From the IMG/VR virus record IMGVR_UViG_3300046787_000064, positions 1 to 38,455 of that record: a stretch of DNA of 38,455 bases; one strand, written 5' to 3'. Made by a program: the position numbers and the translations under genes. Below the pieces are notes generated by a model. It was not told where the DNA came from, searched no databases, and worked only from the letters and a program-made list of their open reading frames with translations. Positions within the stretch are counted from its first letter, which is position 1. Each line of letters begins with the position of its first letter. The DNA comes from a virus (Duplodnaviria > Caudoviricetes). Of the stretch, positions 1 to 38,455 are shown one piece after another.

Positions 1-134
1 CGCAATGAGTGGCTCCATAAGGCTGATTTCGTCTAGGTCGCCGCCAGCAAGGAAGAAGTGCAAATCCTTGAGTCGCGGGTAGACAACGATCTCAGTGATG
101 ATGATGGACTCTTTACCTTCCCAACACTGAAAGT
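1..134. repeat. Terminal direct repeat, copy 1 (circular overlap with 38322-38455)
   Basis: 1-108 is identical to 38322-38429; 109-134 differs from the end copy at 5 positions. Confidence 0.95.
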
Positions 135-246
135 TGCCATTTGCAATACCTTCAGCGACATCATCAATCGTGTGTGTTCCTGCTGAGTATTCTAAAGCCG
201 CTTCGATGTGTTTGCGCAGCCTCCAAAATTCAGCCAAATCTTTCAT
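1..246 (-). CDS. 5' part of a gene spanning the circular join (continues 38321-38199; about 122 aa); GNAT-like virion assembly protein in the P22 gp14/T7 gp13 position
   Basis: ATG at 246 overlaps the nozzle stop (ATGA); MKDLAEFWRLRKHIEAALEYSAGTHT... reads in frame into LHFFLAGGDL...GCTRVSLAGRKGW; lies between nozzle and pilot genes. Confidence 0.75.
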   Translation of the reverse strand, partial: MKDLAEFWRLRKHIEAALEYSAGTHTIDDVAEGIANGNFQCWEGKESIIITEIVVYPRLKDLHFFLAGGDLDEISLMEPLIA

Positions 247-1721
247 CGCTTAGAACCAGCCTGACCTTCAAACCTAATGTTTCCAATGCGCCAGTCAGCA
301 CTTCTAGCGCCTTCAACGCGCACAGACACCTGACGACCATTGATGCGAACAGATGTTGGGTTTGCCATTGAATATGGGCCAAAACTGCGTTCTTCAGCAG
401 TTGGGTACAGACGTGAAGAAAATTTGACCTGAACATCACCCAAGGTGTTCTCGTCAGGGATGATCTTTGTGATGTTCATTAACGTCTCACCAGTGCCAAC
501 CTCAACTGGTCCAGATTCAGCAAAAGGCTGGTCCGTTGCTACATCAACCAAACCTGTCTCATGCTCATAGACATAGCCGTCAGTTGACACCATCAATGGG
601 TATGTAAACACACCACGGTCAGTGCCAGCAGTGCGTGTCATATTGCCAATTGCCCAATGACCTTCGCGGTAGTTATACGACACGTAGGCATCAATCTCAG
701 TAGCAGAACCGCTTGGATAGAACCACCAGATTTCGCCATAGGACGAGTTGTGAACCGCATAAATCTTTGATTCTTGAGCGCGGTTGATGTCGTTTAATAC
801 GAAGTCACCCACATCACAAGGCAATGGCTTGACTACACCGTCATATATCCAGAAGCCTGAGTTCGACATCCAGATGCAAGAGTTGTCGGTTGATGCAACA
901 GCTTGCTTAGAAATTACACCGCAGCCAGTGCCAACACGGTCAAACGAGTAAACGTATGGAGCGCCAATGTATGTGGCTGTGTGAACGTCAACGTCAGTAA
1001 ACAGCACAGTCAAACCACGGACGCGCTTTCCGCACATCAGTGAGCCGCTAGAAGTGATGTTGAAGTCACCGGCCTGATTGGTGGCAGAAGGAGTCCAATC
1101 TGTGTTGTCTTCTTGGTCACACCAAGAGACTTTACGCTTATCGCCACCAGCGCCAAGAGCAAAGATGAAGCGTTCAGCAGTCACCACAATGCCTGTATTC
1201 CCTGTTGGCGCATTGGTTACAACAGCAGCGTCAGAAGCAGTGTTTAACTGCCATTCGTAAATCTTGCCATCGGTATTAGCACAAGCCACAAGGTAAGCGC
1301 CCCAAGTGTCCAGACTCCAAGTCGTAGCCTGAGTTACCTCGCCAATGTCAGGCCGTGGCACACCGTAGTTATACAAGCCATAGCCAAGGTAGCCATAGCC
1401 CAACTTGGCTTCGCCACCAGCCTGTCCTGCTGTGTAGCCTGATGGGGTAATGTCGTACACGCTGCCAGTTTCACCCATGATGTAAAGATGAGTGTGCGTA
1501 CCAATGGCAATCCAACGATCATTGGAGTTGTCGCGCCATGTCAACAAACCCCTAGCAGAGCCAGAAACAGTATTGGTTGAACGCTTCTGCCAGCCGCCAA
1601 CAGGACGCATAGTGCCTTGATACCAGCGCACCAAGTTAGAGTCAAACCATCGACCAGATGATTGATATTCAGTGCCGTTACGGTAGACACCAGCAGGGAT
1701 TTTGAGTGGTACGAGTGCCAT
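243..1721 (-). CDS. Tail nozzle / DNA stabilization protein (P22 gp10-like)
   Basis: 492 aa from MALVPLKIPAG; Trp/Gly-rich beta-propeller-like segments (VSWCDQED..DW, GCGVIS, EIWWFYPS); synteny before ejection genes. Confidence 0.75.
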   Translation of the reverse strand: MALVPLKIPAGVYRNGTEYQSSGRWFDSNLVRWYQGTMRPVGGWQKRSTNTVSGSARGLLTWRDNSNDRWIAIGTHTHLYIMGETGSVYDITPSGYTAGQAGGEAKLGYGYLGYGLYNYGVPRPDIGEVTQATTWSLDTWGAYLVACANTDGKIYEWQLNTASDAAVVTNAPTGNTGIVVTAERFIFALGAGGDKRKVSWCDQEDNTDWTPSATNQAGDFNITSSGSLMCGKRVRGLTVLFTDVDVHTATYIGAPYVYSFDRVGTGCGVISKQAVASTDNSCIWMSNSGFWIYDGVVKPLPCDVGDFVLNDINRAQESKIYAVHNSSYGEIWWFYPSGSATEIDAYVSYNYREGHWAIGNMTRTAGTDRGVFTYPLMVSTDGYVYEHETGLVDVATDQPFAESGPVEVGTGETLMNITKIIPDENTLGDVQVKFSSRLYPTAEERSFGPYSMANPTSVRINGRQVSVRVEGARSADWRIGNIRFEGQAGSKR

Positions 1722-1731
1722 AAATTGCTCT

Positions 1732-2382
1732 TTACGGTGGTGTTGGTAGCGTGACAGGCAATGGTGCAACGTAGTTCACAGCAAGAACTGCTGACGGGAT
1801 GCCTGTATGTGGTGATGTTGCGGCTGTTGCTTCAAGGGTCAAACCAGTGGAGTCACCAGCCCAACGTAACTTAATGTAGGAATTGGCTTGAATGTCAATG
1901 CTGAAGTTCCAGTTAATTGACATATGCTGATCTGAACCAGATAACGTGTTTTGCCTCGATGTGTAGCCAATATCAGTGCCATCACGGTTAATCATCAGGT
2001 AAATCTGCTTGGCAGATGCGCTGTTTGACTTGGCTTGTCCAGAGAACTGGAAGTTGTAGATGCCACCAACTGTGCAAGTAATCTTGGTTGAGTCAACAAC
2101 ACTAACGGTATTGCTCAGGTAAGTTTCGTTGAAGGTTACATCGTACTTTGTGTTGGTTGCTGCCAATGTCTGGTCAGCAGTGCTGAAGAACAGACCGTTA
2201 GGCGCATCAATGAATTGAGCGCCTCCAGTACCAAACAAAGCACGAAGTGAGTTCGTGATCTTGGTGAAGAAGATGCGCAGACTTCCGTTTGTCTGGTTTG
2301 CCAGTTGACCGCTATACACAACACCAGCAACTGGAAGTTCTGGTGTTGGTGGCGTGGTTATCTGGTTTTGGAAGTTCTGCAT
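1732..2382 (-). CDS. Putative tail-associated protein with C1q/TNF-like beta-sandwich domain
   Basis: 216 aa; STKITCTVGGIYNFQFSGQ pattern typical of C1q-like jelly-rolls; adjacent to nozzle. Confidence 0.55.
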   Translation of the reverse strand: MQNFQNQITTPPTPELPVAGVVYSGQLANQTNGSLRIFFTKITNSLRALFGTGGAQFIDAPNGLFFSTADQTLAATNTKYDVTFNETYLSNTVSVVDSTKITCTVGGIYNFQFSGQAKSNSASAKQIYLMINRDGTDIGYTSRQNTLSGSDQHMSINWNFSIDIQANSYIKLRWAGDSTGLTLEATAATSPHTGIPSAVLAVNYVAPLPVTLPTPP

Positions 2383-2402
2383 GGCCTATATTTTCGCTGA
2401 AA

Positions 2403-3032
2403 TTAGCCCTGTAAAACCGCCAGTGCTTCAAGTGTATGTTTGACGCGATCTGCCAAACCTATGTCACCACCATTGATTTTCTTGGTTAATTGAATCCAAG
2501 TCTTACGGCCTTCGCCATCTAATGGCAAACCACTCTCAGCCAACTCATTGCAATTATGAGTTTGCCAAAACCATCCAGCACTAAGAATTGCATATTTTGG
2601 AGTTGCAACAAGCTGCGGCTCCATCACGAAGTCCACGCCAAGGGCTTTGCCACAATGGAAGTAGTTGCTATATCCAGTTAATTGGATTGCACCTCTGCCA
2701 AAAAAACGGCCACCATCGCCTGATGCTTCATCTCTGTTTCCCATACGATTGGCGTAAACCTTGTTTGCCAATGCTTTACCGTTACGAGCGTAAGGCTGTG
2801 CTGACTCCAATGTAGGGAAACGTTTAGGCCAAATCTTCATCAAACGATCTGCTGAATAGCTCAACCCTTCCTCAAACTTGGTGAAGTGAGCACATTCATG
2901 GCCCGCCTGACCAATGAAGGCAGCTTGCTTTGTAGGAGTATTTATTGCAAACCGTTCAAATGTTTCATTCAATGGGTCAAGAAACTTTGCATCAATGTGC
3001 AGCTTGGCTAGTTGTTCTGGTGTCATTTTCAT
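2403..3032 (-). CDS. Endolysin, glycoside hydrolase family 19
   Basis: AAFIGQAGHE, FFGRGAIQLTGYSNY, SAGWFW and TKKINGG..GLADR motifs. Confidence 0.9.
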   Translation of the reverse strand: MKMTPEQLAKLHIDAKFLDPLNETFERFAINTPTKQAAFIGQAGHECAHFTKFEEGLSYSADRLMKIWPKRFPTLESAQPYARNGKALANKVYANRMGNRDEASGDGGRFFGRGAIQLTGYSNYFHCGKALGVDFVMEPQLVATPKYAILSAGWFWQTHNCNELAESGLPLDGEGRKTWIQLTKKINGGDIGLADRVKHTLEALAVLQG

Positions 3033-3528
3033 CCCCGTGATGTGTAAAAAATTTATTTTCAGCTTCTTTTCTAGCTAAAACTGCATCATCAAAATTTTCA
3101 TGGTATCCAAGAGAATGTCTTTCCCCATTGATTCTGATGTAAGAAATCCATTTATTTCTAGACTTGTACCAAAATACTCCTTTAGCACCAGACTTGTTGT
3201 CTATACGTAAATTCGTATTTTGTCGATTTTGACCTGATGTAACTTCTCGCAAGTTGCATATCCTGTTATCACTTTTATTTCTGTTGATGTGATCTATCTG
3301 TTTTGATGGAAATGAACCATTCATGTAAAGCCAAACAAGTCTATGTGAGTAATATTGATTATTGTCAATTGAAATAATCACATATCCTAATTTCTTGTTT
3401 ACAGTTCCTGCAATAGTTCCTTCCTTGGCGTTGTGACTTACTGTAATTTTTCTCACAAACAACCCAGTTTGCTCGTCATACGAAAACAGCTCCTTCAAAC
3501 GCTCCTGCGTTAAAATTTCTTCAGCCAT
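2992..3528 (-). CDS. HNH homing endonuclease with C-terminal AP2-like DNA-binding domain
   Basis: LTQERLKELFSYD, HRLVWLYM, IDHINRNKSDNRICNLR, NKSGAKGVFW...W...I...LG motifs; visibly AT-rich; AAGGAG SD upstream. Confidence 0.9.
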   Translation of the reverse strand: MAEEILTQERLKELFSYDEQTGLFVRKITVSHNAKEGTIAGTVNKKLGYVIISIDNNQYYSHRLVWLYMNGSFPSKQIDHINRNKSDNRICNLREVTSGQNRQNTNLRIDNKSGAKGVFWYKSRNKWISYIRINGERHSLGYHENFDDAVLARKEAENKFFTHHGDENDTRTTSQAAH

Positions 3529-3549
3529 AGATGCTCCTTCATCGGTTGG

Positions 3550-3590
3550 TTAGAAAAGCCAAGTAGCTAGTAACTGCTTGGCTTTTTGCT
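3550..3590 (-). terminator. Terminator-like hairpin between spanin and HNH genes
   Basis: Minus strand AAAAGCCAAGCAG-ttactag-CTACTTGGCTTTT. Confidence 0.6.
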
Positions 3591-3593
3591 ATT

Positions 3594-4010
3594 TTATTGC
3601 AATGTCTTCCTTACGGCTTCGTAGCGGTCGATGCAGGAGTTCAATTCAATGATGGCTCTGTCGCCTTCTGCGACGAGCCTGATAAGGTCTTCAACAGTCT
3701 GTCCGTCAAGTTCGGCTCTCTCTTGACCATTCCCGCTGGCAGTGGTGGAACATCCACCCTTGGTGGTTGTGTTGACGAACAGCCTTGGACGACTAGCAAG
3801 AACGCCAGACAGCTTAGTTTCAAACTCTTGTTTAGTGGCTTCATCTTTAACATCCTGCTGTTCCTTTTGATGGTTCATCTCTGCGTTCTTCTGAGCAATC
3901 ACCAACTGGTCCTCTGTGTCTTTTAAGACATAGCCGACATGGTGACCGTAAAAGTATGCAGTGACCGCGACACTGATACTCCCAAGAATCATCCAAGGGT
4001 TTACCATCAT
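3594..4010 (-). CDS. Rz-like inner-membrane spanin
   Basis: N-terminal TM, coiled coil, AELD....DL..L..EGD..I..LN.C pattern; hosts a nested lipoprotein gene. Confidence 0.8.
   Translation of the reverse strand: MMVNPWMILGSISVAVTAYFYGHHVGYVLKDTEDQLVIAQKNAEMNHQKEQQDVKDEATKQEFETKLSGVLASRPRLFVNTTTKGGCSTTASGNGQERAELDGQTVEDLIRLVAEGDRAIIELNSCIDRYEAVRKTLQ
3641..3853 (-). CDS. Rz1-like outer-membrane spanin lipoprotein, embedded in Rz
   Basis: Out-of-frame nested ORF; basic N-terminus, hydrophobic core, lipobox VQG-C, Pro-rich mature part. Confidence 0.8.
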   Translation of the reverse strand: MLKMKPLNKSLKLSCLAFLLVVQGCSSTQPPRVDVPPLPAGMVKREPNLTDRLLKTLSGSSQKATEPSLN

Positions 4011-4504
4011 CGCTCCCCTGCTCTAGCCAAGGCAATTTCTTCTCGGACATCATCAGATTCCAGATGCTCTGGTGGAGTTGTTGGTGGTGGTGGCGCAACC
4101 CAAGTCTCATCTAATTCTGGATTCTTAAAGCCGCCAAAGTTGAAATCAAACATTCCCCCAGTTGGAGCCGTAGGCGCAGGGGAAGTGCTAGGCGCTACGG
4201 TTTGTGTCTTTGGGGGCAGTGGAGCCGCCATCTTCTCTGCTGCTGCTTGAACACCTTTACGGCTCATCACGCCGCCAATGCCGCCAACTACTAACAACAC
4301 AATGTCATTGAGCATCTTGGCAAAGGCTTGGTCCATTGGAGCCATTGACTTCAAAGGTTGAACCACAAAGGCCAAGCTGTAAAGCATAAAAGCAACGATG
4401 CCAGCCAAGATCAGCGTGACAACGATAACGACAAAACCCCAGATTCGGGTTTCAAATTCTTCAGCGGTCAGAGGACGCTGCGGATGCTGGTTGTTGTGCT
4501 GCAA
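4007..4504 (-). CDS. Two-TM membrane protein with Pro-rich tail (holin candidate); start uncertain
   Basis: Hydrophobic IWGFVVIVVTLILAGIVAFMLYSLAFVV and DIVLLVVGGIGGVM; within lysis cassette. Confidence 0.6.
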   Translation of the reverse strand: MQHNNQHPQRPLTAEEFETRIWGFVVIVVTLILAGIVAFMLYSLAFVVQPLKSMAPMDQAFAKMLNDIVLLVVGGIGGVMSRKGVQAAAEKMAAPLPPKTQTVAPSTSPAPTAPTGGMFDFNFGGFKNPELDETWVAPPPPTTPPEHLESDDVREEIALARAGER

Positions 4505-4682
4505 TTTGCTTCTCCAATACAGGTGCGACTAAGTAATCTGGGCAGTCTTGTGTGAATAGACAGTCAGGGCGTTGGCAGCGTTTTGCGCTGAAGTTTTGTG
4601 GGTCTTGGCAAAAGTACCTGTATCTATCCTCACAAGCCGCAAGGCTAGTCAGAATCAGTAGGGCCACGATTAATCTTTTCAC
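4461..4682 (-). CDS. Small Cys-rich lipoprotein
   Basis: GTG start, MKRLIVALLILTSLAA-C lipobox, four further cysteines. Confidence 0.7.
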   Translation of the reverse strand: MKRLIVALLILTSLAACEDRYRYFCQDPQNFSAKRCQRPDCLFTQDCPDYLVAPVLEKQIAAQQPASAASSDR

Positions 4683-4827
4683 GCTTTCTTTCCTTTTCTT
4701 CAAGTCGTAAGACAATGGCTTCTGCCTTCTTCAATTGCTTGTTCGTGTGCATTGCCAAGAATGACAAGGCCATGATGCAGAAGATAAGCAGAGTGACAAT
4801 GGCAACCCAAAACCAAAATTCCTTCAT
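4645..4827 (-). CDS. Small single-TM membrane protein
   Basis: MKEFWFWVAIVTLLIFCIMALSFL plus charged tail; ATGA-coupled to upstream gene. Confidence 0.6.
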   Translation of the reverse strand: MKEFWFWVAIVTLLIFCIMALSFLAMHTNKQLKKAEAIVLRLEEKERKREKINRGPTDSD

Positions 4828-5561
4828 AGAGTGAAATACATTCCAATCACTTGCAGAAACCCCATTGCTACTGCTATTGCGTAAGTCACTTTGGCGATCA
4901 GGATTTCTTTGCGGTGTTCTAGTCGCCATCTGTTGTCTCGATCTCGTTTAGCCTTCAACTCACGCGCAACTTCCTGCTCCTCCAAAATCTCGTCGTACTT
5001 GACTAGAAATTCCTTATACATTGACCCCAAACCCAAAGATTCAGGTGTCCCGTAAATCATGGCTTGTTTCAACTGAGAAGACAGTTGGTCCATTTGCCAC
5101 TGAATCTCAATCCTGTCAATCGCACTGTCGGCAACTTTATCTGTGGTCAAAGCCAGTTCATCCAGTTCTCGACAATGTGCTTTGAGATGCCTCATGGCCT
5201 CAAAGTAAACCTTCAAATTCTCACAAATCTCATGCACTGCACGAGCCTGAAACTCCTCGTAACTTAGCTCTGGTTCTGGCTCTGCTTTGGACTTTTTCGC
5301 GGATGGCTTGGCTGGCTCGATGGGGGAAACAACTTGCTTTTCAGGTACAGATTTAGCCGGTCCTGCGCCTCGAAAAAGTCCAGTAATCCATTCCCAGATT
5401 CCTGTGACTTCTTTGTAGATTGCTTTAGCATCTGCGATGCCGCCTTCGACTTGCTTCTTAAACTTACCAATTTCAGCCTTACCTTCACTGAGCATCTGAC
5501 AGCCAGCGCGGATAGCGCCAACTGCACTTTGCGCCATAAGAAGGAGACTGATTGGGTCCAC
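4824..5561 (-). CDS. Coiled-coil protein with C-terminal TM anchor, function unknown
   Basis: 245 aa, MDPISLL start, helical/charged body, terminal hydrophobic segment. Confidence 0.7.
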   Translation of the reverse strand: MDPISLLLMAQSAVGAIRAGCQMLSEGKAEIGKFKKQVEGGIADAKAIYKEVTGIWEWITGLFRGAGPAKSVPEKQVVSPIEPAKPSAKKSKAEPEPELSYEEFQARAVHEICENLKVYFEAMRHLKAHCRELDELALTTDKVADSAIDRIEIQWQMDQLSSQLKQAMIYGTPESLGLGSMYKEFLVKYDEILEEQEVARELKAKRDRDNRWRLEHRKEILIAKVTYAIAVAMGFLQVIGMYFTL

Positions 5562-5562
5562 A

Positions 5563-5784
5563 TTACTTGTCTGCTTTACCGTCTAACTTGTCAAAGATTT
5601 GCTTGAGCATTTCCTTAATGTCACGCGTATCAGCACGATAGTCATCTTTTTGCACATAGTCATGCGGCAAAGTTTTCATGTCGTCCTCAAGACGCTGAAT
5701 CTTGCGAGTCAGTCCATTAAGCGTATAGACAGCCAAGAAGCCAGCAACGCTGACCACCAAGTTGAATAGTTGCTGGTTGTCCAT
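5563..5784 (-). CDS. Small single-TM coiled-coil protein (holin/antiholin-like)
   Basis: [20 protein letters not shown]...YVQKDDYRAD...IFDKLDGKADK; TAATG-coupled. Confidence 0.65.
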   Translation of the reverse strand: MDNQQLFNLVVSVAGFLAVYTLNGLTRKIQRLEDDMKTLPHDYVQKDDYRADTRDIKEMLKQIFDKLDGKADK

Positions 5785-6407
5785 TACGCTGTCCGTTTCC
5801 AGACGTAGGCCACAACGTATGGTGGCAAATTGGCGTTGGTAGCAGATGAACCAGCGGAGGCAATTGTTGTTGTAATGTTGGCAGTACCACTGCCAGACGC
5901 TGCATAACCCCAATCAGAGTTAGTGTTCGCGTTACCTGTAAGACCATTATTGCCAAGACCGTAAGTCTTATATTGATGGGTGTGGCCTGAGTCGGTTGAT
6001 GTAGCTGTGTGAGTATGGCTGACAACGATTGCATCCTTGCTACCACCAGTTTCTCCAACAGTATCAAATGCAGTGTCGCCAGAGTCAAGACCAACAACCA
6101 CACGGCCAGTGATGGCCACCCAAGTACCAAAGCCAAGCAATGTTGCAGGGTTTGTTGATACTGAGATGTTGTTGTAGATTGAGCCAACTGGATAGAGCAA
6201 CTTGCCAATCTCAACCGCCAAAGCAGAAGCAGCACCAGCAGCAGTTGATGCGCCAGTTCCACCCTTAGACAACTTCAACACCGGACCGGCATCGAACAAA
6301 CCGTCAAGAGTATCAAAGTTGGTGTTGATCTTCGTACCCCAAGAGTCAGCGGATGCGCCGACTTCTGGTTTGGTTAACGATACGTTGGTGGTGGTGGTAT
6401 CTGCCAT
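5784..6407 (-). CDS. Tail fibre/collar-like structural protein
   Basis: [21 protein letters not shown]-terminus; YPVGSIY...[11 protein letters not shown]...GRVVVG...TGG...HTH...NLPPY..Y.WKRTA C-terminal domain. Confidence 0.75.
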
Positions 6408-6416
6408 TTTCTGCCT

Positions 6417-6941
6417 TTAGTGAATCCGAGTCCAAGTCTCAGATGTGTTTCCAATTGGTGTCCAAGTTGACGAACTATCAGAGATAGCAGTCCAACTTTC
6501 TGATGTGTCGCTGATGTTCGTCCATGACTCAGATGTGTCGCTGATTGCGTTCCACGTTTCTGGTGTGTCGTCCTCATTTTCCCACTTCTTGCGAGCATTT
6601 GCGTACACAACTGAAGTGCAATCAAATGTGATGACAACATCTGCGTAACGCAAAGCAGAAGAACTGAATGTGCTTTCACATTCAATCAATACAGAAGTTC
6701 TGTAAATAACGCTGGAAGATGCAGAGATCGCAGACTGAGCAGCAATCGTTGATGCGCCAAAGGTATATCTTGTGGCTGAAACGCTCAATACGCTGGCTGC
6801 TGCTACGGCAGCAGAACCAAACGTATACCTTGTTGCTGCGGCAGTTAAAGCACTAGAAGCAGCAATCGTGACTGATTCCGAGTAAACAGCACCCGCTGTA
6901 CTCGAAAAAGGTGCTGCTGAAAATGCTGTAATGCCAAACAT
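6417..6941 (-). CDS. Ser/Ala/Thr-rich structural protein with C-terminal 10-aa Trp repeats
   Basis: MFGITAFSAAPFS start; repeats ETWNAISDTS/ESWTNISDTS/ESWTAISDSS/STWTPIGNTS/ETWTR. Confidence 0.7.
   Translation of the reverse strand: MFGITAFSAAPFSSTAGAVYSESVTIAASSALTAAATRYTFGSAAVAAASVLSVSATRYTFGASTIAAQSAISASSSVIYRTSVLIECESTFSSSALRYADVVITFDCTSVVYANARKKWENEDDTPETWNAISDTSESWTNISDTSESWTAISDSSSTWTPIGNTSETWTRIH
6425..6575. repeat. Degenerate 30-bp tandem repeat, about 5 units, coding
   Basis: Recurrent tcca...tc(a/t)gatgtgtcgctgat-like units at 30-bp period. Confidence 0.75.
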
Positions 6942-6950
6942 GATGCGATT

Positions 6951-7121
6951 TTACTCGTCAGCAGGCTCAGGTGTATTACCTTCTTCCAGCCATTTCAAAT
7001 AGGCTTGGTAGTCTGTGTTGTTTTCATCAAAGAGAAAACTAACTTGTGGAGATACGCCAATACTCATAGCTGCGTTAGCAACAGTTTGTTCTGGTGTAGT
7101 TTTATAAAGTTTATAGCTCAT
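6951..7121 (-). CDS. Small tail-fibre-associated protein, 56 aa (not in ORF track)
   Basis: MSYKLYK...FDENNTDYQAYLKWLEEGNTPEPADE; ATGA-coupled to fibre gene; N.DYQ.YL.W...GNTP motif commonly follows phage fibre genes. Confidence 0.75.
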   Translation of the reverse strand: MSYKLYKTTPEQTVANAAMSIGVSPQVSFLFDENNTDYQAYLKWLEEGNTPEPADE

Positions 7122-8230
7122 AGTTCACACCCAGTAAATAAAATGTAAGCGCTCGCATTTTGCGATCTAACCATGGTTGCATCTCCTTGCGCTAGACCGC
7201 TACTTCCTGTACCGCCTAATAAAGCTCTTTTGGTAGACGCTACTGAAAAAGTCAAACCAGAAAAAAGGTTAGTGGCAGAAAAAGCACTGTTTACAGCACC
7301 AAAATGACTAGCGCTAGATATTGTTACTCCTGTTGGCTCTACTCTTGGCTGAACAACAAAGTCAAAGCCAAAATATGCGGCTGTTGTGCTGATACATAAG
7401 CCGTTACCTACGTCTTGGTTGCCGCTTCCTGTCGCTCGGTAAGCTGGCAGATACCGCTGACACAAAGCCAACTCAGTACCATACGGGCGGTAGTCAAAGC
7501 TCGTTGCTGTTGAGCCTTTTTCTAGTTGAACGCCTGTGATGTAGAAGGTGGCTCCAGCAGTTGAAATAATCTGTGTTTGTCCTGTTGCTCCAGAGTAATT
7601 AGCCGCTGCCCATGTTCCAGCAGTTCCAACTCTAGTTGACCCGTCAGCAATAGACCAAGTAATTCGGATACCAATGCCGTTTGTTGTAAGCCATGTTCCA
7701 CTTGTATCACCAGCAATTGTGATTGATTTTTGTTCCCAAGTGTTTGCAGAACTAATTGTGTAGCTAAACGGATAACTTCTATCTATTGCGTTGTTTCTTA
7801 ACGAGCCGCCAAAAGTGCCAGTAAGACTTGATTTGACCCAAAAGGATAGCGTAACAGTGGACGCACTTGCGGTTCCCCATGCTAAATCAGCACAGTTCAG
7901 TCCTTCAACTAACTGAGAAAAACCAGCATACTGCCCAGAGCCAACACTTGCATCAGCGTTTGTAATGGTAACTTTTGCAGAGTTTACAAAGCCCGCTGGC
8001 GCATCTGAAACCTGTTGTAACGAAAAGTCACCGTCAGTGCTATCGTAAGCCCAGAATCTATCCATCACATAGTTTTTAGCATCAGTTGTAATGGAAACAC
8101 TAGCCCCCGCATTACGCTGGTCAATCACCATCGCACCATTGATGATGCGGTTCTTGAAGCCCGTCCACGCGCTACCTAATACAGAATTGTCTGAGAAGGT
8201 GATCTTGTCACCGCTTACTTGGACGCTCAT
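7118..8230 (-). CDS. Tail fibre / carbohydrate-binding-like receptor-binding protein
   Basis: FKNRIINGAMVIDQRN, DRF, TLSFWVKS, GVQLEKGSTATSFDYRPYGTELALCQRY motifs. Confidence 0.75.
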   Translation of the reverse strand: MSVQVSGDKITFSDNSVLGSAWTGFKNRIINGAMVIDQRNAGASVSITTDAKNYVMDRFWAYDSTDGDFSLQQVSDAPAGFVNSAKVTITNADASVGSGQYAGFSQLVEGLNCADLAWGTASASTVTLSFWVKSSLTGTFGGSLRNNAIDRSYPFSYTISSANTWEQKSITIAGDTSGTWLTTNGIGIRITWSIADGSTRVGTAGTWAAANYSGATGQTQIISTAGATFYITGVQLEKGSTATSFDYRPYGTELALCQRYLPAYRATGSGNQDVGNGLCISTTAAYFGFDFVVQPRVEPTGVTISSASHFGAVNSAFSATNLFSGLTFSVASTKRALLGGTGSSGLAQGDATMVRSQNASAYILFTGCEL

Positions 8231-9096
8231 TGTTGTGTTCCTTCTAAGGCTGTAATACGCTGTGCCTGTGCGTCAACGATTGCTTTTAACTCTTGGATGG
8301 CTGCGGTCAGCGTGGCAACCAAGAAGCTGGTGTCGATGCCTTGGTACTTAGGATTACCATCAGCATCAACAGCATCTTTCTCACCTGTCACGCACTCAGG
8401 AACAACAGCTTGAAGTTCGTGAGCAATGAAGCCCTGACTAGCTTCACCATCAAGTTTCCAGTTGTATGTGCAAGGCTTTAGTTGAGCAACCTTATCCAAA
8501 GCACCTGTCATCGGTGCAATGTTTTCTTTCAAACGGTAGTCTGAAGATGTAACGTATGAAGTTGCAGACAACGATGTTTGGACAGAACCAACAATAGAAG
8601 CATTACGATAGAAAATAATTGAATAGTCTGTTGCGGCTGATGAGCGTGAATTGCTCACTGTCATCGGGTTTGCTGTTGTTGTGTCAGCCTCGACAACAAG
8701 TTTTGAAGAACCTAGCGCAGATGTGGTGTTTACCAGCAAGCGTCCGCTGGAGTCGATACGGGCGCGTTCTGTGCCGTTGGTAGAGAAAGACATTGGTACA
8801 GCGCCAGTTGCGTATAACCAATGCTGACCACTACCACTTACAAAATAAAAATCACCACCAGCATTACCACTCAACTTATATGCCGCATTATTACCATTAG
8901 TTACTTGAACACCATTAGTGTTGGAACCAAATCCAGAAAAAGAAGGGCTTGTAGTACCAACACCTACGTTACCTGAGCTATTGGCATAGACAATGGTTCC
9001 GTTATCAGCAGGAAGTGTAAGAGTCTTATCGGTGGCAGTTGATGCAGCATCTAATGTGATGCCACCACCAGCTGCTGTTAATAGTTTAGCTGCCAT
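8227..9096 (-). CDS. Tail fibre/spike with intramolecular chaperone (peptidase S74) domain
   Basis: GNVGVGTTSP, ERARIDSSG repeats; autocleavage motif TSSDYRLKENI; GFIAHELQ; terminal coiled coil. Confidence 0.85.
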   Translation of the reverse strand: MAAKLLTAAGGGITLDAASTATDKTLTLPADNGTIVYANSSGNVGVGTTSPSFSGFGSNTNGVQVTNGNNAAYKLSGNAGGDFYFVSGSGQHWLYATGAVPMSFSTNGTERARIDSSGRLLVNTTSALGSSKLVVEADTTTANPMTVSNSRSSAATDYSIIFYRNASIVGSVQTSLSATSYVTSSDYRLKENIAPMTGALDKVAQLKPCTYNWKLDGEASQGFIAHELQAVVPECVTGEKDAVDADGNPKYQGIDTSFLVATLTAAIQELKAIVDAQAQRITALEGTQQ

Positions 9097-9259
9097 TTAA
9101 TTGTTCCTCAGTAGGACGAGCCAGTGTTGGATGATTCCATGCGGCAATGTAGTCACCGTTGCCGTCACTGTCGTTTTGCAAGCGAACGGTGTCAATGAAG
9201 TCTGCGTCTTGCAGTTCAGGGTAGATTGCTTTGATTTTTTCGTAGAGCGTTGTCATCAT
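9086..9259 (-). CDS. Small XkdW-like tail-associated protein, 57 aa (not in ORF track)
   Basis: MMTTLYEKIKAIYPEL...LQNDSDGNGDYIAAWNHPTLARPTEEQL; ATGA-coupled. Confidence 0.7.
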   Translation of the reverse strand: MMTTLYEKIKAIYPELQDADFIDTVRLQNDSDGNGDYIAAWNHPTLARPTEEQLNGS

Positions 9260-9762
9260 GCTGCCCTTGCTAAGAAACCATTTATATAAGTGTAAGAAAT
9301 ATCTCCACCAGCAAAAGCTGTTCCGCTTCCAGTTATTTGACCGTAAACTTCAATGTAATCTGTTGAACCGTTTAGAAATACTGTGATTGAACCTGAAGCA
9401 CCGTAATCAACAGTGGAATCAAAAAATCTCTTATATGCAGAGCCGTTTTTATAGAAGAAATAAATATATCTAGTATTTGTTCCGTTAGATTGAATTGTTG
9501 CGTTAATTTGATAATAGCCAGCAACAGTAGGTGTAAACCTATTAGAAGCAAAGTTGCTATTTGTATCAAATTCTTCAGTATCAAACGCAACTTTTGTAGC
9601 TACGTTGCTTGTGACTGATTGGTTTGCGCTTAAATAAACACTAAACGCAGGGCCAGTACCAGCCACACCAGTAGCCAAGTCAGCTTGTATAACAGTTGCA
9701 TCAGGCAAGCCGCCAGCAGATAAACCAGTGATAGTTCCTGAACCGTTAATAACCATTGTCAT
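9256..9762 (-). CDS. C1q-like domain tail fibre protein
   Basis: PAFSVYLSANQ...FDTEEFDT...RFTPTVAGYYQIN...LNGSTDYIEVY. Confidence 0.75.
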   Translation of the reverse strand: MTMVINGSGTITGLSAGGLPDATVIQADLATGVAGTGPAFSVYLSANQSVTSNVATKVAFDTEEFDTNSNFASNRFTPTVAGYYQINATIQSNGTNTRYIYFFYKNGSAYKRFFDSTVDYGASGSITVFLNGSTDYIEVYGQITGSGTAFAGGDISYTYINGFLARAA

Positions 9763-10217
9763 ACGATTGTCCAAACTGAGCCTGATGGCACTGTTACTGT
9801 GATACCAGATGAGATCGTCACTGGGCCAGCAGAGATTGCGTTGTTGCCAGTTGTCACTGTCACATCTTCTGTGATAGTCGATGAGTTCTCAATCAAACCT
9901 TTACCCCCAATGACAGCGCGTTCTGCTGGATAGGTCACGAACACATCTTTGCTGCCAGAGCCAAAGTTGACTAATGAGCCAGAGTTGCTTGACTCCAGAA
10001 CCGTGTCACGAGACAGTAGAGTGCCAGATGATGTGTATGTACCAATGCCAACTTCCCATGCGCCAGCAGCAGAGTCAACAATTGTGTAAAACGTAGTGTT
10101 TCCGTTGCCAATAACGGAAAACGACTGGAAACCAGTCGCTGCACCCGCAAGGGTAAAAGTACCAGTTCCAGTTGTCGTGGAAGTTTCTTTGACCCTATCT
10201 TTAAGCACAAAGGCCAT
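9759..10217 (-). CDS. Tail fibre-associated structural protein
   Basis: DRVKETSTTTGTG...WEVGIGTY...FGSGSKDVFVTYPA; C-terminal SAGPVTI...VTVPSGSVWTIV. Confidence 0.7.
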   Translation of the reverse strand: MAFVLKDRVKETSTTTGTGTFTLAGAATGFQSFSVIGNGNTTFYTIVDSAAGAWEVGIGTYTSSGTLLSRDTVLESSNSGSLVNFGSGSKDVFVTYPAERAVIGGKGLIENSSTITEDVTVTTGNNAISAGPVTISSGITVTVPSGSVWTIV

Positions 10218-10229
10218 GATGAAACCTCT

Positions 10230-10628
10230 TTAGGTAAGTGTGATGTCTAAGTCGCCAGCAGGGATGCGCAACACATCGCCATCGTTGATCGTGCGTGATG
10301 TTGACAGAGCAGCCCAACCAAGCATATTCCCCGATGTGGAGGCATCAAGAATTGCAACGTGAGTAATAGTGCCCCAATTGCCACCAGAAGCCGCAGCAAA
10401 CTCGATTGCAGCCGAATTGGTGGCAGTGGTAGGAGAAGTGCCAGAAACTGCGATAGTGCCTGTTGCAACACGCGCATAGCCATTGCCTGTGACTTCAGTG
10501 CCGCCACCAGTGTCTGATGGAGCAGCAGTGAATAAACCAACATACCAAGCTGTTGGACGGGTTGCTGAGTTAGCTGTGAACAGCCAGTTGAGAACCAAGT
10601 TCTCTGTGTAATCTGTAAAAGATGACAT
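10230..10628 (-). CDS. Virion structural protein (tail fibre base / decoration)
   Basis: YVGLFTAAPSDTGGGTEV.G.GYAR...WGTITH.AI.DA...GN motif pattern; follows adaptor. Confidence 0.7.
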   Translation of the reverse strand: MSSFTDYTENLVLNWLFTANSATRPTAWYVGLFTAAPSDTGGGTEVTGNGYARVATGTIAVSGTSPTTATNSAAIEFAAASGGNWGTITHVAILDASTSGNMLGWAALSTSRTINDGDVLRIPAGDLDITLT

Positions 10629-10638
10629 CTTTTATTCC

Positions 10639-11259
10639 TTATCCAAAAGACTTTGCACGAGCAATCAAAGCGCCACCTGATGTTGCACCTCGGTCATCAG
10701 CAATCTGCAATTCCTCAAGTGCTGAAGAATACAAAGCTGACCATGTTCCAATTCTCGCATCATCCTGAAGGTATGGAGCAGCTTGCATCAGAGTGCCGTA
10801 TAGATAAGCGTCAGGAGCAGCAGTCAACAACCAGTTTGTGGTGTTGCTGTCAGACAGCTTGCTTAGTTTTGCGTAGTAGGCCAACTCGCCTGTGTATGAC
10901 GAGTCAGGCACTGGCAAGAAACGGAACTGGCCACCAGCAACTGTGAAGAACCGTGGCTTTCCAGAAGATGGGTATTGAGCTTGCAAATTGTCTAAAGAGT
11001 CAATTGTCTCAAAACCCAACGCTGTCACTGGATTTGTTGACAGTTTGAATGACTTGGCCTCAAGGAAGTCTGAAGGCACAGCGGCATACTCAGTGTCGAT
11101 GGTCGCATTTGCTCGTGAAAGCATTTGACGGGTGCGCAACTTGCGCTCCATCTGGGCTTCAGCCAGAGACACAAAGTCAGCAATTGCTGAAGTCAGGTCT
11201 GTGCGGTTGAGCCAATCTGCAACTGAGGACTTCAGTTCTGAGTATGTCGAGAGTGCCAT
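10639..11259 (-). CDS. Head-tail adaptor protein
   Basis: TYSELKSSVADWLNRTDL...F.SLAE...R.LR...NWLL..APD.YLYG.L; position after capsid. Confidence 0.7.
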   Translation of the reverse strand: MALSTYSELKSSVADWLNRTDLTSAIADFVSLAEAQMERKLRTRQMLSRANATIDTEYAAVPSDFLEAKSFKLSTNPVTALGFETIDSLDNLQAQYPSSGKPRFFTVAGGQFRFLPVPDSSYTGELAYYAKLSKLSDSNTTNWLLTAAPDAYLYGTLMQAAPYLQDDARIGTWSALYSSALEELQIADDRGATSGGALIARAKSFG

Positions 11260-11918
11260 TAGGATGCCTTTTGTGCTTTATCTAAGTCACGCATCACCCA
11301 AGTGTGATCGTGCCTAAATTCAAATGTCCCAATGTGTCCGATTTCCTTCGACACATCGTGGTCAATGTAGATTTTAAAGCCAGCAGCCCTTGCTTTGCGA
11401 CAGAAGAAAACGTCTTCTCCAATATAGCCACGTTTGTCTGTGCGCCAAGGAGTTTCAAACCACGGCTCTGACAATGACTCAAACACCTTGCGGCTGATGA
11501 GCATCACGCCCATGCCAATCGACTCGACTTCTTCCAAGCCAGTTGATTCAGGCATTGAGTAGACAAGCTCACCATTTAAGCCGCGAGCTGTCGGGCCTGT
11601 AGGCATACGTCTGCGAGCGCAGTTGGTGGCCACGATGTCTTTTTCGTGAGCCAACAAACTACCAACCATGTCTTGCGGGAAAGTCATATCTGAGTCGATG
11701 AAAAGCACATGAGTGCAGTCTTCACGCATAGCCTCAAGGCACAGATCAGCACGTTGATTCTGAATCAGTGTGCCTTGGTTGATCTTCAGGCAGATCGCAT
11801 CAGGTGTGTTGAGTGTGTGATACGCCACCATATTGACCAAGCAGAACGTGAAGTTCGCGTGGACCATATCTCGCGCTGGTGTGCATACGGCAATATATTT
11901 AACGGTTTCTTGTGTCAT
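11259..11918 (-). CDS. Glycosyltransferase, GT-A fold (GT2-like)
   Basis: IAVCTP, HVLFIDSDM (DxD), GMGVMLISRKVF, GEDVFFC, IGHIG motifs. Confidence 0.8.
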   Translation of the reverse strand: MTQETVKYIAVCTPARDMVHANFTFCLVNMVAYHTLNTPDAICLKINQGTLIQNQRADLCLEAMREDCTHVLFIDSDMTFPQDMVGSLLAHEKDIVATNCARRRMPTGPTARGLNGELVYSMPESTGLEEVESIGMGVMLISRKVFESLSEPWFETPWRTDKRGYIGEDVFFCRKARAAGFKIYIDHDVSKEIGHIGTFEFRHDHTWVMRDLDKAQKAS

Positions 11919-11921
11919 TTT

Positions 11922-12236
11922 TTATACTTGTCCTTCTTTTACTCGGAAGAATCGGTTGTCAGGGTCGTTTAACCAACGCTTCATGTAAGCGTCATCGTCC
12001 AATTTGCCTTGAGCCTTCAGCTCGTAGTAGATTGACAACGGGATTCGTGCAACATGATGGAATTCACCCTTCCAGCCATTGTTGTCGGACTGTGCCAAGT
12101 CCAGCTTGTTCATCTCAATGATTGGGTTTACGTCTTGTAAAGTCTCAATCGTTGCTTCGTCTTTTTCCTCGTCGTAGTGCCAGACTTTTTTAATGCCTGT
12201 GTACTCGTCATAGTCAAATAGTCGTGATTCGTTCAT
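11922..12236 (-). CDS. Conserved phage protein downstream of capsid
   Basis: 104 aa; QDVNPIIE, HVARIP, WLNDPDNRFFR. Confidence 0.7.
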   Translation of the reverse strand: MNESRLFDYDEYTGIKKVWHYDEEKDEATIETLQDVNPIIEMNKLDLAQSDNNGWKGEFHHVARIPLSIYYELKAQGKLDDDAYMKRWLNDPDNRFFRVKEGQV

Positions 12237-12238
12237 AT

Positions 12239-12270
12239 AAAAAAAAGGGGCGAGTTACCCCGCCCCTTTC
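12239..12270 (-). terminator. Rho-independent terminator after major capsid gene
   Basis: AGGGGCGGG-gtaa-CTCGCCCCT followed by a T-run on the minus strand. Confidence 0.9.
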
Positions 12271-12280
12271 CTTGGTTTGA

Positions 12281-13243
12281 TTAAGAAGTAATCAAGTCAG
12301 CGGCCAAGCCCATACCGTTCTCAGCCAACACTTTGTGACCCCATTCCACGATCAGCATACGCTTCTCAGCGTCACCGGTCTTGGCGAGTTCAACTTGTCG
12401 GTAAGGACGCAGAGTGGTCATCTTAGCCATGTCAGGGTCGATCACCCATGCGTCACGCTCGCGCTGGAAGCGGTTAGCGATAACTTGCACGTTGCCGAAG
12501 TCAGACACATAGATGTCAACAGCGCCAACCAAAGTCGCTGGCTTTGCGCCACCGTCAATGTTGAAACGGCTTGATGCGATACCAGAGAAGCCAGACACGC
12601 GCTGCTTGTTCACTGGACCAACCATCAACATCTTTGGTGTACCACCAGCAGACCACACCTTTTGAATCACGTTCTTCAAGATGGTTTCAGTGAAGGTACG
12701 GACGTTACCGTCTGTACGGGCGCTGTTAGGCAAAGTGGTGTAGTCAGGGTTTGCACCGTTGGTCTGCATATCCACGTTTGTCTTGACGAAAGCGCCAAGA
12801 GAAGCAGTGCCACGAGCTGTGGTGCTGTTACCAGCAGCAGCAATAGCGCCGTTCAACATGGTGAATTCTTGGTCACGCTTCAACTCAGAACCGCGCTTGG
12901 CGATTTGGTAAGCCAATTCAGACTTACGGCCAGCCTTGTTGACAGTCTCTTCAGTAGCAGACAACACGATTGTCTTGCGGCTGATCTGAGCGTAGTTTTG
13001 CATACGCACAGTAGCTGTCACAGCGTCAAACGAAGTCACATCATCACCTTCCAACTGCTTGTTAGCAGCGGCAGATGCCAATGTGTCTGTTTGCCACTCA
13101 TACAAAGAGTTGCTCACTGACTCGCGGCCAATGTTGCTCATGTATGGAGTTTCTTCAGGAGCGATGTTGGTGATTACATTGCTCAGGTCTTCACGGATGC
13201 CTTTGGCATCAAATGTGGTGAAGGTGTTAGTTACGATTGCCAT
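12281..13243 (-). CDS. Major capsid protein (HK97 fold, DUF5309/SU10-like)
   Basis: GIREDLS..I.NI.P.ETP, EWQTD.L, N..QI.RK, ELKRD.E, Y.SDFG, LAKTGD.EK; flanked by scaffold and strong terminator. Confidence 0.9.
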   Translation of the reverse strand: MAIVTNTFTTFDAKGIREDLSNVITNIAPEETPYMSNIGRESVSNSLYEWQTDTLASAAANKQLEGDDVTSFDAVTATVRMQNYAQISRKTIVLSATEETVNKAGRKSELAYQIAKRGSELKRDQEFTMLNGAIAAAGNSTTARGTASLGAFVKTNVDMQTNGANPDYTTLPNSARTDGNVRTFTETILKNVIQKVWSAGGTPKMLMVGPVNKQRVSGFSGIASSRFNIDGGAKPATLVGAVDIYVSDFGNVQVIANRFQRERDAWVIDPDMAKMTTLRPYRQVELAKTGDAEKRMLIVEWGHKVLAENGMGLAADLITS

Positions 13244-13252
13244 TTAAGTGCC

Positions 13253-14266
13253 TCATTTCATAAGAAGTTCAATTGCTTTAGCCGCATCATCGACGCGACC
13301 AGTTTTTGCAAGACGCTGTTTTGCGCGTGTACTCTCAGTTGATGTGGAGACTCGTCCTGCTGCACTAGGCTTTACAGGGCGTGGGCCGTTGTTGACTACG
13401 GGTTTGATGTCCTTACGCTTGGACACCATCTGGTCATACAGCGCAGCTTTACGCAGCGCGATGACAGCCCGATGGTCATAGACATTCTTGAGTTCATCCT
13501 CGCTGAAACCGATCTTGCGACCGAATTCTACGAGTAGAGCTTTTTCAGCTTTAGCCTTCTGTGGGTCTTTCCACTCAGGCACAGAAGCAATCAACAACTC
13601 TTGCTCTTGAGCAAGTTTTGCCTTCATTTCTTCTTTCTGCTGTTGCACCGTCAATTGAGAAAGACGCTGCTGTTCAGATTGAATAGCTGCTTTTCTTTCC
13701 TGCTTATCTCGTGCTAACTCTCGCTGGCGTACCCATTCAATGGGGTCTTCTGCGTAAAGACGTTCCCAATCAACAGGCTGTTCACCAGCAGTCTCAAGTT
13801 GCTGTTGCAACGCTCCTAACAACTGAGCGTACTGTTCACGCTCGGCACGAATAGCAGCAGATTCAGCTTCCAACTCTTTACGAGCTTCAGCGACCTGTTG
13901 CGTTTTTCGTGTGTAGTCTTGGGTTCTGCTGTAACCTTTTTGGAGTTCATCCAGCGTCACTTCGATTTCTTTACCGTCAACCTTGACGGAGAAAACTTGC
14001 GGCTGTTCGTCTTCCTCGGTTTCATCAGAATCTTCTGACTGTTCATCTGTCGTTTCATCACTAGGCTGATCGTCTTGCGTGTCTAGTTCTTCATCGACAG
14101 ATGCCGCGTCTTCGGATTCATCATCCGAAGGCAACTGCGCCTCGACTTCTTGTTCGGTTTCTCCTTCTTCAGGACCAAACATTTGAGCGAGTGCATTGGA
14201 CGCTTCGTCCACTGACATTGGACCTGTTGGGATGCTCCCTGTGGGGTTGGCGTTTCCTTCTGACAT
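13253..14266 (-). CDS. Capsid scaffolding protein
   Basis: Acidic N-terminus, VKVDGKEIEVTLDELQKGY..DYTRKTQ, coiled coils, C-terminal helix; precedes capsid. Confidence 0.85.
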   Translation of the reverse strand: MSEGNANPTGSIPTGPMSVDEASNALAQMFGPEEGETEQEVEAQLPSDDESEDAASVDEELDTQDDQPSDETTDEQSEDSDETEEDEQPQVFSVKVDGKEIEVTLDELQKGYSRTQDYTRKTQQVAEARKELEAESAAIRAEREQYAQLLGALQQQLETAGEQPVDWERLYAEDPIEWVRQRELARDKQERKAAIQSEQQRLSQLTVQQQKEEMKAKLAQEQELLIASVPEWKDPQKAKAEKALLVEFGRKIGFSEDELKNVYDHRAVIALRKAALYDQMVSKRKDIKPVVNNGPRPVKPSAAGRVSTSTESTRAKQRLAKTGRVDDAAKAIELLMK

Positions 14267-14278
14267 TTCCAAATTCCT

Positions 14279-14542
14279 TTATACCAATGATTTCTGAGCG
14301 CGTTGAATGTCACGTTGAGCGATCTTGCCGTTATCCATGATCTTGTTGATCTGTAGACGGAATTGCTCAACTGCCTGAATCATGTGCCACGCGCTCTCTC
14401 TTTTCACGGTGTCCTCTGGCTTCGTACTTTTCCAAACCCAGACGGCATCGTTCTCCATTTGCAGCAGAGCTGCTGAGAAGGCTTCGTCCTGTATCAGACT
14501 CTCGGCCTTCTTCCCTTTTCTCACGGTTTCTTCATTGCTCAT
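14279..14542 (-). CDS. Small conserved protein between portal and scaffold
   Basis: 87-aa helical ORF tightly packed in head operon. Confidence 0.7.
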   Translation of the reverse strand: MSNEETVRKGKKAESLIQDEAFSAALLQMENDAVWVWKSTKPEDTVKRESAWHMIQAVEQFRLQINKIMDNGKIAQRDIQRAQKSLV

Positions 14543-16810
14543 TTAGACCATTCCTTGCGGGTTGATGGGTTGCATATACGGGTCTTGAACTTGAGGCTGC
14601 TGCTGTTGAGCTGCCTGTTGGACAATTGCCGATTGCTCTTTGACTATCTCACGGTTCACATTCTGCTCTGCCACGATCTGGGCAGTGCTGATCTGTGTGT
14701 TGTACTTTAACTCAAGTTCGTATTGTTTAAGTAGTCTGTCCTGATTCATTTGATCTCGACGGAAGTCATCGTCAAGCATCATTTGCTGACGCTTCAGCTC
14801 TAGTTCCGCTGCCTTTTTCTGGATGTCAGCCTGAATCGACTCAGCTTGCACCTTGGCCAACACTTCTTCTGGTGTTGCCTTTGGCTGCTGTGGCTCTGGC
14901 TTCCAATCATCAGGGATGTCGTTGAAGTACATCGAAGCGTCCTTGAAGCCAGACAGTTCAACGATCTTGCGCAGTGTGCGAGCGTATTGCTGTGGTGTCA
15001 CCAAAGGATTGGTCACGCCCAACTGAGTCAATGCCTCTTGCTGCTTGGCTGCGATGGTGGTCAGCGCGGCCAGCTTCTCGTTGGTGTCGCCGTTGCCCAA
15101 GCCGATGTTCACAGTCACGTCCATTGACGTATCCCATGAGCGTGGGTCGATCTGCACCCACTCGTTGCGCAGACGAATCATGCGAGCTTTGTCTTGGTGG
15201 GTGACCGTCAAGAACAAAATCTTCTTGAACAAGGTCTTCATGCCTTCGGCCAGCAAACGCGAAGTCAACTCGATACGGCCTTGGCTGGCGCTGATAGTGG
15301 CGTTCACAGCAGCGCGAGTGGAAGACTGCAAAGCGTCAGCGTTCAAGCCCATAGCGGCTTTACTCATGCCAGTACGGTCTTCCTTGATGCTGTCAACATA
15401 GTCCAGCATTGGGAAGGCTGCTTGACCAACAAACGGCTGTGCGAATGTCTGCACCATGTTTGGCGCTCGCATACGAATGACAGCGCCTGTCTCGTTGTTC
15501 AGCACATCGTCAATGTTGACTTGGCCTTCGACGATGGCAGTGCGTGGGTGAATCGACTGAGCCAAAGAGTCCAGCGTATTACGCAGAATCTCTGACTTGA
15601 TCTCTTGGATGTCGTGGGTAATGTCAAAGATCGAACCAGCTTCCAGTGGAGATGTGTGTGGCTCTGGGTCGCATGGGAACGCCACAAACGGGATGTAAGC
15701 TGAAGGCAAGTTGCGCTTGACTTCGTAGCTTGGACCCATTGTGCAAATCTTGCGCAGCTCAGGGATGCCGTCACCGTCAAAGTCAACGCGCACATAAACC
15801 TCGCAGTACAAGACGCGCTGCTCCATTGGGTTGGCGCTTTGGTCTGTGAACTGTTGGTTATTCAATGCGTGGCGAGCCAGCATCTCCTCGTTGTCAGCCA
15901 AGTCAGAGTTGCCAACGTACTCCATCACCTCGTCTTCGTCGTAGCCAATGGAGATCAGTTCGGCCACGGAAGCCATTTTGCGACGGCCAACGATTGGAGA
16001 GTTCTCAAAGTCCAAAGCCTGACGCGAAAGAATCAACTCCTCTGGAGCAACTGAGTTCACGCGAATGTGGCCAGACTTGACGATGCGCTTGATCTCGACA
16101 TCGTGCAGCATGGCCGGTGGCAGTGGCTCACCCGTCATTGGATCGATCTGCATATCGCCTTGCATTGCATCGTCTGGATAAGACACGACGATCTTCATCT
16201 CTGCTTCTGGCTCTTGCATCAAGAGCTGCAAGGTCTGGTCATCAAGGCCAGAATACTGCTCAATACGGACTTCTTCGGTTTCTTCCCAGACGGCTTCCAT
16301 GATGCCGCACTTGCGAGCCAAGGCATCCTTGAACGTGGCGTATGCGGTCATAAAGCCGTTGTTGTCAGCCGAGAACACATAGTTAGCGTAATCTGTGGCT
16401 TGCTGTGCGTCCTTAACGTCTTCAGGGCCACGGGGAATGAACTCAACCACGTTCTCTGAGCTGAAGAACACACGCATCAGCGAAGGCAGCATGGCCGAAA
16501 TCGTGTCGCGGGTTTCCATCGCCACGACCTGTGAGCGGCCTTCTTCTTCGTTGCCGAATGGGTCGCCACGGTAGTAGCGTGTGGCCATCGCACGAATAGG
16601 CGACAAGTCTGAGTCGATGTAAGAAACAGCGTCTGTGATCTCTTGGCCAATCATGGCTTCAAGATCGGTGTCATCCATCTGCTGATGTTCGGCTTCTTCC
16701 TCTTTGACTTCTTCAGGGTCTTTCGACTCCATCAAGTCTTCAATTTGCTCTTTAGCCTTATTGAGTAACGCGCTGGTTGTCTCGGACTCAAACTCGTATG
16801 GAACTTTCAT
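14543..16810 (-). CDS. Portal protein (P22-like, long C-terminal barrel)
   Basis: 755 aa; YYRG.PFGNEEEGRSQVV, EF.PRGPED, FKDAL..K.G; Gln-rich coiled-coil tail. Confidence 0.9.
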   Translation of the reverse strand: MKVPYEFESETTSALLNKAKEQIEDLMESKDPEEVKEEEAEHQQMDDTDLEAMIGQEITDAVSYIDSDLSPIRAMATRYYRGDPFGNEEEGRSQVVAMETRDTISAMLPSLMRVFFSSENVVEFIPRGPEDVKDAQQATDYANYVFSADNNGFMTAYATFKDALARKCGIMEAVWEETEEVRIEQYSGLDDQTLQLLMQEPEAEMKIVVSYPDDAMQGDMQIDPMTGEPLPPAMLHDVEIKRIVKSGHIRVNSVAPEELILSRQALDFENSPIVGRRKMASVAELISIGYDEDEVMEYVGNSDLADNEEMLARHALNNQQFTDQSANPMEQRVLYCEVYVRVDFDGDGIPELRKICTMGPSYEVKRNLPSAYIPFVAFPCDPEPHTSPLEAGSIFDITHDIQEIKSEILRNTLDSLAQSIHPRTAIVEGQVNIDDVLNNETGAVIRMRAPNMVQTFAQPFVGQAAFPMLDYVDSIKEDRTGMSKAAMGLNADALQSSTRAAVNATISASQGRIELTSRLLAEGMKTLFKKILFLTVTHQDKARMIRLRNEWVQIDPRSWDTSMDVTVNIGLGNGDTNEKLAALTTIAAKQQEALTQLGVTNPLVTPQQYARTLRKIVELSGFKDASMYFNDIPDDWKPEPQQPKATPEEVLAKVQAESIQADIQKKAAELELKRQQMMLDDDFRRDQMNQDRLLKQYELELKYNTQISTAQIVAEQNVNREIVKEQSAIVQQAAQQQQPQVQDPYMQPINPQGMV

Positions 16811-17340
16811 TTCTTGCCCTTTTGCAATATGACGTACATGGAGTCCACAGCCCGTGGAGTCCTCAAAATCTCATCTTGCGGTAATTTTAGACTTTCCCCA
16901 ACGCTTGAGAGCGTGAACTCCAGATGCTTCAAGTGGAAACGATCTTCCCAACCAAGATACCAATGCCAATCTGTGTAATACAGCCACGACTTTTCGTTGA
17001 AGGCTCGCACATGGGTAGGGTCTTGCCAAGCACCATACGACAGGTCGTAAGGCACATGAATACGCATCTCGCCACCGTCCTTCAACAAGTCCTTGCAGTT
17101 GGTCATGGTCTTGACCAGATCGGGGACGTGTTCCAGAACATCGTTGGCCAAGATGACATCGAACATCTCGCGCTTCACACGGAAGTCGCCTTTGCGTGTC
17201 ACCAGCAAAGTACCCCAATGGACATCCTGAATGTCTAGACACCAATCTGATTTAATCCGGCGCTGGATGTCTGCATTGATGCAGTCCTCGCGCCAATCTT
17301 TGCCAGAGCCTAAATTAAGAACCAAAGAATTGTTCGACAT
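16807..17340 (-). CDS. Class I SAM-dependent methyltransferase (small-molecule/glycan type)
   Basis: VLNLGSG motif I, INADI, VLEHV, L..GG...I.VP, QDPTH. Confidence 0.85.
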   Translation of the reverse strand: MSNNSLVLNLGSGKDWREDCINADIQRRIKSDWCLDIQDVHWGTLLVTRKGDFRVKREMFDVILANDVLEHVPDLVKTMTNCKDLLKDGGEMRIHVPYDLSYGAWQDPTHVRAFNEKSWLYYTDWHWYLGWEDRFHLKHLEFTLSSVGESLKLPQDEILRTPRAVDSMYVILQKGKK

Positions 17341-18004
17341 ACTGTGGACGGTTTTCCTGTATCCAAGGCAGAGCCTGAAGGACTAATTTTTGAGCGTCAA
17401 GGCCAACAGTCTGGCTCCCAACGTGGTGGACATACGAAGTTGAAACGTAATGCGAGTAACCCTTGGCCGACATATCCAAACAGGACACATCGTCCGAGTA
17501 CCAGTTCAAAGGACCGAAACGGCCATGATTCCAAGCGTCACGCGAGACATACGCAAAGATTGGACTGACAACATCGGTGGGGAAGATGTAGTTCTCAGCG
17601 TGGAACTTCATCATGTCTATTTTCTCGTTTTCCCGATTGAACCGGATGTTCTGCACAGCACGAGAAGCATCGCAACGAGAAGCAACCCAACCAACCGAAG
17701 GCTCCAACTCACGAATCGTAGCAACGTCTTCAAGTAGTCTGGCATAACTGGTGGGGGTCAAAACAACATCGTCATTGCAGACGATGCAAGCTGTGTGGTA
17801 CTTCAAAGCGTCATCAATGACTTCGTTGTAGTCCTCACCGAAGTTGCGTGGCTCGCCAACAATGATGCGAGCGTTCTCGTAACGGCTCACAACATCGGCA
17901 GGACCACGAAGATAAATAAACGCCTCCGGCGCGTATTGCTTGATGGACTCAATCAGTACCGGCAACCCTTTGCCGTGTACTGTGGCGATGCAAATTGGAA
18001 TCAC
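17315..18004 (-). CDS. Glycosyltransferase (GT2-like)
   Basis: NFGEDYN, IVCNDDVV, WYSDD, YVHHVGSQT motifs. Confidence 0.75.
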   Translation of the reverse strand: MIPICIATVHGKGLPVLIESIKQYAPEAFIYLRGPADVVSRYENARIIVGEPRNFGEDYNEVIDDALKYHTACIVCNDDVVLTPTSYARLLEDVATIRELEPSVGWVASRCDASRAVQNIRFNRENEKIDMMKFHAENYIFPTDVVSPIFAYVSRDAWNHGRFGPLNWYSDDVSCLDMSAKGYSHYVSTSYVHHVGSQTVGLDAQKLVLQALPWIQENRPQYVEQFFGS

Positions 18005-18186
18005 TTTTTGGCTTTGTTCTTCGCGGTACGTTGGCCGCGCATTGGCATCTTGGCTTCTGACATCGCAATGGCAACTCCTTGGGCGCGGTTCTTCACGACC
18101 TTGCCGCCAGCACCTGAGTGCAATGTGCCGCGCTTGAACTCGCCCATAACCTTCGCAATTTTGGCTGCGGCTTTATCAATCTTCAT
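18001..18186 (-). CDS. Small basic protein (DUF6496-like)
   Basis: KVMGEFKRGTLHSG.GGKVV.N..Q..AIAMSEA. Confidence 0.75.
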   Translation of the reverse strand: MKIDKAAAKIAKVMGEFKRGTLHSGAGGKVVKNRAQGVAIAMSEAKMPMRGQRTAKNKAKK

Positions 18187-18220
18187 GGTCTACCCCTTCA
18201 AAGTAAATGGAATGGTGTGA

Positions 18221-19723
18221 TTATGCAACCCGCGCAAGGTTTCGTTTCAGTGGCTTTGACCATTGCTGCGCAGTATTCGCGCCGAACAGACCGATGGCTG
18301 CATCTGATGCAAACGTCAAAACAAACGAGTCAGCGCAGTCAGGTGACTTCAAGCCGCGCTTCCTGATGTCATCCTTGGACTCAATCTGAATCTTGCCGTT
18401 GGATGTGAAGAAGTACCTGACGGTGGCCAGTTCAGCCACCAAGCCTTCGTCAGCAGGGATACGGCAGTCACGCGCCTCGAACCAAGCCTTGGTCTTGTAC
18501 CAAAGCTCGGCGCGTAGATTTTTGTAGGTCGTACCCATTGCAGGGGACTCGCTCACGTTAATGCCACGAACAGGCAAACCCAACTCACGAAGACGGTCAA
18601 CCACGCCAGCGCCAAGACCAATCGAGTCCACCAAGATTTCGTGTGGACGCTGGCTGGATGGCAGGGCTTCCCACTCTGCGACCACTGCGCCCGTCAATTG
18701 CATCAAATCCAAGTTCTTCCAAGTCTTGATTGGCTCAATCAGTGCGTTACCCTGACGCTTGGCGAGTGCAGACCTATCACCACCAAAGCGAGCAACGTCC
18801 AAGCCCCATATCAGCTTCGCGTGGGGGGATGCGTCCACATCTCGGTGCTTGGCCAGTTCTAGCAGCTCCATCGGGATGATGGTGTCGTCGTCACTACGTG
18901 GAAATTCGCCAAGTACGCGAATCCGGTATGCGTTGGATTCCTCGCCATACCGAGACTTCATCTCCTCAACATAGGCTTCGGAGACTCGTGGCGAGTCCAC
19001 GCAAGACACCTTCATCGTCACCCAATCATTGGCCAGACGGTTGTGGGTGTCGTAGAAGAAGCCAGAGCTGCGGACTGGGTTGCCAAGCAGGATGGTCACA
19101 GCGTTGTGGCCGGACATTGAACCAGCAGCAGCCTCGAAGACCTGTTCAGGGATACCGGATGCCTCATCGCCAATCAGCATCACGTTCTCGCTGTGGACAC
19201 CTTGCAGGGCTTCGGGCTGCTCGGCGCGGGATGTTCTTGCGGACACGAAGGCTTCGGTTTGGGCTTCTTTGACCTCGATGCGGTCCTGCTTGACTTCAAG
19301 CATATCTCTAAGAGTCGGCGGTAACTCCTTGACCCAACGCTTTAATTCCGCGAAAAGAGCGTCATACAACTGGCTGGATGTGGGGGCTGTGACCACGACC
19401 TTGACGGGATAGCGCAAAAGCAGATACCAGATGATTGCCCACGAAGCGCCTGTTGACTTACCAACACCGTGGCCAGATCGCACTGAGATTCGGCGCTCGC
19501 CTTTGGCGATGTGGTTGAGGAGATCAATCTGCCATTGGTCGGGTTTCGTGTTCAGCACCTCTTGCACGAACAACACGGGGTTGTTGCGGTAGCGAGCAGT
19601 GAAGGCCACGAAAGGATTGTTGGCAATCTTTTCTTCTTGCTTCCTTGTAGCGTTGTCCACCAGCTCCTGCGTGTCTGGGTGCAGTTTCTTCTTTGGCTCT
19701 TTTGGTGTTGATTCTTTAGTCAT
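18221..19723 (-). CDS. terL: Terminase large subunit
   Basis: Walker A SGHGVGKST, Walker B LIGDEASG, GNP motif, nuclease GLDVARFGGDRS and SPDCAD. Confidence 0.95.
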   Translation of the reverse strand: MTKESTPKEPKKKLHPDTQELVDNATRKQEEKIANNPFVAFTARYRNNPVLFVQEVLNTKPDQWQIDLLNHIAKGERRISVRSGHGVGKSTGASWAIIWYLLLRYPVKVVVTAPTSSQLYDALFAELKRWVKELPPTLRDMLEVKQDRIEVKEAQTEAFVSARTSRAEQPEALQGVHSENVMLIGDEASGIPEQVFEAAAGSMSGHNAVTILLGNPVRSSGFFYDTHNRLANDWVTMKVSCVDSPRVSEAYVEEMKSRYGEESNAYRIRVLGEFPRSDDDTIIPMELLELAKHRDVDASPHAKLIWGLDVARFGGDRSALAKRQGNALIEPIKTWKNLDLMQLTGAVVAEWEALPSSQRPHEILVDSIGLGAGVVDRLRELGLPVRGINVSESPAMGTTYKNLRAELWYKTKAWFEARDCRIPADEGLVAELATVRYFFTSNGKIQIESKDDIRKRGLKSPDCADSFVLTFASDAAIGLFGANTAQQWSKPLKRNLARVA

Positions 19724-19744
19724 GTGGGGATTGTGCCACTAAAG

Positions 19745-19896
19745 AAAGAAAGGGGTGTTGGTGGTCCTGTTCATTTTTGAGCGTGGGCTCCGACAGGACA
19801 GCGGAGATAGAACAATATTCGTCACCAACACGGATGAGGACTGCTACCTGTTATTCACAGAGCTGGAAACCAGCATTTCTTACAGACCCCATGCGT
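19745..19896 (-). ncRNA. Candidate two-domain structured RNA upstream of terL
   Basis: Long stems 19896-19883/19843-19830 and 19831-19823/19763-19755, each enclosing further hairpins, followed by a pyrimidine tract. Confidence 0.5.
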
Positions 19897-20027
19897 CTTG
19901 ATGTTGTAGTCAAGTGTAGCAGAGTTTTAGTTTTTAAATTTTTTGTGGCATCGCTTTAATAAGGGGGTGGTAGGGGGTACGTTATTAAATTTTTTTTTGA
20001 GGCGTGTGGGGTTGCGTCTGTAGCAGC

Positions 20028-20064
20028 CGCCCCGCCAGACCCCACCACGGGGGGCTTCGGGGCG
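20028..20064. repeat. GC-rich inverted repeat in terS-terL spacer
   Basis: CGCCCCG...CCCC-accac-GGGG...CGGGGCG. Confidence 0.55.
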
Positions 20065-20120
20065 TGTCAGGCTGGCACGATTCCTGCCTAAATCAGAACT
20101 GAATACTTTGGCACTCAGCC

Positions 20121-20148
20121 ACTTTATACAATGTCCATTATGTAAAGT
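20121..20148 (+). other. dif-like XerC/XerD recombination site
   Basis: ACTTTATACAA-TGTCCA-TTATGTAAAGT; 11-6-11 layout, right arm close to the XerD consensus TTATGTTAAAT, arms imperfectly inverted. Confidence 0.75.
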
Positions 20149-20158
20149 TATTTCAGTG

Positions 20159-20256
20159 TTACCCACAGCCTATACATGGATTGCGTAGCTTACGCGCAAC
20201 AAACATGATCGACTGTGGATAACTTGAACAACTTAGCTCAGTTTGTCTGTGGGTAA
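20159..20256. promoter_or_regulatory. Cluster of DnaA-box-like 9-mers
   Basis: TTACCCACA 20159-20167, TGTGGATAA 20214-20222 (perfect), TGTGGGTAA 20248-20256; also TTATTCACA 19851-19859. Confidence 0.6.
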
Positions 20257-20667
20257 CTCAGCCTCGATGAACTCACCATGTCGCAGCGCATCGAGCCGCA
20301 AGTTAGCCAGATTGACCGTAACGCTTGGCATCTTGTTCTGTGCGTACGCTGCTGGATTCCAGCGTTCAGCCACCCACTGGCGCGTTTGCACCCGTAAACG
20401 AGCCTTGTTGACCTCTGCAATGTCCGTCTCATCAGCGATCTCGATGGTCTGTGCCACGAGATGATCGGCAGCCCTCGCGCGTACGCGTGAGAGGAAACCC
20501 TCGTTCTCGGGCAGGTCTAGCCACGAAGTTAGTGCCCGCTTACTTACGCCAAGTTGAACGCAGATGCGGGTTTCGGACATACCAGCCTCGAACATATTGG
20601 CGAGCTGTTCCTTTGGCAACGTATCCAACATCGCCATGTCGTGATGCTTCTTTTTGTTACCAGCCAT
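20233..20667 (-). CDS. terS: Terminase small subunit (Sf6 gp1-like)
   Basis: N-terminal HTH, AR..AD...EIAD, ARLRVQTRQW.A.RW.P..Y; AGGAGG SD; upstream of terL. Confidence 0.8.
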   Translation of the reverse strand: MAGNKKKHHDMAMLDTLPKEQLANMFEAGMSETRICVQLGVSKRALTSWLDLPENEGFLSRVRARAADHLVAQTIEIADETDIAEVNKARLRVQTRQWVAERWNPAAYAQNKMPSVTVNLANLRLDALRHGEFIEAELPTDKLS

Positions 20668-20735
20668 TTAAACCTCCTAGAATCAATTATTAAGTCAAAC
20701 ACATGGTCAGCTATCAACCAACCATTTAAATCGCT

Positions 20736-21413
20736 TTAAAGCGCCTTCTGATTCGTTTTAGACCCATACACAGCAGTGTCGAACACCTTAGCCATGCGTG
20801 AACCCTCTAAAACACCATCATCACCTTCAAAGTCATCCAAACCAGACTTCCCTCCCTTCGGGAACTTCGTCGGTGGTTTGTCCAACCGTACCATCTGAGC
20901 TTGTGGATACTGACGCTTCAACGCCATAGTTTCCTTGACCACCTCAGCGTTCATCACTAGCTCCAACTCCTCCATGCACCAGATGTGACGCTTGTCATCG
21001 TGTCCCATCATCTGGTCAAACAGCATCGCGTCCTCATAAGTCTCCACGACCACCATGACTGAGCCGTCAGCCATCAGGTGCTGGCAATGCTTGATGTCTG
21101 GACACTCGCGTATCTTGTTTTCAACAGCCCACGCATCCAGTGCCGCATAAGCCTTCTTCATCCCGTCCACTGCCTTCGTGAGCCTCACCTCATCGCGCTG
21201 CTTCTGTGCTGCAAAGATTCTTTCGTTCTGTTGCCAGACCTTTGTGCGAAACCCCTCATCCACCAAACCAATAATCCTTTCAACTCCCCACTTCTGCTCA
21301 TGCTGTTGTTTGACGTTAATGAGTTCAATCAACTTGCTTCGCATGAACAACTCAAAAGGGTCCGAAGGAATACTCGGCTGCTCCACCTTCTTTTTTATGT
21401 TCCTAGTTGCCAC
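20736..21413 (-). CDS. Hypothetical protein
   Basis: 225-aa ORF, GTG start with AGGA SD. Confidence 0.7.
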   Translation of the reverse strand: MATRNIKKKVEQPSIPSDPFELFMRSKLIELINVKQQHEQKWGVERIIGLVDEGFRTKVWQQNERIFAAQKQRDEVRLTKAVDGMKKAYAALDAWAVENKIRECPDIKHCQHLMADGSVMVVVETYEDAMLFDQMMGHDDKRHIWCMEELELVMNAEVVKETMALKRQYPQAQMVRLDKPPTKFPKGGKSGLDDFEGDDGVLEGSRMAKVFDTAVYGSKTNQKAL

Positions 21414-21478
21414 GTTTCTGTCCTTTTTCTTTTCTTACACACTTCTTACAAATACATCCCAAATCGACTGCGACAAAA

Positions 21479-21590
21479 GGACATATGGGTGTGTCTTATA
21501 GACCCACACCCCATTTGTCCTCCCAATTGTCGGGACAAATGGCTTTCCCATTTGTCCTCCATTTGTCCCCATTTGTCCATTTGTCCTGTC
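21479..21590. repeat. Iteron-like CATTTGTCC array (putative replication origin)
   Basis: Direct copies at 21512, 21549, 21560, 21570, 21578; inverted copies at 21533 and 21479 (1 mismatch); directly after primase-helicase. Confidence 0.8.
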
Positions 21591-21591
21591 C

Positions 21592-23640
21592 TCATTTACT
21601 GAATGGAATCACAGTACCTGAACCATCGTTCTCGGCATAGATTGCCCAGCACCAATCGTTGTGAATCTCAACCTTTTCGAGTTCACTGAGTCCAAGTTTT
21701 ACCCTTGCCCATGCTTTGGTGAATGTTTGTGGCTCCACATCGCTGCCAAGTTTTGCTTTGAACTCGTCTCTCCATTGGTCGAGCTTGATGGCTTTGTTTC
21801 TCTTTCCGTCAATGTTCTCCATCATCCCGAACTTCTTAATGGCACTGTGCAGACAGTTGAGCGCCAGTTGCTGGTTCCTTCCACCGCCTGTCCTGTCTGG
21901 TGGTTGCGCTTGACCTCTGGCTTGATTCACGTTCATCTCGTTGTCCACTTCCACGGCTAGGCTGCTGACAGAATCAAATCCCAAATGTGTTGTGGATAAC
22001 TCCACCGTAATCATCTGAAAACCGTACCTCTGACCGTCCTCACCGTCCTTTTGCTTGCTGATGTGCAGGATTCCTTTGGGCGCGTCCTCAATGCGGATGA
22101 TCTCGAGTTCCGTGTCCACGGCTCCGAGTAATGAGCTGTGACCCCTGAGTCCTTTGGTGGCATCCTTACCAGCATGGTGAACCACCAGCAAGGCGCAGTT
22201 GTATCTACCTTGGATTGCACCAGCCGCAGTGATGAAGGCTCCCATGTCCTCGCTGGCGTTCTCATTGCCACCGCCAAAGGCTCTGGCCAATGTGTCGATG
22301 ACTACTAGTTCAAACTGAATGTCGTGGGTTGCTTGAATGTCATCCACGGCTTGAATCAGGTCTTGGATGTCCGTGGCACTTGATCTCAGGTTGATCTGCT
22401 TTCTCAGGAAGAACACCGGCGCACCGGCTGGCGTGTTGTGATGCTTCTTCATGGCCTTGATACGCGCACCAATACCACCGTGACCCTCACCAGCAATGTA
22501 AAGCACAGCACCCTGATACTTGACTTCTTTTGTCAGGAATTCCCTGCCAGTTGCAATGCACTCAGCAATGTCCAATGCCACGAATGACTTGAAACTTGCT
22601 GGTGGTGCGTATAAGGCGACAAATGCCTTCTTCGGGATGACACCTTCAATGAGCCACTCCACAGGCTCGTCATCAATGTCATCCAGTTGCTCAATCTTGA
22701 ATGGTTGACGTTGAATACTTAAATTGGCGGGTTGTAAACTTAAACCAAGCGTCAAAGATTGCTCAAGAGTTTTCTCTTTTTCCTCTTGCGCAACGAAGCG
22801 TTCAGGTATCGTTACGTCATCTTCATCGCTGATCTTTTCAGCCTTCTTGGTGATGGCTGCTAGGTCTGTCTTGTCGTAGCCGTATCTGTTCACATACTCA
22901 TACGCATCTTCCTTGATGTCTTCCAATGGGAGATCAACGACTCGGATGCTGTTGGCCACGTTCTTGATGGCTTTGACCGCCTTCTTTGCAAACTCCCAAC
23001 CCACCTTGTCGTTGTCTGGCAGGATGACCACGTTCAGCCCTGCGAAATACTGGATGGCATCTTCAGGGAATGAGCTTGCGCCTTGATGAGTACAAGTTGC
23101 GCAGACACCGATCGACTTGAGCGCGTCCGCAGCCTTCTCGCCTTCCGTCAAGAAGACAGTTCGGTTGTTGACTCTGGCTTGCTCGACTTCAGGCAAGTTG
23201 TACGGAACGATCTTTGCACCAGTGATGGTTGAGTGTCTACGTCCCTGCTCGTCCACACGCAATTGCTTGTACGTCTTACCCTTCGCGTCATAGGTCTTGT
23301 AACGCTGCTTAATAAACAGCGTCACACCGTCCTCGTCCGTGTAGTGCCACTCGTTTTCGAGCGTTGGTTGCTGGATTGGCTTGATTGACGCTAAGAGTTC
23401 TGCGCGTGGCTCCAACTCTGGCAGCAATCCAAAGTCCTTGATGGCCGCGAAGACATCGTGCTGGTCGCACCCACCGTGGCACTTAAACAGCGGTTTGCTG
23501 TCAGGTCCATCAGTGATTGACAGGCTCGGATTCTTGTCACCGTTGCCTTGGCCATGCGTAGGCAGTGGGCAGCTTGCGAGCCAGCTACCATTGACCTTCT
23601 TCGCGTTGCCTAGCGCCTTTGCTATTTGTTCGGCTTGCAT
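21592..23640 (-). CDS. Primase-helicase (Zn-binding + TOPRIM + RepA/AAA_25 SF4 helicase)
   Basis: CP..H..D.NPSL...C..GC; TEGEKAAD; PDND; Walker A APPASFKS; YIAGEG; VVIDTLAR; VHH.GKD...RG.S.L. Confidence 0.9.
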   Translation of the reverse strand: MQAEQIAKALGNAKKVNGSWLASCPLPTHGQGNGDKNPSLSITDGPDSKPLFKCHGGCDQHDVFAAIKDFGLLPELEPRAELLASIKPIQQPTLENEWHYTDEDGVTLFIKQRYKTYDAKGKTYKQLRVDEQGRRHSTITGAKIVPYNLPEVEQARVNNRTVFLTEGEKAADALKSIGVCATCTHQGASSFPEDAIQYFAGLNVVILPDNDKVGWEFAKKAVKAIKNVANSIRVVDLPLEDIKEDAYEYVNRYGYDKTDLAAITKKAEKISDEDDVTIPERFVAQEEKEKTLEQSLTLGLSLQPANLSIQRQPFKIEQLDDIDDEPVEWLIEGVIPKKAFVALYAPPASFKSFVALDIAECIATGREFLTKEVKYQGAVLYIAGEGHGGIGARIKAMKKHHNTPAGAPVFFLRKQINLRSSATDIQDLIQAVDDIQATHDIQFELVVIDTLARAFGGGNENASEDMGAFITAAGAIQGRYNCALLVVHHAGKDATKGLRGHSSLLGAVDTELEIIRIEDAPKGILHISKQKDGEDGQRYGFQMITVELSTTHLGFDSVSSLAVEVDNEMNVNQARGQAQPPDRTGGGRNQQLALNCLHSAIKKFGMMENIDGKRNKAIKLDQWRDEFKAKLGSDVEPQTFTKAWARVKLGLSELEKVEIHNDWCWAIYAENDGSGTVIPFSK

Positions 23641-24783
23641 TTATGAGTTCTCCACTTCTTGTATTCTTTTTCCTATCCAAGCCATGACAGGCACTGCCAT
23701 TGAATTGCCTAGCGCCTTGTACCTTGGGCTGTCAGGTGTGTCTTTATCGCTTGGCTTGATGTCCGTGTAGTTGTCAGGGAATCCCTGCAAGCGTTCACAT
23801 TCCTTTGGTGTCAGTCTGCGCACAGCCATAGGTGGTGATAGCAATACATTCTCACCGCCACTGTTTCTTCCTTGAGCAAATGCAATATCTGAAACACATG
23901 GGTCTTGTGTCCCATGCACAACCATTGGCTGTGCAACTCCATGCACATCTGTTTTCGTAAGACATGGAGCAATGTCATTCATTGGCTCAACTGCATTGCC
24001 GCCATTCTCAGGTTTACGACCAATCCAATTGCCAGGTATGCCATAACTAGGAATGAAAGATTCTGTTTCAAAGTCATAACGCTGAACAATTCCTCTTGTC
24101 AAACATTTTGACGTTGTAGGAATACAGAAATCTAACTCGTTTGCGTTTCCTGCGGGTCTATTGAGTCCGCCACCGTTTGAAGTGAGTGTTCCAGCAACTT
24201 TGGCAAAGCCTTCCCACGCTTTTCTGCTCGGCGCAGAATCCCTGCGCAAGCTCTCGGGCTCAAAAAGAACTTTTGCGGCACTTCGCCAGTCTCCAAGACA
24301 TCCGACAACAAACACACGTCTGCGTCTTTGTGCCACTCCGAAGTACTGAGCGTCAAGCACTCGGTATGCGAACCCATACCCGAGTTCTGCCAGCGCCCCA
24401 AGGAAGGAACCAAAATCCCGTCCACCGCCTGAACTGAGGACACCCGGCACGTTTTCCCATACAAACCATTTGGGTCTAAAGTGGTCAAGTATTCCGCAAT
24501 AGGTGAGTGCAAGGTTTCCTCTTGGGTCTTCAAGTCCTTTTCGTAACCCGGCAACGGAAAATGATTGGCAAGGTGTTCCACCGACCAAAAGGTTAATTGG
24601 TTGTTCAAAATTCCACTCCTTGTATTTCGTCATGTCGCCAACATTTGGCGTGTTTGGGTAATGATGCGCAAGCACTTGCGATGGAAACTTCTCAATCTCG
24701 CTGAAAGCTGTTGGTGTCCATCCAAGTGAGTGCCATGCAACTGTTGCGGCTTCTATTCCGCTACAAACTGACAGGTATCTCAT
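23641..24783 (-). CDS. DNA cytosine-5 methyltransferase
   Basis: Motifs I (SVCSGIEA), IV (GGTPCQSFS), VI (ENVPG), VIII (QRRRRVF), IX (RRLTPKECERLQGFPD), X (YKALGNSM). Confidence 0.95.
   Translation of the reverse strand: MRYLSVCSGIEAATVAWHSLGWTPTAFSEIEKFPSQVLAHHYPNTPNVGDMTKYKEWNFEQPINLLVGGTPCQSFSVAGLRKGLEDPRGNLALTYCGILDHFRPKWFVWENVPGVLSSGGGRDFGSFLGALAELGYGFAYRVLDAQYFGVAQRRRRVFVVGCLGDWRSAAKVLFEPESLRRDSAPSRKAWEGFAKVAGTLTSNGGGLNRPAGNANELDFCIPTTSKCLTRGIVQRYDFETESFIPSYGIPGNWIGRKPENGGNAVEPMNDIAPCLTKTDVHGVAQPMVVHGTQDPCVSDIAFAQGRNSGGENVLLSPPMAVRRLTPKECERLQGFPDNYTDIKPSDKDTPDSPRYKALGNSMAVPVMAWIGKRIQEVENS
24132..24608 (-). CDS. Nested out-of-frame gene; putative second (beta-like) methyltransferase subunit
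   Basis: 158 codons inside the MTase; AAGGAG SD 8 nt before TTG; LSDVLE...KFFLSPRACAGILRRAEKRGK segment. Confidence 0.65.
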   Translation of the reverse strand: MNNQLTFWSVEHLANHFPLPGYEKDLKTQEETLHSPIAEYLTTLDPNGLYGKTCRVSSVQAVDGILVPSLGRWQNSGMGSHTECLTLSTSEWHKDADVCLLSDVLETGEVPQKFFLSPRACAGILRRAEKRGKALPKLLEHSLQTVADSIDPQETQTS

Positions 24784-24893
24784 TCGCTATCCAATTCTTC
24801 TTCTATTGTTTCAATACGTTGCTCCAATTCATAGACCCTTTGAGCCAATGCAATTACGAGCAACTCCAAAAATTCTTCGTTTAGTATTTTCAT
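24780..24893 (-). CDS. Small coiled-coil protein, 37 aa
   Basis: MKILNEEFLELLVIALAQRVYELEQRIETIEEELDSE; ATGA-coupled to MTase. Confidence 0.55.
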   Translation of the reverse strand: MKILNEEFLELLVIALAQRVYELEQRIETIEEELDSE

Positions 24894-24899
24894 AGAGAC

Positions 24900-24931
24900 A
24901 AAAAAACGGGACCGCCGTTAAGCAGCCCCGT
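24900..24931 (-). terminator. Rho-independent terminator after SSB-like gene
   Basis: ACGGGGCTGC-ttaacg-GCGGTCCCGT followed by a T-run. Confidence 0.85.
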
Positions 24932-24944
24932 CTTTTCTTGATGT

Positions 24945-25535
24945 TTAGAACATCTCGTCTTCTTCAACAGCTTGCGCTGCTGCTGACTTCGGTGCTGGCG
25001 CTGCTTGTGCAACAGTGCCTGATGAAGTGAACTGTTGTTCACCGTCATCTTGCGCTTGCACAGAGTCCATGCCAGCAGGACGCTCAATCCAGCTCACGAT
25101 GTTGAAGGCTGGTACACGGGTTGTGCCTTTACCAATCTTCTCCAACTTCGCACCTGTGTACTCAATCACTGGAAACTTACCAGCATTGGCTGCGCGTTGT
25201 GATGAGACTGCGTTGTAGAGTGCTTCGAGTCCCATGTTAGGACCGACACCGTTAGATGACCACTCAACTAAGCCCATTTCCTTGTTGTAGAACTTCACAA
25301 GGAAGCCGCGCTTGTGATCTGGTGAAGGCTGCTTGCCCTTCTGACCGAGAGCTGCATCAGCTTGCCAATCACGCGCACCTTCAGCCAACAACATCCAACC
25401 TGTTTGCACATTGTCGATGTCGAAGACCACCTTCTTCAATTGGATTTCTTCTTTAGCGTTGTTCAGCCAAGCGTTTGCAGATGGCATGAAACGGATGTAG
25501 TTACCTGAACCACCAGAGGATGAGAGATTAAGCAT
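24945..25535 (-). CDS. Putative single-stranded DNA-binding protein
   Basis: Beta-rich core, Ala/Pro linker, acidic tail ending in Phe (VEEDEMF); between nuclease and primase. Confidence 0.6.
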   Translation of the reverse strand: MLNLSSSGGSGNYIRFMPSANAWLNNAKEEIQLKKVVFDIDNVQTGWMLLAEGARDWQADAALGQKGKQPSPDHKRGFLVKFYNKEMGLVEWSSNGVGPNMGLEALYNAVSSQRAANAGKFPVIEYTGAKLEKIGKGTTRVPAFNIVSWIERPAGMDSVQAQDDGEQQFTSSGTVAQAAPAPKSAAAQAVEEDEMF

Positions 25536-25582
25536 TTGAGCCTTTCGAGTTTAAAAATGCCACGATGTGTGGCGGGTATGGA

Positions 25583-26647
25583 TTATTCACCAAGACCGAC
25601 TGCTCTTGCAAGCGTCAATCCAGAAGATTCTTTTTTGGTGATGTCATCCAGCAACACCCTGTCATCTTTAGATAACAGTTTGCTTGCTTCTGCGGGACTA
25701 ATGATTGATGTTGTGTAAATCAATTCCCGACTAATTCCGTGGGAGATCAGAGCGTCTGCTGCTGCTTGCTCATCCTTCCATTTGCGCAATGCGCGTTTGG
25801 GTTGGAGTTGCCAACCGCGAACCACAGCACCACCTTCCAAACGCTCTGTGGCGTACTTGCGCAGTGCTTTGATGTAGTCCTCCACCATGTCCACCTTGGC
25901 CAGCATTGCGCCAAGCTCTGACTCACTCATCTCGTGCATTGGTGGCTGCGCTGCGATCTCGTTGAACTGCTCAACGTGCGCAGGACAGGTTGCCTTGGCT
26001 GGACACCACTGGCAAGCCTTCTCTGATGGCGTTGGCTCTGTGTTGCCATTGACAATTGCTTTGATGGCTGGCGTTAAGTTATCCAAAGTCCAATCATTTA
26101 ACTCCTTGAACGTCATCTTGTGAGTGCGTGGCTCACCATGATGCGGCTGAATGATGGCCAGCTCGATGTTGGTGAACTCAGTCTTCAGGCTGCGCATCGC
26201 ACCGATGGCGTAAATCTTCATCTGGTCAGAGTCAGCGTCAACGTAGCCACGACCTGTTTTCAAGTCAGCAATGACCAGCGTGTCCTGATCGAAGCTGTAC
26301 GCCATGACATCTGCTGTGCCACCAAGCTCAACTGCATCACTCTTGAAGGCTGTGACGTACTGCTCGACCTTCATCGTGCCTAAGCGCAACTCCAAGTCCC
26401 TGATGTGGTCAACGTGAGCCTGAGCGAAGTCTGCGTTGTGCGAAGTGATGAAGATGCCTTCAACTTCCTTACCAACGAAGTCGTATGGAGACACACCCGT
26501 CAAGATGCAAGTCTCAGCCACTGCATGAATGGCAGTACCGATCTGCGCGGCTTCTCCTGCTGGACTGTTAGGGATGTTCTCGCACAGCTTGACTGATGCA
26601 GGGCAGTTAATCCAGCGCGATGCTGCTGATGGTCGTAACTTAATCAT
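25583..26647 (-). CDS. Cas4-like PD-(D/E)XK exonuclease (DUF2800-like)
   Basis: PSAASRW..CP.S, GTAIH, GGTAD, IADLKTG, QM.IYA.G, C.WC.AK..CP. Confidence 0.85.
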   Translation of the reverse strand: MIKLRPSAASRWINCPASVKLCENIPNSPAGEAAQIGTAIHAVAETCILTGVSPYDFVGKEVEGIFITSHNADFAQAHVDHIRDLELRLGTMKVEQYVTAFKSDAVELGGTADVMAYSFDQDTLVIADLKTGRGYVDADSDQMKIYAIGAMRSLKTEFTNIELAIIQPHHGEPRTHKMTFKELNDWTLDNLTPAIKAIVNGNTEPTPSEKACQWCPAKATCPAHVEQFNEIAAQPPMHEMSESELGAMLAKVDMVEDYIKALRKYATERLEGGAVVRGWQLQPKRALRKWKDEQAAADALISHGISRELIYTTSIISPAEASKLLSKDDRVLLDDITKKESSGLTLARAVGLGE

Positions 26648-26651
26648 GGTT

Positions 26652-26879
26652 TCACTTTCTGTTGTATTGATTCTGTTCTTCTTCACGCTCTTGGCTGAAC
26701 AAGTTGTAGATTGTTGATCGCACCTCATGCGGGATAGACCAACCCATCACATCAGGGTTGAGCATATCTTGCAGGATGTTGTTGCGAGCTGTGAGCTGCG
26801 CTTGCGTCTTCATCAGCTCTGAGCCAAGCCACACAATATGCTCGCGCATCACTTCTGTTTCTGTTTTGTTGTCGTTCAT
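26652..26879 (-). CDS. Hypothetical protein
   Basis: 75 aa; GAGGTG SD; ATGA-coupled. Confidence 0.7.
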   Translation of the reverse strand: MNDNKTETEVMREHIVWLGSELMKTQAQLTARNNILQDMLNPDVMGWSIPHEVRSTIYNLFSQEREEEQNQYNRK

Positions 26880-27127
26880 GCTTCACCTCTTGATATGCTT
26901 CGCGCTCGGATTGCTTCAGTAAGCATAAAACCGTTAGCCAATGTTGGCCCATGTGATTTGATTAACTCTATACACGCCTCACGCTCTTTATCTGCTACCA
27001 GTTTGGCAAAGTTCATCAAATGCTCGTTGTAAAAAACAAACGAGACTTCGCCAGACCTATGATTTTCAACGCCGTGTGATGCAACCTGTCTAGCCATCTC
27101 AATGATTTCGTCTTGCGTCATTACCAT
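26876..27127 (-). CDS. Tandem paralog family member 3 (MTQDEII...EREAC...RGEA)
   Basis: Shares sequence blocks with 27309-27590 and 27587-27811. Confidence 0.8.
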   Translation of the reverse strand: MVMTQDEIIEMARQVASHGVENHRSGEVSFVFYNEHLMNFAKLVADKEREACIELIKSHGPTLANGFMLTEAIRARSISRGEA

Positions 27128-27312
27128 TTCTCCTTCAGCTTTTGAAGTATTGACTTTTGCTCTTGTGAATCAATTGGAATAATTGTCATGGTCTGCTTAT
27201 AAGACTCATTCAAGTATTCCCTGATGGACTTCTGCGCGTACTCACGCATCTGCTCTGCTGAATACTTTGCGTCCAGTACGCTGCACTTGCGTGGGAGTCG
27301 TGGGAGTTTCAT
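27121..27312 (-). CDS. Hypothetical protein
   Basis: 63 aa; YSAEQMREYA motif; ATGA-coupled. Confidence 0.65.
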   Translation of the reverse strand: MKLPRLPRKCSVLDAKYSAEQMREYAQKSIREYLNESYKQTMTIIPIDSQEQKSILQKLKEKW

Positions 27313-27590
27313 GCTTCACCTCTTGCTTGGATTAGGTTGGACATTGCAACGGCTGCGCTTTTCCATGGGCCTTCCCATGTCACATCTGCGCACATCTGCG
27401 CACACGCCTCACGTTCAATCTTGATAGCTTGCCAGATGTTATCCATCTCCTGCTCTGCCCACGCATCTTTAGCCTCTGATATAGCCAATTTAATAAGATG
27501 CTCAAGGTCTTCATCCGTTGCCAACCAAGCCCCAAACCCATCTTTGGAAAGTTGAGCCTCACGCGCCAACCTGATAGTTTCTTTCATCAT
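27309..27590 (-). CDS. Tandem paralog family member 2
   Basis: IRLAREA...EREACAQ...IQARGEA. Confidence 0.8.
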   Translation of the reverse strand: MMKETIRLAREAQLSKDGFGAWLATDEDLEHLIKLAISEAKDAWAEQEMDNIWQAIKIEREACAQMCADVTWEGPWKSAAVAMSNLIQARGEA

Positions 27591-27811
27591 GCTTCACCTC
27601 TTGCTCGGATTGCTTCGGTTACGTCTGATTCATATTTACCAAAAGATTCAACCACCTTGGCACACGCCTCACGCTCTTTAGCTGCTACCAGTTTGGCAAA
27701 GGCAACAACGTATTCAGTTATTTCATGGTCTTCAACCCAAGGCGATGTTTCGTCATATTCACTCATAAGACGAGCCTGTCTAGCCATCTCAATGATTTCA
27801 TCTTGTGTCAT
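27587..27811 (-). CDS. Tandem paralog family member 1
   Basis: MTQDEIIEMARQ...FAKLVAAKEREACAK...EAIRARGEA. Confidence 0.8.
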   Translation of the reverse strand: MTQDEIIEMARQARLMSEYDETSPWVEDHEITEYVVAFAKLVAAKEREACAKVVESFGKYESDVTEAIRARGEA

Positions 27812-28275
27812 AACTTGTTTCCGTAGTAAGCCATCATGGTTGCGTCAGCACGACCTGAGTCCTTCACTCGCGCAAACAGTTGCTGATGCTCTGGGTGCAA
27901 CTCCATGCAGCGATGACGAATTGCATCCTTGCCCTTGCCGCATTGCGTTGCCTTCATCCATGCTTGTGGTGTGACGTATGTCACTGGCACATTGAGCGCA
28001 GCCAATGCACCTTCAATGATTCCAGCAGCACGACCAAAAGCGAACATCGAAGTCACGCCTTGGTTTGGCATCGCGCCGACCTTCTCCACCACTGCGTGAG
28101 TTGGATTCAATTCCTTGATGGCCGCAGCCACACCTTGTGCAGAGATGTGGTTCTTCTTCTTGCCACCACGAATGACCTCAACGCAAGGCATATCAATGAC
28201 GCGCTCGAACTTGCCATTGACGTACAAGGAGAAAGCGCCAGCAGCACCGATGTCAACGCCCATGACGCGAATCAT
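27808..28275 (-). CDS. RuvC-like Holliday junction resolvase
   Basis: VMGVDIG..GA, AVVEKV.AMP.QGV.S.F.FG, VTPQ.W, DSGRADA. Confidence 0.8.
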   Translation of the reverse strand: MIRVMGVDIGAAGAFSLYVNGKFERVIDMPCVEVIRGGKKKNHISAQGVAAAIKELNPTHAVVEKVGAMPNQGVTSMFAFGRAAGIIEGALAALNVPVTYVTPQAWMKATQCGKGKDAIRHRCMELHPEHQQLFARVKDSGRADATMMAYYGNKL

Positions 28276-28493
28276 GCTGAGTCCTTGGTGAGCTGTGCAA
28301 TACGCTGTGCAATTAGCTCGTCGAGTGCCGCCTTGAGCTTGTCCACGGATGACACCAATGGAACTGTCTTGCCCGAAATCCACCGAGAAACCTGTGCTTG
28401 GTCAATCTCGGCTTTACGGCTGACCTCTGCCATGTTGAAGCCAGCAGCCTCGGCTCGCTGTCGGATGTCTGTGATGTATGTTGAAGTGTTCAT
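28272..28493 (-). CDS. Cro/XRE-like helix-turn-helix regulator
   Basis: MAEVSRKAEIDQAQVSRWISGKTVP HTH; first gene of leftward operon. Confidence 0.8.
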   Translation of the reverse strand: MNTSTYITDIRQRAEAAGFNMAEVSRKAEIDQAQVSRWISGKTVPLVSSVDKLKAALDELIAQRIAQLTKDSA

Positions 28494-28535
28494 GCGTAGT
28501 ATGTTAACATGAACTTGACTATGTAATCACATGAG

Positions 28536-28632
28536 TAAAAAGATGGGTGACAGCGCGAACTGCCACCCATTCAAAGGCAACTGCGCAGGGGAGAACTGCA
28601 CAGCATAGGTGGGAGAAACCGACCCACCGTGT
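28536..28632 (-). ncRNA. Candidate three-hairpin small RNA ending in a terminator
   Basis: GGTGGG/CCCACC, GCTGTGCAG/CTGCGCAGT, ATGGGTGGCAG/CTGTCACCCAT + CTTTTT; TAAAAT about 6 nt upstream. Confidence 0.5.
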
Positions 28633-28681
28633 AGGATTTTAGGGATTTGTGGTTAAAAAAACACATCCAATAAAATAATCC

Positions 28682-28709
28682 TTGTCTACCTAATCAAGTG
28701 CGATATGAT
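28682..28709 (+). promoter_or_regulatory. Putative sigma70 promoter for rightward early genes
   Basis: TTGTCT-16 bp-TATGAT, upstream AT-rich tract, TAAGGA SD before ATG 28742. Confidence 0.55.
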
Positions 28710-28741
28710 TCACTCATCAACAACCACTAAGGATTGAAACC

Positions 28742-28942
28742 ATGAAACTCAACGACACCACCCGCACCTACCCACGCACCATGCAGGAAGCCTATCCCAA
28801 CACCATTGACGCAATCGAGTCGCGTCAGCGTTGGGAGTGGATGGAAGGCCATCGCTCTGATGCGTCAGCTCAAGCTGAGTATTGGGTTCACATGGCGCTG
28901 GCCTTTGCTGCTGGTTTCTTGGTTTGCCATTTGTTTGCGTAA
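28742..28942 (+). CDS. Small early protein with C-terminal TM
   Basis: TTRTYPRTMQEAYP motif; hydrophobic end; good SD. Confidence 0.75.
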   Translation: MKLNDTTRTYPRTMQEAYPNTIDAIESRQRWEWMEGHRSDASAQAEYWVHMALAFAAGFLVCHLFA

Positions 28943-28965
28943 TGCTTTTTGAGGAAGAACAATTT

Positions 28966-29172
28966 ATGTCTGAGCAACTACAAAACGATATTGATGACAT
29001 CGTGACTGACTTCATTCGCCGCTCTGGTGGCAAGGTTGGCGTGATTCGTCCTGATGAATTAGCCACCATGATTCGTGAAGCAGCCAGCCGTGGCGCAATG
29101 GCTGGATGGCTTGGTGGTGTGAAGCAGGAGCGTGAACACTCACGCAGCAAACAAACACAGGTGCAGAAATGA
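28966..29172 (+). CDS. Hypothetical protein
   Basis: MSEQLQNDIDD...; GAGG upstream; ATGA-coupled to next gene. Confidence 0.7.
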   Translation: MSEQLQNDIDDIVTDFIRRSGGKVGVIRPDELATMIREAASRGAMAGWLGGVKQEREHSRSKQTQVQK

Positions 29173-29357
29173 AAAACAGAGTACAAGCCTTGCTGATGGC
29201 GTGTGAGCTGGAAGCCTACCAAGCTGAAGGACCATCAAAGATTGCAACCATGCTGTGCGATTTGGTCAAGCAACTTGAGATTTACGAACAAGAAGTTGAC
29301 TCATTGCGCGAACGTGTGAAGACACTTGAGATGGACATCATGGAGCAGCAGCAGTGA
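29169..29357 (+). CDS. Small coiled-coil protein
   Basis: 62 aa, coupled at both ends. Confidence 0.7.
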   Translation: MKNRVQALLMACELEAYQAEGPSKIATMLCDLVKQLEIYEQEVDSLRERVKTLEMDIMEQQQ

Positions 29358-29827
29358 GCAAACCTCGAAAGAAGTACAAGCCCAAAGGCGTTCGCCTTGA
29401 CGCTGTTCAATGGGTCATCAATGGTTTTAAGAATATCAGCCAAACAGGTAATGCTGTTTTGCACTTGAAGATCAAGAACCATGAGTCATTGGAGTGTCTG
29501 CGCAAGGGTGAAGCCACGCGCATGGATATTGACACCATCATCAGCGCGTTCAACATCGCAGAAGCTCTGGCACGTATGCAGATTGGTGATGATTACGCCA
29601 AGGAGATCAAGGCTGGTCAGGATGCTTTGCTTGACGTTGCCAAGCGTGGTGTTGGACGTGATGACAAGTTCATCTTGAAGGCTGCTGAGTTGTCTGCCAT
29701 CAACTTGGTCATGGAGATACATGACGCGCAGCTAGAGATCACAACCATTGGCGAGCTTGAGAAGGCAATGGATATTGTCACCAAGGAAATCAAAGCGCGT
29801 AAGGCGCGATCAGTATTGGAGAAATAA
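29354..29827 (+). CDS. Hypothetical helical protein with basic N-terminus
   Basis: 157 aa; KPRKKYKPK; H..L..LR.G.AT..D; IHDAQL. Confidence 0.75.
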   Translation: MSKPRKKYKPKGVRLDAVQWVINGFKNISQTGNAVLHLKIKNHESLECLRKGEATRMDIDTIISAFNIAEALARMQIGDDYAKEIKAGQDALLDVAKRGVGRDDKFILKAAELSAINLVMEIHDAQLEITTIGELEKAMDIVTKEIKARKARSVLEK

Positions 29828-29974
29828 ATGAATGAAGACTACGAAGACGAAATCTGCTCATGGTGCGGTGGCTGCGGTGAAGGAATGTATGACGGCTCAA
29901 CCTGTCAAAAGTGCAAAGGATCTGGCGTTGAGCCTGTTGAAAAAGATGAGGATGATTGCTATGACATTGACTAA
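29828..29974 (+). CDS. Acidic DnaJ-type zinc-finger miniprotein, 48 aa (not in ORF track)
   Basis: MNEDYEDEICSWCGGCGEGMYDGSTCQKCKGSGVEPVEKDEDDCYDID; two CxxCxGxG; GGAG SD. Confidence 0.7.
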   Translation: MNEDYEDEICSWCGGCGEGMYDGSTCQKCKGSGVEPVEKDEDDCYDID

Positions 29975-30077
29975 TTGGCCTTTCCCACCAGCAACAGGCG
30001 CAGTTCCTTGGACTGCCAAACAAATCAAAGCGTACCAACAAGCGCAACGCGCACAACTGCCAGAAAGCCCAATGTGA
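29961..30077 (+). CDS. Small protein, 38 aa, NWPFP motif
   Basis: MTLTNWPFPPATGAVPWT...; GAGG upstream. Confidence 0.55.
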   Translation: MTLTNWPFPPATGAVPWTAKQIKAYQQAQRAQLPESPM

Positions 30078-30250
30078 AAACAGTTCTAGCACCCAACGCA
30101 CCGTGGCCTAAGCCAATTGAGACACCAAAGCCTGTTGCTAGGAAGCGTGTGCTTCCACCGCCAAACAAGCCAAGCAAACGAATACAAACAGACAAGAAGT
30201 TCACAGAGTGGGCATCAAGGAATTTAGGAGAAAACCATGAAATATATTGA
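30074..30250 (+). CDS. Small Pro/Lys-rich protein
   Basis: GTGA-coupled start MKTVLAPNAPWPKP. Confidence 0.55.
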   Translation: MKTVLAPNAPWPKPIETPKPVARKRVLPPPNKPSKRIQTDKKFTEWASRNLGENHEIY

Positions 30251-30431
30251 CCTGATCGCATACCCAATCATGCTGGCAGTTGTCTACGTCCTATTTGGCT
30301 TTGTGAACTGGAACAAAGACCCAGAGCTTTGGTCACACGCTGACCGAATCGTGTGGGTTATCTGGGGGCTTGGATGGGGATGGGCTTTACAAGTACGAAT
30401 CAACAAAGGTGGAATAGTTTGGTATGAATGA
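30237..30431 (+). CDS. Small two-TM membrane protein
   Basis: AGGAG SD; two hydrophobic segments around FVNWNKDP..W...R. Confidence 0.7.
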   Translation: MKYIDLIAYPIMLAVVYVLFGFVNWNKDPELWSHADRIVWVIWGLGWGWALQVRINKGGIVWYE

Positions 30432-30567
30432 TTTTGCAATGGAAGACATATCGAACATTGCCTTGCTTTGCTTCTTGCTTGGCATTGGCTTCATCACATT
30501 CATTGGCGTTGCAGCCGTATACATCACATCTCTTTTTTTAATGGAATCATTCAATGACGGTAATTAA
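30424..30567 (+). CDS. Small single-TM protein, 47 aa
   Basis: MNDFAMEDISNIALLCFLLGIGFITFIGVAAVYITSLFLM...; fills the gap in the operon. Confidence 0.55.
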   Translation: MNDFAMEDISNIALLCFLLGIGFITFIGVAAVYITSLFLMESFNDGN

Positions 30568-30868
30568 CGCTTTTCATCCTGACTATGTGAAGACATACAT
30601 GAAGGAATTTACAGCCAGCATCATGTTGCAGAACAAGTACAAGAAGTTTTCGCACATGATGGCTGAGTACACTGAGGAGCTTCGCAAGACCAACCCATCT
30701 CTTGGCACAATCCATCACATGGTCAAACCGCTTCATGTGAATAGAGCGCCTGAAATGATGCGTCCTAAGAAGACCGCGAAAGAAAGAGTTGACTTGGCTC
30801 CTCGCGAGTTCAAGGTTTTTAGTAAAGCTGGCACAGCAAACGTAACCCCGAAAGGAAAGAAAAAATGA
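30554..30868 (+). CDS. Hypothetical basic protein
   Basis: 104 aa; INAFHPDYVKT. Confidence 0.7.
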   Translation: MTVINAFHPDYVKTYMKEFTASIMLQNKYKKFSHMMAEYTEELRKTNPSLGTIHHMVKPLHVNRAPEMMRPKKTAKERVDLAPREFKVFSKAGTANVTPKGKKK

Positions 30869-31167
30869 GTTATTCAAACACCGAGATGAAAATTATTCAA
30901 TGGGGTGAAGCCCGTGGAATCATTCAAAACAGCACATCACTGGCGCAAGCCAACAAGACGCAGGAAGAAGTCAACGAGCTGTTCCAAGCAATTCACAGCA
31001 AGGACAAAGCAGCAATGGCTGATGCCTATGGCGACATCCTTGTCACTTTGGTGATGGGCGCTGCCATCGCTGACCTTGACCTTCAGACTTGCTTTGAGCT
31101 GGCGTATCAAGAGATCAAAGACCGCACTGGTTCATTGAACTCTGATGGCCTTTGGGTAAAGGATTGA
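30865..31167 (+). CDS. MazG-like nucleotide pyrophosphohydrolase
   Basis: W...RGI, KTQEEVNEL, DAYGDILVTL, AYQEIKDRTG...G.WVK. Confidence 0.85.
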   Translation: MSYSNTEMKIIQWGEARGIIQNSTSLAQANKTQEEVNELFQAIHSKDKAAMADAYGDILVTLVMGAAIADLDLQTCFELAYQEIKDRTGSLNSDGLWVKD

Positions 31168-31170
31168 GTC

Positions 31171-31410
31171 ATGTGGTCACCTAAGTTCGTTGAATTGCGT
31201 GACGCTAATGGCAAGCTCACGCAAAAAACTGTGCAGTACACAGAAGATGGACCAATTGAAATCCTTTATCCAGTACCAGAATCAACATGGATTGATTTAA
31301 CTGATGATGAAGTTTTGAAATTGGTTGAAGACAATGATTGGTATAACTGGCCTGAAGACTTTGTGAAGATCGTTGAAAAGGCTGTAAAGGTAAAAAACAA
31401 TGTTCTTTAA
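31171..31410 (+). CDS. Hypothetical protein
   Basis: 79 aa; W.DLTDDE...E...K.KN pattern. Confidence 0.7.
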   Translation: MWSPKFVELRDANGKLTQKTVQYTEDGPIEILYPVPESTWIDLTDDEVLKLVEDNDWYNWPEDFVKIVEKAVKVKNNVL

Positions 31411-31705
31411 ATTGAAACGCTCAGACTCAATGAAGTTTGACTCAAGGTTTAAAGTAATCCATCTTCATTGGTGGCATAAGCCTGTTCCTCTTTACGATAA
31501 AACTGAAACAGATGGTTATCGCAAAATTGGTTGGGTATGGAACCAGAAAGCGTATTTGGTAGACAACATGACTGATGGTTGGGTTGCTTTTGTGAATGAC
31601 CAGACACCTGAAAAGATTGATGCTTGGTGGTGTAGCTGCTGCGGTACAGCACTTGATGGTGCAACAAAGCAACGCATAGAAAATTCGTTAAAGGAGAATA
31701 AATAA
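31400..31705 (+). CDS. Hypothetical Trp-rich protein; start uncertain
   Basis: 101 aa, WWCSCCG. Confidence 0.6.
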   Translation: MFFKLKRSDSMKFDSRFKVIHLHWWHKPVPLYDKTETDGYRKIGWVWNQKAYLVDNMTDGWVAFVNDQTPEKIDAWWCSCCGTALDGATKQRIENSLKENK

Positions 31706-31893
31706 TGGGCAAAGGCAGTACAGCGCGTCCTATTCCTGACCGCAAAACATTTGAAGCAAACTTTGACGCAATCTTTGGCAAGAAAGACAAGACAGATGAC
31801 GGACAACGTAAACAACCCGAAGCACTACAACAGCCACCCATCAGGGATTCAGGCGATACAAGTGACGGAACACATGAACTTTTGCCTCGGTAA
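31705..31893 (+). CDS. Small protein (MGKGS..RP...F..NFD.IFG type)
   Basis: AAGGAG SD; TAATG coupling; C-terminus overlaps next gene. Confidence 0.6.
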   Translation: MGKGSTARPIPDRKTFEANFDAIFGKKDKTDDGQRKQPEALQQPPIRDSGDTSDGTHELLPR

Positions 31894-31999
31894 CGCTGTG
31901 AAGTACATCTGGCGAGCTGACTTGAAGCACGATGCAATTGAGGACTTGGAGAAGGCTGTCTGGTACATCAATCGAGAGATTGAAAGACGCAAGCAATGA
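31796..31999 (+). CDS. DUF3310 (SaV-like) protein
   Basis: DNVNNPKHY, FCLGNAVKYIWR...K...EDLEKAVWY. Confidence 0.85.
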   Translation: MTDNVNNPKHYNSHPSGIQAIQVTEHMNFCLGNAVKYIWRADLKHDAIEDLEKAVWYINREIERRKQ

Positions 32000-32373
32000 A
32001 GTCAGTACAGCGTCCAAGGCTCATCAAAGCAATCATGGACAAACCTTTGACGGCGATGGAAGTGTCAAAGGTTATTCATTGCCACGTGCGTCATGCAAGA
32101 GCAATCTTGCGTGAGCTTTACAAGAATGGCAACGTGTTCATTCAAGAGTGGCATCCTGCTGAGTATCAAAGCATCCCGACTGCTGCGTACCGCTATGGCA
32201 TTGGCTCTGATGCCGTTAAGCCAAAGCCAATGACGAGTACGCAGCGCGTCCAGAAGATGCGCGAAAAGGAAGACGTGGAGAAGAAGGCGTTTCGTTTAGC
32301 ACGTGAACGCCAGCTTCACAGAAAGATCAAACGCGACCCGTTGACGGCTGCGTTCTTTGGGTCAGCGTCCTAG
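31996..32373 (+). CDS. Winged-helix DNA-binding protein
   Basis: LTAMEVS..IHC..RH.R..L..L...G.VFI.EW; C-terminal RDPLTAAFFG. Confidence 0.65.
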   Translation: MKSVQRPRLIKAIMDKPLTAMEVSKVIHCHVRHARAILRELYKNGNVFIQEWHPAEYQSIPTAAYRYGIGSDAVKPKPMTSTQRVQKMREKEDVEKKAFRLARERQLHRKIKRDPLTAAFFGSAS

Positions 32374-33894
32374 TAAGCCGTACTTTGCCAGCTCATCATC
32401 AATCTGTTGTTGAGTGATGACAGGCTGCTCTTGAGACAACAAGTCAGGAGCAGCAACTCCCATTGCAGAGGCAATGGCAGCGGTGCGCCTCCAAGGGTCA
32501 AATGCTGCAAAGCGTGAGCGCAACAAGTCAGGGTCTTGCACTGCTGTAACTGTACTTTTTTGAGATTTATAGAGCTTGTCCATATAGTCACGAGCTTCGC
32601 CAAACTGACTGCCAGTTACGTTAGACCATGTTTCATCAGGAGTGATTCCATACTTGTCCTGCAAATATTCTTTCGCCCTGAAGATGTGACTATTTGGCCC
32701 TAAATCTTTGACGTTCTTTATGTTTACGCCCTTCAAGCCTAACAGGTCATTTGCAATCGTTCCAAGTTCGTCAGTAGATGTTACGTCATTCCTTGAAAGC
32801 TCCATCTCGTCAAGAGAATATCGCTTTTTACCTGCTTTTGGCGCAAGTGTGTTTGTCTCAATATCCGCCCAATTACGGCCTTTTGCATTTACGTCAAGTA
32901 ACCCTTCTTTGCTCATCCGCATTGGGATAATGTTTCCACCACCAGAAGCATTTACATAAGTCTCAGCAGCTAATGGGTTGTCATTTACAAATGCACCAGC
33001 ACCAGAAGTTTTACCTTTACCAGCAGTGTTCATTGCTTGTATATCTGCATTTGTTCCGTGATAAACATCAAACGGAAACATCGCATCAGCTCGTTGCTGT
33101 GCCGTATTGTTTGGTGGTAGACCAAGTCCGAATTGTTCTTTAGGCAATGCAGCGCGTTGCTGTGCAAGTCTGATTGCTTCTTCTTGTGGGAATGTAAAGG
33201 ATGGCTTTTCAACAGTGACAGGGATAGAGCCTTTTGGCTTTCCCGTATCAATTCTGAAGTCCATACGACCACTAGGAAACTCATCATCAAGATTAAGCAA
33301 TGAAGGCTTTACGCGAACTGGAACAGCAACATCACCATAACCTGTGTCTGTTGCTTTTTGTGTTGTCAAATAAACGCTTGGCTCACCAGCAGATTTGAGC
33401 CGCCCAGTTTTTGAAATCTGTTCAGCAGCAGACTTGTTTGTGTGATGGAAAAGCGTAACAGTACCATCAGTATTTAATGGTAAGCCTGTTAATTCATCAA
33501 TCTTTGGAGTCAAAAGACCAACAACGTCATCAACTGGCTTGATGCTCAATCCAACAGGCATATTCTTAACAGCTTTTGAAAGCTCTATTGGCCCACGAGG
33601 ATTCATCGCAGCACCCAACTGCTCCATGCCTGATGACTCCATGCGTGGTGCAGAAGCGCGTGGAATCTTGGACAGGATTTGTTCAGTTGTTGGTGCTGCT
33701 GGCGCTGCTTGCAGCAAGCCTTGCACCGGCTGTGGCAAGCGTGGCGTGATGTACTCACGAGCCAACGCGTTTACATCACCAAATAAACCAACTGGTGCAA
33801 CAGCAAAACCACGACCTAAAGACTCTGCGTTGCTCAATGAGCCACGGAAAGCATCCATTAAAAGAGAGTTTGAGTATGGGTTTTGTGTTGCCAT
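32362..33894 (-). CDS. Putative ejected polyvalent protein with two ADP-ribosyltransferase-like domains
   Basis: TLFHHT...I.KTG.L...VYLTT; DVYHGT...GAG.F...P..A.TY...RSRFAAFDP; last gene of ejection operon. Confidence 0.65.
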   Translation of the reverse strand: MATQNPYSNSLLMDAFRGSLSNAESLGRGFAVAPVGLFGDVNALAREYITPRLPQPVQGLLQAAPAAPTTEQILSKIPRASAPRMESSGMEQLGAAMNPRGPIELSKAVKNMPVGLSIKPVDDVVGLLTPKIDELTGLPLNTDGTVTLFHHTNKSAAEQISKTGRLKSAGEPSVYLTTQKATDTGYGDVAVPVRVKPSLLNLDDEFPSGRMDFRIDTGKPKGSIPVTVEKPSFTFPQEEAIRLAQQRAALPKEQFGLGLPPNNTAQQRADAMFPFDVYHGTNADIQAMNTAGKGKTSGAGAFVNDNPLAAETYVNASGGGNIIPMRMSKEGLLDVNAKGRNWADIETNTLAPKAGKKRYSLDEMELSRNDVTSTDELGTIANDLLGLKGVNIKNVKDLGPNSHIFRAKEYLQDKYGITPDETWSNVTGSQFGEARDYMDKLYKSQKSTVTAVQDPDLLRSRFAAFDPWRRTAAIASAMGVAAPDLLSQEQPVITQQQIDDELAKYGLLGR

Positions 33895-33896
33895 GA

Positions 33897-35708
33897 TTAC
33901 TGTCCTAAGAGTCCTGCTAATCCTAAACCGCTAGTGATTGGCAGTGCTTTACGCATTGCAGTCAATTCAGCAGCAGTCATTGCATTTGGTGCAATACCAG
34001 TTCCAGATGCTACGCGAGAAGCAGCAGCTGTCACTGGTGCTGATGTGTAAGCGCGAGCAGCCAAGTTGGTAGGCATAGACAACAGCACGTTTACTGGTGA
34101 GTATTCCATCGAACGAGTTGCAGTGCCTGAGTCGCCAACGATTGGCTTGAAGGCTTGAGCAAATCGAGCTGCTTCATACATTGGAGTTTCGTTGCCACCA
34201 AAGACAAAACCTTTTGGGTCTTTACGAGTAAGCGCAGAAGCCAAGTTCAAACCAGACACATTTCCAGATGATGGATTCACAACGCCTTGGCTTGTGCGAA
34301 TCGTCATCAGGTTGCGGTAGTTGTTACGAGCTTGAGCAAATGCTTGTTGCTCTGACTGACTCAATCCTGACTGCAACGCATCGTCAACCATCTCTTTGAG
34401 TTGGAACAGTGCATTGCCAAGTTCACGATCACCCATTGCAGTGGTCATCTCATTCTTGGCGCGTTTTCCGAGCTTAGATGACAAGTTTTGCAGTTGAACA
34501 CCGCTTGCTTCACCTTTTGTGGCCAAGTCTTGCAACTGCTTCACGAAGATGTTGGTCTTCAATGGCTGAGTTGTCAGACCTTCAAAAGCGTTGTCCACCA
34601 AGTCAATGTTGTTCAACATTGTCATTGTGTCCAGCTTCTTCAGTTCTGGCGTTGCGATGCGTTGATACACGCCGCTAATGTTGCGCTGTGCTTGAGCCAA
34701 TACGGGGTTGCTCAATTCTTCAGCATCAACGCCAATGGCTTTAGCCGTAGCCTTGTTCAAGACTTTCTGGTTTTCTGCCTTGATGGTGTTGAATGGGGCT
34801 GACGTAAATGGACTTGACTCCATACGAGCCTCCATTTGGAGCAGTGAACGTGAACCAGTTTCCTGTGCAGGAGTTGTTTTGAACCCCATAGCCTTGCCAC
34901 GTTGCAGAATTGACTGCTGTGCAGCAGTCAGTGCAGCGTTACCTTCAGGAGCAACAGCGCCTAAGTTCACGCCTCCACCAGTAACTTGTGCAGTTGGTGT
35001 TGCGCTGATTGATGTTTGAGCAGAACCAGCTTGACCACCAGTTGCTGTACCAGTTTGAGCGGTAGCAGGAGCGCCACGACCAAACACAGCTTGAGACAGC
35101 TTGTCGCCTAAGTAACCAGCACCAGCTCCAAGAGCAGCAGCGCCACCTACTTGAGTTGCCTTCTCTGTAAAAAAGTCAGCGGTTGACATATCTTGTGGCG
35201 TTGCAACTGGCTGCATTGCAGCGCCAATTGCACCAGACACAGCACCAGCACGAACTGGAGCTTGAGTCAAGTTCAAAGCCTTGACAGCAGCGGTTGAAGG
35301 CAGAACAGCTGTGGCGATGTTCCCAGCGATGCGACCAGTGTCCATCTCGCCTTGCTTCATCTCGCCTTGTCGCCAGTTCTTTTGGTAGTCCAACTCAGCC
35401 TGACGGTTGATGTCCTCGACTCGTCTGCGTTCTTCTTGCATGAACTTTTCCATGCTAGAACCAGCAGGAGAAACCGCCTCAAGCCCACGAGTAAGCAATT
35501 GAGCGCCAGCGTCAGGCAAGTCACGCAGACCGCGAACAACGCCACCAACTGGTGAGTTGAGCAGCTTTTGTGTTGGTGTCTGTGGCTGCTTCATTGCAGG
35601 AGTTGCGCCGCCAGCAATTAGCTTTACGGCTGCTGCAATATCTTCAGGCTTCATGCCATCAGCAAATTCAACAACTCCAATTTCAGGGATTGTTACCTTT
35701 TGAACCAT
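33897..35708 (-). CDS. Ejection (internal virion) protein
   Basis: 603 aa, Ala/Gly/Gln-rich, no Cys, glycine-zipper segments. Confidence 0.7.
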   Translation of the reverse strand: MVQKVTIPEIGVVEFADGMKPEDIAAAVKLIAGGATPAMKQPQTPTQKLLNSPVGGVVRGLRDLPDAGAQLLTRGLEAVSPAGSSMEKFMQEERRRVEDINRQAELDYQKNWRQGEMKQGEMDTGRIAGNIATAVLPSTAAVKALNLTQAPVRAGAVSGAIGAAMQPVATPQDMSTADFFTEKATQVGGAAALGAGAGYLGDKLSQAVFGRGAPATAQTGTATGGQAGSAQTSISATPTAQVTGGGVNLGAVAPEGNAALTAAQQSILQRGKAMGFKTTPAQETGSRSLLQMEARMESSPFTSAPFNTIKAENQKVLNKATAKAIGVDAEELSNPVLAQAQRNISGVYQRIATPELKKLDTMTMLNNIDLVDNAFEGLTTQPLKTNIFVKQLQDLATKGEASGVQLQNLSSKLGKRAKNEMTTAMGDRELGNALFQLKEMVDDALQSGLSQSEQQAFAQARNNYRNLMTIRTSQGVVNPSSGNVSGLNLASALTRKDPKGFVFGGNETPMYEAARFAQAFKPIVGDSGTATRSMEYSPVNVLLSMPTNLAARAYTSAPVTAAASRVASGTGIAPNAMTAAELTAMRKALPITSGLGLAGLLGQ

Positions 35709-35717
35709 GATGAATCC

Positions 35718-37109
35718 TTAATTCTTTGGGACAAGAGTCTGAGTTGCTGAGTCCCAAACAAACTCTTTAGGGCCACCGCCAGCAGTTGAAGCAGCAGGAA
35801 CTGTCTGACGGTAAGACGTTGCCAAGTTCTCTTTGGCTCGTGTCAGCATATCTTCAAGCACTGTGATTTGCTCGTTCATAGCATTGCGGCTTGTCAAAGC
35901 GCCAGTGAATGAAGCAGGGTTTGTGAACTGACGGTTGATGATCGACATATCAGGACCGGTCAAAGCACCCAACTCATACAAGTTCTTCACACCCATCAAG
36001 AGTGAGTTGTACTTGCCTGATAGACGAGCTGTGTCAGCACCTGTTGGTAATGGCACACCAGTATCAGAGAAAGGCACTGGAATGTTTGTTGGGAAGACGG
36101 TTACATTTTTCCCAAGCTCAGTCTTGTAGTCTTTCAAAGCACCTTCAAGGTCATTCAATTGTTTTGATACCTTCATAAATGCTTCTTGTGGCTTTGTGCC
36201 TGTACCAGCAATGATTGGCTGTAAGCCTTGCACTGGTGGAACATTGCCAGCAGGAGCTACGACCTGACCAGTAGGAGCTGATGGTGCAGGACGATAGTCA
36301 GGACGCATAACAGTTGAGCCAACTGGTGGAGTAGCAGTACGCTGACCGCCTCCAGCAGGAGCTGGTGCAGCACCGCCACCACCGCCGCCAATTGCGTAGT
36401 AGCCAGTTTCTGCGCCGCCAACAACTTGTGGAGCCAGAGTCTGAGCAAACGACTCACCACCAGTGAGCTTTGACTTGTCAATGGCAACAGTGCGGCCACC
36501 AAGGTTTTGCAAGACAACATCACGTTTAGGACCGTAGCCTTCAACTGTGCGAATTGAACCATCCTTCATCTGCTGAACCAGCAATGGCTTGTTGTCTGCA
36601 CCAGTAACTTCAAATGGTGCGCCAGTGACTTCAGCTCGTGGCTTGATCTGGTAAGCCATGTCTTGGAAGCGTTTTGCTTCTTCGCCCTTACCAGCCACAG
36701 CGTACATATTCGCCAACTTCATGTACTGGTTAAATTTAACGTCTTCAGCTTTTGGAGCTGTACCGCCTTCAGGCACTGTTACTGGCTCTGCAAATGTAGA
36801 AGCAACTTGCTTCTGCAAGTCTGCTGCAATCTTTGCTTCGCGCAGCTTCTGTTGTGCCATCAAGTTAGCAATAGCACCCTGCTGTGCAGTCTGATAGCCT
36901 TGTTGTCCAGCTTGTAAAGCCCCGCCAAGTGCTTGGCCAATACCAATACCTTGACCAACTGGGCGCTCACCACTTGCAGCCAATAAAGAAGCAGCCGCAG
37001 ACATCATGCCTTGCTGCTGCAACTGTTGCTGCTGCTGTGCAGTTAGATATTCTTCAAGGCCAGAGCCGCCTTGACCAAACAGAAGACCGCCAAAGTTTTG
37101 TTCAGCCAT
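35718..37109 (-). CDS. Ejection (internal virion) protein
   Basis: 463 aa, Gln/Gly-rich N-terminus, no Cys; operon position. Confidence 0.7.
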   Translation of the reverse strand: MAEQNFGGLLFGQGGSGLEEYLTAQQQQQLQQQGMMSAAASLLAASGERPVGQGIGIGQALGGALQAGQQGYQTAQQGAIANLMAQQKLREAKIAADLQKQVASTFAEPVTVPEGGTAPKAEDVKFNQYMKLANMYAVAGKGEEAKRFQDMAYQIKPRAEVTGAPFEVTGADNKPLLVQQMKDGSIRTVEGYGPKRDVVLQNLGGRTVAIDKSKLTGGESFAQTLAPQVVGGAETGYYAIGGGGGGAAPAPAGGGQRTATPPVGSTVMRPDYRPAPSAPTGQVVAPAGNVPPVQGLQPIIAGTGTKPQEAFMKVSKQLNDLEGALKDYKTELGKNVTVFPTNIPVPFSDTGVPLPTGADTARLSGKYNSLLMGVKNLYELGALTGPDMSIINRQFTNPASFTGALTSRNAMNEQITVLEDMLTRAKENLATSYRQTVPAASTAGGGPKEFVWDSATQTLVPKN

Positions 37110-37112
37110 GAT

Positions 37113-37466
37113 TTACCCCATTAAACCTGTGATTCCGTAGGCTTTCATAATGTCTTGATACGACATATTACGACCCATCGGGATGTTGTTTTGAATCATT
37201 GGTGCAGACTTCTCTTGGCCAGCTTGCATCAAGTTCATGGCGAGCATCGCGTTTTGCATACCCATTGGTGATTGACCACCAGTTGGCATTTGACCAAAGT
37301 CTTGTGGCATCGAAGCCATCGTCATGCCTTCGCCTTGAGTCATCATTGGCGTCTGTGGACGCAAGCCAATGCCATCAGTGTACTGAGACTGTGGGTTCAT
37401 ACGAAGGCCACCGCCATACTGCGAGCCTTGACCGAGATCGCCACCAAGAAAGTCAAACATTGCCAT
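37113..37466 (-). CDS. Small Met/Gly/Gln-rich putative ejection protein
   Basis: 117 aa, low complexity, between pilot and larger ejection genes. Confidence 0.6.
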   Translation of the reverse strand: MAMFDFLGGDLGQGSQYGGGLRMNPQSQYTDGIGLRPQTPMMTQGEGMTMASMPQDFGQMPTGGQSPMGMQNAMLAMNLMQAGQEKSAPMIQNNIPMGRNMSYQDIMKAYGITGLMG

Positions 37467-37469
37467 GAT

Positions 37470-38198
37470 TTACCCCAAGAGTCCAAGAACACCACCAGCC
37501 GCAGCGCCCCAAGGACCGCCAAGCTGATAACCAGCCATTGCACCACCCAATGCGCCAGCAGCAGCATTGCGAGTTGTTGGTGTTGTAGATGTCATGCCAA
37601 GGTTGGCTGGTTGAGCAGACAGAGCAGACTGCTGCAAAGCCAACTGCTCAAGTGGAAGGTTGCGCATTGCGTCAAGACGTTGCTGATAAAGCAGTTGCTG
37701 CTGTTGTTGTGCAGTCATCACAGCACCAACGCCTTGCAAGCCCATAGTCTGAGCTTGTTGTGCAAACTGCGCTGCTTGACCGTAGCCCTGCGCTCGCATC
37801 TGAGCAGCAGTTGAAGCGCCTTGACGCAAGGCCGCTTCGTTTGTCAGTGCGGATTGAACTGCTTGGCGTGAACCACCAAAAGCACCAGCACGAGTGGCTG
37901 AAGCAGCATCAGTGACTTGCTGCATTTGACGTTGACGCTCAATGTCGTTCATCGCAGAGCCAATGACTTCCTCTTGGTAAGGATTCATAAACTGGTTGAT
38001 TGACTCAGGCGTGAAGCCTGTCATGCCAAGATTCGTCAAACGATCTTGCGCAGCTTGATATTCAGGAGTAAATCCAGCAAACTGCTGAACGCCAAGACCA
38101 CCAGCAGTTGACTTTGACAACGCAAGGTTGTCCAAGTAAGCCTGTTTGATTTGTGGGTCAACAGATTGAGTCTGTTGCTGTGAACCGCCTTTAGACAT
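37470..38198 (-). CDS. DNA pilot/ejection protein
   Basis: MSKGGS start, FMNPYQ..VI, AGAFGGSR, C-terminal glycine zipper GALGGAMAG..GPWGAAAGG. Confidence 0.75.
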   Translation of the reverse strand: MSKGGSQQQTQSVDPQIKQAYLDNLALSKSTAGGLGVQQFAGFTPEYQAAQDRLTNLGMTGFTPESINQFMNPYQEEVIGSAMNDIERQRQMQQVTDAASATRAGAFGGSRQAVQSALTNEAALRQGASTAAQMRAQGYGQAAQFAQQAQTMGLQGVGAVMTAQQQQQLLYQQRLDAMRNLPLEQLALQQSALSAQPANLGMTSTTPTTRNAAAGALGGAMAGYQLGGPWGAAAGGVLGLLG

Positions 38199-38321
38199 TT
38201 ACAACTCCTTTGAAAGTACAGCCCATTTCGGCTCGTACCCTCTTTCCTTTAAAAAACTCTTTTGCCAACCTTTGCGTCCAGCAAGAGAGACTCGCGTACA
38301 TCCAAGACTCTTGCCCCAAGC
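38199..38321 (-). CDS. 3' part of the join-spanning GNAT-like gene (starts at 246)
   Basis: In-frame continuation through the terminal repeat. Confidence 0.75.
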   Translation of the reverse strand, partial: AWGKSLGCTRVSLAGRKGWQKSFLKERGYEPKWAVLSKEL

Positions 38322-38455
38322 CGCAATGAGTGGCTCCATAAGGCTGATTTCGTCTAGGTCGCCGCCAGCAAGGAAGAAGTGCAAATCCTTGAGTCGCGGG
38401 TAGACAACGATCTCAGTGATGATGATGGAATTCTCACCTTCCCAACACTGAAAAT
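38322..38455. repeat. Terminal direct repeat, copy 2
   Basis: Matches 1-134. Confidence 0.95.

Follow-up and report, generated by a model that had tools for sequence, protein, structure and literature searches.

A Comamonadaceae-type dif-like site beside the terminase genes of an integrase-less tailed phage, probably recombined by host XerCD on phage DNA

Between the two terminase genes of an integrase-less tailed phage lies a 28-bp site built like the chromosomal dif of Comamonadaceae, at which XerC and XerD, the recombinases of the host, probably recombine the phage's own copies of the site into unit-length circles, as opposed to integrating the phage into the chromosome. An array of DnaA-box-like motifs accompanies the site on its XerD side, and a small serine resolvase gene replaces it in sister lineages. 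In this way, an abundant group of freshwater tailed phages (thousands of TerL clusters) appears to turn the host Xer machinery on its own genome.

The window, i.e., the whole stretch of 38,455 nucleotides that was analysed, corresponds to a circularly complete tailed phage genome of 38.3 kb (132-nt end overlap, CheckV 100%), and the phage occurs in sequencing runs of freshwater and estuary metagenomes. A profile scan of the ORFs recognised genes for portal, capsid, scaffold, tail and ejection proteins. Because no sheath or tape measure match was obtained beside them among the ORFs scanned, the phage appears to be podovirus-like. The preliminary description had recognised no integrase in this genome, and this was upheld: a six-frame search of the window, in which positive controls were detected, gave no tyrosine integrase, serine resolvase or large serine recombinase, and PHROGs and Pfam scans (58 and 62 window ORFs) gave no integrase or recombinase. 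In these scans, a primase-helicase was present, DNA polymerase was absent and no CI-type repressor was recognised. A Cro-like HTH gene (28272–28942) and a Holliday junction resolvase gene (27808–28383) are located at a divergent promoter region. Besides, several small ORFs at 26876–27814 start and end with near-identical repeats of 25–40 bp, which suggests a shuffling cassette array, an HNH endonuclease gene (2992–3528) adjoins the endolysin gene, and a putative ejected protein (32362–33894) contains an ART-PolyVal ADP-ribosyltransferase domain. The 225-aa ORF upstream of terS had no match in the protein atlas, and intein domains occur in some close TerL relatives (proteins P0003, P0006 and P0009), which measure about 820 aa. 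The features surrounding the site are collected in Table 1.

Table 1. Positions in the window of the dif-like site, its neighbouring motifs and the terminase genes.
Feature	Position	Strand	Remark
Terminase large subunit gene (terL)	18221–19723	−	56.5% identical to TerL of Sinorhizobium phage phiM5
A/T tracts and C-run/G-run stem	19925–20055		Common to resolvase lineages; candidate packaging-end signal
TGAATAC motif	20100–20106	+	21 bp before the XerC arm; recurs in relatives (by eye, uncounted)
XerC-type arm	20121–20131	+	10 of 11 bases as in the commonest Comamonadaceae dif left arm; A, not G, at position 10
6-bp centre	20132–20137	+	First three bases as in the host centre; positions 4 and 5 differ
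XerD-type arm	20138–20148	+	Same as in 18 of 120 listed genome matches; one base off 101 of 120
DnaA-box-like 9-mer 1	20159–20167	+	One mismatch; 10 bp after the XerD arm
DnaA-box-like 9-mer 2	20214–20222	−	Perfect TTATCCACA; 65 bp after the XerD arm
DnaA-box-like 9-mer 3	20248–20256	−	One mismatch; 99 bp after the XerD arm, within the last terS codons
Terminase small subunit gene (terS)	20233–20667	−	phrog_1482; Sf6-like TerS, PF20901

The 28-bp site of 11-6-11 layout that had been proposed for the spacer between terS and terL was confirmed exactly, at 20121–20148 on the plus strand, 84 bp past the terS stop and 397 bp ahead of the first terL start. The spacer is most likely non-coding, as first supposed, since the 79-aa ORF overlapping the site (19927–20166) is without any family assignment and the distance from site to terL varies from 160 to 947 bp among relatives. 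The scoring with a dif matrix that had been suggested was then carried out with a matrix built from 30 host sites of the Limnohabitans genus. The site reached 31.0 bits (30.0 for the arms only), the best other place in the window 3.3 bits (arms) and the top of 200 shuffles 15.3 bits, while host sites range from 33 to 39 bits. The dif match is far beyond chance. Over its whole length, the site shares 24 of 28 bases with the commonest host dif and 23 of 28 with the dif of Rhodoferax ferrireducens, as the latter appears in Table 1 within the accessible part of PMC2731167. Its palindromy is ordinary: 9 of the 11 arm positions pair and nine places in the window reach at least 9, so that palindrome strength was rejected as evidence for the site. 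In BLAST searches of phage and plasmid collections, the site had chance-level matches only, and a promoter and terminator scan likewise remained at chance level. The window contains a single GGGNAGGG KOPS octamer, a motif that was taken from the accessible text of PMC5357621 and may not be the host's, and no KOPS polarity converging on the site was found in the window.

When GTDB genomes were searched with the arm pattern and a free centre, at least 120 loci were obtained. The 80 titles listed comprise 53 Comamonadaceae, 25 broader beta-proteobacterial labels and 2 other phyla. Among the 120 loci listed, 102 have the canonical host centre and 9 a one-base variant of it (111 together), and the left arm ends with TACGA in 114. 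The XerC arm of the phage, which had been regarded as non-canonical, is thus a single base off the usual arm of this family. Within the genus of Limnohabitans sp. Rim11, 81 of 127 genomes contain the site, 80 of them once, and in each of three closed host genomes the single dif is 50–55% of the chromosome away from dnaA. Judged by its sequence, the phage site is a host-type XerC/XerD site of Burkholderiales; the earlier attribution of the XerD arm to this order holds and can be narrowed to Comamonadaceae. Because the phage has the arm of this family with one change, and the dif matches come from Comamonadaceae, the host of the window phage is likely a member of this family. The arm type could therefore be used as a host-prediction tag, which would place the uncultured phages of the group in Comamonadaceae.

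Some bacterial loci resembled the phage site without belonging to it. L300, L502 and L504, considered as phage/host hybrids, were rejected as host variants with bacterial flanks, and a second site of genome G455, which has the window's centre, does not stem from the window phage and sits in a primase (DUF927) island. In Comamonadaceae chromosomal islands (L224, L232, L242, L287 and L498, the last being G455:C2), a small HTH gene adjoins a second dif-like site, whose centre is not the host's. A tyrosine integrase is encoded by L224 and L232 themselves and a PriCT-2 primase by L232 and L498; these islands resemble phage satellites equipped with a resolution site. On the XerC side, box-like motifs were seen in five of the eight non-host-centre genome matches listed.

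Conservation of the arms in related phage spacers, which the preliminary description had proposed to examine, was assessed on 80 relatives chosen by TerL alone (83–94% aa identity). Both arms were kept: the site was present, at 19 or more of 22 arm bases, in 68 of the 80, that is, in 68 of the 70 with enough DNA. The 12 misses consist of ten loci with less than 100 bp of upstream DNA, one contig ending inside the site, and L022, which is truly without it. TerL of L022 is 87% identical to that of the window, a different gene lies directly upstream and the site is absent in 2.5 kb, which is likely the result of mosaicism of the packaging module. In the 68 relatives the orientation is always that of the window, and the XerD arm occurs in two forms, the XerC arm in ten and the centre in six. 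A wider arm-pattern scan of IMG/VR, in which the arms are fixed by the search pattern and which partly overlaps the 68 relatives, listed 120 loci of an estimated 390. Where TerL was matched, it was 29 to 95% identical, and the site occurred in both orientations relative to terS.

The centre behaves differently from that of the host. Among the 120 viral loci listed, 21 centre hexamers were counted, and neither the host centre nor its last three bases occurred in these loci or in the 68 relatives (0/120 and 0/68). The first three host bases are kept in 55 of the 68 close relatives and in the window, and in 15 of the 120 wider loci listed. Position 10 of the XerC arm is the host G in none of the 68 relatives and in 19 of the 120 pattern loci listed. 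Centre length is constant at 6, position 5 is C in 67 of 68 relatives and 113 of 120 listed loci, and each of 25 site-bearing whole records contains one dif-like site. Host-type arms together with a free centre that avoids the host's would fit a crossover between identical phage copies. Drift of the centre would also be expected if binding alone counted, with XerCD and DnaA sitting at the packaging end as a roadblock, an end cap, an FtsK stop or a decoy that disturbs replication or segregation of the host chromosome; the location in the packaging region, the absence of an FtsK-gamma-like activator in 25 records and the lone KOPS octamer of the window are compatible with such a role. However, the constant centre length and the C at position 5 suggest catalytic constraints, and it is a catalytic resolvase that replaces the site in sister lineages, so that binding without crossover is distinctly unlikely.

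Further from the window, PHROGs placed terS or terL beside the site in 11 of 14 loci of distant lineages. The three others (L083, L127 and L151) are viral loci that have the core without boxes and without a terminase neighbour, and in L127 and L151 the core is beside an HTH_36 replication-type gene. In L091, L100, L106, L107, L086 and L109, terS and the site are followed, in the place of terL, by an ORF of more than 410 aa without PHROG or Pfam family, that of L091 giving a faint ART-PolyVal match. In members of the same TerL family (L351–L354, L358, L360–L362 and L388), the dif-like site close to terS or terL is of another bacterial type and is a possible host tag. Neither site nor resolvase was found in phiM5, MW202496, MW202711 and most TerL relatives at 42–52% identity.

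The XerD side of the core holds an array of boxes, a box being counted as a 9-mer within one mismatch of TTATCCACA and at most 150 bp from the arm. Boxes occur on this side in 68 of 68 relatives, with a mean of 3.6 per 150 bp vs. a background of 0.03, and on the XerC side in none of them (0/68). Among listed loci, they were found at 106 of 111 phage pattern loci vs. 2 of 103 host dif sites. Of 125 distinct phage rows, 104 have a forward box at exactly +10 from the XerD arm. A reverse box follows at +65 to +67: where the XerD arm is towards terS, as in the window, it is present in 47 of 49 rows, and where the XerC arm is towards terS, in 15 of 22, the other 7 having one reverse box at +20. Since the same offsets recur in both orientations to terS, the array goes with the core and not with the terminase genes. 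Column agreement is 0.86 for the first box vs. 0.49 for the DNA between boxes. The same 9-mer, whose consensus we take to be a DnaA box, occurs as a pair, with a spacing of about 50 bp, in the dnaA region of three of three host genomes, and from this resemblance DnaA would be expected to bind the phage boxes. Two boxes at other offsets are present in L338, none in the nine loci with dif-like sites of other host types listed above (0/9), and in resolvase lineages a box occurs in only 1 of 22 equivalent stretches.

Two other explanations of this module were considered. The boxes could load DnaA for phage replication, the dif-like core only unlinking daughter circles, in which case core and boxes would be neighbours and not partners. 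This would suit a motif that by its context is the host's DnaA box, a phage with a primase-helicase and no DNA polymerase, and the A/T tracts nearby. Nevertheless, the first box keeps its exact 10-bp distance from the XerD arm while the inter-box DNA diverges, the A/T tracts change sides when the module inverts, and the boxes are nearly missing from the resolvase lineages, which makes an origin of this kind unlikely. Alternatively, the palindrome and the repeats might bind a phage protein, e.g., TerS, the dif likeness having arisen by convergence. Lambda cosB contains R sites, which one forward and two reverse repeats recall, and terS or terL is the neighbour in most distant lineages. Yet the arms copy the family-specific asymmetry of the host (31 bits), other family members have dif sites of other bacterial types, and a single motif persists in the module through inversion relative to terS and across TerS proteins that diverge to about 30%; a phage-protein site is highly improbable.

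In the closest GenBank relative, MW202879.1 (TerL 69% identical), a small serine recombinase of the PF00239 family (222 aa) comes right after terS and the site is missing, and its relatives likewise lack the site and have a small serine recombinase about 210 bp after terS. No resolvase match was obtained in the 201 loci L001–L201. Whole records were also compared, the site-bearing and resolvase sets having been chosen for those features and being related by descent: the 25 site-bearing records contain neither resolvase nor tyrosine integrase, the 10 resolvase-bearing ones contain no site, with a separate integrase in two, and 15 others have no resolvase and, in five cases, an integrase. Applied to whole records, the site pattern failed to detect the known sites of L362 and L388, which are of other dif types. 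Across 213 loci, 84 were labelled as having a Comamonadaceae-type site, 55 a resolvase, 9 another dif type and 2 neither, and 63 were unlabelled, having too little DNA or no TerS match. Site and resolvase occur together in none of the 150 labelled loci.

For the TerL tree, the 213 loci were reduced to 31 rows at 93% identity, 60 of the 63 unlabelled loci being left out. The resolvase label requires four changes on this tree, three of them forced by starred branches; L338, which has the site, is nested among resolvase rows, and L453, which has the resolvase, is sister to the clade of the window. On this tree, site and small serine resolvase were interchanged at least three times, and in the labelled loci they are mutually exclusive within the terS–terL interval, which is also a cargo hot spot. 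Because a shared G/C stem separates the resolvase gene, towards terL, from the dif-like site, towards terS, the interval is the same and the position is not. From terS to the resolvase gene, L326:1620–1860 and its relatives (alignment A1) contain a palindrome, the G/C stem and an A/T tract, as well as an inverted repeat that overlaps a sigma-70-like promoter, and this stretch may hold res and an early promoter. The palindrome after terS was rejected as res, and no res site is claimed, because it is also found beside dif sites.

Use of host XerCD, as put forward in the preliminary description, comprised both resolution of the phage's own DNA, which fits the evidence, and integration at host dif, which is not supported: no prophage or junction was found in the samples, though filamentous phages at the same dif were. 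When all IMG/VR was scanned with the host centre, one contig was returned, compared with an estimated 390 stretches for the free-centre pattern; it is that of a filamentous phage of the rolling-circle type and ends at dif. In metagenomes, the right-junction scan (phage-type left arm with host centre) gave three matches, consisting of two host variants and one filamentous element. The left-junction scan gave none; this zero is uninformative, because two known loci that fit the pattern were also missed. No close TerL was present in the 401 family genomes sampled (best 28–44%), the arm-plus-box motif occurred in 0 of 401 order genomes sampled, and window proteins were absent beside the 111 host-type sites listed and 30 genus-level sites. 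Besides, 119 of the best 120 TerL clusters are on contigs of at most 40 kb. L459 and L503, found integrated at Comamonadaceae dif, are elements of the filamentous or rolling-circle type, in which the site falls within the 3' end of a repressor-like ORF.

An integration of the VGJphi type, in which XerC alone would exchange one strand pair with host dif and replication would complete the reaction, leaving a tailed prophage at the terminus, has several points in its favour: the phage has no integrase and a single site, filamentous phages use the same dif (L459 and L503), and 55 of 68 relatives and the window keep the first three host centre bases and differ on the XerD side, which is the VGJphi layout as given in the accessible text of PMC5357621. 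However, the wider loci listed keep these three bases in only 15 of 120 cases, the genomes and metagenomes sampled showed no junction, prophage, close TerL or arm-plus-box motif (one of the metagenome scans having missed known positives), 119 of the best 120 TerL clusters are on contigs of ≤40 kb and no CI-type repressor was recognised. We regard this route as very unlikely.

Recombination between phage copies, the reading that we favour, would proceed as follows. Host XerC and XerD would bind and cut the dif-like site, and two directly repeated phage copies would recombine to give unit-length circles. Both partners being phage copies, homology of the centre would be automatic and the centre therefore free to drift, and the centre mismatch to the host would block XerD exchange with the chromosome. 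The two copies may be supplied by the terminal redundancy of the injected genome, by multimers of replicating circles, or by both, these sources being about level. In phage P1, loxP is near pac and circularises the terminally redundant genome. Joining ends into concatemers would be the same reaction reversed.

A few observations bear on the genome ends. Sf6-like TerS proteins are of the headful packaging type. In phiM5, which is the nearest cultured relative by TerL (Table 1), an annotated terminal repeat of 357 bp ends 36 bp before terL, and a G/C-rich element like that at 20027–20055 of the window lies just inside it. At the corresponding place phiM5 has no dif-like core, and it encodes an integrase. 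By analogy, a terminal repeat may enclose the site of the window, or the site may closely follow a pac site in the Sf6-like terS; with either arrangement it would occur twice in virion DNA. Two further signals were discarded: a depth rise near the site in contigs of four runs reflects many related phages and neither ends nor copy number, and contig breaks 45–90 bp before terL were set aside as physical ends, as they fall in G-runs.

An FtsK-gamma domain was found in 0 of the 25 site-bearing records; given this and the one KOPS octamer, the boxes are the candidate activator. A protein bound there, most likely host DnaA, would take the place of FtsK as accessory factor and set direction. If phage copies do recombine with each other, we assign this role to DnaA tentatively, with a little less than even confidence. 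Bregu et al. are said to have found in 2002 that psi accessory DNA moved to the XerD side makes XerD exchange first. In its most specific form, our proposal is that DnaA on the XerD-side array assembles the synapse and starts XerD-first recombination without FtsK, as a host-built substitute for Cre/loxP that would be tied to the replication state of the host and interchangeable in evolution with a phage resolvase. This full version is rather unlikely. If true, the phage genome would be circularised or monomerised only with active host DnaA, which would be the first case of DnaA-licensed site-specific recombination.

According to the accessible portion of a preprint (bioRxiv 10.64898/2026.02.23.706985), the accessory complexes of cer and psi turn on XerCD without FtsK and for resolution only, and such topological filters require supercoiled circles. 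This need for supercoiling would fit resolution of multimers and not the joining of relaxed linear ends. The same portion of the preprint describes a convergent filter in Tn3-type resolvases, which would fit the resolvase swap. At cer, the exchange of one strand pair is finished by Holliday junction resolution (PMC5357621, accessible text), and the Holliday junction resolvase of the phage could complete such an exchange in the same manner. A ParA-type partition ATPase (PF13614) was found in 0 of the 25 site-bearing records, and plasmid life is therefore less plausible.

The open PMC and bioRxiv text yielded no report of a dif-like site beside tailed-phage terminase genes, and none in which DnaA boxes serve Xer as accessory DNA or dif and a resolvase are swapped. 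In the accessible parts of PMC5357621, PMC9226527, PMC7062461, PMC12715192 and PMC11630473, phage exploitation of Xer is described for filamentous, microviral and tailless phages, as integration. These elements (VGJphi, CTXphi, TLCphi, enterogokushoviruses and dif-type tailless phages) resemble the present group in being integrase-less phages with a dif-like site, and differ in being filamentous, microviral or tailless and found integrated, whereas the window is a 38-kb tailed phage of which no integrated copy was found. Elements of the CTXphi or TLCphi type have two inverted sites on ssDNA, or a degenerate XerD arm together with an activator of their own; the present group has one site per genome, a host-like XerD arm and no FtsK-gamma domain (25 records). 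With the dif of Comamonadaceae, the site shares the 11-6-11 layout and arms matching those of the host, but its centre is never the host's, position 10 of the XerC arm is usually not G, boxes are nearly absent at host dif (2 of 103 listed) and KOPS polarity is missing from the phage.

The closest likeness is with cer of ColE1 and psi of pSC101, which, as far as the accessible text of PMC5357621 and bioRxiv 10.64898/2026.02.23.706985 describes them, also combine a dif-like core on a mobile element, host XerCD and a centre unlike that of chromosomal dif. In both cases conserved accessory DNA with host-factor boxes is adjacent, in the phage as a phased box array. By contrast, the phage site is beside terS on a tailed phage and its activity is a prediction, and its boxes are DnaA-like, whereas cer and psi use PepA with ArgR or ArcA. 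The array of about 110 bp is on the XerD side, while the accessory DNA of cer and psi is on the XerC side. With P1 loxP/Cre, the phage would share a site-specific crossover on its own DNA. Recombinases of the Xer-like or small serine kind, thought to resolve dimers, are found in plasmid prophages (PMC8026635, accessible text). Unlike P1 and the plasmid prophages, the present group has neither an encoded recombinase nor ParA, and the enzyme would be the host's. DnaA is a candidate for a new Xer accessory factor, and the natural swap with a serine resolvase points to the function of the site. Circularisation and persistence of integrase-less phages in slow-growing hosts, as well as activation of Xer by DnaA, become testable. 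On present evidence, we conclude that the site probably works like cer and psi or like loxP, and that the phage is not a member of the Xer-integrated elements.
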